Source: a virus
Length of the DNA: 64,000 nt
Virus record (IMG/VR): IMGVR_UViG_3300005096_000005
Coordinates: 1 to 64,000 of that record
Direction: 5' to 3' (one strand)
Positions within the stretch are counted from its first letter, which is position 1; every line of letters starts with the position of its first letter. Position numbers and translations under genes: made by a program. The notes beneath the pieces were generated by a model. It made no database searches. It was not told where the DNA came from and worked only from the letters and a program-made list of their open reading frames with translations. Positions 1-64,000 of the stretch are shown piece by piece.

Positions 1-24
1 TATGTTCGAAATGAAGAAGGATAC

Positions 25-348
25 ATGGAAAACGTAGATACAGTATTCTTCCAGAATGACTGTGGTCCTCACTACGTCTGGACTTCCCTCGTTAACCATG
101 ACAACTTCTCTCCAGACTGTGAGATTATCGAGGAGGGGAAAGAGGGCGATGTACGATATGATGGAACGAACCTTGCAGAGTATATCGAAAGTGGAGCTGT
201 GTGTGAGAACTGCGGAGGTCCTCTCCTTACAGGATTAGACAATGAGACTTTGCAACCATGCGAAAACGAGTACTGTGACGGAGGAGAAGATCCTCTGGAC
301 AAGGAGCGACAGGAAGCTGAGGAAGACTATTATGAAGAGATAGAATGA
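25..348 (+). CDS. Acidic hypothetical protein with Cys pairs (possible Zn ribbon)
   Basis: ORF track; AAGG SD upstream; CENC and CENEYC motifs. Confidence 0.55.
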   Translation: MENVDTVFFQNDCGPHYVWTSLVNHDNFSPDCEIIEEGKEGDVRYDGTNLAEYIESGAVCENCGGPLLTGLDNETLQPCENEYCDGGEDPLDKERQEAEEDYYEEIE

Positions 349-646
349 AGAACCAAGACTCTATGTACTGGTCAGGAAGGATCTGCGTGGGTCTCAGCAG
401 GCTGTACAGGCAGGCCATGCAGTTGCTGAGTTCATGCTTGACAATCCTGGCTCGGAATGGAAGAATAACTACCTGATCTATCTGAACGTGAAAGATGAGA
501 TAGAATTGGGCGAGTGGATAGATAAACTCACCAGCCTTGGTGTCAGGTACAGCGTGTTTCGAGAACCTGACCTGGGACACCAGAAGACAGCAATTGCTGC
601 TGTTAACAGTAATGGATTATTCAAAGACTTAAAGTTGTTACGATGA
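332..646 (+). CDS. Peptidyl-tRNA hydrolase type 2 (Pth2)-like protein; probable start ATG 332 with in-frame TAG at 341-343
   Basis: Frame of ORF 434..646 extends upstream as NEEPRLYVLVRKDLRGSQQAVQAGHAVAEF...VFREPDLGHQKTAIA (Pth2 motifs YVLVRxDL, QxxHA, TA); GAGG SD precedes ATG 332. Confidence 0.75.
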
Positions 647-783
647 CCTCTACTTGCCAGTTCAAAGAGAAGTGCGCACAGGAGTAAGCTCCACAGGTAA
701 CTGGCAACCAGGCGGGCATCACGTGAAGCAGAACCTTCCTACTAATCGTTCTCGCTCCTTTATGGCCGTGGTGTTCGCCAACT

Positions 784-858
784 GACCTGTTAGCTCAGTG
801 GGAAGAGCCGGGCGCTCTAAACGCCTGTGTGTCGGGAGTTCGAATCTCTCACAGGTCA
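784..858 (+). tRNA. Amber suppressor tRNA (anticodon CTA)
   Basis: Cloverleaf GACCTGT/ACAGGTC; D stem GCTC/GAGC; anticodon arm GGGCG-CT CTA AA-CGCCT; T loop TTCGAAT. Confidence 0.85.
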
Positions 859-919
859 CTACCAGAAGGTAATATCCTAAACAAGTGGCCCTAATAGGAG
901 AAAAACACACTTTTTTCCT

Positions 920-1252
920 ATGGTGGCTAAAGAAGATGAAGGGAGTATGGCATCTGTGAAGAACACTGAGAATGAATCTACAGGAGACGAGGAGTATCTG
1001 GATGGCTCTATTAAGGAGCTCAACCTGTATAACCTGAGTAAGGGACATGAAAAGGAGAGACCTCTGTTCTTCGGACATCGCATCGCTAATGCGGATAACT
1101 CTGAAGGAGTTAAGTGCGCTCTATCGGTAGGTATTGGGGCATTCTCGAACTTCCTAAACGTCAGTATTCAAATGCCAGATGGCGAAGATGTCGATCGTAT
1201 GATCAGTATCAGCGAGCTTTTCGCAGCTGTTGCGGAGGTGGTGAACATATGA
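920..1252 (+). CDS. Hypothetical protein
   Basis: ORF track; stop overlaps next start (ATGA). Confidence 0.5.
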   Translation: MVAKEDEGSMASVKNTENESTGDEEYLDGSIKELNLYNLSKGHEKERPLFFGHRIANADNSEGVKCALSVGIGAFSNFLNVSIQMPDGEDVDRMISISELFAAVAEVVNI

Positions 1253-1695
1253 TAAAGTATGGACATGATTTTGACATGCGGGTGCTTAAGTACATTCACG
1301 ATCACCCGGAAGTAAAGACAAACGAGATAGTGGCTGCAGCCAATCGTTCCGGACTCGACGTCAACTACGGTAACATATATCGGTCATTGATGCGTCTCAA
1401 GAAAGAAAAGTATGCTATCATCAGGTATCAGATGGTAGACGATGGACGTGTCTCTACCAAGCGGCGGAAAGAGATACACTGTACAATCTCTGAACAGGGT
1501 AAAGAAGCTCTTGAGAGGTACAGGAATCGCGCACAACAGCTGGAGCTTCCACTTCAAATGTCCATAGCCCCCGAGAGTCAGGAACAGGGACAGGTTCATG
1601 TAACACGACGTTTCGGAGACATTCAGATCACTATCAGCGGAGACCTCCCCATCACTCACAGACTCTATGTGACACTGGAGCCGATAGCCCAATGA
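1249..1695 (+). CDS. Winged-helix DNA-binding protein (PadR/MarR-like N-terminus)
   Basis: VLKYI...TNEIV...YGNIYRSLMRLKKEKY...ISEQGKEAL wHTH pattern; GGAGG SD before ATG 1249. Confidence 0.6.
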   Translation: MIKYGHDFDMRVLKYIHDHPEVKTNEIVAAANRSGLDVNYGNIYRSLMRLKKEKYAIIRYQMVDDGRVSTKRRKEIHCTISEQGKEALERYRNRAQQLELPLQMSIAPESQEQGQVHVTRRFGDIQITISGDLPITHRLYVTLEPIAQ

Positions 1696-1958
1696 TACCG
1701 CCACATATACTTGAAACTCTTACGAATGCCAATCCGGAAGCTCAGCTTGTCGATGGATACGAGGAAGCGTTCATCGGCATTGCCTATCGTGTTGGTGAAA
1801 CGCCAATTGCTGCATACGATTATGGGAAGTGCATTCGGATACTGGCAGACAGAGAAGGCATGACTCCAGGTGAAGCAAAAGAGTTCTTTGAGTTCAATGT
1901 GACAGGCTCCTGGGTAGGTGAGGGAACTCCAGTTTTTGTAGAAGTGGAGGAAGAGTAG
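1692..1958 (+). CDS. Phage hypothetical protein
   Basis: DGYEEAFIGI...YDYGKCI...EFFEFNVTGSWVGEGTP resembles a family of small phage proteins (recollection). Confidence 0.6.
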   Translation: MIPPHILETLTNANPEAQLVDGYEEAFIGIAYRVGETPIAAYDYGKCIRILADREGMTPGEAKEFFEFNVTGSWVGEGTPVFVEVEEE

Positions 1959-1959
1959 G

Positions 1960-2232
1960 ATGGACAATGATCGACCGGTTAGAACAATTCAGGTAGAAAC
2001 CAGCAAACCAATTCTGTATTGTGAGCGCTGTGGGTCGGAGTATAGTGCCAACAAGGGTGACTACTTTGATGCCCCACCCGGACAGAAGCTTGTGTGTTGC
2101 GGAAAGCAACTTGTTCTGGCACGTCGCATCGTTTCGATAGATGTTCTGAAAGAAGGCCCGGTCCGGGTCAGAGAATTACCACAACTAATAGGGAGACCAA
2201 TAAATGACAGAAGAACTGAAAAGACCGATTAA
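1960..2232 (+). CDS. Zn-ribbon hypothetical protein
   Basis: CERC...CCG; AGGA SD. Confidence 0.5.
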   Translation: MDNDRPVRTIQVETSKPILYCERCGSEYSANKGDYFDAPPGQKLVCCGKQLVLARRIVSIDVLKEGPVRVRELPQLIGRPINDRRTEKTD

Positions 2233-2644
2233 AGAGAAGCTTATCGAGGTACTGAACGCAGATCTCGATGCACAGGAAGCCCAGATTGCGCTTTCCAGGA
2301 AGCGAGACGAGCTCCAGCAGCTTATGGAAGAGCAGAAAGTTGGTGTCATCGATGTTACTATGTTTAAACCGGATGGGATGCCGGATGTTACAGTCAGTGC
2401 CAGGCTCGATCCCGTCGTCAAGAGTGAAGTGGATGTTAACACTGTCGAGGAAACACTAACGGCTGAACAGAAGGCGCCCTTCACCAAGTTTAACATAACG
2501 ATAAGTAAGCTTGAGGGCGGACTCAAGAAAGGCACTTTCGGAAACGATGAGGAAGTCCTCAGAATCCTGCACGGATGCATAAAACGTATTCCCACCGGCA
2601 AGTCCAAGCTCGTTGTAAAAGGCATTCCAAAGGTAATGTCATGA
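2204..2644 (+). CDS. Hypothetical protein
   Basis: ORF track; GGGAG SD; coupled to next gene. Confidence 0.55.
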   Translation: MTEELKRPIKEKLIEVLNADLDAQEAQIALSRKRDELQQLMEEQKVGVIDVTMFKPDGMPDVTVSARLDPVVKSEVDVNTVEETLTAEQKAPFTKFNITISKLEGGLKKGTFGNDEEVLRILHGCIKRIPTGKSKLVVKGIPKVMS

Positions 2645-3126
2645 AACACGCTGAGTTCAGAGAGTTTGTACGGAAGATGATGTCGGAAGAGTTCAATATC
2701 CTTTGTACCAAAGGTGAGGACTACACACGTGGAGAGGACAATGCTCAGGCAAACTTCACCGGTATCGGCGAAGATATGGTTCCACTCCTGAAGAATGTTC
2801 TTTCACGGACGGTACTTTCTATCACCTTCGAAAAAGAAGACGGACAGAGAACAGTTGTCGACCTCGATGAATGTCACAAACTAGAAGTCACATACGACGA
2901 CTATGAGCTGACCAAACTCGCAACACTTTTTGCCTGGTTCGTCTACTTTAAGAAGCATCTTGATGCTATAATCAAGTACATCGTAACAGGTACCGTCGAG
3001 TCGGAAGGGTTAAGAGGAAGACTCCACGATATTGCAAACTACTCAAAGCTTCTCGGCGGTCTAATGATCGACTATGGAGACATACATGTCGAAGTCGAAG
3101 AAGAAAGCGCATCCACTGAGGGATGA
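2641..3126 (+). CDS. MazG-like / nucleotide-modification-associated all-alpha protein
   Basis: KGEDY...ANF...KHLDAI...SEGLRGRLHDIANY motif pattern. Confidence 0.55.
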   Translation: MKHAEFREFVRKMMSEEFNILCTKGEDYTRGEDNAQANFTGIGEDMVPLLKNVLSRTVLSITFEKEDGQRTVVDLDECHKLEVTYDDYELTKLATLFAWFVYFKKHLDAIIKYIVTGTVESEGLRGRLHDIANYSKLLGGLMIDYGDIHVEVEEESASTEG

Positions 3127-4033
3127 GATTCCAATTATGGCTGTACTCCATATGTACGGGGCGGATGAAAACCTTAAGCGGGTAGGGCCAAATGAATTCC
3201 GGTCAGTATGTCCTGTACATGCCAAGGCAGACAACGATACAGCTTTCGCAGTAAACGTCCAGACAAATCGAGCAACATGTTATACACATTGCGGTATGCT
3301 CACTACAATAGACCTGGTCATGCACTTTGACCAGCTGACAATGGCACAGGCATGCAAGAAGCTCCACCTGATGAAGCCCCAGCTATGCCGAATGGATGTA
3401 CCTCAGCCACAGGGTCCATCTCCCGATGTTGAAAAGCCGGAAGAGATTATTCCTCTCAGGTTTCTGCCACGTACAGTGCCCGCAACAGACTACCTTATGT
3501 CTCGTGGCATTACTGCAGAGACAGGATTGTTTTTCGGCTTCGGGATAGCTGTTAGAGGAAAGAGAAAAGGGTCACTTATTGTTCCAATTCATTGGGATGA
3601 TGGAACTCTGGTAGGCTATGCTCACAGGAAGCTTGCTGATGGCGAGCGATACAGAATGAGCTTTGGCACTCCCAGAAAGACTCTTATCTACAACATCTGG
3701 CGGCAGCCAAGAGGAATTCCTCTCATTATTACTGAAGGCTATATGGATGTGGCAAAGCTATATCAAGCCGGATATCCTAACGCTGTCGCAACATGTGGCA
3801 CGGCTATAACTCGAATGCAGGCTCAAAAGATTGACGAATGGGCTTCTTTCGCCTATCTTATGTATGACGCCGACAGCGCAGGAACCGACGGCGTAGTAGC
3901 TTTGAGCAAGTTACTGAAAGTTCGTCACCGGATTGTAACCCTCGCCATAGGAGATCCTGGAGCTCGCTCAGAAGAAGCCTTAAGGAAGATACTTCAGACT
4001 GTAGGTCTTAAACCATATGACACAGCAAATTGA
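3074..4033 (+). CDS. dnaG: DNA primase (CHC2 Zn finger + TOPRIM)
   Basis: CPVH...CYTHC; TEGYMDV; YDADSAG; DP motif. Confidence 0.9.
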   Translation: METYMSKSKKKAHPLRDEIPIMAVLHMYGADENLKRVGPNEFRSVCPVHAKADNDTAFAVNVQTNRATCYTHCGMLTTIDLVMHFDQLTMAQACKKLHLMKPQLCRMDVPQPQGPSPDVEKPEEIIPLRFLPRTVPATDYLMSRGITAETGLFFGFGIAVRGKRKGSLIVPIHWDDGTLVGYAHRKLADGERYRMSFGTPRKTLIYNIWRQPRGIPLIITEGYMDVAKLYQAGYPNAVATCGTAITRMQAQKIDEWASFAYLMYDADSAGTDGVVALSKLLKVRHRIVTLAIGDPGARSEEALRKILQTVGLKPYDTAN

Positions 4034-4265
4034 ACAACTGATTAGCAGAGTGCCCGTATCCAAACGGGAAGAGATAAGGATCAGGGGTATAGTGATCAAG
4101 GGCCTCTATCAGATCGATATAAGGAGGTTCTACTGGAAAGGACAGGAGGGTAAGTTCCTTGCGTCACGAAAAGGAATATCGATACCTGTTAGCCAGGTAG
4201 CATCGGTTATTCTGTCACTTCAACAGGCCCTGAACCCAGAGAAAGGACAAGAAAATGGCACGTGA
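4017..4265 (+). CDS. PC4/YdbC-like ssDNA-binding protein
   Basis: IDIRRFY...SRKGISIP signature. Confidence 0.75.
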   Translation: MTQQIEQLISRVPVSKREEIRIRGIVIKGLYQIDIRRFYWKGQEGKFLASRKGISIPVSQVASVILSLQQALNPEKGQENGT

Positions 4266-4506
4266 AAAAGGTATCAAAGAAGGAGCGGTCGAGGTTGCTG
4301 AAAGGATCCAGGAGGAAGGGATTATCCCCGGAGATTCCATACTGAAGAATGCAGACCTGGTCTGCGCTGCCGGTCATTGTTCGGAACCCGTCGAGAACGG
4401 CAACTCAATTACGTTCAAGTGTCTCGTAAGCCACACTATCACGTTCAACCGTGAAGTAGAGGTTACAATTGACGGACAGGACAATGTCTCCTACGAGAAT
4501 ATATGA
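4255..4506 (+). CDS. Hypothetical protein
   Basis: ORF track; AAGGA SD. Confidence 0.5.
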   Translation: MAREKGIKEGAVEVAERIQEEGIIPGDSILKNADLVCAAGHCSEPVENGNSITFKCLVSHTITFNREVEVTIDGQDNVSYENI

Positions 4507-6008
4507 TTCCAGCCGAGATGGTACATGCAGGTTTGCTGTATGTTCCTGAAAGGTATGTTCTCAAAGAAGCAATTGAACGGTACACAATGAGGAACCCGGC
4601 GTTTGCTCAGGCGGTCGCCAACTCTGGAAACAAGAATCCTGACATACCAAAAACCATTCAGGCTTACAAAGAACTGAAGGGGTATATAGGATTCCCTCCA
4701 TACTCAGAACCAAAGCTTCTGGCATCGGAAGAACTGCCAATCAGAGACCTCAGATCCCACGGAGAGGACTTTGAGTTTACCTTTCGGGAAGACAAAGCGG
4801 AGCTACGTCCTGACCTGGTCTCAGAACAGAGGCTGGCTGTCAAGAAGCTTCTGAACCGTGGTCATGGTATGCTCGTGGCCAAGCCCGGCCAGGGGAAGAC
4901 AAATACTTTTATCTGGCTGATGTCCAAGATCAAAAAGAGCACGATCATCTTCGTGCATACGTCTCAACTCCAGAAGCAATGGTTTCGAAGATTCACGGAG
5001 CCTGACCCAAAGATTGGGAATGTAGCATGGACAAACGTGACAAAAGAAGATATTGCTCTGCTTGGCGACGGAAAGAAGAAGTATAGCGGACAGCCTATTA
5101 TCATAGCGACTTTGCAGATGACAGGACGGTCCATCATCCATAACAAAGAAGTTATGCACAAAGTCGGCATGGCTATTGTCGATGAGTGTCATCATCTCAG
5201 CGCGGATACGTTTCATCCATGTATGGCAGCCTGCCGTGCCTTTCATAAGTTCGGAGCAACTGCCACTCCTTATAGGACTGATAAATTAGATAAGATATTC
5301 TATGACCATCTCGGTGGCATAGCTGCAGTCATGAGGAATGTATCTCTCACCCCAACTGTGAACATCTGGCCGTTCTATACTGGCGTAGATCTGGATGATT
5401 GTACAACAAAGACAGGGAAACCATTCCTTCCTGGAATGATCAATGTCTTGTGTGCCAGTGACACATACAATGACTTTATCCTTGGGTTAGCCCTTATGCG
5501 GCTGATGGAGGGCCACAAGGTAGTAATGATAAGTCATAGAGCTGACCATTGCGTAAAGATTGCAGCCAGAGTACGACAGGAAGGATATAAAGCCAACTTC
5601 ATTGTTGCATCGTACACTGGACCTGACGATAAGCCCAAGACGCTAAGTGTTAAGAAACGTGAGGCCAGGTATGACAATCAGTTTATAGCTGCAACCCCCG
5701 GATGTATGATAGAGGGAATAGATATTCCTGATATAAGTTGCGTACAATTCGTTACTCCGTTCGGTGCCAAGAACATGGTTGAACAGGGCTGTGGCCGTGC
5801 TCAACGTCACTTCCCCGGGAAGTTGGATCCGGTAATTGACGACGTTCTGCAGGAAGACCACAGGATGCTGGTAAACCTCGGGAACAAACGCCGCCGGCAC
5901 TACGGATCATTCCACTGGCCTGTTTATTATAGAGAAGGCTCTGGATATACGGTAGATCCTGTAGCCAGAGCAATGTCTCAGCACATCACAGCAGAAGAAG
6001 AATTCTAA
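4503..6008 (+). CDS. Superfamily 2 helicase (UvsW/ResIII-like)
   Basis: PGQGKT Walker A, DECHH, ATAT, EGIDIP, QGCGRAQR. Confidence 0.9.
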   Translation: MIPAEMVHAGLLYVPERYVLKEAIERYTMRNPAFAQAVANSGNKNPDIPKTIQAYKELKGYIGFPPYSEPKLLASEELPIRDLRSHGEDFEFTFREDKAELRPDLVSEQRLAVKKLLNRGHGMLVAKPGQGKTNTFIWLMSKIKKSTIIFVHTSQLQKQWFRRFTEPDPKIGNVAWTNVTKEDIALLGDGKKKYSGQPIIIATLQMTGRSIIHNKEVMHKVGMAIVDECHHLSADTFHPCMAACRAFHKFGATATPYRTDKLDKIFYDHLGGIAAVMRNVSLTPTVNIWPFYTGVDLDDCTTKTGKPFLPGMINVLCASDTYNDFILGLALMRLMEGHKVVMISHRADHCVKIAARVRQEGYKANFIVASYTGPDDKPKTLSVKKREARYDNQFIAATPGCMIEGIDIPDISCVQFVTPFGAKNMVEQGCGRAQRHFPGKLDPVIDDVLQEDHRMLVNLGNKRRRHYGSFHWPVYYREGSGYTVDPVARAMSQHITAEEEF

Positions 6009-6022
6009 TCCGGAGAGATACA

Positions 6023-6403
6023 ATGACAGAGAAGACTCGCGAGGCAACCGCTCGCTATATTAGGCATGTCCCGGCTAAAGCGTGGAAACAGTTATACCCC
6101 GATGATCCAACCCGCTCCGAGGGAACACAGACTGACCATACGCAGGTCGTCCTGGTCGAGGAATTCACCTGCCCATTTTGTAATTCCAGTATGTTGAAGG
6201 CTGTAACTATAGCCAAAGTCAGGCTCATTGATTCTCCTTTTGACCCTAACGAAGACTACAGTAAAGAGAAGATTGAGAAAGAGCAGAGACTGAGTCGATA
6301 TCTGGGTGTCAGATGTCTCAGTTGCAATAATATACTGGAGAATGCAAGGGATATACGAACGTTTCGTAAGGTTAAGGAACACAAACGGTTAGGCGCATTA
6401 TAA
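6023..6403 (+). CDS. Zn-ribbon hypothetical protein
   Basis: CPFC...CLSC; GGAG SD. Confidence 0.55.
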   Translation: MTEKTREATARYIRHVPAKAWKQLYPDDPTRSEGTQTDHTQVVLVEEFTCPFCNSSMLKAVTIAKVRLIDSPFDPNEDYSKEKIEKEQRLSRYLGVRCLSCNNILENARDIRTFRKVKEHKRLGAL

Positions 6404-6416
6404 CAAGGAGGCAGTA

Positions 6417-7862
6417 ATGGCATCAATTCTGGAAAAGATGGGCATGTATGGGCTCCAGTCTCAGGAAGACTTCCTGCTGGCCGGCATGTTGACAGGAGAC
6501 CCTGTGCTTCTGATAGGTACACATGGATCGGGGAAAACATACTTCTGCGAACTGGTAGCAAAAGTTCTCGGGGTTGACTACCAGTGTTATGACGCATCAA
6601 AAGCAATGTTCGAAGACACTCTGGGGTTCCCGAATCCCAAGAGTCTTGTTCAGGGCTCGGTAGACTATATTCCCACACCAATGAGCATCCTGCCAAAAGA
6701 GTTCGTCTTGATTGACGAGATCAGTAGAGCTCACGTGCAGATGCAGAACAAGTGGCTGGAGATTATCAGGTCCCGCCAGATCATGGGAGTAAAGTGCCGC
6801 CGCCTGCGCTGGGTATGGGCAGCCATGAATCCTCTCAGTTATGAAGGCGCTGTACCCCTTGACGAAGCTCTCGCCGGCAGGTTCAGTCTCATTATCATCA
6901 TGCCCGAAGCAAAAGATATGGAAGACGCGGATGCCCTGAGTGTTGTCATGAGCGAGAATGGTGACGATGCTCTGGCGATATCATCATGGGGCGGAATGAA
7001 GAACGAACGTCCATCACTTCCAACGAAAGACCTTAAAGAGCTGCTCGCACACGCGGGGAGCTGCTACAATAGCATAGTAAAAGAGAAGTCTGCAGCGATC
7101 AGCACATATACTGTCCGCCTGATGCGAGCGCTCAGCGAGAAGGGTGTAACCAACCTTGATGGAAGACGTCTCGGCATGATTCGCAGGAACATCATGAGTG
7201 TACTTGCTATACGCAGGGCCAAGAACTCTATAGAAAACGTCGAGAAGACAGTAAAGGAGACTATCCTGAAGAGTCTTCCTAACATAGCCACAGGCCATGA
7301 GATAAGCGCTACAGATGTCCTTACAGCTCACAATCTGGTGAAGGCATCCCTGAACGCAAAGCAGGATGTCAACTATACCATAATGATCGAGCGTGACATG
7401 TCCAGAAAGATATTCCTGGCTATGAACAATGCAAAGCATGTGAATCCGAATACGATGAAAGATATCGTTCAGGCTCTGGTAAGTGAGGACGAATACCTGC
7501 CAGTTGCTATAGCGCTGGCTCCAATTCTGCTTAAGTTCCCACACCACTTCGATATTGAGACGGTTACTCAGGTATCTCGTTGCGTTGCGGAGTTGAGCGG
7601 TCCTGAACAGTTCAACTTCATTCTGGACAAAGGATCCGTTCTTGCGCTCGAAGACTTCATGGCCATTGAAGCTGAATTCAAGAAGACTACTGTCGGAATT
7701 ATGGCGCTGAGACTTGCAGCTCACCTATCTTCAATGTCCGATAATCAGGATCTGATCTCATTCAATAACATTGCGCACGATTGCAAAGAGAAGATAGAAC
7801 ATGCGATATCAAGGTTCAGACCGCTATATGAGGCAATGAAGGCCGGGACATACACAGCATGA
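6417..7862 (+). CDS. MoxR-family AAA+ ATPase
   Basis: GTHGSGKT, LIDEISRA, AAMNP, LDEALAGRF. Confidence 0.9.
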   Translation: MASILEKMGMYGLQSQEDFLLAGMLTGDPVLLIGTHGSGKTYFCELVAKVLGVDYQCYDASKAMFEDTLGFPNPKSLVQGSVDYIPTPMSILPKEFVLIDEISRAHVQMQNKWLEIIRSRQIMGVKCRRLRWVWAAMNPLSYEGAVPLDEALAGRFSLIIIMPEAKDMEDADALSVVMSENGDDALAISSWGGMKNERPSLPTKDLKELLAHAGSCYNSIVKEKSAAISTYTVRLMRALSEKGVTNLDGRRLGMIRRNIMSVLAIRRAKNSIENVEKTVKETILKSLPNIATGHEISATDVLTAHNLVKASLNAKQDVNYTIMIERDMSRKIFLAMNNAKHVNPNTMKDIVQALVSEDEYLPVAIALAPILLKFPHHFDIETVTQVSRCVAELSGPEQFNFILDKGSVLALEDFMAIEAEFKKTTVGIMALRLAAHLSSMSDNQDLISFNNIAHDCKEKIEHAISRFRPLYEAMKAGTYTA

Positions 7863-9331
7863 GTAAACGACGCTCGATTACAGAGATATGTCAGGACGGA
7901 GACATAGAAGCACTGAAACTGGTGGTTATCCATCAGCTTCAGGGAGACTTCTTCCATCTGTCTCACTTTCTTGGTGTACACTCGTTCAGATTCAGCAATG
8001 ATATCGCAACAGCCTGTATCACCAAGGATAGAGACTGCTTGCTGAACCCTGAATTCATTATTAACAACGCGAATACACCTCAGAAGCTGACTATGGTAGT
8101 GTGTCACGAAGTTTATCACAAAGTCCTTAAACATATTGAGATCCCCTCCAACTATGTAGAGGATATTGCAATGGATGCTGTCATAAACGCTATGCTGTGT
8201 CAGGTTTTTCATGGTGGACGTTACTGGGCGTTCTTCAAGGACTATTACAGTCCCGATATCTTTCCAAACTTTATCCTCCGTCCGCATAGCAAGATGTCGA
8301 CAATGTCTTTTATGGACAAAAGGTATTACAGAGTTCTTTACTATAAGAAGGATGTAAACCATATTGATGAGGTGCATCATGACCCAAATGTTACAACGAA
8401 AAGAAACTGGGGCCTAACCTATGAGGACGTAGTAGATTGGCTATCCAGAATCAGTGAAGACCAGCTCGATGAAGCCCTCAAAAAGCTCGATGAACTGGAC
8501 GAGAGTAGTGGGGTCCCTCTGCCGGGTGGCAGCATTCTTATTGGAGACCATAAAGCTGGTAAGATCACAAGAACAGAAGAAGATGACATAGACGAGTTGT
8601 CTGATATCATTAAAGAGGCAGGCGAAAAAGTCAGGACTAAGTTCGCAGGCTCTGGTGAAACGCTCTTCGATGAGATGCTGGACCTCCTTGAGGCAAAGAA
8701 AAACTCGAAGTTGGCCGAAGCATTCGACAAAGCTCTGACGCAAAGTGTAACCAGTAAGGTAACAAGCACTATCCGGTCTGCCTTTCCTGATCTGCCTGAA
8801 CGGAGTGTGGTTCCGCTTGGCATAGGCCGCAAGGAAGTAGTAATGCTCGCGGCAGGATTCCTCCCGGTGTTCTGGAAGACTGTTGTCCCGGACATCAATA
8901 GTGGGGCAGTACATGTATATATAGACGTGTCGGGTTCCATGGGAGAATGGGTTAAGTGGTGCTATGAACTATGTCTCAGCCTTGCAGACTGGTTGCATGA
9001 ACCTGTCCACTTGTTCAGTAACAAGGTAGTGGACATATCGATACAACAGCTCAGGAGAGGAAAGGTGAGTACTACGTACGGCACTGACTTCGACTGTATT
9101 TGCGAGCATATGGTCGCAAACGACGTAAAGAAGACAGTCATCATAACTGACGGATATGCATCCATGTCCGCAGAGAACCAGAACATTCTAAAACAACAGG
9201 ACAGACACCTCTTCACAGCGTTCATTCCCAATCGCTGGGGTAGAAAGGTGGGAACAGATAATGCTCATGGGATTCTGAAAGAGATATCCTATAAGTACTG
9301 GGAGCTTACTGAAGAGGACAAGATTGTTTAA
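7859..9331 (+). CDS. Metallopeptidase-like (HExxH) + vWA domain protein (DUF2201-like), MoxR partner
   Basis: HEVYH; DVSGSM MIDAS, GTDF, ITDGY. Confidence 0.8.
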   Translation: MSKRRSITEICQDGDIEALKLVVIHQLQGDFFHLSHFLGVHSFRFSNDIATACITKDRDCLLNPEFIINNANTPQKLTMVVCHEVYHKVLKHIEIPSNYVEDIAMDAVINAMLCQVFHGGRYWAFFKDYYSPDIFPNFILRPHSKMSTMSFMDKRYYRVLYYKKDVNHIDEVHHDPNVTTKRNWGLTYEDVVDWLSRISEDQLDEALKKLDELDESSGVPLPGGSILIGDHKAGKITRTEEDDIDELSDIIKEAGEKVRTKFAGSGETLFDEMLDLLEAKKNSKLAEAFDKALTQSVTSKVTSTIRSAFPDLPERSVVPLGIGRKEVVMLAAGFLPVFWKTVVPDINSGAVHVYIDVSGSMGEWVKWCYELCLSLADWLHEPVHLFSNKVVDISIQQLRRGKVSTTYGTDFDCICEHMVANDVKKTVIITDGYASMSAENQNILKQQDRHLFTAFIPNRWGRKVGTDNAHGILKEISYKYWELTEEDKIV

Positions 9332-9351
9332 CATCCAGACGGAGGCGTAGT

Positions 9352-10689
9352 ATGATTCTAATCGATGGTATAACACCGATTCGGATAGTAGATGTACCAG
9401 GGTACAGGCTGAAAGCGGCGGTTACAAAGTCAATGGGGCAACCATTCCTGCTTGATCTAAGAGAAGTTATATCAAAGCGGATAACACCATTACAAGACGA
9501 CACTCAGGCCATAAGCAAGGCAGGGCTAAATGCTATCGAATCCGGTATAATGACCACTCTGACACCGGATAGTGACGAGGATGTATGTGTTGTGTGCTAT
9601 TATTATCCGGAGAATGATGACAGCGGGTTGCGCTCCTTGCTTATCGAACGGGCATGCCTTACTATAGGCCAGGGAATCGGTCAGCTCATTCACGGGTTCA
9701 ATGATCAGAGAAACTTTCTCTATGAATGTTTTCCGGAGCTGAGAGGAAAGATCCGAAGTGGTAGCAACCTACAGGGCGTAAACGCAGTGATTACAAGCCA
9801 GCAGAAGAAACTTGCTGTTCGGAAGTATCTGGCTACTCAAACAACAGAGATGCTGGCTTTGCAAGCAAAGATCGATTCAACCTCTCTCATCGCAGTAAGC
9901 AATGACTTTATAGAGGACAAAGTCGGTGTGGACTCTGAATTCCCATTGCTCAGGCCGGTTACTCTAATGGCATCGAACCAGAAGCCACTGTGTACTGGAT
10001 ATGTTGGCAGTCTCCAGGAACAGTCCTTCACTCATGTTGGCAACGTCCGTGTGTACTTTCCGGACCAGGCGTCCGAATACTATATCTGCATTATAGACAC
10101 TGGAGATGGCGCAGACGGCGGGGGTAGGTTCGACACGAGGGTTATCGAAAGTGTTGAAGAGGTAGAAGATGTCGTAAGGGAGTCTCATGGCGATGTTAAA
10201 CTCTATGCAAATGAGAACGTAAACGATATCGAGAGCCACTACCAGATGCCATCTTTTACAACGACTGTAGGCCGTGCTCAATGCAACTTCATTAAGTCCA
10301 GCAGCACTATTGTGGAAATGAAGGAGGTATGCAAAAGCCTCGGAATCGCCGGATACAGTGGGAAGGATAGAGATCAGCTCACTGAGATGATCGCAGAATT
10401 CCTTACTGTAAACTATGAGAACGAACAGACGCTTTATGGGAACTACATGACCAGGAAGGTATTCGTACGCAACGATGAGGGAAATGTTCCTGATATTGTT
10501 GGAAGAATAAGTGCCGATAGTGTGTATCTGGCAGACCGCGAGTGTATTATTCCAGAGGTCAAGTTGAACACGTGCTATGAGGTAGTAGACATCTTGAATC
10601 CATACGAGGCTGGCTTTCAATATGTGAGTGATGATTATGAGGAGGATTCCAGAAGACTTCGGGAGGCAAACAGACGTGCAACAGCATAA
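9352..10689 (+). CDS. Hypothetical protein with Rho-N-like helix-extension-helix motif
   Basis: TIVEMKEVCKSLGIAGYSGKDRDQL resembles Rho-N/HeH; GGAGG SD. Confidence 0.55.
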   Translation: MILIDGITPIRIVDVPGYRLKAAVTKSMGQPFLLDLREVISKRITPLQDDTQAISKAGLNAIESGIMTTLTPDSDEDVCVVCYYYPENDDSGLRSLLIERACLTIGQGIGQLIHGFNDQRNFLYECFPELRGKIRSGSNLQGVNAVITSQQKKLAVRKYLATQTTEMLALQAKIDSTSLIAVSNDFIEDKVGVDSEFPLLRPVTLMASNQKPLCTGYVGSLQEQSFTHVGNVRVYFPDQASEYYICIIDTGDGADGGGRFDTRVIESVEEVEDVVRESHGDVKLYANENVNDIESHYQMPSFTTTVGRAQCNFIKSSSTIVEMKEVCKSLGIAGYSGKDRDQLTEMIAEFLTVNYENEQTLYGNYMTRKVFVRNDEGNVPDIVGRISADSVYLADRECIIPEVKLNTCYEVVDILNPYEAGFQYVSDDYEEDSRRLREANRRATA

Positions 10690-10978
10690 CCTGATAAGGG
10701 CATTATTCGAGCTGGATGGGATAGATATTCCTGATTACATTGAAGGTCTTGGACAAGAAGATCGCCGGCACCTCTACCATATTGCTGTACAACAGGTTAT
10801 AATGGAGGTCCTGGTGTCTGCTGGTGTCACAACTCCACAGGGTTTATCCATGCAAATAGAATCAAAATTGATGGCTATTGCTACGGACCCGGAACTACTG
10901 GAAGAGGCACTGGCATCGACACTTATTATGCCTTATGAGGAGGACAACAATGGCGAAGAAACAAGTAGCCGAAAGTGA
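10628..10978 (+). CDS. Hypothetical protein
   Basis: ORF track; fills gap before recA. Confidence 0.45.
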   Translation: MMIMRRIPEDFGRQTDVQQHNLIRALFELDGIDIPDYIEGLGQEDRRHLYHIAVQQVIMEVLVSAGVTTPQGLSMQIESKLMAIATDPELLEEALASTLIMPYEEDNNGEETSSRK

Positions 10979-12332
10979 AACATCTGAGGTATCACAGGGC
11001 TCTGAGAATGCAAAGGAGTCTATCCTGATTGACAAGTACTCACCATCTGGATGTGAAACAGTTCGATCGATGCTACATCTGTCAACAGATCCTGGGTCAC
11101 CAGATGAGAAGACAGTAGTCCCTTCGGATAGTCCATCGGAAGCATCTCAAGAAGATGACAAAGTAAACGAGCCGACCAAGAAGAAAGCTCCTGCCAAAAA
11201 GAAGAAAGCTAAGAAGGCTAAGAAGACCAAGAAGAAGAAGGAACTCTCCAAGTCGGATAAGCTTCGCAAAGCTCTGATAAAAGAGCATGGCGCGGAGATT
11301 CTTATCAAGCCTGAAGAATATGATAAGGGAGCGATTCCAACAGGCAGTAGAATGCTGGACCTCTCGCTGGGAGAGCAGAGGGGATGGCCGAGAGGTCGTG
11401 TTGCTGAAGTCTATGGTCTCGAGCAGACAGCGAAAACAACCCTATGCCTGCATACAATGAAAGAAGCACAGGCTATGGACCTCGACATTGCGTTTGTCGA
11501 CCTGGAGAAGTTCGATCCGCCGTATGCCAGCAACATCGGAGTGGATGTGGATAAACTCTTCATCTTACGACCCAATGAGAGTTCGCAGATACTGGACACT
11601 GTTATCACTGCCGTACGGAATGGGGCCGACCTGGTCATCGTTGATTCTGTTGCAGCTCTGGCGCCCAAGAAAGAAAAGGAACAGAGCATCGAGAAAGACA
11701 CAGTGGGTATCGTAGCCAAGCAGATGAATAAAGCGCTCAGGAATCTTCTGGACATTACATTCGAAAAGTCTGCCGTCGTTCTCTTCATCAACCAGCTCCG
11801 ATCGGACATCGGCCTGTTTAGTGCAGGTTATGTAACCACAGGTGGACTGGGTCTGCGAGCATTCGGAAGTACCAGGATAGCAATGAAGCGGGCTCTGGCC
11901 ATTCGGGAGAAGAGAGAAGTAATATATGATGAACTCATGGATGAAAATGTCACCAAGATTACTCGCCGGAAAACAGACGCAACGAACTGGTATAAGATGC
12001 CTGAAGTTGGCAGCGGCGTCAAAGCCCATGTGTTCAAAAACAAAGTAGGCGTCCCAAAGAAAGTAGTTGAGCTGGACGTTCTGTTTGGAGTCGGCATCGA
12101 CCAGGAACTGGATACGTTTAAGCTCGGTGTCCACTTTGGAATAATCAAGACTGCAGGCTCCTGGTTCGGGTATCCCGGAGTAGAAGTCCAGGACGGCAAG
12201 GGTAAGACTACTATGCTGAAACTCCAGGACCAGTTCGATATGGTCGACTCCATTATCGAATATGGTAAATGGGATGAGTTCAAAAGGGAGGTAGACGAGG
12301 CATGGATGAACACTGGCACGGCCCGCCTGTAA
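10950..12332 (+). CDS. recA: RecA recombinase with long N-terminal extension
   Basis: IPTGSRMLDLSLG..GWPRGRVAEVYGLEQTAKTT; VIVDSVAAL; FINQLR; KNKVG; GSWF; GAGGAGG SD before ATG 10950. Confidence 0.9.
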   Translation: MAKKQVAESETSEVSQGSENAKESILIDKYSPSGCETVRSMLHLSTDPGSPDEKTVVPSDSPSEASQEDDKVNEPTKKKAPAKKKKAKKAKKTKKKKELSKSDKLRKALIKEHGAEILIKPEEYDKGAIPTGSRMLDLSLGEQRGWPRGRVAEVYGLEQTAKTTLCLHTMKEAQAMDLDIAFVDLEKFDPPYASNIGVDVDKLFILRPNESSQILDTVITAVRNGADLVIVDSVAALAPKKEKEQSIEKDTVGIVAKQMNKALRNLLDITFEKSAVVLFINQLRSDIGLFSAGYVTTGGLGLRAFGSTRIAMKRALAIREKREVIYDELMDENVTKITRRKTDATNWYKMPEVGSGVKAHVFKNKVGVPKKVVELDVLFGVGIDQELDTFKLGVHFGIIKTAGSWFGYPGVEVQDGKGKTTMLKLQDQFDMVDSIIEYGKWDEFKREVDEAWMNTGTARL

Positions 12333-12736
12333 TAGAGAAACACTACCCATTTGAATGTTCAGCAGTACGGGCAATGCTGCATCTTGCAGAGAATGCCGGA
12401 CCGTTTGATGGGAATGAGACGATGGCGATTCTGCGCCGTTCACTGATAGATCTCGTACATAATACGCTTCCGACTCACTGTTATGAAACTGGATGCGGAC
12501 TGCGAGATCTGAAGGACCCTCAAGCTTACGCAGACACTATCCAACAGACTGGAGAGATAAAGCCGAGACTGATCTTTGATCATGGCAATCCAAACTCCAG
12601 TGTTATGTTTGTTGGAGAAGGCCCCGGCATTGGAGAGCGTAACACTTACATCCCATTGGTCGGTGCACCCGAGGTTCAACAGAGCAGATGCGTGGAGTGT
12701 ACAAACTTTGAGACCTGCTTCAGGAACATACTATGA
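12302..12736 (+). CDS. Uracil-DNA glycosylase family 4, N-terminal half (split gene)
   Basis: HCYETGC; FDHGNPNSSVMFVGEGPG..E....PLVG = family-4 motif A. Confidence 0.75.
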   Translation: MDEHWHGPPVIEKHYPFECSAVRAMLHLAENAGPFDGNETMAILRRSLIDLVHNTLPTHCYETGCGLRDLKDPQAYADTIQQTGEIKPRLIFDHGNPNSSVMFVGEGPGIGERNTYIPLVGAPEVQQSRCVECTNFETCFRNIL

Positions 12737-13338
12737 AGAACAAAACGAACGTAGCGATGGCTGGCCTGCTGGGCTGGCCCGGAAAGATGTCTGCCAGAGA
12801 CAAAGGGATTTGTTATATGTCCCTGATGTATTCTCCATATGGTGATGTTGTCCTTCAGATAGCTGAACCTCTTGCTGTAGAACGCAGAGAAGCCAAAGGC
12901 TTTGCACCTCCAAAGGGTGTGAAAATGGTAGCAAACTTCCGTATTGACTTTCTGCAGAAGAATAAAGCTTACGGATGGTTCATGGATGAGAAGGACGGAC
13001 AGGAGATTGTAGTTCCCTGGCAGGAAGACTACTTCGGACACAATGTGAAGCTGCCAAAAACGGAGGATGGCCAGGTATATATTCCTCCGGAGATTGTGCA
13101 GCGCGCTCACGGTGTCCTGGAGGACTGGATAGAACTGGGGGGCAAGTTCCTGCCAGGTCATCTGAAAGAAGAAACACATTCGCTTGATTACAGGCGAATG
13201 AAAACCTATATTATGAGTCTTGGGAGGGCGTATGCCATCAATAAAGGGGGAGCAGCAGTTAAGAAGATTGATCGACGATCTTATGAGCAGGAGTCCTCAC
13301 GGCCTGATGACGAAGCCCTCGCTCAAGAAGATGGTTAG
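12733..13338 (+). CDS. Hypothetical protein inside split UDG
   Basis: ORF track; ATGA overlap; AGGA SD. Confidence 0.6.
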   Translation: MKNKTNVAMAGLLGWPGKMSARDKGICYMSLMYSPYGDVVLQIAEPLAVERREAKGFAPPKGVKMVANFRIDFLQKNKAYGWFMDEKDGQEIVVPWQEDYFGHNVKLPKTEDGQVYIPPEIVQRAHGVLEDWIELGGKFLPGHLKEETHSLDYRRMKTYIMSLGRAYAINKGGAAVKKIDRRSYEQESSRPDDEALAQEDG

Positions 13339-13630
13339 ACATTACATGCCACACCTTAGAGCAATTCCGTACAAGAATATGCTCAAGAAGAGAATCATTA
13401 TCAGTCTGGGCAAGGCAGTTGATGTAGAGTCCGGACAGAGAACAGAGCTCTTCACAAATGTGGAATGCGAAAAGGCGGCCAGGGCATGGTTAAACCACCA
13501 GGCACAGAACCTTAACCGTGACCAGGCTATTGAAGAAAGAAAGAAGGCACACTCGCATGTTCTTACAACCGACAACGTGTTGTCCTCACTTTACAAGAGC
13601 AACAGAGAGTCAGATACAGAAGAATCATGA
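13331..13630 (+). CDS. Hypothetical protein inside split UDG
   Basis: Frame of ORF 13220..13630; ATG 13331 overlaps the previous gene's end. Confidence 0.45.
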   Translation: MVRHYMPHLRAIPYKNMLKKRIIISLGKAVDVESGQRTELFTNVECEKAARAWLNHQAQNLNRDQAIEERKKAHSHVLTTDNVLSSLYKSNRESDTEES

Positions 13631-14108
13631 ACATCTGGCCCGTCAGGGCCTCGGTAACGCCGGAGACATATTCGATCGTCTGCTCAGTGCAGTTGGACTG
13701 GACAGGAATGAGGACTGTTTCATTACCAACATTACTCACTGTCGGCCAAGCCAGAACAGAACACCGACGATTAAAGAAACAACCAACTGCAGTTATGTCT
13801 TGATGTCAGAGATACAACTCATAAAGCCCAGTGTTATCTTCACTCTTGGCGGAGTTGCATCGTCATTCCTGTTAGGTAAACCCAAGGTGTATATGAAAAC
13901 TGACAACGGCAAACTGCTCAGAAACCAGCGTATCAGTGTTCTAACAGGAAAAGACACTCTAATCGTTCCGGTAGTTCACCCAGCCTATGTACTGAGAGCA
14001 AAAGATGAGCCGGAAAAGATGAGAGAAGGAAAAAGAATGATGGGTGATGCGGTAAGGGGAGGACTTCGTGCAATCAACCATCCAAAGCTGAAGGAGCGTG
14101 CACAATGA
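13518..14108 (+). CDS. Uracil-DNA glycosylase family 4, C-terminal half (split gene)
   Basis: GNAGDIFDRLL; FITNITHCRPSQNRTP...C; TLGGVA; HPAYVLR (motif B). Confidence 0.85.
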   Translation: MTRLLKKERRHTRMFLQPTTCCPHFTRATESQIQKNHEHLARQGLGNAGDIFDRLLSAVGLDRNEDCFITNITHCRPSQNRTPTIKETTNCSYVLMSEIQLIKPSVIFTLGGVASSFLLGKPKVYMKTDNGKLLRNQRISVLTGKDTLIVPVVHPAYVLRAKDEPEKMREGKRMMGDAVRGGLRAINHPKLKERAQ

Positions 14109-14527
14109 TAAAGAAAGTCGTCATGGCAGAAGGAAACGATAGCCAGGGGTTCACCTGGACTCGCCAGACCATTCAATCCTGCTGCAATAGGAACCTGGAT
14201 ACAGATCCTATAGACGTTAAACATCCCGCGGGAGATATCAATGATTTCGGGCAGCACATCACGGTAGGCCATGTAAGAATGCTCGAAAACAGGAACACAT
14301 ATATCATTGCTCATATTGAGATGATAGATCCAACGCCAGCGGGTTGTCCTGACATCACGTCAATTATGGAGCATGTAGTATTCAGAGCGATGCTCGACAG
14401 AGCGAACGTGGACCATAGAAAAGTCATTGGGAGTGCCCGTATCGCCTGCATCTTCGTTATACCGAAGGTGGCTGACGCACAATGTCAGTGCCGTATTCAC
14501 GATGACGCCCTAAAGGCACAGAAGTAG
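14105..14527 (+). CDS. Hypothetical protein
   Basis: ORF track; AAGGAG SD. Confidence 0.55.
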   Translation: MIKKVVMAEGNDSQGFTWTRQTIQSCCNRNLDTDPIDVKHPAGDINDFGQHITVGHVRMLENRNTYIIAHIEMIDPTPAGCPDITSIMEHVVFRAMLDRANVDHRKVIGSARIACIFVIPKVADAQCQCRIHDDALKAQK

Positions 14528-14571
14528 ACTTTTTTGCCGGGCAGATAACCTACCAGAAAAACTTTTTGCTC

Positions 14572-14605
14572 AGGGGGTTGACAGTTGCAACCCTCTGTGT
14601 ATAAT
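14572..14605 (+). promoter_or_regulatory. sigma70-type promoter with overlapping inverted repeat
   Basis: TTGACA (14578-83), 16-nt spacer, TATAAT (14600-05); AGGGGGTTG-N7-CAACCCTCT palindrome over the -35. Confidence 0.75.
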
Positions 14606-14655
14606 AATATGCAGATAGCCGATCAGGCGTGCATAGAAAAGAGAGGTGAAGCACA

Positions 14656-14856
14656 ATGTCAGGAACAAGAATAATTGTAAGAATGGAGCGGGAAACCAAA
14701 GAGCTCACTGTGAATCTCCCAACGGACTTCACTGACGAGGGTCTCAGGGAGATCATCGCCTCGGAACTTAATTGCGACACCGGTCGGCTGCAGCCTCTTA
14801 TCATCGAGCGAACACCGAATGGTATCACTCTTCGCGAGGAGGCACCGTTCGGATAA
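14656..14856 (+). CDS. Small ubiquitin-like protein candidate (66 aa, C-terminal ...APFG)
   Basis: GAGGTG SD; beta-beta-alpha-beta-beta pattern; free C-terminal Gly; ThiF/E1 gene in same region. Confidence 0.6.
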   Translation: MSGTRIIVRMERETKELTVNLPTDFTDEGLREIIASELNCDTGRLQPLIIERTPNGITLREEAPFG

Positions 14857-14863
14857 GCATAAC

Positions 14864-14944
14864 GGGTTGGCGCAGGGCGGCGCGAGTTTTCAGGGAAACC
14901 AGGGACACCTGAAGACTATCCGGGATCACGACCCGGGCAACCCA
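14864..14944 (+). ncRNA. tRNA-like RNA with extended anticodon arm, no canonical anticodon
   Basis: GGGTTG/CAACCC terminal stem; GCGC/GCGC D-like stem; 10-bp AGTTTTCAGG/CCTGAAGACT; CCGGG-7nt-CCCGG T-like arm. Confidence 0.55.
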
Positions 14945-14950
14945 CTTTCT

Positions 14951-15103
14951 GTCGCACACACGCAGTAAGCGTACAAACATTGGAGTTAGCTCAAGTGGTT
15001 GAGCATCAGCCTATTAAGCTGAAGGTTGCTGGTTCGAGCCCAGCACCCCAAACCAGTCCCGGGGGACATAAAACACCCATCCGCTTACTACACCAGGTGC
15101 GGC
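14951..15103 (+). ncRNA. Module RNA 1: hairpin module clamped around a complete tRNA
   Basis: GTCGCAC/GTGCGGC and AGTAAGCG/CGCTTACT pair across the tRNA; ACCAG/ACAC loop; GCGTACAAAC. Confidence 0.75.
14980..15055 (+). tRNA. tRNA with anticodon ATT (nominally Asn), encoded CCA
   Basis: TTGGAGT/ACCCCAA; TCAGC-CT ATT AA-GCTGA; TTCGAGC; A73; CCA. Confidence 0.75.
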
Positions 15104-15109
15104 ACACAC

Positions 15110-15262
15110 GCCCGCGTAGCTCAGCTGGCTAGAGCACCTCATAGTTTTCTTAGCTTTGAGCACCAGGTACGGTAAATCTCCGGAGACATCGTACATACGC
15201 CCCAGGCTTACAAACTTACCCTTAGGAGGGGGCGGTCGCAGGTTCGAATCCTGTCGCGGGCA
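15110..15262 (+). ncRNA. Module RNA 2: tRNA-like, module inserted in 5' strand of anticodon stem (residual anticodon TAG)
   Basis: GCCCGCG/CGCGGGC; GCTC/GAGC; module 15143-15216; CT TAG GA GGGGG; T arm GCAGG-TTCGAAT-CCTGT. Confidence 0.8.
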
Positions 15263-15270
15263 CTTAACAT

Positions 15271-15344
15271 TGCGAGGTAGAGCAGCAGGTCAGCTCGGAT
15301 GTCTCATAAGCATCAGGTCACGGGTTCGAATCCCGTCCTCGCAA
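15271..15344 (+). tRNA. tRNA-Met (CAT), initiator-like D arm
   Basis: TGCGAGG/CCTCGCA; GAGC/GCTC; GATGT-CT CAT AA-GCATC. Confidence 0.85.
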
Positions 15345-15433
15345 TAGAAACATCGGCAGTTAAAGGGAGGAAGAAAAGACCCGGAGACTGTGAACCTTGA
15401 TAAGTATATACCAGTCCAGTAATTGCTTTTTAT

Positions 15434-15586
15434 GGGCGTACATACACTGTTGGCTTACAAACCTACGTGGGTTCGAATCCCACTGTCTCCTCCATGGTTT
15501 CGACCCGGAGACATGGCCGAGCGGCTCAAGGCACTTGAATGCGGATCAAGCAATGTTTATTACAGCCAGCTCTACCAGGTACGCCC
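15434..15586 (+). ncRNA. Module RNA 3: circularly permuted tRNA-like RNA (anticodon GCG), YrlA-like topology
   Basis: Termini GGGCGTAC/GTACGCCC; T arm + TGTCTCC-T-CCA precede GGAGACA-D arm-anticodon arm. Confidence 0.8.
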
Positions 15587-15661
15587 CTTTGATGATAATA
15601 TCCCTACCATCCCGGATTGAAACGGATGGAGCCATCGCAGACGGCATGTAGTCTGCCATAT

Positions 15662-15813
15662 GTCCTCGTAGCTCAGCTGGAAGAGCGCTTAGTTGTAGTT
15701 TTGCTTACAGCACCAGGTATGGCGAATCTCCGGAGACGTCGTATAGAAGCTGGAAGCATACAAACATTCTCAATTGGTGAGAGAGGTCGGAGGTTCGAAT
15801 CCTCCCGAGGACG
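15662..15813 (+). ncRNA. Module RNA 4: tRNA-like, module at D-arm/anticodon-arm junction
   Basis: GTCCTCG/CGAGGAC; module ~15692-15765; TTCTC-AATTGGT-GAGAG; GGAGG-TTCGAAT-CCTCC. Confidence 0.8.
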
Positions 15814-15884
15814 TTTTCGAAGTGGTGTAGGTGAACCTAACTGCACAGAAGTCCTGTGTTGACAGAAGCCGCACCACTTCACAC

Positions 15885-16018
15885 GGACGAGGTAACTTCG
15901 TAGCTTGTTACACCCGGTACACTTCGGTGTACATACGTTAGAAGCTTACAAACCTGCGGGAAGGTTCCCGCATCAGCACTTAAAGCTGAAGTTTCCGGTT
16001 CAATTCCGGCCTCGTCCA
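15885..16018 (+). ncRNA. Module RNA 5: tRNA-like, module in D-arm region, loop ACTTAAA
   Basis: GGACGAGG/CCTCGTCC; module 15902-15953; TGCGGGAA/TTCCCGCA hairpin; TCAGC/GCTGA arm; CCGG-TTCAATT-CCGG. Confidence 0.75.
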
Positions 16019-16066
16019 CTCTCGTATATGCATTAGGTCCCGAGTACGACCATAAACTACTTATAT

Positions 16067-16201
16067 GCCCAGGAGCCTCGTGGGAGGCCACTGTTTACAG
16101 CTTGGTGCCCCTGATACGGTATCCGTATACCAGCAGGAAGCTTACAAACAACCGCAGTCTTCGGACGTGCGGCACGGAAAGTTCGACTCTTTCCCTGGGC
16201 G
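16067..16201 (+). ncRNA. Module RNA 6: tRNA-like, module replaces anticodon arm, long variable arm
   Basis: GCCCAGG/CCTGGGC; GCCTC/GAGGC; module 16092-16150; CCGCA..TTCG..TGCGG; GAAAG-TTCGACT-CTTTC. Confidence 0.75.
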
Positions 16202-16321
16202 CTTCAGATACAGGACAACTTTGCTGGCATAGTTGTACACAGAAGGTTCACGAGGGAGGGCCAGCGACCTCCGTGATTAAAGTACAGGTGAAACATACTG
16301 TCGCCTGAAGTATCTGCACCT

Positions 16322-16459
16322 GGGGAGGTAGCTCAGTTTAGTTTACACGCTTGATGCGCCCGGTACAGTTTACTGTACACCAGCTTTAGGCTTACAAACA
16401 CTGGTAAGAGCAAAAGTCTTGAAAACTTTGTGTCGTTGGTTCAATTCCAACCCTCCCCA
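16322..16459 (+). ncRNA. Module RNA 7: tRNA-like, module inserted in D loop (anticodon TGA, short variable loop)
   Basis: GGGGAGG/CCTCCCC; GCTC..module 16341-16399..GAGC; AAAGT-CT TGA AA-ACTTT; GTTGG-TTCAATT-CCAAC. Confidence 0.8.
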
Positions 16460-16603
16460 CTTTGCCAACTATCTGCAATAGTAATATTGCAATGTCAACT
16501 CGCTGACATAAAATAGGAGTGTGAACCAGGTACCTGGGGATCAGTCGCAGAGTAGGGCTAAGGCGCGGCACTGCGACGCACAAGTAAAAAGTGGGCGCCA
16601 GAC

Positions 16604-16676
16604 GGGTCCTTAGTTCAGCCGGGAGAACAGCAGCTTTGCAAGCTGAAGGTCCGGGGTTCAAGTCCCCGAGGATCCA
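16604..16676 (+). tRNA. tRNA-Ala (TGC)
   Basis: Cloverleaf, anticodon TGC, G3:U70. Confidence 0.9.
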
Positions 16677-16697
16677 TTCAATCAGTTTTAGCACTAT

Positions 16698-16773
16698 GGA
16701 CTATTAGGCTCAGCGGTAGAGCGCAGGTCCCGACGGGAAGCCTAAGTCCCTGGTTCGAATCCAGGATAGTCCA
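16698..16773 (+). ncRNA. tRNA-like RNA with aberrant anticodon arm
   Basis: GGACTAT/ATAGTCC, normal D and T arms; anticodon arm AGGTCCCGACGGGAAGCCT lacks a 7-nt loop. Confidence 0.65.
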
Positions 16774-16950
16774 CTATGGAAGTACTACCGTTCGCCATTG
16801 ATGAGGAAGGAGAGCCGATTGAACCTCGCAGGAGGCCGCCCAGGTCGTGGGTTAAGCCACCAATAACCCTCCGCAGAAGGGTTCCGAAATCGCCTCATGT
16901 CCCATCAGATGAGGCGCAACGAGTCCCTGAGGTAGCAAGGAGAGTTCAAG

Positions 16951-17241
16951 ATGCCAGTTCCCGAAATGACAACGGAAGTGCATTACGGCGTAGTGAAGAC
17001 ATGTAACCCTACAGTTGAGAAGTTAAGACATGCAGAAAGCCTGTGCTATAACTGCGAGAGGTTTAAGCCTGGCAAAGATCACAATTGTCCGGCTGCGAAT
17101 GACTTCTTCCAGGCAGGACAGAAGTGGCAGATATCCGTTATCATAACGCAATGTCCTACCGATATGTTCATCCCTGCAGAAGAGAACTATTATATTCTGC
17201 AAGAACAATCAGGAGACCCCTTTGGCCTGGATACGCCATAG
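16951..17241 (+). CDS. Cys-rich hypothetical protein
   Basis: AGGAG SD; CYNC...C...CP. Confidence 0.5.
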   Translation: MPVPEMTTEVHYGVVKTCNPTVEKLRHAESLCYNCERFKPGKDHNCPAANDFFQAGQKWQISVIITQCPTDMFIPAEENYYILQEQSGDPFGLDTP

Positions 17242-17244
17242 TAT

Positions 17245-17317
17245 AGGTCGGTAGCTCAACTGGTAGAGCGTCAGTCTCCAAAACTGAAGGTCGCAGGTTC
17301 GATTCCTGTCCGGCCTG
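17245..17317 (+). tRNA. tRNA-Trp (CCA)
   Basis: Cloverleaf, TCAGT-CT CCA AA-ACTGA, G73. Confidence 0.92.
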
Positions 17318-17610
17318 TTCCGTACTATGAGAGACAGCGATGTCAAAGTGGTGTGAAGCTCTTGAGATATATAGAAAGTCTCATCCTGACCTGAAACCGA
17401 TGGAAAGAGACCCGGGTTGCAATGTCTTTGCACCCAATGAATACACACGAGAACATGGCGTTACACAATGCCGAGGCTGTAGATGTTTTCTATATGCTCA
17501 CGGGAAACTTGATCCGTATAGTCAATTGATACATGATGTGATAAAGAAAAAGAGGGAGGATCCTGATTGGTCCTGGTGACTCAGGGGGTCCGGAAGATAA
17601 TGTAACAATT

Positions 17611-17685
17611 CGGGATGTAGGCCAGTCAGGTTAAGCCGCGCGGTTTGGGACCACGAGACCCTCAGTTCGAATCTGAGCATCCCGA
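17611..17685 (+). tRNA. tRNA-Pro (TGG)
   Basis: CGGGATG/CATCCCG, TT TGG GA. Confidence 0.88.
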
Positions 17686-17710
17686 CTTTAGGACAAGCAA
17701 ACTATCTATA

Positions 17711-17783
17711 GGGGTGGAAGCTCAATTGGACGAGCACCGGACTGTCGATTCGAAGGTTGCGGGTTCGAACCCCGTACACCCCG
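17711..17783 (+). tRNA. tRNA-Asp (GTC)
   Basis: Cloverleaf, CT GTC GA, G73. Confidence 0.85.
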
Positions 17784-18249
17784 TATGCCAACACTGACAT
17801 GTAAATGTGGAGCCCATATTACATGGAGAAAGAAACTCCGCTATAAGAGATGTCCGGCCTGCGCCAGACTCATCAATGCCTCCGTTGAAGACGAAGGAGT
17901 TATCGATCTTGTTGAGCTGCCAGATGGAACGTTCGGTTGTCCGGAGAGTGTGTGGGACGAACGCAAAAAGATTCTGGAGCTAATCAAAGAAGGAGAACAT
18001 AATGACAGACATTCTAACACTTGACATCTATGAACTGGAAGACCTTAGCATTATCTATGAAGCTCTTAAGAAAGATACGCCTCAGGGGATCAGTACATCT
18101 ACCATCACACTTTTTCGGGATCAGAAAGAACGACTTCACGTTAACATTACTTTAAAGCCAATAGATGAAGTAAAAACCGTAGCGCTCACAGTAAACATGC
18201 GAAAGGAAGGTGATGAAGATGGATGTTGACAAAGCTGAGAAGACGAGAC

Positions 18250-18322
18250 ACACGCGAAGCTCAACAGGATGAGCATCTGACTTTTAATCAGAAGGAAGTC
18301 GGTTCGAGTCCGACCGCGTGTA
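18250..18322 (+). tRNA. tRNA-Lys (TTT)
   Basis: TCTGA-CT TTT AA-TCAGA. Confidence 0.9.
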
Positions 18323-18338
18323 TTCGGAGGAAGTAATA

Positions 18339-18914
18339 ATGAGTATGGGACTGGAAGAAGCAAAAGAGTTGATGTGTAGAGCACATGAGTTGCAACTCCG
18401 AAAAGACGGAAGCCCCTTCTACACCCATCCTCTGGGTGTCCTTGATATCGCGCTTAATGAATGCCCATGGGACCCTGATGAAGAATATCAGATAGGTCTT
18501 TTGCTCCATGACATCATAGAAGATACCACCATGACAGAGAACGACCTCATCAGACACGGAGTGCCACTGAAGTCTGTTGGGTTTGTTATGCAGCTTACCA
18601 AGTACGAGAACCCAGAGCATGGGAGGTTTCAAAGGTATAGAGCAAAGCTCCTTAATTCGAGTCCTGAAGTAAGAGCTGGGAAGCTTTGTGATATGATCCA
18701 TAACTCAAGAAGCCTTTTACTTCTGCCTGATAACCTTAAAGATAAGAATACGTTTACACGTTTCATGATAGATAGATGTAACACATTCGGCAACGAACTA
18801 GCAGTCTCTCTGAACCAGTACAGAGGAATCTGGGCTACGGTGAAACTGTGGTGGCAGGTCAGCTTCGAAGAAGTTCTGGACAGACTTGAAGATGCCGGGT
18901 GGCCAAGCTGGTAA
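18339..18914 (+). CDS. HD-domain small alarmone hydrolase-like ((p)ppGpp hydrolase, SpoT/Mesh1 type)
   Basis: AHELQLRKDGSPFYTHP; LLHDIIEDT; KLCDMIHN; GGAGG SD. Confidence 0.8.
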   Translation: MSMGLEEAKELMCRAHELQLRKDGSPFYTHPLGVLDIALNECPWDPDEEYQIGLLLHDIIEDTTMTENDLIRHGVPLKSVGFVMQLTKYENPEHGRFQRYRAKLLNSSPEVRAGKLCDMIHNSRSLLLLPDNLKDKNTFTRFMIDRCNTFGNELAVSLNQYRGIWATVKLWWQVSFEEVLDRLEDAGWPSW

Positions 18915-18965
18915 GGCGCCGCACTGTTAATGCGGACAGCGCAGGTTCGAGTCCTGTCCCGGCAG
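18893..18965 (+). tRNA. tRNA-Asn (GTT)
   Basis: CCGCA-CT GTT AA-TGCGG, G73. Confidence 0.9.
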
Positions 18966-19286
18966 TACCTGAAAGGAGTTTTTCGGCATGAAAACAGAAC
19001 GAGAGGTAATTGATAAGATTCAAGCAAAGCTCAAAGAGATACACTCTCCTGACATGGAGCACATACAATTGATAGTGGATGCTACACTTGAAGTTCTGTG
19101 TGATAACCTCTGCCGTAAAGGGGACCTTGGATGTGCAAGGTGGTTCCGGGAGAAACCGGGATCATTCTTCACTTTCCAGGTGGGACCACGGGGTCTTAAT
19201 GATGGAGTTGCCACTCCTCGCCTCACTGGAGAATGGATAATCAGCCAGAATGGGCGCACAGCGTTTCGTGTCAGAGGTATAGAGTC

Positions 19287-19359
19287 GCCCTCGTAGCTCA
19301 GAGGATAGAGCTGTGGGCTACGAACCCACGAGTCGCAGGTTCGACTCCTGCCGAGGGCT
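19287..19359 (+). tRNA. tRNA-Arg (ACG)
   Basis: GTGGG-CT ACG AA-CCCAC. Confidence 0.9.
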
Positions 19360-19718
19360 TGAAAATGATAAGAACAGGAGATCAAGCATGGGGAAAGATG
19401 ACACCTTTAATGACCTCGAAGACAGTCTAAGCGAGAAGTGCAAAGAGTGCTTCGATGCGTGTGTAGACGAGTATGTAAACGGAGACTCTCCGCGCAGTCA
19501 GTGGTGTATCCTGGATGAGTGTGAATTCTACGAGGAACAAGAATGAGACGAACCGAACTGATAGCAAAACTAGTTGTCGCTGAGATGGAGCGCATGGATA
19601 GCCAATCTCTTGGAGCCATATTGCAGGAAGGATGTCGGGGCTTTGATAATATGAGCAACGAGGAACTTGTAGATGTTGCAAATGACATATATGATATGAA
19701 CATTAGACTGGAGGACAA

Positions 19719-19955
19719 ATGAAGACAGGAATATATGAACACTATAAGGGCGGGCTGTATGCAGTAATCGATACGGTCCTTAATGTAGACGAAGACGAAG
19801 CAGTAGAGTCTGTCATCTATGTCTCGTTAAATGAGGATAACTATGGACAGAAGTTTGTCCAGCGGGAGGACAGGTTCAGAGGCTCGATCTTCCCGGCGCA
19901 TACAGAGGAAAGGTTCAAGTTCATCTGCCCGCTTCCACCACAAATTGAGGTGTAA
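19719..19955 (+). CDS. DUF1653-family protein
   Basis: GIYEHYKGGLY...VIYVSL...ERF. Confidence 0.7.
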   Translation: MKTGIYEHYKGGLYAVIDTVLNVDEDEAVESVIYVSLNEDNYGQKFVQREDRFRGSIFPAHTEERFKFICPLPPQIEV

Positions 19956-19967
19956 AGACCAAAAGCT

Positions 19968-20041
19968 GCTCCCGTAGCTGAAACTGGCTATAGCGGCGCA
20001 CTTGTAATGCGTAGATATGGGTTCGATTCCCTTCGGGAGCT
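19968..20041 (+). tRNA. tRNA-Thr (TGT)
   Basis: GCGCA-CT TGT AA-TGCGT. Confidence 0.85.
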
Positions 20042-20494
20042 TTTTGTGGTACAATACCAGACTTAAAGGAGGTGTATCAGATGCGGGCGCAACTGAACTG
20101 CCCGGCCTGTAATAGTATGAGGGAACACAAAGTACTCGTCACAGGCAATGGCAGCAACATCGTAACGTGCCTCTGCTGCTTTACAACACGGAGCATAAAA
20201 GAGGCAGAGGTATGCCAGGGTAGCTCAGATAGTAAAGCTCCAGCTTCTGGCACTAAGAAAGGATAGAAGAATGAACGAAGTAGATATGGCAAGAAAGATG
20301 ATTCAGGAACTCGATGACGGTGTCGAAAACAATGACTTCGAAGTCAGCGACTGGGAGTGTGACTTTCTGGACAACCTCAGGGATCACCTGGAGACAGCAA
20401 ATCATCTGAGCGACGCTCAGTACAATAAGCTCGAAGAGATTCATAGAGCAAAGATATAAGGAGAGAACAGTATGGATATTGCAGAGATTGGATC

Positions 20495-20566
20495 GGGCGT
20501 GTAACTCAGCGGTAGAGTACGGCGCTGATAACGCCGGAGTCACTGGTTCAATTCCAGTCACGCCCA
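20495..20566 (+). tRNA. tRNA-Ile (GAT)
   Basis: CGGCG-CT GAT AA-CGCCG. Confidence 0.9.
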
Positions 20567-20592
20567 TTAGTACAAAGAAAGGAAGTAACAGT

Positions 20593-20796
20593 ATGGCAGA
20601 GAGCGGTACAGTAAAATGGTTCGATGGAGCAAAAGGTTTCGGCTTTATCGAACGCAGCGATGGCGAGGATGTCTTTGTGCATTACTCAGACATTCAGGCT
20701 CAGGGTTATAAGACTCTCGACGAAGGTCAACGAGTCTCCTTCGACATTGCAGAAGGACCCAAAGGGGACAAGGCTGTCAACGTCATTCCGATGTAA
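20593..20796 (+). CDS. csp: Cold-shock protein
   Basis: [15 protein letters not shown]...DVFVHYS...GQRVSF RNP1/RNP2. Confidence 0.95.
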
Positions 20797-20802
20797 GCAG
20801 CC

Positions 20803-20877
20803 GGGCCTTTAGCTCAGCCCGGTCAGAGCAGCGGACTCATAATCCGTAGGTCGGAGGTTCAAATCCTTCAAGGCCCA
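20803..20877 (+). tRNA. tRNA-CAT (Ile2-like or elongator Met)
   Basis: GGGCCTT/AAGGCCC; GCGGA-CT CAT AA-TCCGT. Confidence 0.85.
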
Positions 20878-21433
20878 CTATGTTATTCACAATAGGTAAA
20901 GAGAAACCCTACGACGAACTCCTTGTCAGACACGGAAGGTTAAGGAAGGGCATAGGCGGCTTTGCGTTCGTTAACAAAGCAGAAGCCCTCGAAGAGGCCA
21001 GGCGTCTGACTGCAGGAAAGAGTAAGATAGTGGGTCTTCCAAAAGGAGCGTACTCAGTATACCTGATGGAGGGTAACGTGGGCGATGTCATACCGCGCAA
21101 ACATACCGGGTCCGACTCTACATATCCAAGCCTAAAGTTCCCACGGAGGATAATCCGGAAGGTCAAGTGATTGGAAAGACTCCAATAAGTAATAGTCTTA
21201 TTGGAAGTTCAGTATCAAACTACCATTAAGGGTGGAGATAGAAGTGACATACAGTTGTTCAGATACAGTAATGGACCTGGCGAATAAAGTGTGCGGCCGG
21301 TGCCCATGCCTACAAGAATGCTCAGAACGGGAAAGCTCGGAAACACTGACAGCATGCATTATTGAATTGCTTGAGGATCATGTTGGGCTTCCGATAGAAT
21401 GGCCAGATACAAAAGAGATTCCCGAGACATAAA

Positions 21434-21506
21434 GCCCCGGTAGCTCAGCGGATAGAGCAGCCGGCTTCTACCCGGCGTGTCGGAGGTTCGATTCCTTCTC
21501 GGGGTA
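21434..21506 (+). tRNA. tRNA-Arg (TCT)
   Basis: GCCGG-CT TCT AC-CCGGC. Confidence 0.88.
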
Positions 21507-21688
21507 TGGAGGAACTATTATGACAAATACTTGTGCAAGAGGTATCCAGGACGGAGAGGGGCCGAACGCTCCTATCAGTTGCAGTGCCCTGACAGAGAAA
21601 GTTGACGATCAGAACATCCGGAAACCCTGTCCTTTCAGCAGAGATGGCAGAATCCAGCGGATGTGTGGCATGTATGAAAAGAAGTAAC

Positions 21689-21761
21689 GCGGTGGTAGCT
21701 CAATTGGCAGAGCGCTGGCCTTCCAAGCCAGAGGTTGCGGGTTCGAGGCCCGTCAACCGCT
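21689..21761 (+). tRNA. tRNA-Gly (TCC)
   Basis: CTGGC-CT TCC AA-GCCAG, U73. Confidence 0.9.
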
Positions 21762-21763
21762 AC

Positions 21764-22004
21764 GACATGTGGAAGTAGCTTAGAGCCAAACAACACGTGG
21801 ATGGCCCCTCGTTGTAAGACTGCAGTGTGCTACTCATATCACATGATACGGGATGGACCTGCAGCGTTCGAGTATGAAGCGTGGCTCCGCACAGGACAAA
21901 GGCTCAGTAAGACCTCGGGACGTCTCGAGTGTAATCGGAACACAGGGCCACCGATACCGAGGGAAGTTACCCAAACTACAACGGGCAACGTGCGGCCTCA
22001 TGTC
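21764..22004 (+). ncRNA. Unidentified structured RNA between two tRNA-Gly genes
   Basis: Terminal stem GACATGTGG/CCTCATGTC plus nested stems and possible pseudoknots. Confidence 0.55.
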
Positions 22005-22007
22005 AAA

Positions 22008-22080
22008 GCGGCGATAGCTCAACCGGTAGAGCACCAGTCTGCCAGTCTGGAGGCCGTGGGTTCGACTCCCACTCGTCGCT
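22008..22080 (+). tRNA. tRNA-Gly (GCC)
   Basis: Cloverleaf, CT GCC AG, U73. Confidence 0.88.
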
Positions 22081-22232
22081 CTATATTGAAGGGTCTGGTA
22101 ATATGAGTATCCTTATAAAGATATGTATCCTGTTATTCTGGATTCTGTCCTCGATTGCTATTTGGCGAGCGGTTGACAGCGTTACGTCCATACAAGAAGA
22201 GCAGGACACTTCAGATGACGCGAAACTTTAAT

Positions 22233-22304
22233 AGCCTCGTAGCCAAGAGGTAAGGCGTCGGGCTTTGGACTCGATATTCGCTGGTTCGAATCCAGCCGGG
22301 GCTT
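22233..22304 (+). tRNA. tRNA-Gln (TTG)
   Basis: TCGGG-CT TTG GA-CTCGA. Confidence 0.88.
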
Positions 22305-22662
22305 TGGAGAGAAACATGAGAGTCGACATTAAGGAGATACTAAGAGATCCTATCAAGAAACGTAAGCTATTCACAGGAGTAATCAGGTTTCTTCACTGGA
22401 TAGGGTCTGATTGTAGAGGCGAAATTACACAGGAGCAGGCCGAGGATATCTACGACCTGACGTTCGACGAGAAAGTCCCTGTCGACTTTCCTGCTCCTGT
22501 AGAATGGACAGCAAACACAGACATGAAGTTTACATCACACGAGCGACAACGTATAATAATGTCCTACAAATATAACAGGCCATGGGTATCCCATAGGCCA
22601 GATATAAAGGAGGTGAACCCAGATGGGAAGTGACTCCGGATCATCAGGAAGTTCGACAAGCA

Positions 22663-22752
22663 GGAGAGGCCAGCCGATAGATGGCGACGGCAGCGGTCTT
22701 GAAAACCGAAGGTCCTTAACAGGACGTGTGGGTTCGACCCCCACCCTCTCCG
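22663..22752 (+). tRNA. tRNA-Ser (TGA)
   Basis: CT TGA AA; long variable arm GTCCT-TAAC-AGGAC; G73. Confidence 0.88.
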
Positions 22753-22896
22753 CTACTTGTGAACATGACTGGGACTTCTGGCATGATATCTCTTTCGTAA
22801 CCCAGACAGACGGAAACATGGGCGTATGCGTAAAGATGATGTGCAAGAAGTGTGGCGTTACCAAACATACTAACCCATTGTGTGTTCACGCATAAA

Positions 22897-22983
22897 GGAA
22901 GGTTGACAGAGAGGTTAATCGTGCCTGATTGCTAATCAGTGCGTCGTGAAAGCGACACGGAGGTTCGAATCCTTCACCTTCCG
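22897..22983 (+). tRNA. tRNA-Ser (GCT)
   Basis: TT GCT AA; long variable arm; G73. Confidence 0.88.
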
Positions 22984-23029
22984 TTACCTACTACCAGGGA
23001 CGATAGGATCGTCCAGAAAGAGGTGACAC

Positions 23030-24553
23030 ATGACAGACATGTCAAGAGAAGAAAGAGATTACAGGACACAGATGCTTAATGCAGTCCTGGTTACACCCCA
23101 CAGAGATCGCAAAGGTACCAAGAAAGACACAAGTGCTCACCAGCATACCCGTGAGACATTACTCAGTTACCACAACGAACTCCTGCAGAATGACCCCCTT
23201 TTCTATGGGAAACTCGGATACTGGTATATGCAGAATGGAAGCATTCGGGATCACATGGAAGCCTTTGTAGGCAACATGTTCCTGAGTCCGGTTCCCGAGC
23301 ATCGTGACGCAGCTCACGTGATCGTATCGAAAGGAGATCAGTTTGCTCCTTACCAAATTCCCCGGCTTATTGACTTCGTCGAGAAGGATCAGGGTCGAAA
23401 CATGCCCCGTTGCATGAAAAAGGCCATCCATCGTTGGATCGATCAACTCGAATCAGACACAGCCAGGTTTGATGGTGCCGCATTACATGCTCGCAAGCAT
23501 CTGAAGTACGTTGCCAGAAAAACACGGAGCCACCTGTCTGAAAGGTCCAGGGGTATTCTCTTCACTAAAGAATATCCTGAAGGTTCAGTGTTCGAAGCAC
23601 TGAGACGCATGTCTAATGAGGACATGGAACCGCAGGAAGTCGCAGAGACTATCGTCAAGCATAAGATTCCGCTGAGGATAGCAGGTGCGTATATGAAAGC
23701 GGTTACACCTACTGTCCTCTGCGCAGTAGTTCATAATATGTCGTCCCAGGAACTCATCAACAACGTGGGCTGGCTGCAGGATCGCGGAGCCCTGGACAAT
23801 GAAGACCTCAAAGCTCTGGTCCAGGAAAAGCTGAAGAAGGCAAGGAAAGACAAAAACGTGGCCGCCATGAAAACAAGGACGGCTATCAGTACAGGTCGTG
23901 TCCATGACGAGAGTATCATGGAACAACTCCAGGAAGTAGGAGACGAACAGCTCAAAGCCAAAGGACGCATCCGCAGAGATACACTCCTGTCAATCGACAA
24001 GTCAGGATCAATGTACAATTCAATTCGCCTGGGAGTGGAGCTCGGGTCACTTATTGCCCAGTCACTGGAAGATGGCGCAGCGCTTTATGCGTTCGCGTTC
24101 GACACAGCTCCGTACGAGCTGGGCAACCCGGGGCCAAGAATGTCTGACTGGGAGAAGGCTCTCAAGTTCATCAAAGCAGGCGGAGGGACAGCATGCGGTG
24201 CTCCCACGACAGTCCTTACCAGGAAGGATATTATGGTAGAGAACATCGTCATCATATCTGATGGTGGTGACGGTTGCTCTCCGTTCTTCGACAACGCCTA
24301 CACAGAATACGTGAACAAGACCGGAGCAAAGCCTCTTGTCACGTTCATTGCTATCGATACTGCAGGCAATATACCGGGTAGACAGACACGTCTCGGGAAT
24401 GAGATCGAAGATCTGAAGATTGAACACAGAATCATCGACTTCAAAGGAGACAAGTACAGTCTTCCAGACGTCATTACCATCCTGTCCAGGCCGTCAATGT
24501 TTGATCTCGTTATGGAGATCATGGCTATCGAGCTGCCCAAACGTGCGGCATAA
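23030..24553 (+). CDS. Ro60/TROVE-like protein (helical N-terminal domain + C-terminal vWA)
   Basis: DPLFYGKLGYWY...IRD; MSSQELINNVGWL..RG; IDKSGSM MIDAS, GGTAC, ISDG; size and architecture like Ro60. Confidence 0.75.
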   Translation: MTDMSREERDYRTQMLNAVLVTPHRDRKGTKKDTSAHQHTRETLLSYHNELLQNDPLFYGKLGYWYMQNGSIRDHMEAFVGNMFLSPVPEHRDAAHVIVSKGDQFAPYQIPRLIDFVEKDQGRNMPRCMKKAIHRWIDQLESDTARFDGAALHARKHLKYVARKTRSHLSERSRGILFTKEYPEGSVFEALRRMSNEDMEPQEVAETIVKHKIPLRIAGAYMKAVTPTVLCAVVHNMSSQELINNVGWLQDRGALDNEDLKALVQEKLKKARKDKNVAAMKTRTAISTGRVHDESIMEQLQEVGDEQLKAKGRIRRDTLLSIDKSGSMYNSIRLGVELGSLIAQSLEDGAALYAFAFDTAPYELGNPGPRMSDWEKALKFIKAGGGTACGAPTTVLTRKDIMVENIVIISDGGDGCSPFFDNAYTEYVNKTGAKPLVTFIAIDTAGNIPGRQTRLGNEIEDLKIEHRIIDFKGDKYSLPDVITILSRPSMFDLVMEIMAIELPKRAA

Positions 24554-24993
24554 TGGCAAAGTGTCATATCTGTAATAACGAAGTACCTGGTGCCAGACAG
24601 GGAACTCGCTACTGCGAAGCCTGTAAGGCTCAGCATGCTATTGATATACTGGTGGCCCGGTCTGCGGACCGGGCTGCCTTACTTTACACGAATGGGACGC
24701 TCGACAGGATGCAGCGTCTCGGAGATCTTCTGATTACAGGTCAGAGTATGTCCGAGGCGGCGCGTCGCTTAAACATATCCAGAACACGTCTCTATGACTT
24801 CGTTGACACATATAATCTCACAGACTACGTGCACGTATGTCAGGCTATGGGAAAAACATCAAACCTCGATGTATCAAAAGAGATGGATATTACTCGTAGG
24901 GAGCTCCTCGCTTCAGCAATCAAGTGTGCGATTGAAGGTGACATGAATGGATATAGGAAGCCTGATGAGCAAGATGAAGGCGTTGGACCATGA
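24553..24993 (+). CDS. Zn-finger + HTH DNA-binding protein
   Basis: CHIC...YCEAC; SMSEAARRLNISRTRLY HTH. Confidence 0.65.
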   Translation: MAKCHICNNEVPGARQGTRYCEACKAQHAIDILVARSADRAALLYTNGTLDRMQRLGDLLITGQSMSEAARRLNISRTRLYDFVDTYNLTDYVHVCQAMGKTSNLDVSKEMDITRRELLASAIKCAIEGDMNGYRKPDEQDEGVGP

Positions 24994-25843
24994 TTTACTA
25001 ACCACAGAGTTCATTGCCCCATACATTGGAGGACCTATCATCACGCGTATCGCCGGCATCGTCTATACATTCAGCCCCTATAGAATGAGCAGAAACAGGA
25101 ATGCATATCCGTGGCCAAAAACAGACCATGGAATATTCCGGTGGAAACCTATAGATACCAAGCGAGCTATCGCGCAACCGACAGGCCGGCTGGCATACCA
25201 TGAGTATCGTAAGTTTCTTGAACACTTCCCTATTCTCAAGGTAATCGTGATCCGTCGCCATGAAGGACAGTGGCTTACAGTTCCATGGAATGCTGAAGAA
25301 GTCTATACACGTTTTGGTATCGGTGGAGTACTTCCTGTTTACCTGTGCGATAGAGTAGAGCGCTTTGATGTAGTTAACGTGGCGTTTACTCCGGAACTGA
25401 TCTATATGGACCGGGCGAGACTGAGCGCTGGCTGGTTGCGGGAACTGAAAAGAACATGCTCCGGAGAACAACTTCCCGCCGACCCATACAACGTCCCGGG
25501 ACTTCCTCCGGAAGGCAGAACAGCTCTTGACTATCTGCTGAAGCGAGATGAGGAGTTGAAGATAGCTCTTGAAGAGCAAAGAATAAGAACAGCTCTTGGC
25601 CACATGGATGCTGAACTTGTATCCTACATGGATCAGGGGCCAAATCAGCTCGTCGTTAGATGGAAGTACCGTGGCATTGAGTACCGTACAGTAGTACAAA
25701 AGGACAACCTGGAAGTTGTATCCGCAGGTATATGCCTGAGTGGTCAGGACCGTAAGTTTGATCTAACGTCAATCGTCTCTGTTATGCGGGAACGTCAGGA
25801 TAGATGGGGCGATGATCACTTTAATCAACACGATCTTTATTGA
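24947..25843 (+). CDS. Conserved hypothetical protein with C-terminal SAGICLSG motif (candidate E2-like)
   Basis: ORF track; GICL motif after beta-meander-like segment; adjacent to Ro-like gene. Confidence 0.55.
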   Translation: MDIGSLMSKMKALDHDLLTTEFIAPYIGGPIITRIAGIVYTFSPYRMSRNRNAYPWPKTDHGIFRWKPIDTKRAIAQPTGRLAYHEYRKFLEHFPILKVIVIRRHEGQWLTVPWNAEEVYTRFGIGGVLPVYLCDRVERFDVVNVAFTPELIYMDRARLSAGWLRELKRTCSGEQLPADPYNVPGLPPEGRTALDYLLKRDEELKIALEEQRIRTALGHMDAELVSYMDQGPNQLVVRWKYRGIEYRTVVQKDNLEVVSAGICLSGQDRKFDLTSIVSVMRERQDRWGDDHFNQHDLY

Positions 25844-25851
25844 GGAAACGT

Positions 25852-27024
25852 ATGGACCATAAACCGATTCATTACGAGAGAGTGATAAGAGATGCTGCGA
25901 TATTGGCTCCTGAGCTGGTGGAGGCAGGGATAAAACCTTTCTCATGGATGGACCCTGAAGTTAAAAGGGAATGCGAACGCTTTGGCGATGACCTCACATA
26001 CTTCAGGTACACTTACAAAGTAATTCAGCCGTTCGTAAGCAGGAACGCCCACATTGTGGCTACAATCATGAATACATTGTCCAAGTCACCAGGACTTGAT
26101 GAAGGCTGGATGATCACCCATCTAATGATGGAATATCATACCTATATGTTCAATAGGTTTGGCAGGCAGGTGTTCAGCATCATGCCCACACTCGCAAGGA
26201 TGCTTGTTGACACTGACCTCGATGTCGACACAGACCTTTTGAAGATGCCGCACCGGAGTATATATCTGACATTCCCGCCCGACCTGTTCAGGATATGGAA
26301 TCAGATGTCCGGGGTTCATAATGTAGAAGGTATCTATGTGTGTGAGGATCCCTGGGATATCGAAAAGGAATTTAAGAACCTGCGGACTGACACGAGTGTT
26401 GCAGAAAAGCTAAACGTAGAACAGAACCGCGTACTGAGGGTTCTACTGGTGGGATCCACCAATAATGATAACGCTCTGGATGATGCTCTGTTCCACTTCA
26501 GGGTAGATATTGGTCCGGGAACTCTGGGTCAGTACATTGAGAAAGTCACCGAGCTGGCTATGGAAATCATATCATCCTCACAGTTTGATAGTGTAAGAGG
26601 TAACAAGTCTCTATTAGAGATACAGCACATCTTCAGGTTTGTTGCAAACGTGCTACTGTATATAAGCTCTTCTCATCCTGACGTCACAAAGCAGTTTCCT
26701 GATAAGTTCAGGAAGGAGATGGAAAAGTGTAAACGTCTCGGAGGAGGAAAGTCCAGAAAAGGGAAGCGTGCAGCAGAACGTGCCCGGAGATATACCAGTA
26801 TCCCACGTATTGTTCTCGGGGCAAACATACCAAAAGATCATTACCAGCCAGGAACGGGTTCGAAAGTGTCCAAACGTTTCAAAGTAAAAGGACACTGGAG
26901 AACATACACAAGCATGCGTTATACCGAGGAAGTACGCGGTAAAACTGTATGGATTAAACCTTTCTATAAGGGACCCGAAATGGCCGACGAGCTTGACAGG
27001 CGATACAAGGTTGGTTCAGAATAG
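25852..27024 (+). CDS. Phage hypothetical protein (C-terminal VKGHWR...WIKPFYKG motif)
   Basis: ORF track; GAGG SD before ATG 25852. Confidence 0.65.
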   Translation: MDHKPIHYERVIRDAAILAPELVEAGIKPFSWMDPEVKRECERFGDDLTYFRYTYKVIQPFVSRNAHIVATIMNTLSKSPGLDEGWMITHLMMEYHTYMFNRFGRQVFSIMPTLARMLVDTDLDVDTDLLKMPHRSIYLTFPPDLFRIWNQMSGVHNVEGIYVCEDPWDIEKEFKNLRTDTSVAEKLNVEQNRVLRVLLVGSTNNDNALDDALFHFRVDIGPGTLGQYIEKVTELAMEIISSSQFDSVRGNKSLLEIQHIFRFVANVLLYISSSHPDVTKQFPDKFRKEMEKCKRLGGGKSRKGKRAAERARRYTSIPRIVLGANIPKDHYQPGTGSKVSKRFKVKGHWRTYTSMRYTEEVRGKTVWIKPFYKGPEMADELDRRYKVGSE

Positions 27025-27051
27025 TAGTCCACAATAAATAAAGGAGGCCAC

Positions 27052-27771
27052 ATGGACAACCAAGACAAGAGTATGGCAGAGGGATCCTTTGCCGAAGTAG
27101 AAGAAGTCAATCCGAAGGAAGTAGAAGGTGAAGTTCTAAGAATCGACGACATTGTGCAAACCCCCGAAGATGTTCAGCCGAATGACACAGCGGAAGGGCC
27201 GCTCACCGCGGAAGACATCCCCAAAACTGAAGCACAGAAACAGGCGGAAGAACACCTCAGGAAACTGGAAGAGGGCTTCAAAGCCCAGCTCGCAAAGATC
27301 GAAGAGGACCTGAATGCCAAGGTTTCAGCCGGTCAGATGCTACCCGAAGCAAGGGACATCATCCTGCGTGCCGAAAGGCTCAAGCTGGACAAAGACCTTT
27401 TGAATCGCGCAGGTGTCGTTCAGATCAGTTACAATATGGTCTGGAACATGATCCAGACCTTCTTCGAATTCAGTACACTGCTCGAAGGTGGTCGGGTTAA
27501 AGCTCTTCGCATGAACAATAACCCGATACAGGGAACCATCGATGTTCTGTTCTGTCACGGAGATCTGGAGCCTCTGGCAGAAGGCGAGACCCCGCCGTAC
27601 GTACAGATGCCACAGCTTGCATTCAACGACTTCCAGCTCCTCATGGCGATTCGGAAAAAGGATCCGAAGCTTATGCAGAATACATTGCGTGCCGCTGGAT
27701 GGATGAACATAAACGTCACCGACCACACTCCGAAGATCATCGTCCCAGGGAACCAGGGAGGCGGCCAGTAA
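27052..27771 (+). CDS. Hypothetical protein
   Basis: AAGGAGG SD; ORF track. Confidence 0.65.
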   Translation: MDNQDKSMAEGSFAEVEEVNPKEVEGEVLRIDDIVQTPEDVQPNDTAEGPLTAEDIPKTEAQKQAEEHLRKLEEGFKAQLAKIEEDLNAKVSAGQMLPEARDIILRAERLKLDKDLLNRAGVVQISYNMVWNMIQTFFEFSTLLEGGRVKALRMNNNPIQGTIDVLFCHGDLEPLAEGETPPYVQMPQLAFNDFQLLMAIRKKDPKLMQNTLRAAGWMNINVTDHTPKIIVPGNQGGGQ

Positions 27772-28904
27772 TGGGACACGAAGTCAAATGTGTAGTTACG
27801 GCCCTGGATGGCGTAAAGTTCCCAATGTATCCGATCAGTTCGAGGGACGCATTCAAGCTCAATAGAGACAGAAGCGAAGAAGAAATCCTTGCAGATCCAA
27901 GGATGGATCCGGTAACATTCAGATACATGACCCCCGAGGAAAAGATCGAACGGGCAGGCCGTATTTGCTACAATAGCGAAGACAGGATCTGCCTGGGCAG
28001 TGCGGAGAAGTTCGTCAGAGGTGTCATGAAACGTGGTCATGAATCTGTGATCGAACATGAAGGTATCTGCGTGGAAGTAGAAACCAACCTCATTACACTT
28101 CTTCGGTTTCTGACTGAATGTCCTGTACACTCATTCATTCAGGTAACTATAACCGGGATATCACAGATGGGACTGGTTGCAGCAATCCTGTCTGGAAACT
28201 TCCGGACGTGGAGAGATCACTTCCGCTGGGATCCAAAGAATCCAATTGCTTTTCAAGCAATGCAGCTTATCAGTGAGAAGACCCCACTGTTTTCGGAGTC
28301 AATTCCAGAAACAGCCTGCGGTGGTCCGGATGAGACTAAAGGAGCTGCTACCGTTACGTTCATAGGATTCACCTCCCAGATCGCGCTGGAAACACGTTTC
28401 AGTACAGAAACCAGAATGAAGCACGGTACCTTCACGGTAGTAGTCGATGGCGTCTCCAGAGCAATGACACACCAGTTCGTACGTCATCGCCCGGTCGCCT
28501 TCAGCCAACGTTCACAACGCTATTGTGGCGAGTCTGACTTCAACTACGTTGTCCCACCAGATGCAATGGGAGAACTGAAACTCAAGAACGCCGATCGTGT
28601 TGCAGCAGTAATGGATAGAGAACCTGATACGTTCACGTTCAGTGACTCTATGCAACTGATGGGACACTTTTACAGCAAACTGCAGGGGGCTGGTCTCAAG
28701 AATGAGGACGCCCGTTTTGTGCTTCCCAACGCATGCGAGACCAACATTGTAGCTACGGCAACGTTGAATCAGTGGCTGCACATGATCAACCTGCGGACAT
28801 CAAAACACGCTCAGTGGGAGATCCGGGAGGCGCACAGACAAATATGCCACTTGCTTAAAGAGCATTGTCCCGGGCTTCCCTTTGACTCGATAGAGTTTGA
28901 GTAA
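27771..28904 (+). CDS. thyX: FAD-dependent thymidylate synthase with internal duplication
   Basis: IERAGRICY..GHESVIEH; SRAMTHQFVRHRPVAFSQRSQRY; EDARFVLP; AQWEIR; GGAGG SD. Confidence 0.92.
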   Translation: MGHEVKCVVTALDGVKFPMYPISSRDAFKLNRDRSEEEILADPRMDPVTFRYMTPEEKIERAGRICYNSEDRICLGSAEKFVRGVMKRGHESVIEHEGICVEVETNLITLLRFLTECPVHSFIQVTITGISQMGLVAAILSGNFRTWRDHFRWDPKNPIAFQAMQLISEKTPLFSESIPETACGGPDETKGAATVTFIGFTSQIALETRFSTETRMKHGTFTVVVDGVSRAMTHQFVRHRPVAFSQRSQRYCGESDFNYVVPPDAMGELKLKNADRVAAVMDREPDTFTFSDSMQLMGHFYSKLQGAGLKNEDARFVLPNACETNIVATATLNQWLHMINLRTSKHAQWEIREAHRQICHLLKEHCPGLPFDSIEFE

Positions 28905-28992
28905 AGAGTTGTAAGCGCATATAATTAAGTACATGTCTGGACAAGCCGGGGAGGTTACAACCATAATCTCCTCGGCTTCCTCCTCTTAGGAG
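28897..28992 (+). promoter_or_regulatory. sigma70-type promoter and structured 5' leader of thiF-like gene
   Basis: TTGAGT-17-TATAAT (28897-28925); 15-bp hairpin 28943-28978; CTCCT-CTT-AGGAG hairpin over SD. Confidence 0.6.
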
Positions 28993-28998
28993 ACTGCA

Positions 28999-29640
28999 AT
29001 GTTTAACCATGAACGAGACTATCGCGGTACCGGAGCGGAAGAACGTATCAGCCGCCAGCGTATCGTAGTGATGGGTTGTGGAGCACTGGGTTCTGGAATC
29101 GCTATAACTCTTTGCCGTATGGGGTTCAGGTTTATCGACCTTGTAGACAATGGCAGAGTAGAAGATCAGAACCTTGGCACACAACAATATGATATGCGAG
29201 ACGTAGGAGCAATGAAGGTACACGCTCTCTGGCAAAAGCTATATGATATAGTCGGCGATGGCCCGGGAGAACTCAATGTCTTTACACAGGACATTACGAA
29301 GAAGCGCCTCAAAGTATCAGACCATACGGTTATCATCATAGACTGCTTTGATAATGCCGCAGCCAGAAGTACTATCGAAGACCGTTACTCTATGAATCCG
29401 ATCATCCACGCAGGAATGGGCGATGGACTGTCCGAAGTAACCTGGCATCCGAGGTATAAAGTACCTACTGATCCGCCAGGGACAGAGACAGACCAGTGTG
29501 AGTACCCGCTGTCAGCTACCCTGGTGCAGATGACGGTAGGTATGGTATGTGAGGCTATAACTCGACGTGTTATTGAAGGAAAGGAGTATGATCTCAGGTT
29601 TACCCTGGGCGACTTTAATATCTCTGCACAACAGTATTGA
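28999..29640 (+). CDS. ThiF/MoeB/E1-family adenylyltransferase
   Basis: GCGALGS; DNGRVEDQNLGTQ; DVGAMK; IIDCFDN; DQCEYP candidate catalytic Cys. Confidence 0.88.
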   Translation: MFNHERDYRGTGAEERISRQRIVVMGCGALGSGIAITLCRMGFRFIDLVDNGRVEDQNLGTQQYDMRDVGAMKVHALWQKLYDIVGDGPGELNVFTQDITKKRLKVSDHTVIIIDCFDNAAARSTIEDRYSMNPIIHAGMGDGLSEVTWHPRYKVPTDPPGTETDQCEYPLSATLVQMTVGMVCEAITRRVIEGKEYDLRFTLGDFNISAQQY

Positions 29641-29665
29641 CCACTATAGAATGTCCGCGTATAAT
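29637..29665 (+). promoter_or_regulatory. sigma70-type promoter
   Basis: TTGACC-17-TATAAT; inverted repeat TGTCCGC/GCGGACA flanks the -10. Confidence 0.65.
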
Positions 29666-29718
29666 ATCAATGCATCCGTACTGCGGACACTACTATTAGA
29701 ACAGAAAGGAGCACCGGT

Positions 29719-30399
29719 ATGTCACTTCAAAGAACTTGTGATGCACATGGTTGCAAACAGAACGATCCACAGAAGTTCAGTCAGAAAGGTCAGATCATTA
29801 TCCAGAAGACAACAGGAGCATTCCCCGAAGACAAAGCTAAAGCGAAAGTCATCGAAGAGCTCTATCTTGACCTGTGCGATGACTGCATAGGCAAGGAAAC
29901 CTTATCTCTTTTCAAGGAGCAGGTCCTCGCTCCTGGCGGAGGAAAGCAGGCTAAGCCTTCCAAGAGAGGTCCTGCAAAACAGACCGCCGCAACATCGACA
30001 ACCAAGAGTACAACCAAACCCGCAGCCAAAAGCGCAGTTCCGGCAACACCACCAGCAAGTGAACCCACTGAACAGCCTGCGCAAACTGTTCCCGGAAAAG
30101 AAGATGCGGAAGCTGGCGTTAACAATGGGAACAATTATGGAGAACCTGAGCCCAACGGCACTGTTAATGAAGTTCCTGCCGAAGCACCTGCTCCCACCCC
30201 AAATGCAGGTGGCAGTAATCCCAGTAACAGTGATTCTCCTATGGATCCGGGAGATGGAGCACAGAAACAAGCGCCGGATAACACAGCAAGCCTGGCGCCC
30301 ACAGCTGCCTCCCAACCGCAAGTTCAAGCTCCCGCCGAAGGTCCAGTTACGCCTTCCGGAAAAGTGCGGCCAGGGCAGAGGTTCCGCTTGCCAGGATAA
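29719..30399 (+). CDS. Zn-ribbon protein with long Pro/Ala/Thr-rich tail
   Basis: TCDAHGC...LDLCDDC; AAGGAG SD. Confidence 0.6.
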   Translation: MSLQRTCDAHGCKQNDPQKFSQKGQIIIQKTTGAFPEDKAKAKVIEELYLDLCDDCIGKETLSLFKEQVLAPGGGKQAKPSKRGPAKQTAATSTTKSTTKPAAKSAVPATPPASEPTEQPAQTVPGKEDAEAGVNNGNNYGEPEPNGTVNEVPAEAPAPTPNAGGSNPSNSDSPMDPGDGAQKQAPDNTASLAPTAASQPQVQAPAEGPVTPSGKVRPGQRFRLPG

Positions 30400-30416
30400 A
30401 CAGGAGGCAATAACAT

Positions 30417-32642
30417 ATGCTCTCGCAGAACGCAATAACGATTCTCGAAGCCAGATACCTGATGAAGAACGACAAGGGCAAGATCATCGAGAAGCCCGAC
30501 GAGCTCTTCATGCGGGTCGCTACAACAATCGCCCAGGCTGAAGCAGTCTGGGGAACCGACACAGACGTCGAAGAATGGACCAATGTATTCTACAGCATGA
30601 TGTCTTCTCTCGAGTTTCTTCCTAACTCGCCAACACTAATGAACGCAGGGACAGGCGCTGGAACATTGAGCGCCTGTTTCATCGTTCCTATCGATGATAC
30701 CATGAGCTCACATCTTGAGCCGGATAAGTTTGGTATCATGGATGCGGTAACTGCCGCGGCTCTGATTCAAAAGTTCGGAGGCGGCGTGGGCTTTGCTTTC
30801 AGCAGGCTTCGTGGAATCGGATCACCAATACGCACGACTCACGGGAAGGCGTGCGGCCCGGTGGGAGTTCTCCATGAGCTGAATGAAACAGCTAACCTGG
30901 TAACACAGGGCGGCAAACGGAAAGGCGCAAACATGGGCGTCCTCCGAGTAGACCATCCTGATATCGTCAAGTTCATCAACTGCAAGAAGAAACATGGAGT
31001 ACTGATGAACTTTAACATCAGTGTAGGAATTACTGATGAGTTTATGCAGGCTGTTGTGGACTCAGACAAGCTGAAGCTCAGGCAGCCCCATACAGGAGAG
31101 ATCTCGGAAGAGATCGACGCCAGGCAGCTCTACGATGACATCGTAAAGTTGATGCACGCCAATGGTGAGCCAGGGGTTATATTCCTTGACACCATCAATA
31201 AAGCCAATGTAGTTCCGCACATGGGCGATATAGAGGGTACGAATCCGTGCGGAGAGATCCCGCTGCTTCCCTTCGAAAGCTGTAACCTGGGCAATATCAA
31301 TCTTGCACTTCATGTCACAGCTGATATGGATGACGTGGATTGGGCAAAGCTGGAAGAGACAGTAACCAATGCCACAAGGTTCATGGACAATGTGATAGAA
31401 GCTAACTCATTCCCGATGCCTCAGATCGAAGAGGCCACAAAGGCCACAAGAAAGATCGGTCTCGGGGTCTGTGGATTTGCAGACATGCTCAGTATGCTTG
31501 ACATTCCATACGATAGCCCAAAAGGTATTCGAATGGCCAGAAGGGTGATGGAGTTCGTACGCAAACGTGCCCACAAGGCCAGCGAGGACCTTGCGGAAGT
31601 TCGTGGACCGTTCCCGGCGTTCAAAAAGAACCGGCGAATCAGGAAGCCACGCAGAAACTCAACGCTCACAAGCTGTAATCCCACAGGCAGCATCAGCAAA
31701 ATTATGGGAGTGAGCGCCGGCATTGAGCCTCATTTTGGAATAGCCTTCGAAGCTCATATACTGGATGGAGAGACTCTCAGGTTCGTAGCCCACAGTCTCA
31801 GCAGAAAGATCGATGTAACAGATGCAGTCATGGATGCTATTATCGAAAAAGGTGGCTCGGTCAGGGGCGTCAATCTCATTCCGAAAAGCATCCAGAAAGT
31901 GTTTCCTATTGCCGAAGAGGTGTCTCCAGAATGGCATATCAAGATGCAAGCTGCATTCCAGGAGCATACAGACAATGCGGTAAGCAAAACCATCAATCTT
32001 CCAACGACTGCAACAGTTGCAGAGATGAAGGATATTATATCGTCAGCATATCTGGAAGGCTGCAAAGGTCTTACAGTGTATCGCATGGGCTCCAGACCGG
32101 AGCAGGTTATCCAGCTTCCGAATGGACAGCTTGCACTCCCAGAGGACCTCTGGGTCAAACCTCTGCGAAGACCGAAGGAAACAATCGGCAAGACAAGGAA
32201 GTTCAAAGTCGGACAGTGTGGCGTACTATACGTTACTGTCAACAGAGACCCTAAAACAAGTGAGATTGTAGAGATATTCGCTCAACCATCATCCGAAGAT
32301 GGTGGTTGCCAGAGCACGATAAACGCTCTGAACAAGATGACAAGTCTTATGCTCAGATGCAAAGTAAAGCCTGAATATGTTGCCAAGAAGCTTCGTGTCC
32401 AGGCATGTCATGCATGCGGTACAGGAACAGGAGCTGATGCAAGGAGTTGCCCTGATGCTATGTATCGTATGCTTATCCAGGAATTGGGTGCAGAAAACGA
32501 GGGCTATAGACTGACAGCACAAAGACCGTACTCAGCACCGCCGCCGGAGTGTCCCGCATGTGGTAAAGGAGTTCTTTCCATTCGCAAGGGAGTGACATGC
32601 AGGAAGTGCAATGTCTGCGGTTATGAAACATGTGGCGGATAA
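30417..32642 (+). CDS. nrdJ: Class II (B12-dependent) ribonucleotide reductase with C-terminal TSCPD-like/Zn domain
   Basis: PNSPTLMNAG; LSACF; TNPCGE; ESCNLG; PTGSIS; SKTIN; KGLTVYR; SCPD. Confidence 0.93.
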   Translation: MLSQNAITILEARYLMKNDKGKIIEKPDELFMRVATTIAQAEAVWGTDTDVEEWTNVFYSMMSSLEFLPNSPTLMNAGTGAGTLSACFIVPIDDTMSSHLEPDKFGIMDAVTAAALIQKFGGGVGFAFSRLRGIGSPIRTTHGKACGPVGVLHELNETANLVTQGGKRKGANMGVLRVDHPDIVKFINCKKKHGVLMNFNISVGITDEFMQAVVDSDKLKLRQPHTGEISEEIDARQLYDDIVKLMHANGEPGVIFLDTINKANVVPHMGDIEGTNPCGEIPLLPFESCNLGNINLALHVTADMDDVDWAKLEETVTNATRFMDNVIEANSFPMPQIEEATKATRKIGLGVCGFADMLSMLDIPYDSPKGIRMARRVMEFVRKRAHKASEDLAEVRGPFPAFKKNRRIRKPRRNSTLTSCNPTGSISKIMGVSAGIEPHFGIAFEAHILDGETLRFVAHSLSRKIDVTDAVMDAIIEKGGSVRGVNLIPKSIQKVFPIAEEVSPEWHIKMQAAFQEHTDNAVSKTINLPTTATVAEMKDIISSAYLEGCKGLTVYRMGSRPEQVIQLPNGQLALPEDLWVKPLRRPKETIGKTRKFKVGQCGVLYVTVNRDPKTSEIVEIFAQPSSEDGGCQSTINALNKMTSLMLRCKVKPEYVAKKLRVQACHACGTGTGADARSCPDAMYRMLIQELGAENEGYRLTAQRPYSAPPPECPACGKGVLSIRKGVTCRKCNVCGYETCGG

Positions 32643-32668
32643 CTATATAGTAATGGAGGTGAGTAAAA

Positions 32669-32941
32669 ATGCCAGCAATCCTTGCAATTATGCCAGCACT
32701 GGCTGTGCTCTTATGGATTGGAATCGAGATGCCAAAAAAGTGGCGTCGCAAGTTCTTCAAGTTTCCAGTATTCGTGAGTAGCAGTGCGTTTGCTCTTACT
32801 ATAGGTGCAATTGGAAGAGGTGTTCTTGGTCCGATGACCGGGTTCATCGCAGAACTGATCCTGTTTCCGGGACTGTGGTTTATCAGGAAGTGTACTGTCG
32901 CAGGAGAAAAAAGGGAGGCCAAGCGTGTTAAACAAAGATGA
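32669..32941 (+). CDS. Small membrane protein
   Basis: GGAGGTG SD; hydrophobic segments. Confidence 0.55.
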   Translation: MPAILAIMPALAVLLWIGIEMPKKWRRKFFKFPVFVSSSAFALTIGAIGRGVLGPMTGFIAELILFPGLWFIRKCTVAGEKREAKRVKQR

Positions 32942-33138
32942 GCAGGTACAGAAGAATGTATGGCCCAAGGACAAAGATGACGTAGGCCCTCCCTGTATGC
33001 AATGCGGTAACGACCACACCGTGTTGTATACTCATCCGGATGGACTACAGGAGTATCTCTGTCCAAAGTGTGAACGTCCCAAAGAGACGATACCACCCAT
33101 ATCTATAGAAACAACCGAAGACGAGGAGGTAACAGCTG

Positions 33139-33858
33139 ATGCCGCTGGGCGAAGGAATGAGCAAGGAAGAATGGGAGGACAAGATGTGCAAGTTCTTCCA
33201 CAGACTGCTGAGGGGATGCCCTCTCCAGGTGGATCCGATGAGAGTGGGAGTCCGAATCAAGTATCTCATGGAGGACACGACGTACGCGGAGTGGGAGACT
33301 CAGGCAGTCAATCAGGAATTCGACAAGCAGATAGAACAGTTCCTGAAGATAGGACTGCCCCCGGAGGACCCGAAGGAACGCCGGAAATGGGAAGCGGACA
33401 GACGGAAGAAGCGTGACCGGTGGGAAGCTGCAATGCGGAGCGGTTCCGGCGCGAAGTGTCCAGCTTGCGGAGGTTGGGATACTGTCCGTATCGAGCCAAA
33501 GGACCTGCCCAAGAACAAGCTGACCACATTCCTGTCCACATATAAAGACTATCTGGTCTGTAAGGACTGTGGAACCAGGACGATGTACGACTCAGAAGAG
33601 CTGGAGTTCGTTCATAATACGGAGATCATATTCCTTGCAGATATACTGTCCAGACCGTTCAGCCATAACGGAAAGATCTTCCGGATGCGTCATCCGGATG
33701 TTTACGTCGTGAAGGTCCAGGGTCAGCATGACCAGTGGAAGCAGGAAGAAGTACGACGTATGATCCAAGTGATGTTTACAGAGGAGATTGTTCCATTATG
33801 GACAACAGCGAGCGAACATTCATTCCTGGAGAAACTGAAGGAGCTGAGCACAAGGTAA
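33139..33858 (+). CDS. Zn-ribbon hypothetical protein
   Basis: GGAGGT SD; CPAC...CKDC. Confidence 0.6.
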   Translation: MPLGEGMSKEEWEDKMCKFFHRLLRGCPLQVDPMRVGVRIKYLMEDTTYAEWETQAVNQEFDKQIEQFLKIGLPPEDPKERRKWEADRRKKRDRWEAAMRSGSGAKCPACGGWDTVRIEPKDLPKNKLTTFLSTYKDYLVCKDCGTRTMYDSEELEFVHNTEIIFLADILSRPFSHNGKIFRMRHPDVYVVKVQGQHDQWKQEEVRRMIQVMFTEEIVPLWTTASEHSFLEKLKELSTR

Positions 33859-34745
33859 TCCCCGCTACCCAGTTCCTGGAAGAGGCAGAACGCATCGACC
33901 GGGACTGGGGGTTTCGAAAGCCTGATAACCTGGAAGTTATCTCTACAGGAATCCCGAGTCTTGATGAACAGCTTAGAATTGGCGGCATCCCTCGTGGGTA
34001 TATTACGGAAATAGTTGGCGGGCCAGCCGCAGGCAAGAGCGTGCTGACATGGCACATCATCACAGAAGCATGTAAGGCAGATGTCGGATGGGATGGTTGT
34101 GCTCTTATCATGGACACAGATAGATCCCTTGCTGTCAAGTACATGGAGGCCATTGGTGTCTCTTTCGATAAGACCACCATTGTTAGAGCCAAAAGTATTA
34201 CGCAGGTTCATGAAGTCCTTAATATAGCAGTATCCAATGGGATCGACCTGGTGATTCTGGACTCTCTGGCGGCATTGCCTGAGGCCAGTAAATTTGCACC
34301 GTGGGACCTGGCCACTATTCTTGACATTACACATCAATCAGAAACAGCTGTTGTCATAACGAACCAATATCGGACATATAATGGAAGACAACGCCCCATG
34401 TATGAAGAATACCTTGAGATCATTGCTCCGATATCCATTGACATTAAGATGAGAGAATCGATCCTGAGGAATGGAGATGTTATCGGACACGAGGCAGATC
34501 TATGCGTCACAAGAAACAGGTTTGCATTCTCTTCGCCACAGATAAAGTGCCGACTAATATATGGTGAGGGAATTGATCTTGTAGATTCATGGATAGACAC
34601 CCAGCTTCACGCGGGAACGATTATACAGCGTGGAGGCGGGTGGTATGAGTGTAATAACAGACAGTTTCATGGCCGCGCAGCCCTGCGTGATGCAATAATA
34701 AGAGCAAGTATGGATAGAGGTGACTCCAATTATACATCTACATAA
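33798..34745 (+). CDS. Second RecA-family ATPase (divergent paralog)
   Basis: ISTGIPSLDEQLRIGGIPRGYITEIVGGPAAGKS; VILDSLAAL; TNQYR; YGEGID; GGWY. Confidence 0.85.
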   Translation: MDNSERTFIPGETEGAEHKVIPATQFLEEAERIDRDWGFRKPDNLEVISTGIPSLDEQLRIGGIPRGYITEIVGGPAAGKSVLTWHIITEACKADVGWDGCALIMDTDRSLAVKYMEAIGVSFDKTTIVRAKSITQVHEVLNIAVSNGIDLVILDSLAALPEASKFAPWDLATILDITHQSETAVVITNQYRTYNGRQRPMYEEYLEIIAPISIDIKMRESILRNGDVIGHEADLCVTRNRFAFSSPQIKCRLIYGEGIDLVDSWIDTQLHAGTIIQRGGGWYECNNRQFHGRAALRDAIIRASMDRGDSNYTST

Positions 34746-37700
34746 CCACAGCGTTTACTCTGCAAACGATGCTCTCTGTACGCCTGGAGAGCTGGTAAAG
34801 AAAGCAGTAGAGCTCAAGATGCCGGCAGTTGCACTAACTGAGCACGGTACCATGTTCAGTATCCCTGAACTGGTAAATGAATGCAAAAAGGTCAATAAAG
34901 CTGCTCAAGAAGCAGGTAGCCCACCAGTCATCAGACCTATCATTGGTCTGGAAGCATACCTGACAACGTCTCCGATCCTTCGTATAATGGGAAAAGAGAA
35001 GCCAAACGTCAAACAGGATAGTGGCCATATAACGCTCCTCGCTATGAATGAGGAAGGGTACGCCAATCTGGTCCGTCTGGCAACCCTTGGGTTTAAAGAC
35101 AATGTATACAATACCCGTCCCAGAATAGATATATACGACCTTGCACGGCACAGTGAAGGTGTGCTGTGCATGACGGGGTGTATGTACAGCTGGCTGAACA
35201 TCTGGATCACAAGGCACTTCTGGATGCTCAGAGATACTATGGACATGACCCAGCCCGAGTGGCAACTTATCGATCAGTTCAGTCCATTCTACAACATGGA
35301 CGCTGATGTATGGGAAGATCGGTTCGGCAATAAGTATACCGACCAATACCTGCAGACAGTGCTTCGTAACTTCAGAGTCTTGAAAGCAATATTCGGGGAC
35401 AATCTGTACATAGAACTGCAGTATCATGGATTCTTCGCTCAGCGTCTGCAGTCACAGTTCTGGCTTGAGAGTTTCCCGACAGAGAAGTTCGTGGCCACTA
35501 ATGATGTTCACTATATCGAACAGCGAGACTGGGATGCCTGGGACTTCCTTACGAGGATCCGGTGGAGAGGTCTGGATAGAACATATTACAACGAGCCGAT
35601 GGGAAGCAACACCACCGACTCTATTAAAGGGAACGCCTACTTCAAAACCAGAGAAGAGATGGCTGCCGGAGGGTTCGGCAATGAAGCATTAGACATGACA
35701 TACGAGATCATGGACAAATGCCAGTTCGACCTCAAACAGGACAGAAGTCTGTTTCCGTCAGTTGATATGAAAACAAAGGCAGAAATGGACACGGCCGGTG
35801 GCGCTATCGAGTATCTGCGCAGTCTTTGCAAGCAATCTCCAAACTATAAACCGGAGTACGACAAACGAATTGAGTTTGAGCTGGATGTTATCGGAGAGAT
35901 GGGCTATCCAGAATACTTCGTCATTGTCCGTAATCTGGTAAGTTTCGCAGTATCTATTGGCGCCACTCCCGGGCCAGGACGTGGAAGTGTGGGTGGCAGC
36001 ATTGTCGCATATCTGCTTGGAATCCACAATGCCAATCCAATAGAAGCAGGTCTGAAGTTCTTCAGATTCCTGAACAAAGAAAGAATCTCGATGCCAGATA
36101 TTGACCTGGACTTTCCGAAGGAGAAGCGTCAGGCGATCATCCAATATCTTATTGATACATATGGCACAGACCGCGTGTGCAATATTGGGACCGCCAGCAG
36201 AAACCAGGCCAAGGGCTGTATACAGGACTTCGGCCGTATTGCCGGAATCGACAAGCCTCGTATCGATGCGTTCAATGCGACTCTTGATGATGGGATGACA
36301 TTTGCCATTATGAAGGATGAGGGCGACAAAAAGATATCCCAGCTCAAAAGTCTGCTCGAGGAGAGTACAGATCTTCCTGAAAGCTATACTGCAGACGACA
36401 GACTTCGTCTCCTGGAAACAGCAGAAGGATCTATCAGGAGTTACGGAAAGCATGCCAGTGGCATTGTGGTATGCAGTCGACCATTAGATGGAGTCCTTCC
36501 ACTGTTCAGAAACAAGCTTGATGATCCACTTTGCACTCAGTATGACATGAATGCACTGGACGATCTTGGCTTCTGCAAGATTGATGTCCTGGGACTGAAA
36601 CAGATGGATGTCCTGAATGAATGTTTCCAACGGCTTGGTATCGATAGGAACCAGGTCGATATGAATGATCAGGACGCCCTTGATCTTATCAACGAAGCAA
36701 ACACGATCGGACTGTTCCAGCTTGGTACCCCCAGCTTTATCAAGATCATCAAGGCAGGTTTCCGCTGTCACAATATAATGGACATAACTGCTCTGAATGC
36801 TCTCAACCGGCCAGGCCCCAAAGACTACAAGGATGAACGGGGCATGACAATGATAGATCATTATGTCCAGAGGCAAACAGGAAACGAAGATGTAGAGTTC
36901 CTTCATCCAGCACTCAGGCCAATTCTTGGCGACACGTTCGGAGTTATGATATATCAAGAACAGATTATGATGATAGCCCGACAGATTGCCGGTTACAGGA
37001 TCGGAGAAGCGGATGATCTCAGAAAGTTCTGTGGCAAGAAACTTACGGAGAACATGACGCCAGAGCAGAAAGAAGAAGTCACAGCCCCAAAGAGAAACAA
37101 GTTTGTTCAGGGGTGTATGAGTAACGCGATTCCTCAGCAGGTAGCTGAGACCTTATGGAAACAGATCGAAACTTTCGGTAGATATGGGTTCAACAAGAGC
37201 CATAGTTACTTCTATGCAATGCTGGCAATGTGGGGAGCATGGCTCAAGGCTCATTACCCTACAACATTCCTTGGAGCCTGCCTCAAGTACGAGGACAAAG
37301 AAGAGAACCGGATCAAGCTTATCGATGATATCCGGAAACATTCAAGGGGTCTGGAACTTGCCAATCCCCACATCAATATCTCGAGCACTTATGTGGAATG
37401 GGATGAGGACGCCAAGCGGATATACCTCGGCCTGTCTGATGTTAAACAGGTGGCAACAGGAGTCGCGGAAGCTCTCGTGTCTGAACGTATGCTGAACGGT
37501 CCATTCGTCAGCTTACCGGAAATGGTGTCCCGCTTGAATACCTACTGTACTGAACGGGGAGAACACATGCCGGATAAGGGAAGCATGGCCAGACTGGCAC
37601 TGGTAGGCGCGTTCAACGACCTGGTGCCCGGACCTGAAGAAGGTCGCAGTGAGTATGCCTGCAGCCTATTGACAAGTGAACGGCTCCCAGAGAAGTTCCA

Positions 37701-38364
37701 GCTTGATGTATCTAAGCGTTCAACCAGAAAGACAAAGAAGCCGACAGTATACATAGAGAACTTCGTCGATAGACACGAAAGCGCATGGGTCAGGCTTATG
37801 GATCTCGGCATAAACATCAATAGGGAGGGTCTGCTGGCTGCAGTCCGCGCCAACAAGAACAGAAAAGCACAGGCTGATCTGTTCGAGATAGCAAAGACAT
37901 GGGATCCAGTAGCGGTTCTTGACGATCCGGATGGACAGGCTCTCTTCGCATCGACAGAACAACAGCTTTTTGGCTATGATCCTACAAGAAGGTCAGTGGA
38001 GAACTTCGACGTCCCAGCCAAGTGGCGGCAGATCTCTATGCCTATTGAGCAGGCAGTCCTGGAGGTAGTATCAGGATGGAGCAGGAAAGATTGTATAGTG
38101 ACGATTGGGATTGTTGGTCATAAGATTGACATGAGAGAAACCAGCCGCGGCACGCCGATGCTTGAGTTCTATCTCGAGAACTCAGTAGCCGAGACCAGAT
38201 GTGCGTTCTACGGAGACACAGAAAAGCGTGCCAGACTTGCAAAGATCATCGCTCCAGGCGAGATCGTGGCTGTTAAAGGATGGCCGCGCCCAACTTACTT
38301 TGCTATAGAGTCCATTAAGAAAGCGATAAACATATCGCGAAAAGTCAAAGCTATGGAGGCATAA
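34720..38364 (+). CDS. dnaE: DNA polymerase III alpha subunit
   Basis: HLHNHSVYS PHP; GPGRGSVGGS; MPDIDLDF; KHASG; KIDVLGL; YQEQIM; YGFNKSH. Confidence 0.96.
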   Translation: MTPIIHLHNHSVYSANDALCTPGELVKKAVELKMPAVALTEHGTMFSIPELVNECKKVNKAAQEAGSPPVIRPIIGLEAYLTTSPILRIMGKEKPNVKQDSGHITLLAMNEEGYANLVRLATLGFKDNVYNTRPRIDIYDLARHSEGVLCMTGCMYSWLNIWITRHFWMLRDTMDMTQPEWQLIDQFSPFYNMDADVWEDRFGNKYTDQYLQTVLRNFRVLKAIFGDNLYIELQYHGFFAQRLQSQFWLESFPTEKFVATNDVHYIEQRDWDAWDFLTRIRWRGLDRTYYNEPMGSNTTDSIKGNAYFKTREEMAAGGFGNEALDMTYEIMDKCQFDLKQDRSLFPSVDMKTKAEMDTAGGAIEYLRSLCKQSPNYKPEYDKRIEFELDVIGEMGYPEYFVIVRNLVSFAVSIGATPGPGRGSVGGSIVAYLLGIHNANPIEAGLKFFRFLNKERISMPDIDLDFPKEKRQAIIQYLIDTYGTDRVCNIGTASRNQAKGCIQDFGRIAGIDKPRIDAFNATLDDGMTFAIMKDEGDKKISQLKSLLEESTDLPESYTADDRLRLLETAEGSIRSYGKHASGIVVCSRPLDGVLPLFRNKLDDPLCTQYDMNALDDLGFCKIDVLGLKQMDVLNECFQRLGIDRNQVDMNDQDALDLINEANTIGLFQLGTPSFIKIIKAGFRCHNIMDITALNALNRPGPKDYKDERGMTMIDHYVQRQTGNEDVEFLHPALRPILGDTFGVMIYQEQIMMIARQIAGYRIGEADDLRKFCGKKLTENMTPEQKEEVTAPKRNKFVQGCMSNAIPQQVAETLWKQIETFGRYGFNKSHSYFYAMLAMWGAWLKAHYPTTFLGACLKYEDKEENRIKLIDDIRKHSRGLELANPHINISSTYVEWDEDAKRIYLGLSDVKQVATGVAEALVSERMLNGPFVSLPEMVSRLNTYCTERGEHMPDKGSMARLALVGAFNDLVPGPEEGRSEYACSLLTSERLPEKFQLDVSKRSTRKTKKPTVYIENFVDRHESAWVRLMDLGININREGLLAAVRANKNRKAQADLFEIAKTWDPVAVLDDPDGQALFASTEQQLFGYDPTRRSVENFDVPAKWRQISMPIEQAVLEVVSGWSRKDCIVTIGIVGHKIDMRETSRGTPMLEFYLENSVAETRCAFYGDTEKRARLAKIIAPGEIVAVKGWPRPTYFAIESIKKAINISRKVKAMEA

Positions 38365-38365
38365 T

Positions 38366-38722
38366 ATGATTGATGTCAGATCGATCAACAAAGCACTACA
38401 GGGTACATCAAACCCTGAAGAAGTACTCGCTCTAACCAGGAAGACGATCCTGTTAGTGGGTCGCTCATTCCACCCAACAGACCCCGTTAACCCGATAGAG
38501 CGTGCTGTGTATAACACAGTAGCGAAAGACAGGTTCGACGACCTTATCAAGGAGCTGGAAGCTTGTGAAGCGCTCTGTGAGATCTTCAAGGCCAACCCGG
38601 ACAGGACGTCAATCGAAACTGTCGGCGACGAGTATGAATTCCTTCCCAAAGAAACGATCTCAAAGCTCGTACAGTTGGTAGCTGACACTGTCAAAGGGAT
38701 CCGTGCAGCATATCGGATCTGA
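38366..38722 (+). CDS. Hypothetical protein
   Basis: GGAGG SD; ORF track. Confidence 0.55.
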   Translation: MIDVRSINKALQGTSNPEEVLALTRKTILLVGRSFHPTDPVNPIERAVYNTVAKDRFDDLIKELEACEALCEIFKANPDRTSIETVGDEYEFLPKETISKLVQLVADTVKGIRAAYRI

Positions 38723-38730
38723 GGTGACCT

Positions 38731-39243
38731 ATGGCAAAAACACCACTCGTTTTATGTGAAGGAGCGTCTCCCGCACAGGCCCTAAAGCGTGAAGAGGAAT
38801 GGTACAGAGACATTGTAAAACCTCTTGCGGATCGATGGGAGCCCAAGATGTGCGCCATCAAGGTACCAGAAAAGCCGACACAGGCAGACCGGCAAAGAGC
38901 AGCATTCCAAATGGACCTTGTGTATGGAGACGTTGTTATTGAACTCCGGAAGGCCAAAGCAGTTATAGGCAAACTGGAAGAAGGCATCAAGTACAGAAAG
39001 GCTTATCACAAGAGGAGTGCTCGTGGTAAGACTGCAACGGAAAAGGATGGCGAAGCTATGCTGGAAGTAGCAAAGGAGGAACTTCCAGATGCGTTATTCG
39101 CAGCACAGGCAAAGTACAACTACGTCAGAGGCGTGGAAAACAGACTGTTATGGAAAAGGGACATGCTCAGGCTGGGTGACGAAAGACTTTCATTCGGTCG
39201 TCGGACTCCTTCTCCTGCTACTCCTGACCACTTTCGCAAGTAA
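38731..39243 (+). CDS. Coiled-coil protein, possibly UvsY-like recombination mediator
   Basis: GAGGTG SD; helical with KTATEKD motif; replication context. Confidence 0.4.
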   Translation: MAKTPLVLCEGASPAQALKREEEWYRDIVKPLADRWEPKMCAIKVPEKPTQADRQRAAFQMDLVYGDVVIELRKAKAVIGKLEEGIKYRKAYHKRSARGKTATEKDGEAMLEVAKEELPDALFAAQAKYNYVRGVENRLLWKRDMLRLGDERLSFGRRTPSPATPDHFRK

Positions 39244-40831
39244 TTGTGGTGGAGGAGGTAGCTCTAACGCGATTGCCTCGCAAGTACAGCAAGAAGAACA
39301 GACGGCAATCACAGCAGCACCCGCAGGGAGGATAGCACATGACACCGTCGCCGGATACGATTATGCCGAAGGACAGTATATGGTCAAAGCCAAAGAAGCC
39401 GACCTGGCAGGATTGTCCATTATTGGACGAAACACAGTCCTCGGCATGTTTCAAGTTCAAGCCGATAATGCCAGTGTGTTCTCCAACAGAAACGTCGAGT
39501 TCGCAGAGCCGAACATCATACGGCAGCGAGTCACAAATTATAGCGAGCCCTTCGAAGGAACTGAGGCGCGCCTATACATCGATACTCCGGTACTATCCCG
39601 GATTGCTATCATCGATACTGCTGTCAAAAGCACGCCGGACACAGCAGACATCAAGTCGGTTTCGTTCATTGGAATCCCGGATACAGAAGAGCATGGAACA
39701 CATGTCGCCGGAATTATCACAGCAGACTCCAACGACTACGGCATCACGGGGTCGGTTCCAAACGTTCGAGCGATCAATCTTGTGGTATGTAACACATACG
39801 GGTGTCCTATATCCGCGGTCAGCGCGGCAATCACTTATGCCGCTCACAATGGATTCGATGTCGTTAATCTTAGCCTGGGAGGGTGGGGAAGTACTCAGTC
39901 CGAACGAGCTGCTATTGACTACGCTACCGCCCATGGAGTTCTCATCGTGGCTGCAGCAGGGAACGACGGAGCAAACGCTTCAGGGTTCTATCCATGCGCT
40001 TACACCGAAGTCGTCTGTGTTGGTGCCGTTGATTATCTCGGTCAACGAGCTAGTTTCTCTAACTACGGACCTGCCGTTGATCTTTACGCTCCCGGGGTTA
40101 ACATCGTATCTCTTGGAACCGAAACGTCAACAGTCGCAATGTCCGGAACCTCAATGGCAGCCCCATTCGTCACTGCAGCAGCAGCTCTCTGCAGAGATCG
40201 TGAGGAAACACTTGACAATGCCAGGACAAGATTGCTATCATCATACAGCTCAGCCTCGGGGCTCAGGGTCATTGACTTTAGCAAAATCGATGGAATCTCA
40301 GAAGCAGATCCACCGGACACAATAATATCGAGCGCGTATGGTGAATCATCATACGTCTATATCGGAGAGTCAATTGGGATTTGGATTAACTACAGGGCGA
40401 CACCGGATACGGCATCTATCGAGATCCCATGTGGAAGCGTCTCAGTTAGTGTCTGGCCAAACAGATTTATATGGGATACCACAGGATGTACAGCAGGAAT
40501 CGCAAGCCTCACGGCGGTTGCGTCCTCAAGTAGTACAACCCACCGTTACCCATTCACCGTTGAAGTCAGAAACAAGGAAGGCATGCCAGACCCACCGTCC
40601 GAAGTAACATTCACTGTTCATGGAACTGTCGCAAGAGACGGTTTGCTGGCAGCAGGAGTTCACATACAGGTAATCGTAAACAGCTCAGTCCTATATACAG
40701 CTACCAGTTTGTCTGATGGCTCGTTTAGTGTCAGTGTCTCTAACTTTCCAATAGGAACGCCCATCCTGGTTGGCGCTGTAAGTAGTGATGGAGAAGGATA
40801 TACCACGAGTTTTGAGGTTGAAGATGAGTAA
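39176..40831 (+). CDS. Subtilisin-like (S8) serine protease, probable lipoprotein
   Basis: Signal LLLLLLLTTFASNC-GGGG; IIDTAV, HGTHVAG, AAGND, SGTSMA; Ig-like C-terminus; GTG start inferred. Confidence 0.85.
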   Translation: MTKDFHSVVGLLLLLLLTTFASNCGGGGSSNAIASQVQQEEQTAITAAPAGRIAHDTVAGYDYAEGQYMVKAKEADLAGLSIIGRNTVLGMFQVQADNASVFSNRNVEFAEPNIIRQRVTNYSEPFEGTEARLYIDTPVLSRIAIIDTAVKSTPDTADIKSVSFIGIPDTEEHGTHVAGIITADSNDYGITGSVPNVRAINLVVCNTYGCPISAVSAAITYAAHNGFDVVNLSLGGWGSTQSERAAIDYATAHGVLIVAAAGNDGANASGFYPCAYTEVVCVGAVDYLGQRASFSNYGPAVDLYAPGVNIVSLGTETSTVAMSGTSMAAPFVTAAAALCRDREETLDNARTRLLSSYSSASGLRVIDFSKIDGISEADPPDTIISSAYGESSYVYIGESIGIWINYRATPDTASIEIPCGSVSVSVWPNRFIWDTTGCTAGIASLTAVASSSSTTHRYPFTVEVRNKEGMPDPPSEVTFTVHGTVARDGLLAAGVHIQVIVNSSVLYTATSLSDGSFSVSVSNFPIGTPILVGAVSSDGEGYTTSFEVEDE

Positions 40832-41288
40832 AAAGGATCTGGGACTTGAGCATCTGGTAGAAAGCGATATAGAAGGCCGATATCAGCCTGGCAGTGGATG
40901 TTTATGGTTCGCAAAAGGAGACGTCAGGAACGACACATTCCTTGTTGAGTGCAAAGCATCAAATAGTGGAGTTATCCGGGTTAAGATTGACTGGATACAT
41001 ACAATCAGAAGATACGCGAAGAGGGAGAACAGGGATTGGGTATTAGCGATCGCGCCAACCCGTACGTATACTGATAGATACTGTGTGGTAGTAGAAGAGA
41101 ATGCTATGGATGACACACAGCCATTACCAGTATCCTGGAGAGATAGCAATACGAAAAGCTTCACGGTAACCAGTCAAACGATGCCGGAATTACATACACC
41201 AGAGAAAGTCCGTGACCTGGTACCAACACTGATTGTCATGGACAGAGAGGACTTTATCGTGTGGAACAATGTACGAACAAAGAGTTAA
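40824..41288 (+). CDS. PD-(D/E)xK nuclease, Hjc-like resolvase
   Basis: QPGSG...KGDV...LVECK. Confidence 0.65.
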   Translation: MSKKDLGLEHLVESDIEGRYQPGSGCLWFAKGDVRNDTFLVECKASNSGVIRVKIDWIHTIRRYAKRENRDWVLAIAPTRTYTDRYCVVVEENAMDDTQPLPVSWRDSNTKSFTVTSQTMPELHTPEKVRDLVPTLIVMDREDFIVWNNVRTKS

Positions 41289-41631
41289 GCATTAAGGCTC
41301 AGAGAGTTGCTGTAGTCATTGAAAAAGCTATAGCAGAGCTGGAAGTTGTTGATGCGGCATGGAAGGAGTTCCAGAGAAGAACACGCGGACTGGCAGTTAT
41401 GCAGCCGGAGCTACTTGGACAGCCAGTTAATGTGTTGACAAATACAATGGACCGCTTCTATTCGCTCATATCAGGACAGAGTACTCACCCGGAAGTGAAA
41501 GTCCTGAACGTGACAGGAGAATCCTCACCGCAGTCAGCAGCTCAGATCGTAGTGGCGCAGAAGCGAAGGGGCGAGATTATCAGCACGCTTATGGACACAT
41601 ACATAGACAGTATGATATAAAAGGAGGACAC

Positions 41632-42657
41632 ATGGACCTGAAAAGTATTAAAACAGCACTGGAAGCCCCGTTTCCAGCCGAAGCAGTGCACTGGAAACCT
41701 CAGGCTACAAATTATCAGAAAGGTACCGGACTTGCCGTCGCCTTCGCAGATCCAAGGTGCTATGAAGACAGACTGAACTATGTCTGTCCGAATGACTGGT
41801 CGATGGAGATCAGCCTGACTCACTATGCGTTTCCGATACAGAAACAAAACAAGAAAGGTGAATGGTACTGGACTATAGTGGGAACTGTAATGGCTACGTG
41901 TAGCCTGACCATTTGCGGTGTTACAAGAACCAGTACCGGCGAATCCCCGGCAGACGACCAGAATGCGGCAACATCCGCAGAAGCTCAAGCCTTCAAGAGA
42001 GCCTGCGTCAAATTCGGACTGGGTCGATACTTCTACAACTTCCCAAAAGTGTGGAAACAAATGGAACAGGGATGTAGAGCATTCACACAGCAGTCACTGA
42101 ATGAGCTTGCAGGAATAGCCCAACAGGCAATTCAGACATGGCAACAGGCTCAGAATAATCAGGTTCCCCCACCTCCGCTCCCGGAACCTGCACCAGTAAC
42201 GACAGAACCGCCAGTTCAGCCACCGGCACAACCACCGGCCCAGCCAGCAGCTCCGCCGGTTCAGCAGCAACCAGCTCAACAACCTCCCGTGCAGGCACCA
42301 GTGCAGCCGCCCGCACAGACACCGGCACAGGCGCCACCACAACAGCCACCAGTTACAACAGCAGGACCACACATCCCAGCTCAAGAAGGTCCGTGGCAGC
42401 GACCGGAGCACATGCACTTGACCGAAGAGCAAAAGGGAAACATGAAAGCCTTAAAAGCCCGCATGGGATGTAGCGACAACTCCGAGCTGGACTACTACGT
42501 CAAACAGTGGATGCCGGACGCCGAGCTTAAACTCAAAGAGCTTGGAGCACCACTCGGAACGCCACTGTTTAAGGCAATTATGCGCGATAATGTAGAAGCG
42601 TTCATTGCCTTCATGGACGACTATCTTAACAACCAGAACAGTGGAGGAGACTTCTAA
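41632..42657 (+). CDS. Rad52/22-family single-strand annealing protein with Pro/Gln linker
   Basis: LEAPFP; YEDRLN; SAEAQAFKRACVKFGLGRYFY. Confidence 0.85.
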   Translation: MDLKSIKTALEAPFPAEAVHWKPQATNYQKGTGLAVAFADPRCYEDRLNYVCPNDWSMEISLTHYAFPIQKQNKKGEWYWTIVGTVMATCSLTICGVTRTSTGESPADDQNAATSAEAQAFKRACVKFGLGRYFYNFPKVWKQMEQGCRAFTQQSLNELAGIAQQAIQTWQQAQNNQVPPPPLPEPAPVTTEPPVQPPAQPPAQPAAPPVQQQPAQQPPVQAPVQPPAQTPAQAPPQQPPVTTAGPHIPAQEGPWQRPEHMHLTEEQKGNMKALKARMGCSDNSELDYYVKQWMPDAELKLKELGAPLGTPLFKAIMRDNVEAFIAFMDDYLNNQNSGGDF

Positions 42658-43001
42658 TGCCAAGCGTACTTGGGATGACAGTCACTACGACCACAGCCTC
42701 CATATATATGAAGGCAAAGGCGAAGTATGGGGAGACTGCTCTCAAGGAGGCAAAGCGAATAGCGGAATCTGACGCAGTTCCTGAGTTTAGGACGACTACA
42801 GACAAAGTAAAGTACATGTGCAGAATCGCTGCGAATGTTAGGGCAGGGTGCGAGGTTATCAAGGAGGATGCGTTTCATTCAATTAGAGAGATGCAGCGTT
42901 CTACGATACCACGCATGCCTGCCTGGCTTCTTGAGCGCCACATGTCGGTAGATGACACTATTAGAAGGATCGAAGGAGCACTGAATGGCACAGAAAGATA
43001 G
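42657..43001 (+). CDS. Hypothetical protein
   Basis: GGAGG SD; coupled to neighbours. Confidence 0.5.
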   Translation: MPSVLGMTVTTTTASIYMKAKAKYGETALKEAKRIAESDAVPEFRTTTDKVKYMCRIAANVRAGCEVIKEDAFHSIREMQRSTIPRMPAWLLERHMSVDDTIRRIEGALNGTER

Positions 43002-44367
43002 CGAGTGGGGGTTGCTATGCTGTATAGTTAAAGATCCATCTATAGTTGCAGAGTGCGAGATGGCGGGCCTCGCAGAATGTGACTTCTTCTCCCCACTTTA
43101 CAGATACCTGTATGCTCGCATGTTCAAGCTGTATACAGACGGCTCCAAAACCATTGATGAAGTATCTCTCAGAACAAGCTGTGATGCGGGACTGGATGTT
43201 CTTTTGCGTTCCGAACAGGTAGAGAAGAACCGCCTGTTTACAGCCATGTTTACAAACCATGTATCACCGAGTAATGCGTCTGCATTCATTGATGATATTA
43301 TGGAACTGTCAATGCAGGCAGCCATAAATGAAAAGCTGAACGACTTTAACAGGGACAGAAACAACAACCTTATCATCACATCCGAACAGTTGATCACTGG
43401 AATGGAAGACGTCCTGCAGGGCGCGTACCAGCGTTTGACCTCAGAGCGCCCAACTGTAATTGGTGGTGGTTCCAACCTATTCGAACAGGTTCGATCGAGA
43501 GAACCTGCTCAGCTTACCGGACTGGCAACCCCATGGCCTACCCTGAACCATAAGATATCGGGACTTGGACCCGGTACAATTATGCTATGGGTCAGTCCTA
43601 CCGGTACAGGTAAGACAACATCCATGATCAATCTTATGAACAAGATTGCTATTACAGACAAGATACCAGCATTGTTCATAGGCACAGAGATGAATTACGA
43701 AGAGATAATGCTAAGGTCTCTGGCATGTCGCGCCGGTGTTAAAGAGAGAGACCTGCGCCTGAACCAGAATTGGCAAACAAGTGCTAAAACGGTTGAACAG
43801 GTCAGGAAGGCGTGCTATGATATGGATAGCACCGACACGTACCACTATCTGTGTATGCCGGAGTTCTCACTCTCTAAGATCAGAGGCCACGCGATCCGGA
43901 TGCAGATGAGGTATGGTATCAAGCTCCTCATATTCGACTACGTCAGCGAACCCGAGGACGCCGATACCAAGAGCAGGAAGGAGTGGCAAAACCTATCATC
44001 CTTCGTATGGCGAATGAAGGGCCTTGCTATAAAGCTCAATATCCCAATTGTAATTGTTGGTCAGACACCAATCATCACGGCCAGGGACTACATGACGCTC
44101 GACGATATTGCAATGGCAAAGTATATGAGCTTCCACTGCGACAATATCATCGGTGTCATCAACAAGAACTCAAACACACTGGCTTCGGAGAAAGCGTTGA
44201 ACATACAGAACATCGGTAACCAGAAGATGTACATCCTCAAAGCAAGACATGGTGGCGAGGAAGCTGGAAGCTCCGGCCATCGCTATATCAATATGAATTA
44301 TGAACGTCCTATACTCAGAATAACAGAAGGTTTGTTTCCACCAGATCAAAGGCAGGGCAAGAAATGA
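42985..44367 (+). CDS. dnaB: Replicative DNA helicase
   Basis: N-terminal SEWGLL..DFF; PTGTGKT; TEM; IFDY; KARHG. Confidence 0.88.
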   Translation: MAQKDSEWGLLCCIVKDPSIVAECEMAGLAECDFFSPLYRYLYARMFKLYTDGSKTIDEVSLRTSCDAGLDVLLRSEQVEKNRLFTAMFTNHVSPSNASAFIDDIMELSMQAAINEKLNDFNRDRNNNLIITSEQLITGMEDVLQGAYQRLTSERPTVIGGGSNLFEQVRSREPAQLTGLATPWPTLNHKISGLGPGTIMLWVSPTGTGKTTSMINLMNKIAITDKIPALFIGTEMNYEEIMLRSLACRAGVKERDLRLNQNWQTSAKTVEQVRKACYDMDSTDTYHYLCMPEFSLSKIRGHAIRMQMRYGIKLLIFDYVSEPEDADTKSRKEWQNLSSFVWRMKGLAIKLNIPIVIVGQTPIITARDYMTLDDIAMAKYMSFHCDNIIGVINKNSNTLASEKALNIQNIGNQKMYILKARHGGEEAGSSGHRYINMNYERPILRITEGLFPPDQRQGKK

Positions 44368-44374
44368 GGACAAG

Positions 44375-44794
44375 ATGAGATTCACACCAGTGATGGCATT
44401 CGATGAGGTCAACGGAAGATGGAAAACGATAGGCGTATTCGCCGTCAATATCCATGGTATTGCCATCGTCAAGATCAACAAACGGGACCCACTTGTTGTA
44501 TCTACTCCCGCATATAGATCAATTGAAGAGGTCTATAACAAAGAGTTCGAAGAGGGAGAAGTAACATACTACAACAGGCCGCCCGGAGAGAATATGAGCG
44601 AGATTGTACATCTTAGTACGTCTGATGCTCAGTTCCTCGAAAAGTATGGAGAGCAACTAGAACAGCAGCGTAAGTTCCTCAGGCTTGGAGAGATCCGCGC
44701 AATTAAGTCGGAGAATATTACCGAGCACATGGACAGGCTGCTTCAGGAGGTAATACAAGATGGAGCTGGATCCGAGACAGCCACTAGCGGGTGA
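44375..44794 (+). CDS. Hypothetical protein
   Basis: GAGG SD; ORF track. Confidence 0.55.
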   Translation: MRFTPVMAFDEVNGRWKTIGVFAVNIHGIAIVKINKRDPLVVSTPAYRSIEEVYNKEFEEGEVTYYNRPPGENMSEIVHLSTSDAQFLEKYGEQLEQQRKFLRLGEIRAIKSENITEHMDRLLQEVIQDGAGSETATSG

Positions 44795-45416
44795 TATATG
44801 GGACACATCTATTCCGGCAACAGCAGTTCATAGTATCACAGACACAGACCTATTACAAAGAGCTGAAGTTAGAATCAGCAGACATCCAGACTGGAATGGA
44901 TACTTCGTACTCCCATTGTACAAGATGTATCGTATTGAAACACAGGAAGATCGTGAAACGGTCATAAGAATCGAAGGGCCAAACTACCTCACTGAAGAAG
45001 ATACCGGGAACATTATAATTGACCATATAGGCGTCATCGGCGTCCAGTCCCAGGACATGTCGCTCATCCATACGAAGGATGTATTACCACAGCGTCATCT
45101 GTATGGTGCACATCTTTTCGACCCATTCAAAGGATATGCAGTAGTGACTAACAATCCTATGGACGCCATTCTTCTGATGTCCGTAGGAATAGAGAACGTT
45201 CTGGCTGCAATGCAGAAAGAATTATCGCCAGCACAGATATTGTGGTTGTCTAACCATGCCAGGCGTGGTATTATTCTTGTGAATACCGAGGCTCCGGATG
45301 AGATTCTCAAGACAGTACCCCTGTATAGGGAACCGATGCCTCTGGACATAACAAAGAAGGTTCGGCCAAAGCCGGCCGGGTTACAACAAAGAGTCATGGA
45401 GGTGACTAATGGCTGA
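44760..45416 (+). CDS. Degenerate primase/TOPRIM-like protein
   Basis: RHLYG...VVTNNPMDAILLMSVGIENVLA..KELSPAQ matches the DnaG core pattern without the catalytic EG/DxD. Confidence 0.5.
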   Translation: MELDPRQPLAGDIWDTSIPATAVHSITDTDLLQRAEVRISRHPDWNGYFVLPLYKMYRIETQEDRETVIRIEGPNYLTEEDTGNIIIDHIGVIGVQSQDMSLIHTKDVLPQRHLYGAHLFDPFKGYAVVTNNPMDAILLMSVGIENVLAAMQKELSPAQILWLSNHARRGIILVNTEAPDEILKTVPLYREPMPLDITKKVRPKPAGLQQRVMEVTNG

Positions 45417-45945
45417 TGACAAAATGTATCAGGCACTAATGGAAAGGCAGGCCGATCTTGCAATAAACGGCCCCAAAATCGATCAGTGCCCAATCTGCGG
45501 CGGAGCTACAGGTCGACTCCCCTGGCAGACAAAGGAAGGTCTATTCGAACAGATATACGGGTACCATTACTCGTGTGCCAAACAGGCAGATGCGTCCCAG
45601 TATCTGGAGTTCGAAAAAGACTGGAACAAACTGCAGGAGATTGAAGCGAAAAAGAAAGGGAAACTGGCACCGCAGGCAGGTTCAGCAGGGGCAAAGATTC
45701 AACAGGCAGTAAGGCGTCGCCTGGAAGAAGAAGCGGGAAGAGCAGGTCATCCAAACAAGAGGGTCCAGCCTTCGCCGGCACAGAAGGACGCCCCAGCTAC
45801 GCAGCCAACTGCAGAACAACCAGCATCGGAATCCACGCCGGTGTCGGAAACTGAAGAGCAGAGGGCAAACAAAGTGGACGACGAACTCTCAACTCTCAAA
45901 GATGAGAATAAAGAGGACGGCGAAAAAACAAGAGAGAAGGAATAA
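45409..45945 (+). CDS. Zn-binding hypothetical protein with disordered tail
   Basis: GGAGGTG SD; CPIC...HYSC. Confidence 0.55.
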   Translation: MADDKMYQALMERQADLAINGPKIDQCPICGGATGRLPWQTKEGLFEQIYGYHYSCAKQADASQYLEFEKDWNKLQEIEAKKKGKLAPQAGSAGAKIQQAVRRRLEEEAGRAGHPNKRVQPSPAQKDAPATQPTAEQPASESTPVSETEEQRANKVDDELSTLKDENKEDGEKTREKE

Positions 45946-45951
45946 CCTGGT

Positions 45952-46857
45952 ATGAACATTCTGGATCTGGTGGATGCAAACCTCGTCGAGCGAGAAGTGA
46001 AACGGCGGGAAGAGAGACTCAAAACCCAGAGGGAAGGGTTCTTCTGGCCATCGGAATGTTCCGTTCTTTACTATCCAGTCCCGGGAGACAATTCCATTGT
46101 AGACCCTATCGGGAGTTGTCGACGGAAAGTCTTCTGGCGCTGGATGAAAGAACCATGGACTAATCCATTGCATCCCGGCTCAATCAGAGTCATGACTATG
46201 GGAAAGGTAATTGAACAGCAGGAGCTGGATTGGTACTTTGAGTTCGGCATGGGTATTGCCAGGAACTTCAAGTTTCAGAATGCTCATCTCCGAATATCTG
46301 GAGAGGGAGACGCTCTTGTTTATGACCCCAATGCCGGTATCGTCGGTGTGGAAATCAAGAGCTTCTATGGCTACTATGCCCAGAAAGAAATCATGGGCAC
46401 AAGAAGCTCTCCCGGTTTCCCACGTCTGGATAACCTGCTACAGGTCATGTACTACCTGTTAGTCACTAAAATCCCACAATGGCGTATTGTCTACATCACC
46501 AGAGAGCACTTTGACCATCGCCAGTTTGCTATCGGACTGGACGAACACGGTTACGCAATTGTTGAGGATCGTGATAAGGACTTCAGTACGGTGTTCAAAG
46601 GTTTCTCAGTTCATGACTCAGTTCGAAGAATGCAGGAACTGTACGAGATGATAGCCAGGAAGCAACTCCCTCCCAGGGAGCTATTTGAAGTCTATCCCGC
46701 GGACGAGATCGAAAAGAGGTTCGCAAATGGACTCATCTCGAAAACCAGATACAACGACTGGAAAAAGTCCAGTGGAGAAAAAACTGTTGGAGACTGGCAA
46801 TGCAATCCCAAGTACTGTAATTGGTACTCGCTCTGCCAGCAGTCGTCGGCGTCGTAA
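45952..46857 (+). CDS. Cas4-like PD-(D/E)xK exonuclease
   Basis: PSE..GSCRRK; SGEGD; VEIKS; QVMYY; C-x4-C-x5-C C-terminus. Confidence 0.75.
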   Translation: MNILDLVDANLVEREVKRREERLKTQREGFFWPSECSVLYYPVPGDNSIVDPIGSCRRKVFWRWMKEPWTNPLHPGSIRVMTMGKVIEQQELDWYFEFGMGIARNFKFQNAHLRISGEGDALVYDPNAGIVGVEIKSFYGYYAQKEIMGTRSSPGFPRLDNLLQVMYYLLVTKIPQWRIVYITREHFDHRQFAIGLDEHGYAIVEDRDKDFSTVFKGFSVHDSVRRMQELYEMIARKQLPPRELFEVYPADEIEKRFANGLISKTRYNDWKKSSGEKTVGDWQCNPKYCNWYSLCQQSSAS

Positions 46858-47214
46858 GAAGGCTCAGTATCAGCCGGTTACTACAGTAGAAGAGATTCTG
46901 AAACAGTTAATGAGTTTCAGAAACGGTGTACAGGATCTCGTTCATACAATGCTGTTTACGGGGCTTGATCCAAACAGTAACGCAAAGACAATGAAGACTC
47001 ACGTACGTGCTGCTGCGCGGCAGGAGAGCACGTTTCGAAAGCAGGTGTTTGCACTCTATAATAATGAGGTCGACCAGATTATGAGGTCGCTCAGAGCCTT
47101 CAGCGCAGTAGCTCCTTGCGAAAAGTGCAATTGCACTGGTAAACTGGGACAACTCGATGGTCCTCCAAAGCGTTGTCCAGTATGTAAAGGAACTGGTTGG
47201 GAACCATTGGTCTA

Positions 47215-48015
47215 ATGGCCAGGACAGTTATCTTCAAACCATACCATGTGTTTGCATTTAACAGGTGCCCAATCCTGGCGTACATGAATGTCGATCTGAC
47301 ACCACCATACGCCAGATGTCTGAGAACAGCGTTACTGGACATTGCCAGAGGATACGCTAAAGATCCAGACTCTCCTCCATCTATGATGTACTATCTGAAT
47401 GAGTTCGATAAAGAGTGGAGAGTTGCAGATGGTGCACTGAAGACCTATGAACCAAGCAGGAAGGAGAAGCTCGCCAGCGGTGCTATGAGGCGTCTGGCTA
47501 CATGGTATGGCGACCTGGCTGTATGCAGAGACCAGCCACTGAAGATCCCGAAACTTGTGGGTGTAAACTCCATAAAGTTTCTTGGAACGTTCTACGAGCG
47601 CTCCGGAGAGTCATATCACCTGTACATAGATATCCCCCTGGATGTAATTCTTCATGACGACACGCTATTGAGCATGGGGGTCTATGGCGTTGGAGGTAGT
47701 CGCATCAATCCGTACATGACTCCATTGGCCATGCCACACGCATGGGCCACGCTCGTCTGGCACGCAGAGCACAGGTTACGAGACATGAGCCGGATTAAGC
47801 GGGTTATCAATATGTCTATTAAAGCGATTGATGGCCTGGAAAACTCTCTCAGGTATTATCTCAGAGGAATCCATAATGTACTGTCTGGTCCAATAATTGC
47901 CGGCCGATTCGCAACTACATGCAAACGATGCAATCGCTGCAATGGTAACTACTTCATAGAAACAGAAGGTGAAAATGGTTATGGAAAAGAGAAAGAGACC
48001 CAGGGTAATAATTGA
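47215..48015 (+). CDS. Hypothetical protein, possibly degenerate PD-(D/E)xK fold
   Basis: FNRCP at N-terminus; CKRCNRC at C-terminus. Confidence 0.45.
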   Translation: MARTVIFKPYHVFAFNRCPILAYMNVDLTPPYARCLRTALLDIARGYAKDPDSPPSMMYYLNEFDKEWRVADGALKTYEPSRKEKLASGAMRRLATWYGDLAVCRDQPLKIPKLVGVNSIKFLGTFYERSGESYHLYIDIPLDVILHDDTLLSMGVYGVGGSRINPYMTPLAMPHAWATLVWHAEHRLRDMSRIKRVINMSIKAIDGLENSLRYYLRGIHNVLSGPIIAGRFATTCKRCNRCNGNYFIETEGENGYGKEKETQGNN

Positions 48016-48269
48016 TGGACAGGTAATCCGGTCTGAGTTCCAGGATATAGATTCCAGCGATGACAATATGGAAGTCGTTGAGATAGGAATGGAAGACCTG
48101 ATTACAGATGATGGGTCTGATGGGCAGGACCTGGTCGATATGACAACTGGAAAGACTGTCATTAAAGAGCGTGGTGGGAAACTAATTGTAAACGAAAGCC
48201 TCGGCATTATTGGGGGTGTAAAGAACGCCCCTGGTAGAAAGGCAATCTACCGGCTTGGAGAGGAAGAGG

Positions 48270-48908
48270 ATGGCAAAACAAGGATCAGGAAAACCAAAGT
48301 CAAAAGCGGCAAAGAAAAGAGCAAGAAAAGCAGCAGAGCTGAAGGTAAAAAAGAGAAGTAAGAATCCATTCCTCATACTTGCGTTTGACACCGCATCACA
48401 TAATACTGGGTTTGCAGCTCGGATGAGTCATGACATCCTGATCCCCGGCCTTGAAACGTCCATTACATATGCAAACCTGCAGACCGAAAGCACTCACCTG
48501 GAGGTCAGATGCGGAAATATATATACAGAAGCCAAAGGTATATTCAACTACTTCCAACAGTGGAAGAATGACCACAACTACCAGGTTGTTGTAGTCATGG
48601 AACAGCCATTCAATAAGCGCTTTGTCGCTGTTTATGCAGCCTTACGGTGCGTACAGATAGCCGTTGCGTGTGCAGCCCACCAATATGAGTTCCCTATAAG
48701 ATACGTCACTCCAAATCAGTCACGAGCGGCATTGGATCTGCCGGCAGGAGCGGATAAAGCAGATATCCGTATGAAGATTCTAAAGAGATACAGTTCAACA
48801 GACTCGTCACTGGAATCTGCTGATGACAATATAACAGACGCAATAGCAATAGCTGATGCATTTGCTGCAGGATACTGTACTAATAAATCTATAAGGAGGA
48901 TTCGCTAA
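48270..48908 (+). CDS. ruvC: RuvC-like Holliday junction resolvase
   Basis: ILAFDTASHNTG; VVMEQP; ADK; DNITDAIAIA. Confidence 0.8.
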   Translation: MAKQGSGKPKSKAAKKRARKAAELKVKKRSKNPFLILAFDTASHNTGFAARMSHDILIPGLETSITYANLQTESTHLEVRCGNIYTEAKGIFNYFQQWKNDHNYQVVVVMEQPFNKRFVAVYAALRCVQIAVACAAHQYEFPIRYVTPNQSRAALDLPAGADKADIRMKILKRYSSTDSSLESADDNITDAIAIADAFAAGYCTNKSIRRIR

Positions 48909-49387
48909 TGGTACTACTATGTCCAATACTATGTGACAAGAACAACGGACAGAGAATGACTATTCTCATCAAGAGAGATAAGCCCGACTGGCAGAGAGGA
49001 AAGATGAACCTTCCAGGAGGACGGATTCGGGAAGACGAGGCTCCGTGGGTTGCTGCAAGCCGTGAGTTTCTGGAACACACTGGTATTGCAGTAGATCCCG
49101 GGGAACTCACCTACGTAGGAGCCATCACGAATACACTTTCTCTACGTCCTGAGTCCCTTGACAGGCCCGTATTCGTCTATACCGTTCGTCTGTCCGAAGA
49201 CGTTATCGACCAGCTTGCAGATGAGAAAGTAATGAAGACATGGTGTGGCGAGATTGTAGATGCCCTATGTCATCCGGACTTGATTCCCGATCTCACGTTC
49301 ATTATCCCAAGATGCATGGAGAGACTTGCCGGCTGGAACGAACGCTGCTCTCACACAATAGCAGGCAGCATGCAAGCTAAAAAGTAA
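48908..49387 (+). CDS. Nudix hydrolase
   Basis: NLPGGRIREDEAPWVAASREFLEHTGI Nudix box (one E replaced by H). Confidence 0.8.
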   Translation: MVLLCPILCDKNNGQRMTILIKRDKPDWQRGKMNLPGGRIREDEAPWVAASREFLEHTGIAVDPGELTYVGAITNTLSLRPESLDRPVFVYTVRLSEDVIDQLADEKVMKTWCGEIVDALCHPDLIPDLTFIIPRCMERLAGWNERCSHTIAGSMQAKK

Positions 49388-49397
49388 AGGAGACATC

Positions 49398-50627
49398 ATG
49401 ACAGAATTGTTTGAACTTCCACGTCTGTATGGTGAGGGAAGTAAAGGGACTACAAAGGAATGGGAGATAAGTGTGGTACCTGTTATGAGCCCTGACGGCG
49501 ACTACGGAGAGATCCACACCGAGTATGGCTCAACTGGAGCCAGAATGCAGACAACCGTCAAGGTTATCAAAGAAGGTAAGAACATCGGGAAGGCCAACGA
49601 AACAACCCCGTTCGAACAGGCTTGTAAGGAAGCCCAGTCAGCCTGGACCAAGAAAAAGAAGAAGGGGTACAGAGAGTCCATTGAAGATCTGCGGAACATG
49701 GTAACCGCGGCCGACATGACTTCTAAAGGCGCATCAGGCATTGAGAGTGGTAAGGCAATCCTTCCAATGCTGGCACATCCATTCAACAAGAGAAAGCACA
49801 ATATTGTATGGCCAGCATTCGCTCAAGCAAAGATCGATGGCCACCGGGCGTATGGTACAGACGGAGCCTTACTAAGCAGGGGCGGCGATCCGGTACCGAG
49901 TCTGCCGAACCTACCACACATTCAACGTGACCTGGACCGTCTTGCCAAGCTCCTGCCCGATGGAACATGGTATGATGGTGAGCTGTATACCAATGATCTC
50001 CCATTCGAGGAATTGGGCGGACACATACGCAGAGCGAAACTGAAGCAAGAGGCAATGGAATATCTGCCCCTTATTAAGTTTTACGTATTCGACTTATTCA
50101 ATCCAAAAGACCTCTCCTGGACATTTGAGGATAGGTTCAATCTTCTGGCCGCACAATGGGACTCATGGAAGCTCAAAAACATTATTCTTGTACCGATTAA
50201 CCTGGTGCATAATGAAGAAGAGTTACGTGCTTTCCATGACATGTGTGTACAAGCTGGCTATGAAGGGGCCGTCATCCGCAATGCTTTGGGGACCTATGCA
50301 ATAGGTCATCATTCTGCCGATACTCAGAAGTTCAAAGAGTTCCAGGACGATGAGTTCCCAATCATCGACTTCAAGGAGGGAACCGGCAAAGACGCCGGCA
50401 CAGTTATCTGGGTATGTAACACTAAGGTAAAAGGCTCTGCCGGTGGCGTGGAAGTTGTGCCCCACTTTGATGTTCGCCCTGTGGGATCTCATGAATACCG
50501 GGCAAGACTGTTTCAGGACGGTGAGAGCTTCATAGGTAAGAACCTTACAGTTCGTTACCAGAACCTGACAGAATACGGTATTCCACGCTTCCCGGTCGGT
50601 CGCGCGATCAGAGAAAAAGGAGAATGA
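49398..50627 (+). CDS. lig: ATP-dependent DNA ligase with WGR-like N-terminus
   Basis: PMLA; KIDGHR; DGELY; FYVFD; YEGAVIR; KFK; PRFP. Confidence 0.92.
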   Translation: MTELFELPRLYGEGSKGTTKEWEISVVPVMSPDGDYGEIHTEYGSTGARMQTTVKVIKEGKNIGKANETTPFEQACKEAQSAWTKKKKKGYRESIEDLRNMVTAADMTSKGASGIESGKAILPMLAHPFNKRKHNIVWPAFAQAKIDGHRAYGTDGALLSRGGDPVPSLPNLPHIQRDLDRLAKLLPDGTWYDGELYTNDLPFEELGGHIRRAKLKQEAMEYLPLIKFYVFDLFNPKDLSWTFEDRFNLLAAQWDSWKLKNIILVPINLVHNEEELRAFHDMCVQAGYEGAVIRNALGTYAIGHHSADTQKFKEFQDDEFPIIDFKEGTGKDAGTVIWVCNTKVKGSAGGVEVVPHFDVRPVGSHEYRARLFQDGESFIGKNLTVRYQNLTEYGIPRFPVGRAIREKGE

Positions 50628-51163
50628 CCATGAAGAATGAGCTTCCCATGGGGACTTTCACACACAACAAAGGCATCCATCTATATATGTATATAGTGTC
50701 GGATAGTGAGCCCTGTGGCGTTTTCGCAATCAGATTGAGTGAAACGGTTCCAATGAGTAAAGTACTCAAGTCATTGGATACTCCTTTTGTCTCACTCTAT
50801 AAGCTCTCCCATCTAACACATGAAGGACTGGAGAAGATGCTCAACATTGTATCGACACAGTATCATAGCGAGATGCTCAGAGCTGGCACTTACGGACATA
50901 AAACCCCCAAAGGACTTGTTCCAAAAACGGGTGTTTGTATTGGAGTAAGATACTCTGATTCCACAACAGGAACGACCGGAAGCGGGCGAATGATCCAGGT
51001 CCAGGGAGTTGACAAGGTCGACAATGTTAGGTTGAAGATCCGCGACGCCATTGATGACCTTTGCGACAGCATTGTAGAAGATGCAACAGACTGGAACTAT
51101 AGACTCGCCAGAGAGAACAAAATAACCAAGCCCTCAAAGCGAGCAAAGAAGACTACTGAATAG
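50624..51163 (+). CDS. Hypothetical protein
   Basis: AAGGAG SD; ORF track. Confidence 0.55.
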   Translation: MTMKNELPMGTFTHNKGIHLYMYIVSDSEPCGVFAIRLSETVPMSKVLKSLDTPFVSLYKLSHLTHEGLEKMLNIVSTQYHSEMLRAGTYGHKTPKGLVPKTGVCIGVRYSDSTTGTTGSGRMIQVQGVDKVDNVRLKIRDAIDDLCDSIVEDATDWNYRLARENKITKPSKRAKKTTE

Positions 51164-51177
51164 AAAGGAGGATAGAC

Positions 51178-51465
51178 ATGAACAGATGTCAGATATGTGT
51201 GCCCCAGGAAGTAATTCTGACAGCCCTCAAAAACATCGGCTATAGCCTTGCGGGTGATACGTGTGTATGCGGTGCCGAATTCAGTTCTAAAGACAATTCA
51301 ATCTGGCTTGAGTTGGAAGGAGAGATGAAGCGAGAAGTGGCCATAGAGTTCCCGACAATACAACAACTCAGAGAAACGGACAGTCACCTTCAAGAGCTGA
51401 AGAACCCAATACCGACAATCAGAATCATTCCTCTGGACGAAGACGGCCACCCGACCGACCCATAA
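51178..51465 (+). CDS. Zn-ribbon hypothetical protein
   Basis: GGAGG SD; CQIC...CVC. Confidence 0.5.
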   Translation: MNRCQICVPQEVILTALKNIGYSLAGDTCVCGAEFSSKDNSIWLELEGEMKREVAIEFPTIQQLRETDSHLQELKNPIPTIRIIPLDEDGHPTDP

Positions 51466-51772
51466 GTCCTTTCAATACATCTCCACCTTCTGGAGCCACA
51501 GCTTTATCTCTCTCTGCCGTAACACTATGATTGACACTGGGTGGTACCACGACCGCATTCGTAAGCGCGGGCTTGGTCCACTCTGGTGTCTTCTTTTGTG
51601 GAGATAAGGTGTTCGCCCGGCTCACATTTCCTACCTCTGCATTCTGTGCTACGACCTGTGAGAGCAGACGTACATCCGGTGTTTTCCTCATACAATACCC
51701 CAGTTTAATTACACCATAAGCAATCACACACAGTGCCCCTGTACTTATAATTGAACAGAGGTCCTGTATCAC
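51425..51772 (-). CDS. Small membrane-anchored protein
   Basis: N-terminal TM segment; coupled to actin-like gene. Confidence 0.5.
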   Translation of the reverse strand: MIQDLCSIISTGALCVIAYGVIKLGYCMRKTPDVRLLSQVVAQNAEVGNVSRANTLSPQKKTPEWTKPALTNAVVVPPSVNHSVTAERDKAVAPEGGDVLKGLMGRSGGRLRPEE

Positions 51773-52926
51773 GGCTTGCCTCCTGCCGGATGGAACCCGG
51801 AAGGTATTGGAGGGAGCTCTGTCTGTTGAGGCTCTTGTTGTGGAGCCTCTTTTTGTGGCTCATCGCCACTCCCAGCCTTGTCGGCACTGGGTTCGGTCAC
51901 CTGTTCCGGCTGTTTTGCCGGAGACGAGGTTTCATCTTCATCAGAAGATGCCTCTGCATGCAGTAGAGCACCCTTTGCGACCGCATACAATGGATCCTGT
52001 ACATGAAACACATCTCCGATAGGTATAGGGAATCCTACAGCCTTAAAACGCTCCTCAAAACGCTTCACAAACCCCGGAACCATAGATGTGCCCCCAGCTA
52101 TAGCGATCTGCAGAGGCTCCTTAACCCGTGGTGGACGCTCGAGTGTATCAAACGCTGCCTTGATATTCTTGGCTGTGGCATCAATCAAGCTGTTATAAGC
52201 CGACTCAATCTGCCACAGTCCGTCACGTCCAATATTGTTGTTATCCAGAGAGAACTCATTCTCCTTCATATCTGTTATCTCTGCCCTGGAAAACCCGGAG
52301 GCATCTGCAGCAACCTGGTCTACCCAATCTCCAGACTGTTGCATACTAAAGGAGAACAGCTCATCTGCCAGGAATGAGAAGCTGACATTGACCATACCTC
52401 CGCCAAAGCTGATACCTATCCCTGTGAATCTGGACTTAGCAAGGGCAGAGAGTACGACACAATAGCCTTCGTGTACGGTATCCACAGTCCAGCCGAGCTC
52501 GCGCAGGATCTGTAGGAGCACGTCTTTGTGGTGGTCGATAAGGTACTCACAGTCGATAGTGGGAGCCGGTATACTGAGTGTGCAATTACCTCTACCCTTA
52601 CTGGCAACAGACTCCACGATAGCGCGCAACATAGGGTACGCATCCCGCTCCTTCTTATTAAGAATGCCTCTACTCAAAGGCCTCCGCACATCCATGGAGG
52701 TCGGATTGCTATTCGCGTACTCCAGGGCGGAATCACCAACCAGGGCAATTTGGCCATCTTCCCATGGAATCCAATCTATATTGGGATCCTGAGTAAGCAT
52801 CTGCCTGTTAAACTTTGTTCCTTTAATGAGCACAAAACAGTTTCGTTTGCGTGTAATCTCAACATCACGTTGAGCACGCCTGGCGCCTACCACGAACATT
52901 GTGCCACAGTCCATTCCAAGATTCAC
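51769..52926 (-). CDS. Actin-fold ATPase (MreB/ParM/FtsA-like)
   Basis: GMDCGT phosphate 1; RPLSRG; ISFGGG phosphate 2; AGGTS adenosine; DPLYAVAKGA. Confidence 0.8.
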   Translation of the reverse strand: MNLGMDCGTMFVVGARRAQRDVEITRKRNCFVLIKGTKFNRQMLTQDPNIDWIPWEDGQIALVGDSALEYANSNPTSMDVRRPLSRGILNKKERDAYPMLRAIVESVASKGRGNCTLSIPAPTIDCEYLIDHHKDVLLQILRELGWTVDTVHEGYCVVLSALAKSRFTGIGISFGGGMVNVSFSFLADELFSFSMQQSGDWVDQVAADASGFSRAEITDMKENEFSLDNNNIGRDGLWQIESAYNSLIDATAKNIKAAFDTLERPPRVKEPLQIAIAGGTSMVPGFVKRFEERFKAVGFPIPIGDVFHVQDPLYAVAKGALLHAEASSDEDETSSPAKQPEQVTEPSADKAGSGDEPQKEAPQQEPQQTELPPIPSGFHPAGGKP

Positions 52927-53195
52927 TGGGCACCTCCCTGCTGCCCCACGGCCTGTATCATACGTCGCGTTATCTCTGCCTGCGTCCGCTTGGCAGCAAA
53001 CACAGAACCGAGCTTAAGTTTTTGCATAGACATTGCAAACTCAAGCAGGGAATGCACGTCTTCTAATGGGACACCATCCTCGGTTTGGGTAATCCCACTA
53101 AAAGTAAAGCCACCATTCGGATGCCTCTGATAATTGATAGTAATAGTGTGATCCACCGGCTTTGGTACTTCCTTCTTTGTTGCTCTTTTTGCCAT
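52923..53195 (-). CDS. Hypothetical protein
   Basis: AAGGAGG SD; coupled to actin-like gene. Confidence 0.6.
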   Translation of the reverse strand: MAKRATKKEVPKPVDHTITINYQRHPNGGFTFSGITQTEDGVPLEDVHSLLEFAMSMQKLKLGSVFAAKRTQAEITRRMIQAVGQQGGAQ

Positions 53196-53210
53196 AACTG
53201 CCTCCTTAAC

Positions 53211-55295
53211 TTATTCGACGACGATCTTCTTAAAAGACGGGGTAGCGCTATTGTCGAAACGTTTGATCGTTCCCGTCATATCGTCAGTCCTCACCCCAAA
53301 AACAACCTCAATACGCCCGTCTCCTTTATCCACCACATCCGCAAATCGCGGTTCAGTAGCAGGATCTGGATTAAACAGAGCGTACTTATTATTGACCCAG
53401 GACGAGGTCTTGTCTCTTATCTCTTCCATCACAGCAGCCGTTGCAGGATCGAACTCAATCTGAAAACTGCCGGTAGGCTTATACTCTCTGTGATATACTC
53501 CTATATGCATGGCTCCCATCATAACATTGCGACCAGTGGCTATCTCGGGCGTATAGTCAGCCACAAACACCAGACGCAAGAAGTTTAACTCTGTCCTCTT
53601 TACGTGGAGCTCAAGCATCCCCGCATTCCAAAAGATGTTCGGTCCTACCCCCAGAATAGTGTCAGGGTCGCCACCGGTAGTACTCAGGTTGTAAGGACCA
53701 AACTTTGGACTATACGGAACAGGTGTGTCGGGGCTATATGTACCGCCCACCCCGGCATCCATGCGAAACTGTCTGCCCATACCGTCAAGGCCGAATGGTT
53801 CTCCGGTGGAATACCGGACGTCTACAAGATGCATCCGGAACAGCGGAAGTGGATGTATCTGTATTGTGTTCATAAACATGTTTGAGTTAATATCCTGCGG
53901 TAGTTCGATATCATACAGGACCAGTACATGCGACGTTTGCACATCATTATCAAACGGTCTAAGCACAGGCCCATTAAGGTCAGTAACGGGAACAAGGTAC
54001 CATGCTGGCGTTGTTGGGTCTCCGTCCATAGCAAAGAGTGGATCAGTCTGTTCAAACACAGTTTGGATGTCCGCCGACGAGAGCTCCGGACTCACAACAG
54101 AGGCATCCTGCCTGGCAAGTACAGCGTCCTCAAGAATCTTCGAAAGATTGAATGGATTACCAGACCTGAACGGATCATAGTATCTATACTCATTACCATT
54201 GGTATCCTGAAGCGTCTCACCATGAATCCGGAATATCCTGGTGCTCACCTTTAAAGAGTCTGGCACCAACACTTTATCCGTCCCTCTCATCAATGCCTTG
54301 TCTCTCTCAGACTTGTATGGCAAAGTAATCTGTCCGTATGTGGGGTCGTGATGACAATTAGCTGAGTTTGTGAGCAAGCGATACATCGCATTATGTGTGA
54401 CCGGCCCCAGCCTTCCGGATGTAGCAGTCCAAACCCCGCTTGAGGTATGAAAGTCCACGATTACTTGCTCGGAAGGAGAATTAAGTGATACGTTTCCGCC
54501 CTGAGGGACAACAGTCATGTATCCGAGAAACTGCTCAGATCCATTATGCAATACAAGATTGTAACCTGTAGCAATAATATTCTTGGAGCGGTCAAAGAAG
54601 TAGAGAAAGACCGGGGTAGCACTGTCGTTTCCGGTTGCTACTTGCTGGTAAGATTCAACCCTACCAAGATAAAGATCGTTTTGTAATGACACACGAATCA
54701 GGGTCTCATTAGTTGCATGATCTTCATGAAACAAGAAACGATCCTCCGCCTGCTCATAATGGAAGGTTGTCAGATTGGTGGGAAGGGTACCAGCATCAGT
54801 CATGACAACCCAACCATTCGCAACATCCCAGTATTCAACCTGGAAAGGCGCCGCCTTGAATAGTGGTGTGACTGCAAGGTCTGCATAATCTATCCCTCCC
54901 ACATTCACAGTGCTGCCCAGATTTGCAAGAGCGTGCAAAAGACTGAACCTGCATTCATCTATGCCTTCAATTGTCTGGTAATCAGGCGGAAGTTGTATGA
55001 TTGCGAATGATGAACCGGATTGAGCATGTGACGTAACGGTATCAACCGGCGCAGTAAATGGATTTGTAACCCCGGAAAACGAGAGGGATTCGACCATTCC
55101 CTGAAGACTGTCCAGTTGTCCCCCAATCGTATCTTCTATCTGTTTGCTCTTTACCAGTAGTCCCGCATTGAAAGAGTACAATTCTGCCAGGTCTCTGGCC
55201 ACGTTCTCAATAAACTTATTAAGGTCTCCAGACGCAGCAATACCACGATACCTGGTCTTTATTCCTTTTGTTGTAATGTTTACCTGGTTATTCAT
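53211..55295 (-). CDS. Probable virion structural protein
   Basis: 694 aa, beta-rich, in tightly coupled minus-strand operon. Confidence 0.6.
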   Translation of the reverse strand: MNNQVNITTKGIKTRYRGIAASGDLNKFIENVARDLAELYSFNAGLLVKSKQIEDTIGGQLDSLQGMVESLSFSGVTNPFTAPVDTVTSHAQSGSSFAIIQLPPDYQTIEGIDECRFSLLHALANLGSTVNVGGIDYADLAVTPLFKAAPFQVEYWDVANGWVVMTDAGTLPTNLTTFHYEQAEDRFLFHEDHATNETLIRVSLQNDLYLGRVESYQQVATGNDSATPVFLYFFDRSKNIIATGYNLVLHNGSEQFLGYMTVVPQGGNVSLNSPSEQVIVDFHTSSGVWTATSGRLGPVTHNAMYRLLTNSANCHHDPTYGQITLPYKSERDKALMRGTDKVLVPDSLKVSTRIFRIHGETLQDTNGNEYRYYDPFRSGNPFNLSKILEDAVLARQDASVVSPELSSADIQTVFEQTDPLFAMDGDPTTPAWYLVPVTDLNGPVLRPFDNDVQTSHVLVLYDIELPQDINSNMFMNTIQIHPLPLFRMHLVDVRYSTGEPFGLDGMGRQFRMDAGVGGTYSPDTPVPYSPKFGPYNLSTTGGDPDTILGVGPNIFWNAGMLELHVKRTELNFLRLVFVADYTPEIATGRNVMMGAMHIGVYHREYKPTGSFQIEFDPATAAVMEEIRDKTSSWVNNKYALFNPDPATEPRFADVVDKGDGRIEVVFGVRTDDMTGTIKRFDNSATPSFKKIVVE

Positions 55296-56311
55296 ACAAT
55301 CCCCCTCTGTATCCGGAGATGCTCAACGGTACTGTAAAGCTTTCTTAACTTCTCATTCATTCCCTCTGTGGTATCTTGAATGTTTTGCATAGCCTGATTA
55401 GAACCTCTCGCAAGCACTTCATCGATATCGTGAGTTATCTCCCCTGACATAGCAAGTTGTTTCCAACTCTCTCTGGGTCCACGGAACCTGTGGTTCCTAC
55501 GCTTCAACTGAATGTCGTCATTGGGATAATACCGGCTGGACGGTGGGTAGACAACAACGGAATCTTCTACAATAACGCTACAATTGCCTATTAAATCCAC
55601 CACGTATCCATATATGGTGACATCATTCCCTATATTGGTAAAGTACTCTGTTGCACCAAGCTTCCACAAAACAGGAACATACCCGCTCATTGTATTGTCG
55701 ATTCTGGCAATAGTGGAATGGTCAAAGTTCTCTCTCAGCCACCAATCCACCTGTGGTTGTGCAATGTATTCCATCCAGACGTCGGGCGGAATACTCTTGA
55801 GATCCGGTCCCGGTGCAGTAAACCGTACGAAGTCTATATCATCGAAAGTCATGTACCACTCTTTAGAATTGTACCATCTTTCCAGCCCGCTCCATGCAGT
55901 ATGTGGAAGTGGACGATCGTTATACTCAGGACTACCGGGTATGGCTACGTGCTGGTCACGTAAAGCCTCCAGCGCTTCCTTATCCGTAGAAAGAAAAGCG
56001 TACATCAATGGAGGAATCACATCCGGATTGATACCATCCGGCTCAGCGGTCAAAGTTACTGTTAGATCACGACTCTCAGCCTTGCCGGAACCATTATTGA
56101 TAATAAGCTGCGGCACCCACATACATTGCTCAATAACATTGATAACAATCGCATCATCTATAGTTATCAAATTCTCTGACAGATCAGTCAGAGCAACTGT
56201 AACGGTTACGTCAGAGCCGGCAGATGATAAAGTCAAATCAATGGAACGTGTCCGCTGATTCAGGACATACATGATAGGTATAAGGTTGCCATCAATTACC
56301 TGATAAAGCAT
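55292..56311 (-). CDS. Probable virion structural protein
   Basis: 339 aa; coupled start/stop. Confidence 0.55.
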   Translation of the reverse strand: MLYQVIDGNLIPIMYVLNQRTRSIDLTLSSAGSDVTVTVALTDLSENLITIDDAIVINVIEQCMWVPQLIINNGSGKAESRDLTVTLTAEPDGINPDVIPPLMYAFLSTDKEALEALRDQHVAIPGSPEYNDRPLPHTAWSGLERWYNSKEWYMTFDDIDFVRFTAPGPDLKSIPPDVWMEYIAQPQVDWWLRENFDHSTIARIDNTMSGYVPVLWKLGATEYFTNIGNDVTIYGYVVDLIGNCSVIVEDSVVVYPPSSRYYPNDDIQLKRRNHRFRGPRESWKQLAMSGEITHDIDEVLARGSNQAMQNIQDTTEGMNEKLRKLYSTVEHLRIQRGIV

Positions 56312-58572
56312 TAAACACTTACTCCCATCTGGAATAATTCCCGATCATAGAAAACAAACGTAAGCTCGTCGTTCTCAACGTTGCCACCTGCGGCAATGAT
56401 ATCATTATAATGCATAAGATAAGTTCCAGCATCCATTGCAGCAACAAAAGTGGCCGACGGCATACCAATAACCACAACCTTATACCTGTGATTGTGTTCT
56501 GGTGTTCCTGTATAATACATCAACCAAACGTCATTGCCCAGAGACGAGGGCACAAAACCGCTCGAGCCGGGAACGCCGATATCAATATACATCTCAGCCC
56601 TGTCCAGTACAGAAGGAGAAGTGTTCTTATGTGGGTACACAACGGCAATAGGCCCAACCTCTACTGGAGTATCTCCATCTACCCCCAGATCATATATCTG
56701 TATGAGCGGAATGTACCTGCACCCAGCTCCTTCCACCAGCGAACGACATAGGGTTAAACGAGTCTCCATGGCCGTAAAACTGCCCATATCACGACCAAAA
56801 ACAGGATCACGTAAAGATACCTCGGTGGCCACGTTTCCATTCTCTCCGCCCCATGGTGTAAAGTAAGACTCTACCCACATACTATACATATCACGCCCCG
56901 GCGTAGAGTCCCAGCACCTGGCCCTGATATAAAGAAGCTGCTGAGGCAGTTCGCCAATAGCGGGCACAGTAAGGGTCGCGACCTGCAAGTTGGCATACCC
57001 ACCAACCCCTCCATCCCAATAACCGGGGGCCACTCTCTGGTTGTACGATCTAATGATGTTTGTAAACCCCGCATCCGTGGCTATCTCTACGTGATAGAAC
57101 AGTGATGTGACTGGCGCAGACACTTGCTCGGAAACTACCTTGATGATCGGCGTTCCGTCCTCTGTTGTTGCATTACGCGCTGGACGAAGCAGAACAGGTG
57201 GATCGGGTGGTGCGGTAATAGCAAACGGACCAAAGAACTCGTACGGAGAGTACAGATTGTACAGAGTATTGGGATCCATGAACGCAACCTGGTCACCATC
57301 CCAGGCAGCTACACGAGCAAGTACGTTTGAATGCTGCCCGGACGGAGTATTCCATGTCTGTGTTGTACTGTCCGGACTGCCTGTCACGTCCATAGGAATC
57401 CACTGTGCATACTCGACTTCCATTACAGCCCCCATATCCGGGGACTCGATGACCCGAATTGTATCCCAGGCTTCGAGATACTCATATTCTACACCGTTCG
57501 TCCATAACACAGAGTCAACACGCACGTTGATGATACGCCAGCCAGGCGGTACTCGTATATATTCATCGGACGGCTGTTTAGAGAAGGTGTATAAACTCTG
57601 CCATCCTGACGTCGGTGTATCATAATCTATTAGATACCACCAATGATACTCTACGTTGTTTCCTTCAGGGTCAGTTGCAGGCTCACATTCAATAGGAACA
57701 GCTTCATCTGCAGGGACATCCCCATCTGGAAGTACCAGGCCGGGCACTACATCAAATCTGGACCTGCGATTGGCTTCGCCGACATCAGCCATTAGAGTAT
57801 CAAAGTACGCTCCGGGTTGTAGAAGGGCTTTGTAATAGTACCTGTCAGCTGTCGCAATATCATCGTCAGTAACAGCCCTTAAATCTCGCAGGTTTGTTTG
57901 GAACGACATACGGTCCCCCACGTTACCTCCGTGGTGGCTGAGGTCTGCAACATTATGAAACAAGATATAAAGGTTGTCTTCAAGATACATTGAGCTATTG
58001 TGGATCTCAACATCCGTAACCCATGTCTGCCCTCCGTCGTTTGACCACTTGAACCTGGACATATCAGTCGTGTCGTCTGTACCACTATACGTTAACTCAA
58101 TAATATAATGTCTGTAATCAGTCTGTTCGGGAATCCTGATAGCCCAATTAGAAGAACCCCAGAAGTCTTCATATCCATCAAAGGGCCATAAAGTAGGACC
58201 AAACTTAAGATCGCCAGTGATATTGTAGTCCTCATAAGTGGCATCAAATACGGCGGTAGGATCTCCGAGATTAGGGTCAAACAGATGATTGGTAGACCTG
58301 TGTAGTTCCAGCTCCTTCGCATACAATCCATCAAACGGCATATCTACATACGCCTTATGAATAGGAAACCCGCCAATCTCATATACCTGATGGACACGAC
58401 CTCCTGGCGGAGACACAAACGCCACAGTTCCAAGAAGAGAACTCGTTCCCCGTGGCGATGTCGGCATCTCAGTCTCGAATTGCACATGAGCAAAGATGTC
58501 AGTTTCACTTTGGGTATCAACCTGCTGATTGATAGTCTGAAACTGAATTGTCGCGACGAATTCTGCTATCAT
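56311..58572 (-). CDS. Probable virion protein with Ig/FN3-like domains
   Basis: ATDPEGNNVEY, PPDPPVLLRP..TP, YHVEIATDAGF, YIRAR FN3/Ig-like motifs. Confidence 0.6.
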   Translation of the reverse strand: MIAEFVATIQFQTINQQVDTQSETDIFAHVQFETEMPTSPRGTSSLLGTVAFVSPPGGRVHQVYEIGGFPIHKAYVDMPFDGLYAKELELHRSTNHLFDPNLGDPTAVFDATYEDYNITGDLKFGPTLWPFDGYEDFWGSSNWAIRIPEQTDYRHYIIELTYSGTDDTTDMSRFKWSNDGGQTWVTDVEIHNSSMYLEDNLYILFHNVADLSHHGGNVGDRMSFQTNLRDLRAVTDDDIATADRYYYKALLQPGAYFDTLMADVGEANRRSRFDVVPGLVLPDGDVPADEAVPIECEPATDPEGNNVEYHWWYLIDYDTPTSGWQSLYTFSKQPSDEYIRVPPGWRIINVRVDSVLWTNGVEYEYLEAWDTIRVIESPDMGAVMEVEYAQWIPMDVTGSPDSTTQTWNTPSGQHSNVLARVAAWDGDQVAFMDPNTLYNLYSPYEFFGPFAITAPPDPPVLLRPARNATTEDGTPIIKVVSEQVSAPVTSLFYHVEIATDAGFTNIIRSYNQRVAPGYWDGGVGGYANLQVATLTVPAIGELPQQLLYIRARCWDSTPGRDMYSMWVESYFTPWGGENGNVATEVSLRDPVFGRDMGSFTAMETRLTLCRSLVEGAGCRYIPLIQIYDLGVDGDTPVEVGPIAVVYPHKNTSPSVLDRAEMYIDIGVPGSSGFVPSSLGNDVWLMYYTGTPEHNHRYKVVVIGMPSATFVAAMDAGTYLMHYNDIIAAGGNVENDELTFVFYDRELFQMGVSV

Positions 58573-60689
58573 TCAATTACCACCTTAAACTTCCATCTTG
58601 TACGATACATCTTAGTGAGGTTTGGACTGCCATCAAGTGTCGTCCTGACATAGAAAAAGATATCCTGTCCTGGGCCGGGCCTCTGTCCTACGGTCGCACC
58701 TATTAGTTCCACCCCATTAGGATCACTTGCGTCCTGTTGTTTCCATCTCAAAGCACCACCATCAATACTTCCGGCCATTGTTCCATACCAGTTTGTCAGA
58801 GCCGCATCACCAGGAGTACCCTGGTCGGGGACATTTGTGTTACTGTCCACATCAGGACAAAAGATAATTGTATCAATATCAGGATGATCGCGATCCATAA
58901 TGAGAGCTTTACATGATGTGATGGTTCCATCGCTCGTGTTTCTTACATGGATACGCATTACATCCCCAGCAGTACCCATTGGGGTCATACCGACAGGAAT
59001 GACCTCTCCAGACCGCGGCATACCTACCGAGAAGTGCCACTTATCACCAGCAACACCTCCAGTTGCAGAGGAAAACGCTATTGACACGCCATCACTTAAA
59101 ACAATGGGTGCAGTAGAAACACTCACAGGACCATTCCAGGTAGCTTCGTCATCGTTTGACCACTGGAATGTGTTCGGGGTAGTTGCTCCGTCGACAATCT
59201 CGATCGTAAAGTTCTTCTGTTCATTGTTTGGATAGGCCGCATCGAACTCACTGTCATCAATGGTGAACGTGAGAGTCCCAGAATTCCCGTTGATCTTTCC
59301 AATTGCCGGATACTCTGTTGCAGGACGCGCTGTAGCAAGCGACGCCTGGCCAGGCTGCATCTCTACTTTGACTTTGTGGATGACAATATCAGAAGATCCT
59401 GCGTTTGTTATTCTGATACTCTTAAAAGCGGGGTAATCGTCTGCATTTAAGAAGAGCGCTTTCTTGATGCTTGGATAAACAATTCGGCGAGCTCTGTTTG
59501 TCCATCCTGTGTATGTGATTCCATAATCATGATGGTCCGGAACATCATCAACACTGTTATAACGTGTTAACGGCCAATCCAGATACCAGAGAGACCCATT
59601 CGTTTGTAGAATGGTAGGATACATAGCGCCGCTAAACGGATGATCCCCCACTACAATAGGAGTGCTCCACTGGCCAATCCCCTCACCGAATGCTGTCTGA
59701 AACTCTACCTGCAAATGGTTAGCAGACCGTGTGGCGTCATCATTTTGTGAACGACAGGCATCGTCGGTGACGATATCCACATACAACACCGGCCGATCAG
59801 TAGAGTCTCCTGTCAAGTCCACGACAATGTACTCACCAGACGGAAGAGTAACTTGTTCAGGATCTGATTCATTGTCTTTTGTAAGATTGGCAAGAACATC
59901 AGTCCCATTCCCAAGGACGACTCCACCAGAAGCTGTAGCACCGTTTGCCGCCTTTGCAAGGTCATTCTCGTCATAATCGAATACACCGAATTCCCCAAGG
60001 AGTATGCTCCCATTAAGATCTCCAGCAGTCCCGATTATATGTTCTTCAGTCACATACAAGCTTCTGAGGTAATACGGGAGATCTGCCCACATTGCATGGT
60101 TATCATGAGCCGGTAGATGGAACATAACTGTTCCTGTAGTTCCGTCCGGGTGGAATACGGCACCGAATATCCCGTGCTCATCACAGACATGTACAGCCTC
60201 ACACGTTTGCGCAATATAAGGAGACGGGTCGAATATCCTTAAAGGGAAAAGCCTGCTGGAGCCAGTGGTATCGATCATACTGTTGTAATTGGCCTGCCCA
60301 ACAGCCTCACCAGCTCTCGTGTATGCAGAAAATCCAATGTTACTCCAGTTCACTTCGCCAATAGCCGGAAGATTTGCCTGCGGTATCATATACAACCCAC
60401 TTACCCATCTGGATGTCCCCTTGGAGTACTGGACCACTGTAAACGGGAGTTTGAGAGGGAACGGAGTGAGTGGTGCGGTCGGCAGGTAATTAGTATACCC
60501 GCCATAGACTACCAGCCCGTCCTTTCCGATGTAGAAACCATTGCTGCCAAACTTTAAGTCGATCGGCCCTGCATGTATTCCCTCTGCAGGAGGACTGTCG
60601 TCCTTATTGAAAGCGTTCTGAAGTGTGGTATCGGCAAAGAACGGTCTCTCTCTAAAGTTTGCAAATGCTCGTTTCCATCCTATTGGCAT
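58569..60689 (-). CDS. Probable virion/tail-associated protein
   Basis: 706 aa, beta-rich; FQWSNDDEATW motif shared with neighbour (FKWSNDGGQTW). Confidence 0.55.
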   Translation of the reverse strand: MPIGWKRAFANFRERPFFADTTLQNAFNKDDSPPAEGIHAGPIDLKFGSNGFYIGKDGLVVYGGYTNYLPTAPLTPFPLKLPFTVVQYSKGTSRWVSGLYMIPQANLPAIGEVNWSNIGFSAYTRAGEAVGQANYNSMIDTTGSSRLFPLRIFDPSPYIAQTCEAVHVCDEHGIFGAVFHPDGTTGTVMFHLPAHDNHAMWADLPYYLRSLYVTEEHIIGTAGDLNGSILLGEFGVFDYDENDLAKAANGATASGGVVLGNGTDVLANLTKDNESDPEQVTLPSGEYIVVDLTGDSTDRPVLYVDIVTDDACRSQNDDATRSANHLQVEFQTAFGEGIGQWSTPIVVGDHPFSGAMYPTILQTNGSLWYLDWPLTRYNSVDDVPDHHDYGITYTGWTNRARRIVYPSIKKALFLNADDYPAFKSIRITNAGSSDIVIHKVKVEMQPGQASLATARPATEYPAIGKINGNSGTLTFTIDDSEFDAAYPNNEQKNFTIEIVDGATTPNTFQWSNDDEATWNGPVSVSTAPIVLSDGVSIAFSSATGGVAGDKWHFSVGMPRSGEVIPVGMTPMGTAGDVMRIHVRNTSDGTITSCKALIMDRDHPDIDTIIFCPDVDSNTNVPDQGTPGDAALTNWYGTMAGSIDGGALRWKQQDASDPNGVELIGATVGQRPGPGQDIFFYVRTTLDGSPNLTKMYRTRWKFKVVIE

Positions 60690-60690
60690 G

Positions 60691-61950
60691 TTAATCTCCC
60701 TCCACTGTTACATCGACGTCAATGTCGTCAATAATTCCTCTCGTATATACTCTTCCTGTATGTTGATCCACTTTCATATTCTCTGTGCTGGACGTTACAG
60801 TTGCGACGATCCTGAGCTCACGTATATGTTTCACAATCGTTAATGGTATTGTGGATATATTGCCCCCAGTATCTGTTACAGCAATTATGACTGAATTGTC
60901 ACCTTCAGACAACTGAGCCAACATAGTATCATCAGCGAGAAGCATGATATCCACCGCTCCCGTGTCTATTCCTTTGCCATGAACAGGATCAATAATAGTA
61001 TGCCAGGTTGGGCCTTCTGTGACAACAGTGGTGGGAACGCTCGGGAGCGGATCGTATGCTATCTGTGGATCAAATATCAGACAGCTCATGTTCCATGGTC
61101 CAAGATTCGCTCTCCACCTGACGCCTGGTTGAGTCACGTCTGCCTCATTCGCGATATCTCCTACAACAATACTGTATATGGAAACTGTTAGAGATATCTT
61201 GAACAGTTTACGGTGATCAGATACATATCCACAAAACAGTTCGTTGCCTGTTACTGCGAACTTTGGACGGCGCGGAAGTGAGTTCGGGTCTTCGGCAGAA
61301 ACCTTTGGGGTGGTATCGGCAAGCTGGAACAGCTCGGCGGTTGTTGTATTCGGATCGTAATTTAGTGGTGGTGCATACCGTGAAAGGGCCGGCAAAGCCT
61401 GTGCGGAGTTTACCCTGCGCCACACAATTATATCATAGTCAGTCCCATTATCTACCCGCAGAACAAAGTACTTGATCTCCTTTGTAGCGGACGATACAAA
61501 CGGAGGAATCGTCAATCGCACAATGTCGAGTGGGGCAGTGTTTTCTACTACCAGGTTCAATACATCCCGCCCCGCCTCTGAAGAGTAATCATGAATGACC
61601 TGGGGTGTAAACCTTCGGGTGCTATCGCCAGTAACGGCAGTCCACGGCCATGCGGTATCCAGGGTAATACCACTGCCGTAGTGCGCCTCATCTCCGTAGA
61701 AACCCTCTCCAAGTAAATAAGTCGCTCCACCCAATTCGAAGACGCCAGGGGATGTTTCAACTCCACTCTCAAAAGGAGCTTCATCATCAGTTGGTTCAAA
61801 CTGAAGTGCGAATATCTTGAAGGAAGCAGAAGCCAGTCCAACACCAAAAAGGCGAAGAGTCATTCCAGAGAAGACTTCCAGCAACCTATCACTATACGTG
61901 TCCGTCATCTCCAGAGCGGAGAAGTATATGTTTATATTGGTCGAAGCCAT
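60691..61950 (-). CDS. Probable virion structural protein
   Basis: 419 aa; C-terminal Ig-like GDNSVIIAVTDTGGN. Confidence 0.55.
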   Translation of the reverse strand: MASTNINIYFSALEMTDTYSDRLLEVFSGMTLRLFGVGLASASFKIFALQFEPTDDEAPFESGVETSPGVFELGGATYLLGEGFYGDEAHYGSGITLDTAWPWTAVTGDSTRRFTPQVIHDYSSEAGRDVLNLVVENTAPLDIVRLTIPPFVSSATKEIKYFVLRVDNGTDYDIIVWRRVNSAQALPALSRYAPPLNYDPNTTTAELFQLADTTPKVSAEDPNSLPRRPKFAVTGNELFCGYVSDHRKLFKISLTVSIYSIVVGDIANEADVTQPGVRWRANLGPWNMSCLIFDPQIAYDPLPSVPTTVVTEGPTWHTIIDPVHGKGIDTGAVDIMLLADDTMLAQLSEGDNSVIIAVTDTGGNISTIPLTIVKHIRELRIVATVTSSTENMKVDQHTGRVYTRGIIDDIDVDVTVEGD

Positions 61951-64000
61951 TACAGTGTAAACCTCAAAGTAAAGCTATTGATGGACGGGAGCTCCGAACC
62001 ATGCTTCAATCTGGCCCATAACCGTACATCCTTTACAAGCCTTTCAACCTTATCATACTCTATCCGGCACTTTGTTGTCATCGGGGTAGTGGACTCAGGC
62101 CGGCGCGGATCTTCGGGCGCAGCCACGGGTATCCGCGTGAGAGGAAAACGCATATACGGATGATTCAAAAACACATTGGCAGTACGTGACCCGGTGCTGT
62201 ACTCAGTAGAACGGATGGATGCCCTGTCATAATCTGGAGCAATCTTATTAGACAGTTTGCTGTGTGGTACAATAATTCTGTATAACTTGACATCTGCTTC
62301 TGTCTCCGCCCCAGCCATAAAGAAATCGCCATCCTGCCTCTGAAGATATGTAAAATCTCTCCAGTTCGTACCATCATACACAGACAGGGCAAGATTACAC
62401 TTCAGATACTTCATCTGGTCATATACACTCTCTGAAAATGTTGGCGACTTTACTCCCGTATCTACATACATCACTATGTAATTGATTCCAGACCTTGGAA
62501 TGATAGATCCGGAATATTCCCATGCATTCAATGTACTATTGTACGCCCTGCTAAGTTTGACTTTGACAGTATCTATTCCCTTTACCTGCCCGGCTACAGC
62601 TTCAAGAGAATGTACCTCAAAGATAATGTTTGGATAATCATCTCGGCCTATGACGTCAACCTCATTAACAGTCATAAGAATACGTATGTCGTACGTTTCC
62701 TGTGTGTAGGTTTGAGGATCACGATATAACACAGTACTGAACTTGAATCGGTGAAACATCTCGAGACGCATCACATCGACATCTACAGACAAAGGCATCT
62801 GATCCAATTCGAGGAACGCTGTATGTGCAATATCCAGGTCAACAGCGTATGGTCCTGTGATATACCGACCATGCACAAGTGACACATCGTGATAGTCCAC
62901 CCTCCAAAGGTTGACTCCGGTTGTGAGCAGAAGAGAGCCGTCCATAACATCGGTATCTGTAATATCTTCACTAAGAGAGCTGATATTGTCAGATTCCATA
63001 TCAACCTCATACGCATCTATGTGGGTAAGCGATCCAAGCACAACCGGATCCCCCTGACCGGCGCTATCCAGAGGTGTTATAGGGAGCCAGCCAGACTCTT
63101 CTATAATCGAATCACTACCGGTTTGTTCGTATCGAATGTCAGCATACCAGTCGATGTCGCCTTCGCTTTCTGTTTCAATGGATAACCTGCCAACCTTGTT
63201 TGTAGACTCCAGAGGTATCCACTCTGTATACAGATCAGACTCTGTTTTGGTTCGATCAAGGTACATCGAAATGTTCACAACAATGAGGTAGAACTGAAAC
63301 AGTTCATTCGTCCTGGTAGCGTCCCATGTCTTGAGAAGAAAGCGAGCCTTCCTTACTTTCCTGGCACTGAACCTCCACTCGGTTGTCTCTCTTGTCGTGT
63401 TTAACCCGTGAAAGAACTCTTCGTTCTCATCGTTTACAGTTGTAAGCCCTATCTGAAAATTGTTCTTGCTCCTCGCGTCAATCTGAATCCGAGACAGATC
63501 TACTTCTGCCGGCAACGTAATATCGACAGCCCATTCGATAGGTCCATCAGAATCTTTAGTTACAATAGCTCCCCAGTAGTCGTTTACGAGATCGTTCAGC
63601 ATAGCTGACTCATTGCTACTGCCCTCCATCGCTTTAAACTCGACTTCTGATACGCCTTTGCCTTCAAACGTCTCCTGAACGGTCACCTGAATGTCCACAT
63701 CGGAAGCATCTCCAAAGTAAATCTTACTTCCTTCGCCTTCCGAACCCAAACGTACAACCCGAAAGCGAGTATCTACTTCTGCTGTAGTATTGACTGTGTC
63801 TATTCTGCTGAGGTCTGCAAAATCTTCTTTGATGTTTTCCAACATACCGGTTGTACGGTCATGGACCAGAAGTATGCTGTCAATGTCTCTGCGTATCGTA
63901 TGGACTTGACGGACAAGGCCATCGAGCTGGACGTGGTTGTACTGGAAGTTACGTATCACCTCCACTGCGCCCTTTCGAGCCTGCTCAAATAGAAGGTCCA
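61950..64000 (-). CDS. Probable virion structural protein, 5'-truncated by window edge
   Basis: ORF 61950..63965; frame stays open to position 64000. Confidence 0.6.
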   Translation of the reverse strand, partial: DLLFEQARKGAVEVIRNFQYNHVQLDGLVRQVHTIRRDIDSILLVHDRTTGMLENIKEDFADLSRIDTVNTTAEVDTRFRVVRLGSEGEGSKIYFGDASDVDIQVTVQETFEGKGVSEVEFKAMEGSSNESAMLNDLVNDYWGAIVTKDSDGPIEWAVDITLPAEVDLSRIQIDARSKNNFQIGLTTVNDENEEFFHGLNTTRETTEWRFSARKVRKARFLLKTWDATRTNELFQFYLIVVNISMYLDRTKTESDLYTEWIPLESTNKVGRLSIETESEGDIDWYADIRYEQTGSDSIIEESGWLPITPLDSAGQGDPVVLGSLTHIDAYEVDMESDNISSLSEDITDTDVMDGSLLLTTGVNLWRVDYHDVSLVHGRYITGPYAVDLDIAHTAFLELDQMPLSVDVDVMRLEMFHRFKFSTVLYRDPQTYTQETYDIRILMTVNEVDVIGRDDYPNIIFEVHSLEAVAGQVKGIDTVKVKLSRAYNSTLNAWEYSGSIIPRSGINYIVMYVDTGVKSPTFSESVYDQMKYLKCNLALSVYDGTNWRDFTYLQRQDGDFFMAGAETEADVKLYRIIVPHSKLSNKIAPDYDRASIRSTEYSTGSRTANVFLNHPYMRFPLTRIPVAAPEDPRRPESTTPMTTKCRIEYDKVERLVKDVRLWARLKHGSELPSINSFTLRFTL

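What the first reader, a model, noticed from the sequence alone, without database searches (positions are those of the whole stretch)
15434..15586. Circularly permuted tRNA closed by the module stem
Seen: the 3' part (T arm GTGGG-TTCGAAT-CCCAC, acceptor strand TGTCTCC, T73, CCA at 15492-94) lies upstream of the 5' part (GGAGACA at 15507, D arm, CTTGA-AT GCG GA-TCAAG). They are joined by a short GGT-TTCG-ACC hairpin. The RNA ends GGGCGTAC/GTACGCCC form the module's apical stem. Established: YrlA Y RNAs have this topology (ends in the Ro-binding stem, closed acceptor stem), and permuted tRNA genes are known mainly from algae and archaea. Unlike YrlA, this RNA keeps a full anticodon arm and an internal CCA. 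Inference: RNase P and 3' processing could release a two-piece, chargeable tRNA held together by the module. The permutation favours a structural handle over a conventional linear intron.
Basis: partly seen in the sequence, partly recalled or inferred. Interest (0 to 1): 0.8.

Follow-up and report, generated by a model that had tools for sequence, protein, structure and literature searches.

The report
Rotated tRNA mimic on Ro60 handle
This 153-base stretch of a large phage encodes a small RNA shaped like a complete tRNA written in rotated order and clamped by a conserved stem; that stem marks the likely RNA partners of a Ro60-like ring protein encoded nearby, so this is a more tRNA-like variant of the known bacterial 'Y RNA' tRNA mimics and not a broken or split tRNA gene.

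Summary
A covariance model built only from 23 related units in other contigs finds it full length (79.8 bits, E 6e-18). It is the only strong hit in the 170-kb phage record. Across 34 related units all six helices covary, including the end-to-end stem (91% paired against 59% shuffled).

The shared 'module' always lies beside a divergent Ro60-like gene, here at 23030-24553. Its predicted fold matches Ro60 structures. I found the module in about 30 phage contigs and 59 of 80 bacterial loci. It also occurs as stand-alone hairpin RNAs and in the Ro-like gene's own leader.

My reading is a Y RNA of the YrlA (tRNA-mimic) type. The Rfam YrlA model does not detect it.

- Phage copies, including this one, keep a full anticodon arm (24/29 against 2/81 in bacteria), which places the handle at the variable-arm position.
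- Seven of 32 phage copies encode NCCA after the acceptor strand.

RNase P nicking into two pieces is plausible, with a precedent in M. smegmatis YrlA. Charging is untested. Earlier notes of this scan describe the same kind of RNA on other phage DNA.

The parts
15434..15441 (+). Module end stem (P3), 5'-terminal strand GGGCGTAC
   Evidence: Pairs with 15579-86 (8 bp). Predicted in the MFE and centroid folds. All 8 pairs show compensatory changes in 34 related units.
15442..15448 (+). Module internal loop, 5'-side strand (ATAC + ACT). It occupies the position where relatives carry CCGAC/CCTAC/CCAAC.
   Evidence: Alignments A2 and A4. The position corresponds to the CGAA-type Ro-binding bulge of known Y RNAs (PMC4201824, PMC12135203). 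That correspondence is an inference.
15449..15455 (+). Module inner stem (P1/2), strand GTTGGCT
   Evidence: Pairs with AGCCAGC at 15564-70. 86% of cells are paired and 8/8 pairs have double-sided changes.
15456..15462 (+). Conserved TAC bulge + AAAC (the family's TACAAAC signature)
   Evidence: GCWTACAAAC occurs 6 times in this cluster and once elsewhere in the 170-kb record; the seventh module copy (14969) reads GCGTACAAAC. TACAAAC recurs 3-17 times beside the Ro-like gene in relatives.
15463..15483 (+). Connector CTAC (C15466 = position 48) and T arm GTGGG-TTCGAAT-CCCAC
   Evidence: Sequence. T stem 99% paired. The 15-48 Levitt pair covaries: G-C 8, A-U 16 of 29.
15484..15494 (+). Acceptor 3' strand TGTCTCC, discriminator T, encoded CCA
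   Evidence: 7 perfect pairs with 15507-13. Acceptor helix 96.5% paired with 7/7 covarying pairs. NCCA found in 7/32 phage units, binomial p 5e-7.
15495..15506 (+). Linker that closes the acceptor stem, with mini-hairpin GGT-TTCG-ACC. Putative RNase P leader.
   Evidence: Sequence and folds. Linkers in relatives range from tetraloops to 38 nt.
15507..15533 (+). Acceptor 5' strand GGAGACA, TG (positions 8-9), D arm GCCG-AGCGGCTCA-AGGC, A26
   Evidence: ARAGORN on the de-permuted sequence. Model alignment. U8, G18G19 and A26 are conserved in the family.
15534..15550 (+). Anticodon-like arm CTTGA-ATGCGGA-TCAAG (U33, GCG, G37)
   Evidence: 5/5 pairs covary and 96.8% are paired in the ~25 of 34 aligned units that have letters there. 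Present in 24/29 phage units against 2/81 bacterial units.
15551..15578 (+). Connector (with GTTT 15555-58 opposite AAAC), inner-stem strand AGCCAGC 15564-70, internal-loop strand TCTACCAG 15571-78
   Evidence: Folds. Aligned with the AACTT/GACTT loop strand of relatives.
15579..15586 (+). Module end stem (P3), 3'-terminal strand GTACGCCC
   Evidence: As for 15434-41.
23030..24553 (+). Ro60-like protein (HEAT-repeat ring + vWA/MIDAS), the proposed protein partner
   Evidence: phmmer hit to Thermus phage phiRo60 (9KOP/9L5Y), E 4.8e-6. AF2 model pLDDT 88.9. The top Foldseek hits, ranks 1-12 as listed, are all Ro60/Rsr, TM-score 0.58-0.68. PHROG 850 'RNA-binding protein'. No Pfam TROVE hit.
22993..23018 (+). 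Mini-module hairpin ACCAG-GGACGAT-AGG-ATCGTCC-AGAA abutting the Shine-Dalgarno of the Ro-like gene
   Evidence: Sequence. The same motif-hairpin-motif lies just before the SD in L049, L052, L074, L078 and L058.
14578..14605 (+). Only strong sigma-70-type promoter upstream of the RNA array (TTGACA-16-TATAAT)
   Evidence: No promoter- or terminator-like site flanks 15434-15586, so this unit is probably cut out of a long transcript (inference).

Best explanation
The stretch encodes a Y RNA of the tRNA-mimic (YrlA-like) kind, the RNA partner of the phage's own Ro60-like protein.

The two ends of the RNA pair to form a conserved bulged stem, the 'module'. I read this stem as the Ro60 handle.

The body between the ends is a complete tRNA fold in rotated order: T arm, acceptor stem closed by a linker, D arm, anticodon arm. 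Because the anticodon arm is kept, the handle projects from the variable-arm position, like the long arm of a class II tRNA.

The RNA is most likely cut out of the long transcript that starts at 14578. Ro60 would bind the handle, and the tRNA body would be presented to tRNA-recognising factors.

This copy has a 7-bp acceptor stem, G+1 and an encoded TCCA. Host RNase P therefore probably nicks it between 15506 and 15507, and 3' exonucleases trim back to CCA at 15494. That would leave a two-piece RNA held together by the acceptor stem, the tRNA core and the module.

Shown: the fold, its conservation and covariation, its membership of a family tied to the Ro60-like gene, and the Ro60 fold of the protein.
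Inferred: Ro60 binding, the processing steps, and the effector role.
For: Fold and family membership:
- A leave-out covariance model finds the unit full length at E 6e-18.
- In 34 units 91.4% of cells are paired, against 58.7% shuffled and 35-43% with slid partners. 35 of 37 pairs show double-sided changes. The end stem is 87% paired.
- The Levitt 15-48 pair covaries.

Link to the Ro60-like gene:
- The leave-out model gives 96 hits in 59 of 80 bacterial loci. All are on the gene's strand and nearly all lie upstream of it.
- It gives 0 hits in 452 kb of unrelated viral DNA.
- The handle motif also sits just before the SD of the Ro-like gene in six loci.
- In relatives the module occurs as stand-alone stem-loop RNAs followed by U-runs.

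The protein has the Ro60 fold.

Bacterial members have the plain YrlA layout of V, T, closed acceptor stem and D.

Precedents in print:
- YrlA binds Rsr, and M. smegmatis YrlA is cut by RNase P and gains CCA (PMC4201824).
- Thermus phage phiRo60 binds phage-encoded Y-like RNAs and host PNPase (PMC12135203).

NCCA is enriched, 7/32, always with G+1.
Against: - There are no binding, transcript or processing data for any member.
- The Ro-like gene lies 7.4 kb away, with the tRNA array between. In relatives the distance is usually under 5 kb.
- The published Ro-binding motif GNCGAAN0-1G is absent here (GGCGTA, one mismatch), and the loop strand is ATAC.
- Rfam YrlA (RF02553) does not reach threshold on this unit or on 17 related loci.
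- No promoter or terminator brackets the unit, so the ends at 15434 and 15586 are assumed.
- Most relatives close the acceptor stem with a tetraloop and no CCA, so RNase P nicking is at best a subclass feature.
Confidence: 0.72

Rival explanations
1. Permuted pre-tRNA gene. As in Cyanidioschyzon or some archaea, the module stem would be excised and the ends ligated into a circle. RNase P and 3' processing would then open the acceptor end and yield an ordinary tRNA(GCG).
For: The de-permuted, module-free sequence is called a normal 76-nt tRNA. It has an encoded CCA, G+1 and a 7-bp acceptor stem. Anticodon loops in the family look real, with U33 in 20/24 and a purine at 37 in 23/24. Wang et al. 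raise this possibility for YrlA (10.1101/312249).
Against: The module is conserved in sequence, not as a bulge-helix-bulge. It exists as stand-alone RNAs and in an mRNA leader. Most relatives lack CCA and close the acceptor with a tetraloop. Bacterial members have no anticodon arm at all. No RtcB ligase was found in the 170-kb record, which is 78% complete. No bacterial splicing endonuclease is known (background knowledge). The phage already has tRNA-Arg(ACG).
Confidence: 0.07
2. Two-piece tRNA that works in translation. After RNase P nicking, the RNA would be aminoacylated and used by the ribosome, with the module tolerated like a class II variable arm.
For: It has a complete cloverleaf with tertiary-pair signatures and an encoded NCCA. 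The handle sits at the one position where long arms are tolerated. M. smegmatis YrlA gains a CCA end in vivo (PMC4201824).
Against: No identity-element or charging evidence exists. The anticodon is redundant with the phage's own tRNA set. Most family members cannot expose a CCA end. A bound Ro60 ring would be bulky on a ribosome (inference).
Confidence: 0.08
3. The module is a small self-cleaving or self-splicing element (an intron), and this unit is a permuted intron-exon arrangement.
For: The same module interrupts other tRNA-like genes of the array at the D loop, the 8/9 junction and the anticodon region, where an unremoved insert would disable a tRNA.
Against: No ribozyme or intron family matches, even at E <= 10. 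60-80 nt is too small for group I or II introns. There are stand-alone copies with U-runs and copies that clamp whole tRNAs. The module associates strictly with a Ro60-like gene.
Confidence: 0.05
4. Inert debris of a tandem duplication of a module-bearing tRNA gene.
For: An 11-nt direct repeat GACCCGGAGAC lies at 15378-88 and 15502-12. The dimeric-tRNA origin model for YrlA is cited in 10.1101/312249.
Against: The same rotated architecture, with compensatory changes in every helix, recurs in dozens of distant phages and bacteria. No helix here has decayed.
Confidence: 0.03

Closest known systems
YrlA, the tRNA-like bacterial/phage Y RNA bound by Rsr/Ro60 (Rfam RF02553; Chen et al. 2014, PMC4201824; Wang et al. 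2018, 10.1101/312249)
   Same: The 5' and 3' ends pair in a bulged stem. The body runs (V)-T arm-closed acceptor stem-D arm, with a tRNA-type T loop, D loop, U8 and a covarying 15-48 pair. It is encoded on the same strand near a Ro60 homologue. The M. smegmatis member has a 7-bp acceptor stem, is cut by RNase P and carries CCA. Bacterial members of the present family have exactly this layout.
   Different: The Rfam YrlA model does not detect it. The handle has a different sequence (TACAAAC signature, no GNCGAA). The partner protein is a divergent Ro60 branch without a Pfam TROVE hit. Phage members keep a full 5-bp/7-nt anticodon arm, so the handle leaves from the variable-arm position instead of replacing the anticodon stem. 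In a subset the CCA is encoded, not added.
Thermus phage phiLo phiRo60 with Yrl1/Yrl2 (PMC12135203; PDB 9KOP, 9L5Y)
   Same: A phage-encoded Ro60 homologue, the closest solved relative by sequence, with phage-encoded Y-like RNAs upstream of its gene. It binds them and host PNPase.
   Different: As described in the parts of that paper I read, Yrl1/2 are stem-bulge-stem RNAs identified through a CGAA motif; no tRNA-like body was mentioned there. I could not fetch their sequences to test them against my model.
Circularly permuted tRNA genes of red/green algae and some archaea (Soma et al. 2007, as cited in 10.1101/312249)
   Same: The 3' half lies upstream of the 5' half, the acceptor end is closed by a linker, and the ends pair in a stem.
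   Different: Those stems carry a bulge-helix-bulge cut by the splicing endonuclease and yield ordinary tRNAs. Here the stem is a sequence-conserved protein-handle-like module in a bacterial virus, and no such enzyme is known in bacteria.
Two-piece (permuted) tmRNA (Rfam RF04321)
   Same: T arm-acceptor strand-CCA lies upstream of the 5' acceptor strand, and the RNA is processed into two pieces.
   Different: The match is weak (14.3 bits against a threshold of 47). There is no tag reading frame or pseudoknots, and this RNA has D and anticodon arms.

Membership tests
YrlA (RF02553) | Scores at or above the Rfam gathering threshold (69 bits) | tested here: not met
   No YrlA hit on 15400-15620 at E <= 10. 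The best YrlA hits in 14900-17300 are 16.5 bits and lie elsewhere. None in 17 related phage or bacterial loci.
YrlA (RF02553) | Order T arm - closed acceptor-like stem - D arm, with tRNA-type loops and the 15-48 pair | tested here: met
YrlA (RF02553) | 5' and 3' ends pair in the Ro-binding stem | tested here: met
   The 8-bp end stem is predicted and covaries in 34 units. The true RNA ends are not known.
YrlA (RF02553) | GNCGAAN0-1G motif near the 5' end | tested here: not met
   The window reads GGCGTA-C, with T where A is required. Relatives carry CCGAC/CCTAC/CCAAC at that place.
YrlA (RF02553) | Encoded within about 4 kb of a Ro60 orthologue on the same strand | tested here: inconclusive
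   Same strand, but 7.4 kb upstream with the tRNA array between. Relatives mostly lie within 5 kb, and the bacterial hits are all on the same strand.
YrlA (RF02553) | No anticodon loop; the Ro stem continues the anticodon stem; no free or encoded CCA | tested here: not met
   A full anticodon arm at 15534-50 and CCA at 15492-94. Compare 10.1101/312249.
Y RNA (general: RNA partner of Ro60) | Bound by Ro60 | not testable with these tools
   Only co-occurrence and the handle motif in the Ro-like gene's leader.
Ro60/Rsr protein family (the partner, 23030-24553) | HEAT-repeat ring plus vWA domain with MIDAS | tested here: met
   AF2 model pTM 0.82. Full-length Foldseek matches to 1yvp, 2nvo, 9nen and 9kop. 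A DKSGS motif is aligned to phiRo60. The Pfam TROVE model itself gives no hit.
Permuted tRNA genes processed by splicing endonuclease | Bulge-helix-bulge at the junction and maturation to a contiguous tRNA | tested here: inconclusive
   No conserved 3-4-3 bulge-helix-bulge. The basal GTTT/AAAC helix is not kept in relatives. Maturation is not testable here.
Permuted tmRNA (RF04321) | Rfam threshold of 47 bits | tested here: not met
   14.3 bits.

The most novel reading that the evidence does not exclude
Phages have turned the Ro60 partner RNA into a complete tRNA, with anticodon arm, acceptor stem and in some copies an encoded CCA. After an RNase P nick it would become a two-piece, aminoacylatable tRNA carried on a Ro60 handle. 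Such an RNA could work as a charged decoy or bait for host tRNA-targeting defences, or could even enter translation.
Probability: 0.1. Interest if true: 0.9.

Novelty: new variant of a known kind. Interest (0 to 1): 0.6.

Why it matters
Y RNAs that mimic tRNA are known, but what their tRNA part does is an open question. This unit belongs to a large family that the Rfam YrlA model does not detect. The family is tied to a Ro60 branch that the Pfam TROVE model also misses.

In this family the phage copies, unlike the bacterial ones, keep a complete anticodon arm (24/29 against 2/81). They often also encode a CCA end. That contrast suggests selection in phages for whole-tRNA mimicry. It also points to concrete tests: Ro60 binding, RNase P nicking, charging, and decoy activity against anticodon nucleases.

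For annotation, it explains 'broken' tRNA halves in phage tRNA arrays.

Tried and rejected
- An exact-pattern scan of viral contigs for the module (GTACA-N11-GCTTACAAAC) gave 44 single hits, all in coding sequence and all chance.
- The search for related loci with the single Ro-like protein found nothing. An alignment of homologues was needed.
- tblastn against GenBank phages found only one 595-kb uncultured phage. I therefore could not fetch Thermus phage phiLo to test Yrl1/2 against my model.
- Rfam at E <= 10 gave only weak, meaningless hits on the unit: a plastid UTR matching the reverse strand of the T arm, RtT, and the tmRNA 3' end.
- A naive longest-complement search with G-U allowed was too noisy and mis-paired the window's ends. 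I replaced it with model-based alignment.
- The MAFFT register error for the window's end stem (60% paired) was corrected by model realignment. That alignment leans towards the structure.
- RtcB and a CCA-adding enzyme were sought in the phage record and not found. The record is 78% complete.
- I considered hairpin, hammerhead and HDV-like ribozymes and group I introns for the module. I dropped them for lack of any match and because of the stand-alone copies.
- The ORFs over the unit are TTG-started, which I take to be chance.
- Two reviews by Sim and Wolin, and the bacterial genome behind L053, were not held.

Full report
**Context.** The window is the first 64 kb of a 170-kb IMG/VR phage record, estimated 78% complete. 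One strong promoter lies at 14578. Behind it come a small ORF, seven tRNA-like units that share one stem 'module' (14950-16460), about 20 ordinary tRNA genes, and a 507-aa ORF at 23030-24553. The finding is the third module unit.

**Observation.**
- The order is: module 3' half, T arm, acceptor 3' strand, T73, CCA, a 12-nt linker with a GGT-TTCG-ACC hairpin, acceptor 5' strand, D arm, anticodon arm, module 5' half.
- With the two halves swapped and the module removed, ARAGORN calls a standard 76-nt tRNA(GCG).
- RNAfold of a 316-nt context that includes the rival upstream GGAGACT still pairs TGTCTCC with the downstream GGAGACA. It also pairs 15434-41 with 15579-86, in both the MFE and the centroid.
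- The unit alone folds with z = -2.67.
- The ORFs over the unit all start with TTG, which I take to be chance.

**What the module is.**
- It has no Pfam hit.
- phmmer finds Thermus phage phiLo Ro60 (PDB 9KOP/9L5Y) at E 4.8e-6 over 343 residues, including the MIDAS motif.
- An AlphaFold model (pLDDT 88.9, pTM 0.82) matches Ro60 proteins of frog, human, Deinococcus and phiLo over its full length. These fill ranks 1-12 of the listing, with TM-score 0.58-0.68.
- Among 39 homologues none hits Pfam TROVE and 13 hit vWA_Ro60.

It is therefore a divergent Ro60 branch.

**Relatives.** The protein has hundreds of homologues. In contigs that carry them, the module signature TACAAAC piles up just upstream of the gene: 17 copies in L049, 16 in L052, 6 in L054, and 5 in a bacterial contig. 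The module occurs there in four topologies:
- a closed hairpin inside a tRNA;
- a split stem clamping a whole tRNA;
- a split stem around a short loop, followed by a U-run, which is the classic Y RNA shape;
- the rotated tRNA form of this finding.

A hairpin made of the module's loop motifs and end stem also abuts the Shine-Dalgarno of the Ro-like gene in the window (22993-23018) and in five other loci. This points to the loop plus end stem as the protein's recognition site. That step is an inference.

**The rotated unit is a conserved family.** A structure-blind script looked for a T arm followed at once by a closed 7-bp hairpin. It found such units in about 17 loci. I aligned 25 of them.
- My six-helix structure scores 85.9% paired against 58% shuffled.
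- After model realignment of the 34 best matches, which leans towards the structure, 91.4% are paired against 58.7% shuffled and 35-43% with slid partners.
- 35 of 37 pairs have double-sided changes.
- By helix: end stem 87%, acceptor 96.5%, anticodon arm 96.8%.
- The tertiary 15-48 pair covaries, G-C 8 and A-U 16 of 29 (Fisher 8.6e-5).

**Independent test and controls.**
- Model R2, built from 23 units with no window sequence, finds 15433-15586 full length at 79.8 bits, E 6e-18. It is the only strong hit in the window and in the whole record.
- R2 finds nothing in 452 kb of unrelated viral DNA.
- At least 581 bacterial species genomes encode the protein branch, mostly filamentous cyanobacteria.
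- In 80 of those loci R2 finds 96 hits in 59 loci. All are on the gene's strand and nearly all lie upstream of the gene.

**Comparison with what is known.** YrlA RNAs are tRNA-mimic Y RNAs encoded beside Rsr/Ro60. Their order is V, T, closed acceptor stem, D.
- They 'resemble circularly permuted tRNAs', and they lack an anticodon loop and a free CCA (10.1101/312249).
- M. smegmatis YrlA has a 7-bp acceptor stem, is cut by RNase P and gains CCA. Both halves stay bound to Rsr (PMC4201824).
- Thermus phage phiRo60 binds phage Y-like RNAs and host PNPase (PMC12135203).
- TROVE proteins in jumbo phages have been noted (PMC7824862).

The kind of thing is therefore known. The bacterial members of the present family have exactly the YrlA layout. 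Even so, the Rfam YrlA model detects neither this unit nor 17 related loci, and the GNCGAA motif is absent.

**What is different in phages.**
- 24 of 29 phage units keep a 5-bp/7-nt anticodon-like arm, with U33 in 20/24 and a purine at 37 in 23/24. Only 2 of 81 bacterial units do.
- As a result the handle leaves from the variable-arm position.
- NCCA follows the acceptor 3' strand in 7 of 32 phage units. Chance is 1/64 per unit (p 5e-7). All seven have G+1 and linkers of 7-16 nt.
- The other units are mostly closed by tetraloops such as GCAA, UUCG and UCCG.
- In bacteria NCCA occurs in 4 of 81 units.

The window unit belongs to the NCCA subclass.

**Mechanism.** I commit to a Ro60-bound tRNA-mimic Y RNA.
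- Ro60 binding to the module is inferred from co-occurrence and from the motif in the gene's leader.
- Release from the polycistronic transcript is inferred, because no flanking promoter or terminator was found.
- An RNase P nick at 15506/15507 followed by trimming to CCA is plausible, by precedent and because of the NCCA/G+1 association. I put it at roughly 40-50% for this copy.
- Charging is open.
- The role of the tRNA body is unknown. Bait or tether for tRNA-binding factors, or a decoy in tRNA-centred phage-host conflict, are possibilities. The phage-specific anticodon arm is the best clue.

Neither RtcB nor a CCA-adding enzyme was found in the record.

**Novelty.** This is a new variant of a known kind. 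I found no description of this family in the held literature. Earlier AI notes of this scan report the same kind of RNA beside Ro60-like genes in Felix O1-type phages, in a 401-kb gut phage and in other huge phages. I did not test those notes.

Noticed in passing
window 22993-23018; also L049 9958-9990, and just upstream of the Ro-like start codon (base 10001) in L052, L074, L078 and L058: A short hairpin flanked by the module's two loop motifs (window: ACCAG-GGACGAT-AGG-ATCGTCC-AGAA; relatives: AACTT-stem-CCAAC) abuts the Shine-Dalgarno of the Ro60-like gene. It looks like an autoregulatory binding site in the gene's own leader.
   Followed up: partly
window 15180, 15381, 15505, 15730 (+ strand): CCGGAGAC occurs four times within 560 nt, against 6 in the window and 1.7 expected. 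It lies in the apical loops of the modules at 15115-15265 and 15662-15813, in the spacer upstream of this unit, and across the putative RNase P site. GACCCGGAGAC is an 11-nt direct repeat at 15378 and 15502. Its meaning is unknown; it could be a processing signal or a trace of duplication.
   Followed up: partly
window 14950-15104; L049 7412-7536 and 8285-8418; L052 7128-7257 and 7916-8044: A whole tRNA, in the window tRNA(ATT) with encoded CCA, is clamped between the two halves of the module, so that leader and trailer form the handle. This is a recurrent topology.
   Followed up: partly
window 15113-15266, 15662-15814, 15884-16020, 16068-16206, 16322-16460: Five further tRNA-like genes carry the module as a closed hairpin at different cloverleaf positions: the D loop, the 8/9 junction, and before or in the anticodon region. 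Whether it is removed or stays in place is open.
   Followed up: partly
L049 4785-4882, 8182-8255, 9143-9217; L052 7757-7824, 8266-8342; L054 9182-9287, 9663-9754: Stand-alone 70-105-nt RNAs that consist of the module stem around a short loop. Several are followed by a U-run and, in L054, preceded by TATAAT. These have the classic Y RNA shape.
   Followed up: partly
Contig of P0019 (no DNA held); L049, L052, L045, L054: ThiF/E1-like and Prok-JAB genes recur a few kb downstream of the Ro-like gene. One 163-kb contig also carries a major-vault-protein-like gene (Vault_3, MVP_shoulder) 4 kb downstream of it.
   Followed up: no
L085 600-5700, L084, L086, L119 (cyanobacterial contigs): In cyanobacteria the Ro-like gene and its partner RNAs sit at the end of large tRNA gene arrays, about 20 tRNAs in L085. 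This mirrors the phage layout.
   Followed up: no
window 16698-16773: A tRNA-like gene scores 46.8 bits on the Rfam tRNA model, with about 4 extra bases in the anticodon loop (sequence CCCGACGGGAA). ARAGORN does not call it.
   Followed up: no
L118 1799-1939 and L128 5529-5668 (Anaerolineae MAG contigs): These are the only two 'bacterial' units with a full anticodon arm, and the two best-scoring hits. The contigs may be mis-binned phage DNA.
   Followed up: no
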